Source: Candidatus Eiseniibacteriota bacterium (GTDB taxonomy: Bacteria; Eisenbacteria; RBG-16-71-46; JABDJR01; JAWXBZ01). Taken from it: a DNA stretch of 13,270 nt. Under the pieces are notes generated by a model that ran no database searches, was not told the origin of the DNA, and saw only the letters and a list, made by a program, of their open reading frames with translations. The position numbers and the translations under genes are program-made. The stretch covers positions 1 through 13,270 of the forward strand of contig JAWXBZ010000204.1 in NCBI GenBank assembly GCA_034440375.1, written 5' to 3'. The first letter of the stretch is position 1; every line of letters starts with the position of its first letter. Positions 1 to 13,270 of the stretch are shown here, piece after piece.

Positions 1-1157
1 ATCGCCAGAACGAGGGCCACCCGCGCGGCGGGCGCGGTCATCGCACGTCGTCCCCGGTGTGTCACGGCCAGTCCGGCCAGCAGGATGAGCGCCGGCGCTG
101 CCGTCAGCCACAGATGATTCAGCACATCGGCCAGGTGGCGGACCGTCCATATCGAATCGAGTCCAAAGGTATTGCGCGTTCCCAGCCGTTGGGATACCAG
201 GGCCGCCATCTGATGCCAGATCGCCGCGGGAGAGAGGAACTTGAGCGGCGATCGGCCGTCGGAGCCCGCCGGCCAGAGCGGCCCGAGGAGGGCAAGGATC
301 CCGAAGATCACGATCACGGCAAGCGCGCCCTGGAGCACGCGCCGCCATCTCCCGTTGGCGGCGCCCGACGCCACCAGGACCAGGAAGGCCGGAATCATGA
401 GTAATCCGAACGGGTGGGAAATCCCGCCGGCGATCACCGCCAGGAAGGGCAAGATCAGCGAGCCTCCCCGATCGAATCGCTCCATCGTTCCCAGCAGAAA
501 AAAGACAAGCGCGGCGGCCAGCAGCGCATAGCATTCGACGTATCCGAAGAAAAGCTGCAGTGCCGGCTGGCATCCGAACAGGATGGCCACGACCAGACTG
601 GAAAGATCAGCCGTGCCGGCGGCGGTTTTCCTCGTCCGTGCCCGTCGAAGGAGGATCCAGGCCAGAAATCCGATGGTCAGCGCACCGATGAGCGTGCTCA
701 GGAGCCCCGCCTCGGTCAGACTCGGCACGCCACCGGGGCGTTGCCATGAGACGAGGGTCGGCTCGAGGAGGTTGTACAGCGGCGAGCGCTGTGTCGGTGG
801 ATGCCCCTGCCTCAGATCGACCAGTATCTGGTAACCGTCACCAAGCAGGCCGGTCCGCGCCCGGGCCAGGTGGAAAACAAGCCCGGCCGCCACACCGACA
901 ATGGCGGCAAGGATCGATGTCGGCCACCGACCGGGTGGCATGGACAGGCCGAGTCGTGGCGCCCGCCACGCCGCTGCCAGTCCGGCAAGCCCCAGCCCAA
1001 ACCAGGCGAACCGAAACCAGGCGGGGTAGTAACGCAGGAGATCCATGCCCCAGAACCAGTTCGACGCCGGCAGAAACGACAGCGCCACCACGGCACTCAT
1101 GCCAAAAGCGGCCAGTGCCGCCGCGATCAGAATCGGGGAGATGGGGCGGTGCGCCAT
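1..1157 (-). CDS. Polytopic membrane protein, possible GT-C-fold glycosyltransferase; 3' end lies outside the window
   Basis: Not in the ORF track (no stop in window). Hand translation from ATG 1157 (alternative ATG 1100) is open to the window edge: MAHRPISPILIAAALAAFGMSAVVALSFLP...TGLLGDGYQIL...SPLYNLL...LQLFFGYVECYALLAAALVFFLLG...ISHPFGLLMIPAFLVLV. Many hydrophobic helices; the plus-strand ORFs 57..404, 414..749 and 801..1241 are its in-frame antisense shadows. Function is inference. Confidence 0.8.
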   Translation of the reverse strand, partial: MAHRPISPILIAAALAAFGMSAVVALSFLPASNWFWGMDLLRYYPAWFRFAWFGLGLAGLAAAWRAPRLGLSMPPGRWPTSILAAIVGVAAGLVFHLARARTGLLGDGYQILVDLRQGHPPTQRSPLYNLLEPTLVSWQRPGGVPSLTEAGLLSTLIGALTIGFLAWILLRRARTRKTAAGTADLSSLVVAILFGCQPALQLFFGYVECYALLAAALVFFLLGTMERFDRGGSLILPFLAVIAGGISHPFGLLMIPAFLVLVASGAANGRWRRVLQGALAVIVIFGILALLGPLWPAGSDGRSPLKFLSPAAIWHQMAALVSQRLGTRNTFGLDSIWTVRHLADVLNHLWLTAAPALILLAGLAVTHRGRRAMTAPAARVALVLA

Positions 1158-2215
1158 GCGCGCAAAAACAGGCGCCGGCCGAGGAGGGTCAGGGTTTCCG
1201 TAACAAGACCGGCGAAACAGGCCGCCTGGTCCAGCAGGTAGACGAACGGTGCCAGAGGCGCCCACCATCCGAGACGCGGCATTGCGTAGAGAAGGAACGG
1301 CAGGGCCAGCGCCACCTGCACGATGGCCGCGCCGCCGGCCACACGCCAGCCCGGTTCGAAACCAAGCCCGCCGGCCACCAGCGAGGCGAAGACAAGACCG
1401 GCGGCCGTCACGCCCCCCATGAACATGGGCGAGATGTTGCCGTACCAGCGTCCTCTGGCCACTCGTTTGATCTCGCGTGATTCCAGTGAGGTACGGAAAA
1501 AGCCGCGCGCCCGGTCGAAATCATTGCGCAGGAGGCCGTACAGGCTCATCTCCTTGAGATGATCGCAATCCACGTGCGGGCAGAGGCGGACACGACCGAC
1601 CCGCTCGGCCACGATCCGACCAAAGTCAATGTCATTGCCACCCTGGCGATCGTCGTCCGCGTTGTCATAAGCGCCTGCCGACCAGAAGTCGTCACTCCGA
1701 ATGGCACCCAGGGCCGTGTTCATCCAGCGAACATCGGTGGGGCTGCCGAGGTAGGACCAGCGGACCCAGATGTTCTTGAACCGGCCGCCAAGCGTCTTCA
1801 GGTATCGCCCCTCGGAATAGACGGCGAACGTGAGCACCGTGCCCGGCTCGTCGAGCGCTTCCACCAGCCGCTCCAGGGCGTCCCGGGTGACACGAATATC
1901 CTGGTCCATGAAGACAAAGATCTGACCGCGGGCCGAAAGCGCGCCGGTGTTGCGGGCCGCCGGTCCGCTCTTCACCTGGCGGCTGGTGATGACCTGGTCC
2001 GCGTAGAGGCTGGCCACTTCCGCCGTGTTGTCCGCGGAATGGTCGTTGACGACGAGGATCTCCCATCCGGCGGGGAGTGCTTCCCGCAGAGCTGGAAGCG
2101 TTCGACGTAGGTGGTGGGCGCCGTTCCGGGCCGGGATGATGACGCTGCCGGCGGTGGCGATGGCCGTCCTGTTCTGGTCCGGCCCGACTCTTTCCATGCG
2201 CGTGCGTGTCGCCAC
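1127..2215 (-). CDS. Glycosyltransferase family 2 (GT-A fold) with C-terminal transmembrane segments
   Basis: SVIIPARNG, EILVVNDHSADNT, GPAARNTGALSARGQIFVFMDQD (DxD) motifs; hydrophobic C-terminus. Start placed at GTG 2215 because GGGGAG lies 5 nt upstream; ATG 2197 and ATG 2254 are alternatives. Confidence 0.9.
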   Translation of the reverse strand: MATRTRMERVGPDQNRTAIATAGSVIIPARNGAHHLRRTLPALREALPAGWEILVVNDHSADNTAEVASLYADQVITSRQVKSGPAARNTGALSARGQIFVFMDQDIRVTRDALERLVEALDEPGTVLTFAVYSEGRYLKTLGGRFKNIWVRWSYLGSPTDVRWMNTALGAIRSDDFWSAGAYDNADDDRQGGNDIDFGRIVAERVGRVRLCPHVDCDHLKEMSLYGLLRNDFDRARGFFRTSLESREIKRVARGRWYGNISPMFMGGVTAAGLVFASLVAGGLGFEPGWRVAGGAAIVQVALALPFLLYAMPRLGWWAPLAPFVYLLDQAACFAGLVTETLTLLGRRLFLRAWRTAPSPRF

Positions 2216-2301
2216 GTCTGCTCCCCGACATCGGAAATAAAACCGTCCATTCATGGCGGATCGGTGTCGATGCGGCGCAGTCTAGCAGGAGGACCGGCCC
2301 G

Positions 2302-3246
2302 TTGCGTAGGCTCCCGGCAATGACCCTCACCGTCCCGCCCAGTGATTCCCGGACCGGCACCGTCACGCCGCCGCTCCCGGAAGAATCACACCTCCGGGAA
2401 CATCTGGAATCGCTGTACCGCACCTTTGACCTCCAGTGGATTTCACCCGACCCGCTTGAGGTGGTGCGCCGCTACGAGGATCCGGCCGACCAGGAGGTGG
2501 TCGGCTTCCTGGCCGCCGGCCTGGCGTATGGCCGGGTCGACCAGATCTTGAAGAGCTTGAACCGTCTGCTCGACCGCATGGGCCCGTCTCCGGCGCGATT
2601 CGTGCACGAGTTCGAGTGGTCACGCGATGCCGGCCGTTTCCGTGGCTGGTACCACCGCTTCCACGGTCCGCGCGACGTCGCGTTGCTTTGCCTGCTCCTC
2701 TCCCGGGCGCTCCGTGGATACGGGACGCTCGAGGCGCTGTTCATCGCCGGTGATGATTCATCGACCCCGGACATCGGCGGCGGCCTCGCCGCGTTCTGCG
2801 AACGGGTGCTGGACGCCGCTGATCTGCCACCGGGGCCCGGCGTCAGCCGCGGCCGACTCGGTCCCCGCTCGCCGGTCCGCTTCTTTTTCGCTTCGCCGGC
2901 CGATGGGAGTGCCGTGAAACGCCTGAATCTCTGGCTCCGCTGGATGGTGCGCGGCGGCGACGGTCTTGATCTCGGCGTCTGGACGTCCGTCGATCGCGCG
3001 CGACTGGTCATTCCGCTGGATACGCATGTGGCCCGCATCGCCCGCTACATCGGGTTGACACGTCGAATCACCGCGGACTGGAAGACGGCACTCGAGATCA
3101 CCGATCGCCTGCGGCATCTCGACCCGGCCGACCCGGTCAAATACGACTTCGCCATCTGCCGGCTCGGCATTCTCGATCATTGTCCCCGCCGTCGTGATCC
3201 GATCTGTTGCGCGGCCTGCCTCCTCCGCCCGGTCTGCCTGCTGTAG
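2302..3246 (+). CDS. TIGR02757 / DUF2400 family protein (HhH-GPD superfamily-like) with C-terminal Cys cluster
   Basis: DPLEVVRRY, LAAGLAYGRV, KRLNLWLRWMVR, DLGVW, LVIPLDTHVARIA, DPVKYDFAI motifs typical of this family. AGGAGG at 2287-2292 favours TTG 2302 (or ATG 2320) over 2206. Confidence 0.9.
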   Translation: MRRLPAMTLTVPPSDSRTGTVTPPLPEESHLREHLESLYRTFDLQWISPDPLEVVRRYEDPADQEVVGFLAAGLAYGRVDQILKSLNRLLDRMGPSPARFVHEFEWSRDAGRFRGWYHRFHGPRDVALLCLLLSRALRGYGTLEALFIAGDDSSTPDIGGGLAAFCERVLDAADLPPGPGVSRGRLGPRSPVRFFFASPADGSAVKRLNLWLRWMVRGGDGLDLGVWTSVDRARLVIPLDTHVARIARYIGLTRRITADWKTALEITDRLRHLDPADPVKYDFAICRLGILDHCPRRRDPICCAACLLRPVCLL

Positions 3247-4407
3247 ATGCGGCGAAACTTGAAATTCTTCACTGCGGCGTTTGGCGTTGACGGCGCGGTT
3301 AACCTGACGCTGGTCGGGGTGCCATGGAAGGCGATCGCGCTGGGCGCGACGCCCCTTGAACTGGGCCTGTTGCCGGCGGTCTGGTCGGTGGTCTACATCA
3401 TCGCGGCCATCCAGATGGGACGGCTTTCGGATCGGGTCGCACGTCTTCGTCTGTCCGGCGCCGGCGCCGCGATCGTGGTCGTGGCCATGATGGTCCTGGC
3501 GCTGGCGCGGCAAATTTCCGGTCTGTATCTGGGCCTGGCCATCCTGGCACTGGGCCTGGCCATGTTCTGGCCCCCGCTCCAGGCCGCGCTGGCCGAAGCG
3601 GACGAGCCCGGGCGGCTTCAGAAAAATCTCGGTTTCTTCAACCTCTCCTGGAGCAGCGGCAAGGGGATTGGTTTCGCCGCCGGGGGAATTTTGTACGCCG
3701 CGTATGGCTTTGGCCTTGTCGCAGCGATCTCCGCGGGCATTGCTCTTGCCGTAGCCATCTTGCTGACCAGCGCGCCGGCCCCGGTGCGAAACCCGCCGAT
3801 TTCCAGAACGGCCCCCGCCATCCCCGTTGTGCCAACCGCGGTTGCCGTGACGTCGGCGGCATTTCTGGCGGCCGCCTGGTTGGCCAACGGAGTGGCCTAC
3901 GGCGTCAATGCCACGCTGACCTACCACTTCCCGAAATATCTTGAGGCCCAGGGGAGCCGCGCCGCCCATTTCGGCATCTTCCTGGGCCTGATCTGCCTGT
4001 CGCAGACGGTCGCCTTCGCGGTCCTGGCACGCCTCACCTCATGGCGGTTCCGACGCGCCCCGCTGTACGCGATGCACCTTCTAAATACGCTGGTGCTCCT
4101 CATCCTGCCGCAACTCCGGGTGCCGGCCCTGCAGTTGCTGCTGGCGCCATTCATTGGTGTCAGCCTGGGACTGGCCTACTACTCGAGCATCTTTTACAGC
4201 CTGAATGCCACGGCCCGCCCCGGCCGCAACACGGGACGGCACGAGGCGATCATCGGCTCCGGGGTCCTGATCGTCCCGGCGGCGGGGGGGCTTCTGGCCA
4301 CGGCCACTGGGGAGCTCGCCGCACCTTACTGGTTCTGCGCCGGGCTCTCGGTCCTGGCCATCGGCGGGGAGGAGTACCTTCTGCGACGGCACCGGCCGGC
4401 AACCTGA
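3247..4407 (+). CDS. MFS transporter, substrate unknown
   Basis: 386 aa, two hydrophobic halves joined by a Pro/Ala linker; motif-A-like GRLSDRVARLR; ATG immediately follows the upstream TAG. Confidence 0.88.
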   Translation: MRRNLKFFTAAFGVDGAVNLTLVGVPWKAIALGATPLELGLLPAVWSVVYIIAAIQMGRLSDRVARLRLSGAGAAIVVVAMMVLALARQISGLYLGLAILALGLAMFWPPLQAALAEADEPGRLQKNLGFFNLSWSSGKGIGFAAGGILYAAYGFGLVAAISAGIALAVAILLTSAPAPVRNPPISRTAPAIPVVPTAVAVTSAAFLAAAWLANGVAYGVNATLTYHFPKYLEAQGSRAAHFGIFLGLICLSQTVAFAVLARLTSWRFRRAPLYAMHLLNTLVLLILPQLRVPALQLLLAPFIGVSLGLAYYSSIFYSLNATARPGRNTGRHEAIIGSGVLIVPAAGGLLATATGELAAPYWFCAGLSVLAIGGEEYLLRRHRPAT

Positions 4408-4484
4408 TACTCTTTCACGGTCCCGGGCCCGGTAACGGGCCACCGCCAGACGCCCCTCTCCTTTTCGGAAAGTGAGTCTTCCCA

Positions 4485-5123
4485 GTGATCAGCGACACGA
4501 TCATTCTTGACATCGATACTCAGTGGGATCTCGTCATGCCGGAGGGGGCCTGGCCGGCACCCGGTGCGTTTGGCCTGATTCCCAACTTTGAGCGGGTTGC
4601 GCGCTACGCCCGCACCTACGACGTCCGCATCGTGGCCACGACGCAGCTGCTGAATCCGGCCGATCCCCGTTTTTCCGGCAACGGGGGAGAAATGCCCCCT
4701 CACTGCCTGGCCGGCACGCCGGGCGCCCAAAAGATCTCCGCGACCCGGCCGGCCCAACCGGTGTTGGTTTCCAATCAGAGCCGCTCCGCATCCGAGCTTA
4801 AGTCGCTACTTGGGTCGTCCCGGGAAATCATCTTGGAAACTTCAGGGCCTGATCTCATGTCCAACCCCGGTGCGGCCGAAGTTCTGTCGGGAATCCGCGG
4901 TGCCATCGTTTTCGGGGTGGGTGGCGAGGAGGCGGTCCTCCTGGCCGTCCGGAGTCTCCGGGGCAAAGGAATCACGGTGGATGTTGTTCAAAACGCTGTT
5001 GCTCTACGTGCTGCCGAACCCGAAGCCAGGGAGCGCTGGCAGGAAGAAATCCAGGGATTGGGCGCCCGCCTGATCCGCGATCTTGATGTCATGACCCGCT
5101 TCACCACTGCCCGCCATCGTTAG
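4485..5123 (+). CDS. Isochorismatase/nicotinamidase (PncA-like) fold protein, catalytically degenerate
   Basis: IILDIDTQWDL, PPHCLAGTPGA and IVFGV motifs match the nicotinamidase scaffold, but the catalytic Lys and Cys positions appear substituted (see findings). GTG start. Confidence 0.82.
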   Translation: MISDTIILDIDTQWDLVMPEGAWPAPGAFGLIPNFERVARYARTYDVRIVATTQLLNPADPRFSGNGGEMPPHCLAGTPGAQKISATRPAQPVLVSNQSRSASELKSLLGSSREIILETSGPDLMSNPGAAEVLSGIRGAIVFGVGGEEAVLLAVRSLRGKGITVDVVQNAVALRAAEPEARERWQEEIQGLGARLIRDLDVMTRFTTARHR

Positions 5124-5147
5124 ACGCGGGCTTCGGAGGACTCATCG

Positions 5148-5561
5148 ATGACCAAACGATTCTGGCCGGGCGTTCTGCTCGGCGCCATCCTCAGCCTCTC
5201 GGCAATGGTCGGTGGGCGATTTCTGGCTCCGGCGACCTCGGATGCCAAGACCCCGGTTTCCACGCGAAGCGATCGTGGTGGCCTCGTGGCAAGTTTCGGC
5301 GTGGGTGGTGTGCTGACCCGGGATGGCGAGCTCTGGCAGTATCGGCCCGACCGCGAAAAATGGGTCACGCTCGACGAGTCGTTCGGACTTGAAGGGGAGG
5401 CGCGTAAGTTCATTCCATTGCCGGTCCCGGCCACGGAAATCAAGATGATGGAAACTTTTGGCTTTATCGTAACGTGGTCGGACGAATGTTGGCTCTATGA
5501 CCTTGAAAACAATGGGTGGAAGAAGATTGGCGCCCCCCCATTTCATGGCCAGGGGCACTAG
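5148..5561 (+). CDS. Exported/membrane-anchored hypothetical protein with two internal beta-blade-like repeats
   Basis: GGAGGA RBS at 5135-5140; N-terminal KR plus hydrophobic stretch; repeats GVLTRDGELWQYRPDREKWVTL and GFIVTWSDECWLYDLENNGWKKI. Confidence 0.8.
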   Translation: MTKRFWPGVLLGAILSLSAMVGGRFLAPATSDAKTPVSTRSDRGGLVASFGVGGVLTRDGELWQYRPDREKWVTLDESFGLEGEARKFIPLPVPATEIKMMETFGFIVTWSDECWLYDLENNGWKKIGAPPFHGQGH

Positions 5562-5711
5562 CAGGTCCGGGGGCAACCCCTTTTGCGGCCGATATTTCCC
5601 GAACCAGTCGTGCCCCGACGGGGTCCTAGCCCATTGGTCAACGAATCTATCGCTCCCCCGATCGCTTCCGGGGGCCTATACTCATCGTCAACCATTTGGG
5701 GGTGTACTCCG

Positions 5712-6584
5712 ATGAAAAAGCTGATCGTGATAGTGGCCCTCGCCCTGATGATTCCGGCTCTGGCTCAGGCCATGACAATTGCCGAGGTCATCAAGCTCAG
5801 CAAATCGGGCATTGGCGATGAGGTGGTTCTGAGCCAGATCGATGCCTCCGACCAGGTCTTCACATTGACGGTCGACGACATCCTTGAACTGAAGAAGTCC
5901 GGTGTGTCCGACAGGATCATCACCTACATGATCAATACGGGCAAGGATGATGAAATTGTCACCTCGGAAAACCCGGGCGAGCCATCCGATCAGGTGTCCA
6001 CCGACAGGTATCACGGCAATCTTGACGACTACTATCGCGGCTACCATGATTCGTCGCTGAACCTGTTTCTGTCCTGGGGATGGGGCGGCTATTACTCCCC
6101 GAGCTGGCATTCGTATTGGCCGGGCTACTCCGGCTACTACTATCCCTCCTACTGGTGTGGGGCATCGTATTACCCTTACCCCTACTACCACTACGACAAC
6201 CACCACGGCTCGTACCGTGCCCACGACGACGGCCGGAATTTGAGCGGACGTGGTGCCAGCGGCTCGGAATACCGCCGTGAATCAAAGGGTTCGACCCGAC
6301 AGGCCGTCTCCCGAGCCCCCCGTGAGTACAAGGGAAGCACACCGTCCTACGGCGGTCGCGGCGGCTCAGCCGGCAAGCCCGGCGGCTCGTCCGGAACAAC
6401 CCAGGGTGGTCGCACCAGCAAGCCGCCAGCCTACAGCGGCACGGATGCTCCGTCAGGCCGGCAAGCCCCCGCCCCGAATGTCGGCTCGCCACGCACCGAT
6501 GGCAACTCTCCCGCACCTTCCCCGGGCCGTGGCTCGGCGCCGGCTCCTTCGAATGGGAGCGGTCGGACAATGAAGGGAAGCTGA
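5712..6584 (+). CDS. Secreted hypothetical protein: duplicated helical motif, Tyr-rich segment, disordered G/S/R/P tail
   Basis: ATG 5712 gives a classic Sec signal peptide MKKLIVIVALALMIPALAQA, with a G-rich RBS upstream; the track's start at 5583 is less likely. Confidence 0.85.
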   Translation: MKKLIVIVALALMIPALAQAMTIAEVIKLSKSGIGDEVVLSQIDASDQVFTLTVDDILELKKSGVSDRIITYMINTGKDDEIVTSENPGEPSDQVSTDRYHGNLDDYYRGYHDSSLNLFLSWGWGGYYSPSWHSYWPGYSGYYYPSYWCGASYYPYPYYHYDNHHGSYRAHDDGRNLSGRGASGSEYRRESKGSTRQAVSRAPREYKGSTPSYGGRGGSAGKPGGSSGTTQGGRTSKPPAYSGTDAPSGRQAPAPNVGSPRTDGNSPAPSPGRGSAPAPSNGSGRTMKGS

Positions 6585-7951
6585 CCACGATTCGGTTTCA
6601 ATCGGGCCGCCGGGCACGAATCCTCCCGGCGGCCCTTTTTTTTCTTGCGGCCATCCTGCTGTGCGCCGCGTGCGCGGATGATGAGGTGCCGCCGGCCAGG
6701 GTCGGTCGCCTGACCGGGCACGTCGAAAGGCTTCCCGGCCATGAGCCGGCCGCCGGCGCCCGAATCCTGCTTCTCGATTCCTCCACTAACGACTCGCCGT
6801 TTCCCGCCGCCCAAATCGATGACGAGGGTCACTTTCAGTTCGGGGATATTCCACCCGGCTGGTACCACCCGATCGTCGAAGCGGGATCGATGTTCGTCTA
6901 CGCGCCGCTTAACGACGCCATTCGCATAAATCCCGGGCGCGAAAGCCATCTTGAACTGGCTCTCGCTGAATATCCTGGTCTTGAAGGTTCCGGTCGACCC
7001 GTCCGCGGAACGGTGCGTGATGCCGTGACCGGCCTCCCAATCGTCGGTGCCTGGGTGTCGGTCGGCTTTACCGACCCGACTTTCCTGCTGGACGCCGGCC
7101 TGCCACCGTGGGAATCACGAACCGACTCCGACGGTCGTTTCGAGCTGTCCGGAGTGCCAATCGTACAACTCAGCGATGGCCGCACCGGCCTCTATCCGAT
7201 CGTGAGCACACACCGTGACCATCGGAACGGTGGCACCGGCTCGCTCATACGCGGCGAAATCCTGCCTGTTCTTCCGATTTCCGGGCCACCCCTGGAGGTC
7301 AATCTGGTGCTCGAGCCCGGAGCAGGGGAGCGATCGATACGCGGTCACGTGGTCAACCAGGGGAACCGTGTCGCCGGCGTGCCGGTGGCCCTCACCTTTG
7401 CCGATCTGGATGGTGGTGAGCCGGTCGGGACGGGTTCGATTCGATCTGCCGGACTTTCGCCGCGGGCTCTGGTGCCGGGAGCGGTCCAGGTGACCGACGT
7501 CTCCGGCGAGTTTGAATTCACCGCTCTGGCATCCGGTCGGTACCGCATCCACGCTGCCTATCTTGCTGACGACGGCTGGGTGCCGGGTGCTCTCGGGAGC
7601 GGGGCGCCCCCCCCGGTGACGATTGGCCTGACCGACCTCACGGATCTGGAGATCGAGGTGCTCCCGGGCATACGGCTCATCAGCCCGGAGCGACTCGAAG
7701 TTGTCGATACCGTGCGCCCCACGCTTGTCTGGGAACCGGTCGAGGGCGCCCGCCGCTACCTGGTCCTCTTCAGTCGGGCCAACAGCTTTTTCCTGTCCGA
7801 AAATGTCATGACCAATGGGACCAGCACCATTCTTCCTCCGGGTTACTACCGGGAAGGTGACCAGGCCCGGTGGGCGGTCCAAGTCTACGTGGGCGAAGTC
7901 CTGACGGCTTCCAGCGAGGCCGTCGGCAGCTTCACCATCGGCCGGCGGTAG
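6581..7951 (+). CDS. Putative lipoprotein with three carboxypeptidase-regulatory-like beta-sandwich repeats and an FN3-like C-terminus; start uncertain
   Basis: Repeats GRLTGHV..IDDEGHFQFGDIPPGWY, VRGTVRDAVTGLPIVGAWV..TDSDGRFELSGVP, IRGHVVNQGNRVAGVPV..TDVSGEFEFTALASGRYRI; C-terminal RPTLVWEPVEGARRYLV. The frame is open upstream of GTG 6686 and encodes RRARILPAALFFLAAILLCAAC; start inferred at CTG 6581 or ATT 6590. Confidence 0.75.
   Translation: MTTIRFQSGRRARILPAALFFLAAILLCAACADDEVPPARVGRLTGHVERLPGHEPAAGARILLLDSSTNDSPFPAAQIDDEGHFQFGDIPPGWYHPIVEAGSMFVYAPLNDAIRINPGRESHLELALAEYPGLEGSGRPVRGTVRDAVTGLPIVGAWVSVGFTDPTFLLDAGLPPWESRTDSDGRFELSGVPIVQLSDGRTGLYPIVSTHRDHRNGGTGSLIRGEILPVLPISGPPLEVNLVLEPGAGERSIRGHVVNQGNRVAGVPVALTFADLDGGEPVGTGSIRSAGLSPRALVPGAVQVTDVSGEFEFTALASGRYRIHAAYLADDGWVPGALGSGAPPPVTIGLTDLTDLEIEVLPGIRLISPERLEVVDTVRPTLVWEPVEGARRYLVLFSRANSFFLSENVMTNGTSTILPPGYYREGDQARWAVQVYVGEVLTASSEAVGSFTIGRR
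6604..6643 (+). terminator. Intrinsic terminator-like hairpin after the secreted-protein gene, overlapping the next reading frame
   Basis: Perfect 11-bp stem GGGCCGCCGGG (6604-6614) / CCCGGCGGCCC (6625-6635), 10-nt loop, T8 at 6636-6643, beginning 20 nt after TGA 6584. Confidence 0.8.
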
Positions 7952-7964
7952 CTGCAGCCAGTTA

Positions 7965-7993
7965 CTGACCGATGCTCGCCAAATCGGTATAAT
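7965..7993 (+). promoter_or_regulatory. Sigma70-type promoter for the kinase-serB operon
   Basis: CTGACC (7965-7970), 17-bp spacer, perfect TATAAT (7988-7993) in an intergenic gap. Confidence 0.65.
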
Positions 7994-8021
7994 CGAACCA
8001 CCTACTGGCAGGGGCCGGTGA

Positions 8022-8070
8022 CCTGGTTTCAGGTGAGGATTTCCTGGTGTCGGATGAGGATTAGCTGGTG
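8022..8070 (+). repeat. 21-bp imperfect tandem direct repeat covering the RBS/start region
   Basis: CCTGGTTTCAGGTGAGGATTT (8022-8042) vs CCTGGTGTCGGATGAGGATTA (8043-8063), 17/21 identical, then partial GCTGGTG containing the GTG start. Confidence 0.75.
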
Positions 8071-8520
8071 CCTGAACGACGCCTTCAACTCGACATACCC
8101 GTCTCCGCACGATGGCTTCACGTTGCCGCCAACTTCATTCGGGCGGCTGCCGAGGGGGCCGGCTTTGACGAGGACGCCATGGAGGCGATCGAGATCGCGT
8201 CCATGGAGGCAGTGGAAAACGTCATCGATCATTCGAAACTCGGCAGCGGGGACCGCCTCCAGCTTGAATCGACTTTCGATGGTCGGGACTTCGTCGTCCA
8301 GATTCGTGATCGAGGTATTCCCTGGCCGCACGAGGTCACCTCCGGAATGGTGGGGCATGACATGCCACCCCCCGACGCACCGCGCGGTCGCGGGATCGCC
8401 ATGATGCGGGCCCTGATGGACGAAGTGACTCCCTGGCAGGGAACCGACGGCGAGAAGGTCCTGCGCATGGTCAAGCACCGGGCAAACGTGGACGCCGCTG
8501 GTTCCTCCGCCCACGCATGA
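8068..8520 (+). CDS. RsbW/SpoIIAB-like anti-sigma factor Ser kinase (HATPase_c_2)
   Basis: N-box MEAVENVIDH, G1 IRDRG, G2 GRGIAMMRALMDEV; 150 aa; GAGGA 7 nt before the GTG. Confidence 0.9.
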   Translation: MPERRLQLDIPVSARWLHVAANFIRAAAEGAGFDEDAMEAIEIASMEAVENVIDHSKLGSGDRLQLESTFDGRDFVVQIRDRGIPWPHEVTSGMVGHDMPPPDAPRGRGIAMMRALMDEVTPWQGTDGEKVLRMVKHRANVDAAGSSAHA

Positions 8521-9725
8521 CCCACCAGTTGGTCCTGGTATCCCTTTCCGGTCCCGATCGCCCTGGTCTCCTCGGCGACATCACCGCGACCCTTGCCGAT
8601 GCCGGTTTTCGCCTGGTCGACATTCAGCAGGCGACGCTTCTTGACTGGCTGGCCCTGTCGATCCTGGTCGATGTCGGGCCCGGTGCCGAGCCTCCCACCC
8701 GGCTGCTCCGTGCCATTGGGGGCACGGCCCTGGCTCTAGGCCTGAGCGTGGATGCCAGGCTCATCGAAGCCAGCGAGGCCAGTCGCCTTGGCCGACGCGA
8801 TCTGTGGGCCCTGACCATTCTGAGCGAGGGTTTGGAAGTGGCCACGGTATCGCGCCTGGCGCGTGTCGTCGGTGAACATCAGGCCAATATCGTCACGATC
8901 CACCGGCTGGCCGAGGAAGACCTCTCGGCCGTCGATTTCATCCTCGACGTCACCAACACCCCCGACCTGGCCGAACTGAAGTCGGAACTGCTCCACCTGT
9001 CCGACACCACGGGAATCGACCTGGGCCTCCAGCCGGAAGATGCTTTTCGAAAGAGCAAGCGGCTGGTCGTTTTCGACGTCGACTCGACACTCGTGGACGG
9101 TGAGGGAATTGACGAACTGGCGCGGGAAGCCGGCAAGGGAGAGGCGGTAGCCGCACTGACCCGCCAGGCGATGGACGGCAATCTTGACTTCGCCGATGCC
9201 CTGCGTCGCCGGGTTGCGCTCCTGGAGGGGCTTTCGCTCGAGGGCGTCCATCGCGCCGCCGAACGGCTGCCGCTCACCCCCGGAGCCCACCAGACGGTCG
9301 AGATTCTCAAGGAGCTGGGATATCGGGTGGCCGCCATCAGCGGTGGATTCGACCTTCTCGTGGAGCCGCTCCGGCGAAAGCTTCAACTGGACCACGCCTA
9401 CGCCAATCGACTGGAAGTGAGCTCCGGGCTGCTGACGGGCCGTCTGATCGGCGATCTGGTCGATGGTGCCGGCAAGGCCGCCCTCCTGCAATCCATTGCG
9501 GCCGAGGAACGAATACCATTGGAGCAGGTGGTAGGGGTCGGGGATGGGGCCAACGACATTCCCATGCTCCAAGCCGCCGGGCTCGGGATCGCTTTCGGAC
9601 GACGCGACAAAATTCGAAGGGCTGCCCAGGGGGCCATTCGAAAGCAGGATCTGAGCGGAATCCTTTATTTACTTGGAGTTACGGGCCGCGACCTGGCTGT
9701 GCTCCGCCGGCGGCGGCAAGCTTGA
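8517..9725 (+). CDS. serB: Phosphoserine phosphatase SerB with two N-terminal ACT domains
   Basis: ACT start LSGPDRPG; HAD motif I FDVDSTL, motif II ISGGF, motif IV GDGANDIPML; ATGA overlap with the upstream gene. Confidence 0.95.
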   Translation: MTHQLVLVSLSGPDRPGLLGDITATLADAGFRLVDIQQATLLDWLALSILVDVGPGAEPPTRLLRAIGGTALALGLSVDARLIEASEASRLGRRDLWALTILSEGLEVATVSRLARVVGEHQANIVTIHRLAEEDLSAVDFILDVTNTPDLAELKSELLHLSDTTGIDLGLQPEDAFRKSKRLVVFDVDSTLVDGEGIDELAREAGKGEAVAALTRQAMDGNLDFADALRRRVALLEGLSLEGVHRAAERLPLTPGAHQTVEILKELGYRVAAISGGFDLLVEPLRRKLQLDHAYANRLEVSSGLLTGRLIGDLVDGAGKAALLQSIAAEERIPLEQVVGVGDGANDIPMLQAAGLGIAFGRRDKIRRAAQGAIRKQDLSGILYLLGVTGRDLAVLRRRRQA

Positions 9726-9750
9726 CAGTTTGTACAAGGGTCTGTAAACT
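9722..9750 (+). promoter_or_regulatory. Near-consensus sigma70 promoter overlapping the serB stop codon
   Basis: TTGACA (9722-9727), 17-bp spacer, TAAACT (9745-9750); predicted +1 near A9757. Confidence 0.8.
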
Positions 9751-9756
9751 CTACTC

Positions 9757-10004
9757 ACCTCTGGCACGGTGTGAAGCAATGCCTCGACCTGATTGATACG
9801 ATTGAGGTAGGGGCTTCAGGTATTTAGGACTCACGATGTAAAAGGACAAATCGTCAATTTTTGTTGACGATTCGAACCTTTGAGCCGATCAGGGGTATGA
9901 AACGGGCAACACGTTTTCGCGAGGTTAACCGGGACCGCGCCGCCCTGCGGGTTCTAGGCGACACCAAGCGATGGGGGGCAACCGCAAGGTTGCCTCCTTT
10001 TTTT
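9757..10004 (+). ncRNA. Candidate structured non-coding RNA (~250 nt), possibly a divergent 6S RNA
   Basis: Bounded by a strong promoter and terminator with no credible CDS; 5'/3' pairing GGTGT/ACACC and GCCTCGACCTG/CGGGTTCTAGGC; central perfect hairpin AATCGTCAA/TTGACGATT. Family assignment not established. Confidence 0.65.
9973..10004 (+). terminator. Intrinsic terminator
   Basis: GGGGGCAACC-GCAA-GGTTGCCTCC stem (10 bp, one G-U) with GNRA loop, followed by T7 (9998-10004). Confidence 0.9.
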
Positions 10005-10152
10005 ATGTTCAAGATCTTTTCCACAATCGTTTGTCACTTTGCAGGCCTTTTTTGCGCATTACTGTTTGCCGCTGGGAGAGAGTCAGGGGGGACACCAAAC
10101 CGCGCCGTCCGGGCAGGAACGGCCGGCTTCGTCGTTCCGGCAGGACCCAGCC

Positions 10153-10182
10153 GGCCGGGTCGGGGGAAACTCCGGCCCGGCC
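10153..10182 (+). terminator. Strong GC hairpin between convergent units (3'-end/terminator structure)
   Basis: GGCCGGGTCGGGG-GAAA-CTCCGGCCCGGCC, 13 bp with two G-U pairs; only a weak U-tract (ATCTTCATT) follows. Confidence 0.55.
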
Positions 10183-10215
10183 ATCTTCATTCGGGGCTTG
10201 CCAGTGGGCAATGGT

Positions 10216-10965
10216 TCAGCCGCCAAACATCTTCTGGATTATTCGCCTGGTTGCCTGCCGGTTCATGTCGGCAATTGATTCGACCAGGTCTATCTCCTTG
10301 GGGCAGGCCTCGACGCAGTTCTGAGCATTGCCACAGTCCTGGATTCCACCCTCTTCCGTCAGCGCATCGATTCGCTCCGAAGCATGCATGGCGCCCGTCG
10401 GGTGTGCATTGAAGATCCGCACCTGGCTGATGGCCGCCGCCCCGATGAAGTTATTGCCGGTCGTCACCTGGGGGCAGACCTCGAGGCAACATCCGCAGGT
10501 CATGCACCGCTGCAGCTGGTAGTACACCTGCTGCTTTTCCGGGCTGAAACGCGGACCGGGTCCCAGGTCATGGGTGCCGTCGATCGGTACCCAGGCCCGG
10601 ACCCTTTTCAATGCTTCGAACATGCGGCTGCGATCGACAATCAGGTCACGGATCAGCGGAAACTTGCTCATCGGTTCGAGGCGAATGGGTTCCGTCAGCT
10701 GGTCGACCAGCGCACTGCATGATTGGCGCGGCTTGCCGTTGATGACCATCGTGCACGAACCGCAGACCTCCTCCAGGCAGGAGCACTCCCAGGCCACCGG
10801 CGGTACGGTCTTCCCGTCCCGCGTCACCGGTTTCTTCTGGATATCCTGGAGGCAGGTGATGACATTCATCCCCTGACGGTAGGGGACCTCGAAATCCTCC
10901 CACCTCGACGACTGATCCGGCCCGTCCTGCCTCCGAACACGCATCCGCACCATTCGGCCGATCAT
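10216..10965 (-). CDS. sdhB: Succinate dehydrogenase iron-sulfur subunit (Bacillus-type)
   Basis: CLEEVCGSC..C [2Fe-2S], DLIVDRS, CMTCGCCLEVCP, CGNAQNCVEACP motifs. Start ATG 10965 has GGAG upstream; ATG 10980 is an alternative. Confidence 0.95.
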   Translation of the reverse strand: MIGRMVRMRVRRQDGPDQSSRWEDFEVPYRQGMNVITCLQDIQKKPVTRDGKTVPPVAWECSCLEEVCGSCTMVINGKPRQSCSALVDQLTEPIRLEPMSKFPLIRDLIVDRSRMFEALKRVRAWVPIDGTHDLGPGPRFSPEKQQVYYQLQRCMTCGCCLEVCPQVTTGNNFIGAAAISQVRIFNAHPTGAMHASERIDALTEEGGIQDCGNAQNCVEACPKEIDLVESIADMNRQATRRIIQKMFGG

Positions 10966-10990
10966 CGCACCACTCTCCATTCGAGAAGCA

Positions 10991-12832
10991 TCAGCCCGTC
11001 AGTGCGGCCGCCTTCGTCTCGGCGTCGCCCCCTTTTTTGTCAACGTCGTACTTGCGTGCGCGTGGTGTGATCAAGCTCGTATCGACCGCCATGTAGGACA
11101 GCTTCGGTCCCTCGGGCGTGAACTGCGCCAGGGTCGTCTTGAGGAAACGGGCGTCGTCCCGTTCGGGGAAATCGGGCTTGTAGTGCGCGCCGCGGCTTTC
11201 ATCGCGCTGCAGCGCGCCAAGCGTCATCGCTTCGGCCAGAATCAGCATGTTATGAAGCTGTCGGCTGAAATGGAGGGGCTGGTTCATCCAGGCCCCCTTG
11301 TCGGTCAGCGTGATCTTCCAGAATCGCTCGCGCAGTGAGGCGATCGAGGTCAGGGCCGCCTTGAGCTTGTCGTTGTACCGGACGACGGTCATGGCTCCGG
11401 TCATCAGATCGCCCAGTTCCGCATGAAGCTGAAAGGGGTTTTCCGGGCCGTCGAGGGCGAGCAGCCTCTTGTTGAAATCGTCGTGGCGCTTCATCTCGCG
11501 ATCAAAAATGCTTTGAGAGGCCTCGGCGGCGGTCGACTCCTGCGCTTTCACGAACTTGATTGAGTCGGGTCCGCCCATCATGCCGGCAAAGACGGTCGAC
11601 AGAAGGCTGTTGGCCCCGAGACGATTGGCACCGTGGTAGCCAAATTCGCATTCGCCGACGGCGAAGAGGCCGGGCACGTTGGTCATCTGCCAGTGGTGGG
11701 GCTGGCCGTCGTCCCGGGGGTAGTCGACCCAGAGGCCGCCCATCGAGTAGTGCACTGCCGGGAAAATCTGCATCGGCACTTTTCGCGGGTCCTGGCCGAC
11801 GAACTTCTCGTAGATCTCCATGACGCCTTCGAGCTTGGCGTTGAGCACCGCCACCGGGATGTGCGTGACATCCAGATAGACCTTGTCCTTGCCATCAATG
11901 CCGAGACCGAGCTCGCGACAGATCTTGAAAATGGCCCGGGTGGCGATGTCGCGGGGGACGAGGTTGCCGTAGGCCGGATACATCGCCTCGAGGAAGTACC
12001 AGGGCTGGCCAACCGGTGGGCGGCCCTCCTTGCCGTCCGAAGGCACCCAGACCCGACCGCCCTCACCACGGATCGATTCCGACATGAGACGCAACTTGTC
12101 CTCGCCGGGAATGGCCGTGGGGTGAACCTGGATGAACTCGCCGTTGGCGTACCAGGCCCCCTGCTGATAGGCCGCGCTGGCGGCGGAGCCGGTGTTGATC
12201 GTCGAGTTGGTCGAGCGGCCGAAGATGAGGCCGGGGCCACCCGTGGCCAGGATGACGGCATCCGATCGGAACGACTGGATCTTTCCGCTGACCATTTGCT
12301 GGCAGATGGCACCCCGGCACTGCCCGGCGTCGTCCGGCACGTAGCCGATGAACTCCCATCCCTCGTACTTGGTGACCAGGCCGGCGACCTCGTAGCGACG
12401 GACCTGTTCGTCCAGTGCGTACAGGAGCTGCTGCCCCGTCGTCGCGCCGGCAAATGCGGTGCGGTGATGCTTGGTGCCGCCAAAACGCCGAAAGTCGAGC
12501 AGTCCCTCGGAGGTCCGGTTGAACATGACCCCCATCCGATCGAACATGTAGATGATGCCCGGCGCCGCCTCGCACATCTTCTGCACCGGCGGCTGGTCGG
12601 CCAGGAAATCGCCGCCGTAGATGGAGTCGTCGAAATGCTCCCAGGGGGTGTCACCTTCGCCCTTCGTGTTGACGGCTCCGTTGATTCCACCCTGCGCGCA
12701 GACGGAGTGCGATCGCTTCACGGGAACAACCGAGAAGAGATCGACATGCTGGCCCGCCTCGGCGATCTTGATGACCGTCATCAGGCCGGCCAGGCCGCCC
12801 CCGACAACAATGAAGCGTGGTTTTTCAGCCAT
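10991..12832 (-). CDS. sdhA: Succinate dehydrogenase flavoprotein subunit (Bacillus-type)
   Basis: IVVGGGLAG Rossmann motif, RSHSVCAQGGIN covalent-FAD His, QVHPT, SESIRGEGG, HYSMGG, HGANRLGANSL, ESRGAH. Start set at ATG 12832 (MAEKPRF). Confidence 0.96.
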   Translation of the reverse strand: MAEKPRFIVVGGGLAGLMTVIKIAEAGQHVDLFSVVPVKRSHSVCAQGGINGAVNTKGEGDTPWEHFDDSIYGGDFLADQPPVQKMCEAAPGIIYMFDRMGVMFNRTSEGLLDFRRFGGTKHHRTAFAGATTGQQLLYALDEQVRRYEVAGLVTKYEGWEFIGYVPDDAGQCRGAICQQMVSGKIQSFRSDAVILATGGPGLIFGRSTNSTINTGSAASAAYQQGAWYANGEFIQVHPTAIPGEDKLRLMSESIRGEGGRVWVPSDGKEGRPPVGQPWYFLEAMYPAYGNLVPRDIATRAIFKICRELGLGIDGKDKVYLDVTHIPVAVLNAKLEGVMEIYEKFVGQDPRKVPMQIFPAVHYSMGGLWVDYPRDDGQPHHWQMTNVPGLFAVGECEFGYHGANRLGANSLLSTVFAGMMGGPDSIKFVKAQESTAAEASQSIFDREMKRHDDFNKRLLALDGPENPFQLHAELGDLMTGAMTVVRYNDKLKAALTSIASLRERFWKITLTDKGAWMNQPLHFSRQLHNMLILAEAMTLGALQRDESRGAHYKPDFPERDDARFLKTTLAQFTPEGPKLSYMAVDTSLITPRARKYDVDKKGGDAETKAAALTG

Positions 12833-12925
12833 TTCCGATATCCCAGGTGGGTGATTGGATGGTAATCGTGAGGCGCGTTTCACGACTCGTGGACGCCCCA
12901 GGCCCGTGGCAGATCCGGTCTTTGG

Positions 12926-12954
12926 ACTATACGCCGGGGTGAGAGATGCAGCTA
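12926..12954 (-). promoter_or_regulatory. Possible promoter for sdhAB
   Basis: TATAGT -10 on the minus strand (12931-12926); the -35 at 17 bp (TAGCTG) is poor. Confidence 0.35.
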
Positions 12955-13270
12955 GACTGACAGTTCCCGCCCCGTCCGCGCGACAATCTCCGGCAATCGC
13001 TTCATGTCGGCCTCCGTGGTTCGGAAGTTGACGCAGCAGGCGCGGAGGACGTAGGTGTCATTGAGGACGGCGTTGGAGAGGAAGGCGTCGGGGCCATTCT
13101 GCAGTCGGGCCACGAGCTCGGTATTGAGCTTGTTGAGCGCGGTCTCGCCATCGGGCGTGCCGGCCTTCGGGCCCGGCGCGCCGGGAGTTGTAAACGACAG
13201 CGGCACGTACCGAAACGTGGCGATCGACAGGCCAACGGTGAACGCCTCGATTTCTGGATGGTCAGAGGCC
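12952..13270 (-). CDS. C-terminus of a group II PLP-dependent decarboxylase (aromatic-L-amino-acid/glutamate decarboxylase family); 5' part outside the window
   Basis: Frame open to the window edge: ASDHPEIEAFTVGLSIATFRYVP...LNKLNTELVARLQ...AFLSNAVL...LRACCVNFRTT, matching the C-terminal motifs of this family. Confidence 0.85.
   Translation of the reverse strand, partial: ASDHPEIEAFTVGLSIATFRYVPLSFTTPGAPGPKAGTPDGETALNKLNTELVARLQNGPDAFLSNAVLNDTYVLRACCVNFRTTEADMKRLPEIVARTGRELSV

Follow-up and report, generated by a model that had tools for sequence, protein, structure and literature searches.

RsaE and RoxS are likened to the C-rich-loop small RNAs (sRNAs) of high-GC or Hfq-poor bacteria that act independently of a chaperone. 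The 6C sRNA is reported to bind mRNAs through C-rich loops without chaperones (PMC6486639). For DapZ, the promoter is reported to sit a short way 5' of the stop codon of dapB (PMC9438474), and MicX and ArgX, the latter located after argR, are grouped with the DapZ-type 3'-end sRNAs that have their own promoter (PMC9438474, PMC6586332). Almost nothing is known about the RNA regulators of uncultured phyla that lack Hfq and CsrA. We have analysed a stretch of 13,270 nucleotides from a Candidatus Eiseniibacteriota bacterium (GenBank assembly GCA_034440375.1, contig JAWXBZ010000204.1, forward strand; hereafter, the window), in whose genome (93.7% complete) neither an Hfq gene nor a CsrA gene was found. 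An earlier note on this DNA had pointed out a stretch of ~250 nt that could encode a stand-alone RNA, either a divergent 6S RNA or a member of an undescribed class. A literature search on serB with UTR-derived sRNAs, which was not exhaustive, found nothing on the RNA in question, which would follow directly on serB. In this study, we show that the locus very probably harbors a real, selected and structured RNA gene, which, as judged from sequence comparison, is a new, lineage-specific small RNA family with no match in Rfam.

The features of the locus are as follows.

8517-9725, plus strand: serB-like gene for an ACT-ACT-HAD phosphoserine phosphatase, taken from the ORF list (Pfam HAD 3.7e-27, ACT_6 3.5e-16, ACT_PSP_2)
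9722-9750, plus strand: sigma-70-type promoter (-35 TTGACA at 9722-9727, 17-nt spacer, -10 TAAACT at 9745-9750)
9757-10004, plus strand: predicted RNA of ~248 nt (match to our covariance model R1 at 9755-10006, 244 bits)
9757-9770, plus strand: 5' tail, ACCUCUGG..CGGU, anti-Shine-Dalgarno-like, 5' strand of helix P1 (pairs with 9884-9896 in the MFE fold)
9772-9818, plus strand: helix P2 (outer stem UGAAGC/GCUUCA; inner stem GCCUCGA/UUGAGGU, 9781-9787 with 9802-9808)
9841-9881, plus strand: helix P3 (base AAAGG/CCUUU; apical perfect hairpin 9849-9872 with the core GUCA-N8-UGAC)
9900-9916, plus strand: small hairpin P4, AAACG/CGUUU, weakly conserved, from the fold of the window
9917-9971, plus strand: 3' domain P5 (closing stem UCGC/GCGA, then GGU/ACC, then a long hairpin)
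9973-10004, plus strand: intrinsic terminator (11-bp stem 9973-9998, GCAA tetraloop, seven U)

The TGA stop codon of serB (9723-9725) falls within the -35 hexamer of the RNA promoter. This promoter, which the earlier note had read as TTGACA-N17-TAAACT, matches 10 of the 12 consensus positions, and a 1-kb scan returned two promoter-like sites against 0.3 expected from shuffles. The GCAA-loop terminator with seven T, ending at 10004, is likewise present as described; it is the first plus-strand terminator 3' of serB, none being found between serB and 9973. The boundaries of the RNA are deduced rather than mapped: its start was placed ~7 nt past the -10 hexamer and its end at the T-tract. Two ORFs overlap it (9854-10024 on the minus strand and 9861-10412 on the plus strand), and both lack a Pfam match. 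No frame is open throughout all four homologous sequences, whose indels are 1-7 nt in length and not multiples of three. The plus strand of 9757-10004 is non-coding, in line with the earlier reading of ~250 nt without a credible ORF.

Three homologues of the RNA were collected: one in a genome of the same family (G001; the contig L070 is the same record) and two on metagenome contigs (L040 and L047). In addition, the metagenome contig L050 is identical to the window. These loci and the window's own genome (G000) are the only full-length matches to R1, with scores of 205-244 bits. The juxtaposition of serB and the promoter recurs in G001 and L047, and thus in all three loci whose upstream side is visible; in L040, the 5' end is cut off by the contig end and the promoter side cannot be seen. 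The L047 promoter (988-1016) reads TTGACA-17-TAAACT and that of G001 reads TTGACG-18-TACACT with TG, so that the hexamers are kept (-10: TAAACT, TAAACT and TACACT) while the spacer diverges. The terminator was listed by the scan in L047 and L040; the G001 terminator is absent from the scan list, and there the fold gives a 13-bp stem followed by UUUUUAC. SerB of G000 and that of G001 are only 70% identical, yet a 21-mer of the RNA (9932-9952) is the same in both. Conservation drops sharply right past the T-tract, and the downstream gene varies: in G000 and L047 it is sdhB, which is convergent, and in G001 and L040 it is a GNAT gene on the same strand. Because the downstream gene differs among the loci, the RNA appears to be independent of it.

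The four sequences also support a common secondary structure. In their alignment, 96.6% of the cells are paired and 9 of 37 pairs are altered on both sides; none of 500 shuffles reached these values and slid controls were 39-46% paired, although only four distinct and closely related sequences allow few covariation events, and among relatives a shuffle control exaggerates the significance. By hand check, P2o, P2i, P3a, P3b and the terminator were found to be paired throughout, with letters that differ between the sequences. Compensatory changes thus preserve the pairing of four helices and of the terminator. The plus-strand fold has an energy of -92.8 kcal/mol (z = -2.81), which none of 200 shuffles equaled, and its centroid is close to the MFE structure. 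The minus strand has a z of -2.93 and a centroid that is not close to the MFE structure, and the G-U pairs in P2, P5 and the terminator are compatible with the plus strand only.

The individual elements differ in how they are conserved. The motif ACCUC in the 5' tail is common to all three sequences that include the 5' end, and in each of them the tail is sequestered in a helix in the predicted fold. In L047, P1 is kept with changed letters (GCUCC/GGAGC for CGGU/GCCG, by eye), and in G001 the partner of the tail is a nearer strand; P1 there encloses different domains than in G000 and L047. P2 pairs in all four sequences; the second pair of its outer stem is G-C, C-G or U-A, and three pairs of its inner stem are altered on both sides. 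In P3, the perfect 9-bp hairpin of the earlier note is found at 9849-9872, together with both of its extensions, AAGG/CCTT (9842-9845 with 9877-9880) and CTCA/TGAG (9830-9833 with 9881-9884). Its apical pair is C-G in half of the four sequences and U-A in the other half, and its base occurs as AAAGG/CCUUU, UCCGG/CCGGA or CUCG/CGAG; L040 has GGUUCGA/UCGAACC (by eye). The extra hairpin noted earlier, our P4, is present at about 9900-9916 and lies outside the alifold consensus; in L047, AUCA/UGAU could pair at that position (by eye). In P5, the 21-mer is identical in 4/4 sequences, and none of the nine pairs of its stem is altered on both sides. Its apical loop, CGCCCU (9941-9946), does not vary and is predicted to be unpaired in all four; the only other segment of which this holds is the GCAA loop of the terminator, 4 of whose 11 pairs are altered on both sides among the homologues.

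The distribution of the RNA is narrow. When 9722-10010 was searched by BLAST against 61 genomes, only G000 and G001 matched, and R1 gave full-length matches in the same two genomes only among 151 genomes of the class and 151 of the phylum (the same families f1-f18). Partial R1 matches of 17-28 bits covered the hairpin or the terminator only, and the best of them, in the genome G047, lies in coding sequence. In the sister family f2, four of eight genomes have serB at E <= 1e-30, and with the filters off R1 scored at most 7 bits there; at the three f2 loci inspected, a gene resembling a short-chain dehydrogenase (by eye) follows ~60 nt past serB. With up to three mismatches, the 21-mer gave match counts in 206 genomes of the class like those of a reversed-pattern control, and a single one-mismatch match in another genome (G061) lies within an ORF of an ABC-transporter-like operon. 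The exact 21-mer occurs at 19 loci in metagenome contigs, three of which are the RNA (L040, L047 and L050); the other 16 have the 21-mer alone, mostly in genes resembling ABC-type ATPases (by eye). Among 14 loci in genome contigs, only L070 is the RNA. As far as these sequence searches reach, the RNA has so far been seen in a few uncultured bacteria alone, being found neither in the sister family nor in the rest of the phylum sample.

In a comparison over 9300-10400, RNA libraries of three studies (three runs) yielded contigs with relatives of the RNA, covering 9919-10081 (X1), 9906-9975 and 9846-10033 (X3). These data are assembled contigs that possibly contain DNA, from which transcript ends cannot be read, and the sequencing runs contained only 6-9% of the sampled words; the X1 contig extends 77 nt beyond the terminator. 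The listed differences cluster in two places: X3 has 10 in the variable middle and 7 past 10004, and X1 has 13 past 10004. Between 9913 and 10004, the contigs differ only by 9995 T>C, through which a G-U becomes a G-C pair, and by one inserted G; thus, ~80 nt (9913-9994) carry no listed substitution and that one inserted G. Separately, short RNA-library pieces on 9441-9592 are fragments of conserved HAD motifs with loose ends on both sides.

Taking the elements together, we slightly favor the explanation that the locus encodes an independently transcribed, multi-hairpin sRNA of ~248 nt that acts in trans. The near-consensus sigma-70-type promoter would drive independent transcription of 9757-10004, and the strong intrinsic terminator would end the sRNA; transcripts from serB would meet the same terminator first. 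In the predicted fold, the anti-SD-like 5' tail would be held in P1, followed by the covarying domains P2 and P3, the invariant P5 hairpin and the terminator. We infer that the RNA probably acts in trans, with the invariant P5 hairpin and its C-rich CGCCCU loop as the putative recognition element. The most likely mode would be Hfq-free pairing with G-rich, Shine-Dalgarno-like mRNA sites, as with C-rich-loop sRNAs; that the RNA works by base pairing through this loop is nevertheless a tentative proposal, to which we give somewhat less than even credence. As would be expected of a conserved and accessible seed, the loop at 9941-9946 is invariant and predicted to be unpaired in 4/4 sequences.

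Targets were sought with a crude home-made filter that kept ORFs showing a GC3 signature and yielded 5,739 candidate starts. Duplexes of the P5 hairpin with these start regions formed a smooth distribution without outliers, with a mean of -22.1 kcal/mol (sd 5.4) and a best value of -42.3. AGGGCG upstream of the starts ranked 23 among 30 permutations and was hence not enriched, in a set that the filter does not limit to true starts. For the 5' tail, the best target (rank 1 of 5,739) was a lipoprotein-like gene, C145:88-534, at -28.8 kcal/mol; this candidate was rejected, as its G001 orthologue reaches only -16.2 kcal/mol, a value matched or bettered by 37 of 323 start regions with an SD. Against the favored explanation stand this lack of a target, the small number of sequences, the sequestered 5' tail, the different P1 of G001, the P5 stem without covariation and RNA-library contigs that leave the transcript ends unmapped.

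The alternative that survives best is that the RNA binds a protein, as a scaffold, a sponge or a component of a housekeeping ribonucleoprotein, with the P5 stem and loop as a sequence-specific site through which a protein is titrated or guided, in place of pairing with mRNAs. A seed confined to the loop does not need an invariant stem, and a stem with 0/9 pairs altered on both sides, next to helices that covary freely, is no less compatible with recognition by a protein. The ~80 nt without listed substitutions in three environmental relatives, the near-consensus promoter, which suggests high constitutive expression, and the lack of a convincing mRNA target in our scan also point in this direction. 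However, no candidate gene for an RNA-binding protein is linked to the RNA, whose neighbors across the loci are serB, an RsbW-like kinase gene, and sdhAB or the GNAT gene; the genes for CsrA and Hfq were not found, no CsrB-type repeated binding motifs were seen at conserved places (by eye), and known protein-binding RNA families gave no match. We consider a protein-binding role unlikely. A bolder version, which we regard as rather doubtful, is that a new class of highly expressed structured RNAs may begin with this one, from a barely studied phylum; its 3' domain would be a specific protein- or ribosome-binding module of a housekeeping ribonucleoprotein, unlike that of an ordinary base-pairing sRNA, and the anti-SD-like tail, masked by an SD-like strand, would be switchable.

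Could the element instead be only the 3' UTR of serB, a terminator or stability element acting in cis, whose promoter is a conserved coincidence of the C-terminal codons of serB? On the plus strand, serB is indeed followed by no terminator before that at 9973-10004, the 3/3 loci with a visible upstream side all show the link to serB, and the -35 hexamer overlaps the coding sequence, so that part of its conservation could stem from the protein. The -10 hexamer, however, lies outside the coding sequence and is kept amid the diverging spacer, and a plain terminator needs neither 250 nt nor four covarying helices nor an invariant 21-mer; moreover, serB of the sister family has no such element, the next gene following after ~60 nt. 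This reading is very unlikely. Still less probable is a cis-acting leader, either a riboswitch or an attenuator, for the GNAT gene that G001 and L040 have downstream in the same orientation; the RNAs of G000 and L047 would then be orphans. In these two of the four loci, the GNAT start lies ~55-60 nt past the terminator and no promoter-like site intervenes. Against this, convergent sdhB is the next gene in G000 and L047, a search of G000 with the query used gave no GNAT homologue, the RNA is fully conserved in G000 and L047 (244 bits), and riboswitch families gave no match. Besides, alternative partners of the terminator 5' strand lie at 192, 109, 53 and 123 in the four sequences and pair at -10.7 to -18.1 kcal/mol versus -19.0 to -24.5 for the terminator; as the alternative partner moves from sequence to sequence and never reaches the strength of the terminator, a conserved antiterminator is absent. 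That the locus has no function, being an intergenic spacer in which hairpins, a terminator and a promoter-like site came together by chance, is hardly credible: GC-rich genomes do fold readily, as the minus strand shows, but the hexamers, the compensated helices and the 21-nt invariant block are kept across genomes with 70% SerB identity, and this conservation is lost sharply just past the T-tract.

The weakest alternative is the divergent 6S RNA of the earlier note, or a second 6S RNA, that would bind RNA polymerase holoenzyme. What speaks for it is an abundant-looking RNA with a strong promoter of its own, ends that can pair in G000 alone, and two short strings that recall 6S motifs. Rfam searches at the gathering cut-off returned no match in the whole window, and those of the three homologous loci returned none at E <= 1; with lax filters, the 6S model (RF00013, cut-off 46.4 bits) had no match in 9650-10250 at E <= 10. 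The same model finds the genome's own full-length 6S RNA on another contig (C180:3200-3385, minus strand, model positions 1-187, 53 bits). The end pairing that had been proposed (9768-9772 with 9961-9965 and 9781-9791 with 9948-9959) is complementary in this sequence but lacks comparative support: only 1 of 13 pairs in the end-to-end rod helices is altered on both sides, 165 of 500 shuffles score equally high, and the pairing competes with helices that do covary. The fold with comparative support is a row of separate hairpin domains without a conserved closing stem and central bubble, and the 6S-like motif TGAGCCGAT is missing from the homologues. We give the 6S reading next to no credence. 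The other option of the earlier note, a stand-alone ncRNA of an undescribed class that has a promoter and a terminator of its own, is supported, since both of these, plus several covarying helices, are kept in the three homologues.

Our preferred reading remains a trans-acting sRNA transcribed from its own promoter at the end of serB. The locus provides a gene model consisting of a promoter, a terminator and five helices, together with a covariance model, R1, that is usable for collecting further members, and the invariant P5 hairpin is an obvious handle for pull-down or mutagenesis. It also corrects a tempting but wrong annotation: like 6S RNA, the serB-adjacent RNA is a stand-alone RNA of a few hundred nt with a strong promoter and a terminator, whereas it fails the RF00013 model, the conserved closing stem and central bubble are missing, and the 6S RNA of this genome is elsewhere.

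The Rfam models of 6C/B11 and RsaE/RoxS gave no match at gathering or at E <= 10, and, unlike those sRNAs, the present RNA has one C-rich loop rather than two or more, with three consecutive C rather than runs of four to six, and a stem that is also invariant. The features shared with them are an invariant, exposed C-rich loop (CGCCCU), a GC-rich genome with no detectable Hfq gene, and an end at an intrinsic terminator. Compared with the DapZ-type sRNAs, there is no sequence relation, the RNA is much longer (~248 nt, five helices), and no Hfq gene was found in the present genome. The layout, in contrast, is alike: the promoter reaches into the upstream gene, over its last codons and stop codon, the RNA shares its sole terminator with that gene, and its position behind one gene, here serB, is kept in 3/3 loci. 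If the RNA does act in trans, the DapZ-like layout with a promoter at the stop codon would extend to a lineage far from the enterobacteria that defined it.

The stretch from 9757 to 10004 (plus strand), downstream of a serB-like gene, is a real, selected and structured RNA gene whose family is absent from Rfam; it is not a 6S RNA gene and is known only from a narrow lineage of uncultured bacteria. The predicted RNA of approximately 248 nt belongs to the broad kind of bacterial small RNAs. Its promoter, its GCAA-loop terminator with T7 and the lack of a credible ORF had been noticed from the sequence alone, and all three held when consensus scans and domain matches were applied. The features are as follows.

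8517–9725, plus strand: serB-like gene (ACT-ACT-HAD phosphoserine phosphatase), from domain matches
9722–9750, plus strand: promoter TTGACA-N17-TAAACT, 10 of 12 consensus positions
9772–9818, plus strand: helical domain P2
9841–9881, plus strand: helical domain P3
9900–9916, plus strand: small hairpin P4
9917–9971, plus strand: helical domain P5
9973–10004, plus strand: intrinsic terminator from the consensus scan, with an 11-bp stem (9973–9998), a GCAA loop and seven T residues to 10004

The TGA stop codon of the serB-like gene (9723–9725) lies within the −35 hexamer of the RNA promoter, and ORFs overlapping the RNA stretch contained no Pfam family. The scan of 1 kb around the RNA returned 2 promoter-like sites against 0.3 expected; the second site (TTCACA-16-TAGAGT, 9/12; 9775–9748, minus strand), which is antisense to the end of serB and points away from the RNA, is probably due to chance. 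Upstream, an RsbW-like serine-kinase/anti-sigma-type gene with an HATPase_c_2 domain (8068–8520, plus strand) overlaps the start of the serB-like gene by 4 bases, and the two might work together as a kinase/phosphatase module resembling partner switching, not simply in serine biosynthesis.

Homologues were collected, as the earlier note had proposed. BLAST against 61 related genomes detected the RNA in two, namely the source genome (G000) and a second genome of the same family (G001). An exact scan for an invariant 21-mer (9932–9952) gave 19 loci in metagenome contigs, three of which are the RNA (L047, L040 and L050) while the rest carry the 21-mer alone, and 14 loci in genome_contigs, where only the G001 record holds the RNA. 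L050 is identical to the window, and L040 has lost its 5' end at the contig end. Searches with a covariance model built from four RNA sequences (R1) covered 151 genomes from the class and then 151 from the phylum, the latter sample representing the same families (f1–f18); both searches gave full-length matches in G000 and G001 only, and partial matches of 17–28 bits covered the hairpin or terminator alone, the best being in coding sequence. In the sister family, a search at E ≤ 1e-30 located serB in 4 of 8 genomes, the next gene followed approximately 60 nt after serB at the three loci viewed, and R1 with filters off scored at most 7 bits at the serB loci. Given these full-length matches and the absence of the RNA beside sister-family serB, the RNA was detected, within the set of genomes searched, in a single family-level lineage only.

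The plus strand folds at −92.8 kcal/mol (z = −2.81), a value equaled by 0 of 200 shuffles, with a centroid close to the MFE structure. The minus strand gave z = −2.93, yet its ensemble is poorly defined (centroid −41.1 vs. MFE −81.9). Both the perfect 9-bp central hairpin (9849–9872) with its AAGG/CCTT and CTCA/TGAG extensions and the extra hairpin placed by the earlier note at 9899–9917 were found, the latter near 9900–9916. An alifold consensus of 37 pairs had 96.6% of cells paired and 9 pairs changed on both sides; 0 of 500 shuffles reached these values, and slid controls were 39–46% paired. Since MAFFT misaligns some helices, six were checked via hand-defined strands. One position of the P2 outer stem is G-C, C-G or U-A; the P2 inner stem is GCCUCGA/UUGAGGU, GGCGGGA/UCCCGCC or GGCGCGA/UUGCGUU; the P3 apical stem is CGUCA/UGACG or UGUCA/UGACA; and the P3 base is AAAGG/CCUUU, UCCGG/CCGGA or CUCG/CGAG. 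In the terminator, the GCAA loop is kept in all four sequences and 4 of 11 stem pairs are changed on both sides. As just four related sequences were compared, these counts suggest covariation without establishing it statistically. G-U pairs in P2, P5 and the terminator become A-C mismatches on the opposite strand, which identifies the plus strand as the RNA strand. In G000 and L047, the P5 3' strand contains an additional UAGGC that is absent from G001 and L040; it is complementary to GCCU in the 5' strand of P2 (9781–9787 with 9954–9959) and might give the two former sequences an alternative long-range fold.

The promoter and terminator are also conserved. The promoter occupies the same place in G000, L047 and G001, with the serB stop codon inside or beside the −35 hexamer; the hexamers persist (TTGACA/TAAACT in G000 and L047, TTGACG/TACACT with TG in G001), whereas the spacer diverges. 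The scan listed the terminator in L047 and L040; in G001, where it was unlisted, the fold is a 13-bp stem followed by UUUUUAC. Relatives also occur among the contigs of three runs, from three studies, that are registered as RNA libraries, although contigs alone do not prove transcription.

X1, covering 9919–10081: 13 listed differences beyond 10004; this contig extends past the terminator
X2, covering 9906–9975: no differences
X3, covering 9846–10033: 10 listed differences in the variable middle and 7 beyond 10004

Across these contigs, 9913–10004 differs only by 9995 T>C, which turns a terminator G-U pair into G-C, and one inserted G. The clustering of differences in the variable middle and beyond 10004 indicates that selection stops at the T-tract.

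The 21-mer is identical in 4/4 sequences, while SerB of G000 and G001 shares 70% identity. None of its 9 stem pairs is changed on both sides, and its CGCCCU loop (9941–9946) is the only internal segment both invariant and predicted to be unpaired in all four. P5 would be the recognition element of an RNA acting in trans. That P5 is instead a protein-binding site seems improbable to us, but we retain it because an invariant stem is no less expected of a protein-recognition site than of a seed.

Action as a riboswitch or attenuator of the downstream GNAT acetyltransferase gene is unlikely. G000 and G001 share the upstream order of a CarboxypepD_reg protein gene and then serB, whereas the downstream gene varies: convergent sdhB in G000 and L047 versus, in the other two of four loci, a same-strand two-domain GNAT gene (Acetyltransf_1 + Acetyltransf_18; G001 locus L062 8504–9448 and L040 3–986, both minus strand) that adjoins the RNA terminator at approximately 55–60 nt. 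This gap contains no promoter-like site. Against cis control stand the variable downstream gene, the failure of the GNAT query to find a homologue in G000, and the best alternative partner of the terminator 5' strand, which changes position from sequence to sequence and pairs more weakly than the terminator does. Just past the sdhB stop (10216, minus strand) lies a GC-rich, GAAA-looped hairpin of 13 bp (10153–10182), which is conserved in L047 (1427–1456) with one letter changed. It lacks a T-tract on the strand of sdhB, so it may stabilize the 3' end of the sdh operon transcript or be an atypical terminator.

The earlier suggestion of a divergent 6S RNA is contradicted by Rfam, by a separate 6S RNA and by the homologues, and its other option, an undescribed ncRNA, is the one supported. 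At gathering thresholds, cmscan gave no match anywhere in the window; lax filters (E ≤ 10, 9650–10250) gave six weak matches, none 6S, of which the only one within the RNA joined the terminator region to suhB/mmgR (14 bits vs. a 41-bit cut-off); and the three homologous loci gave none at E ≤ 1. The G000 assembly (3.96 Mb, 264 contigs, 93.7% complete) carries its true 6S RNA (RF00013) full-length at C180:3200–3385, minus strand (L002 1501–1686; model positions 1–187, 53 bits vs. 46.4). A second, sub-threshold 6S match (30.4 bits) lies at C85:37792–37914. The proposed rod (9768–9772/9961–9965; 9781–9791/9948–9959) had 1 of 13 pairs changed on both sides in the four-homologue alignment, 165 of 500 shuffles scored as high, and its end pairing competes with helices that covary; conservation of the 6S-motif-like string TGAGCCGAT was not found among the homologues.

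Target prediction for action in trans yielded no firm candidate: the energies of P5 duplexes with 5,739 crudely called start regions of G000 formed a smooth tail. The top partner of the RNA 5' tail (−28.8 kcal/mol, rank 1 of 5,739) was C145:88–534 (plus strand), a lipoprotein-like gene of 148 aa whose region around the Shine-Dalgarno site can form approximately 15 bp with the tail; it was dropped, as the G001 orthologue with the G001 tail reached −16.2 kcal/mol, a value matched by 37 of the 323 start regions that contain an SD. Searches of G000 (93.7% complete) detected no gene for Hfq or CsrA. By analogy with known systems, this result, the gene layout and the loop favor trans action via P5. 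The promoter of DapZ is described as conserved and as lying immediately before the stop codon of dapB (PMC9438474), and the present RNA gene likewise sits at an mRNA 3' end with its own promoter. The 6C sRNA is described as binding mRNAs through C-rich loops without a chaperone (PMC6486639), and the present RNA resembles it in exposing an invariant C-rich loop in a GC-rich host with no detected Hfq gene.
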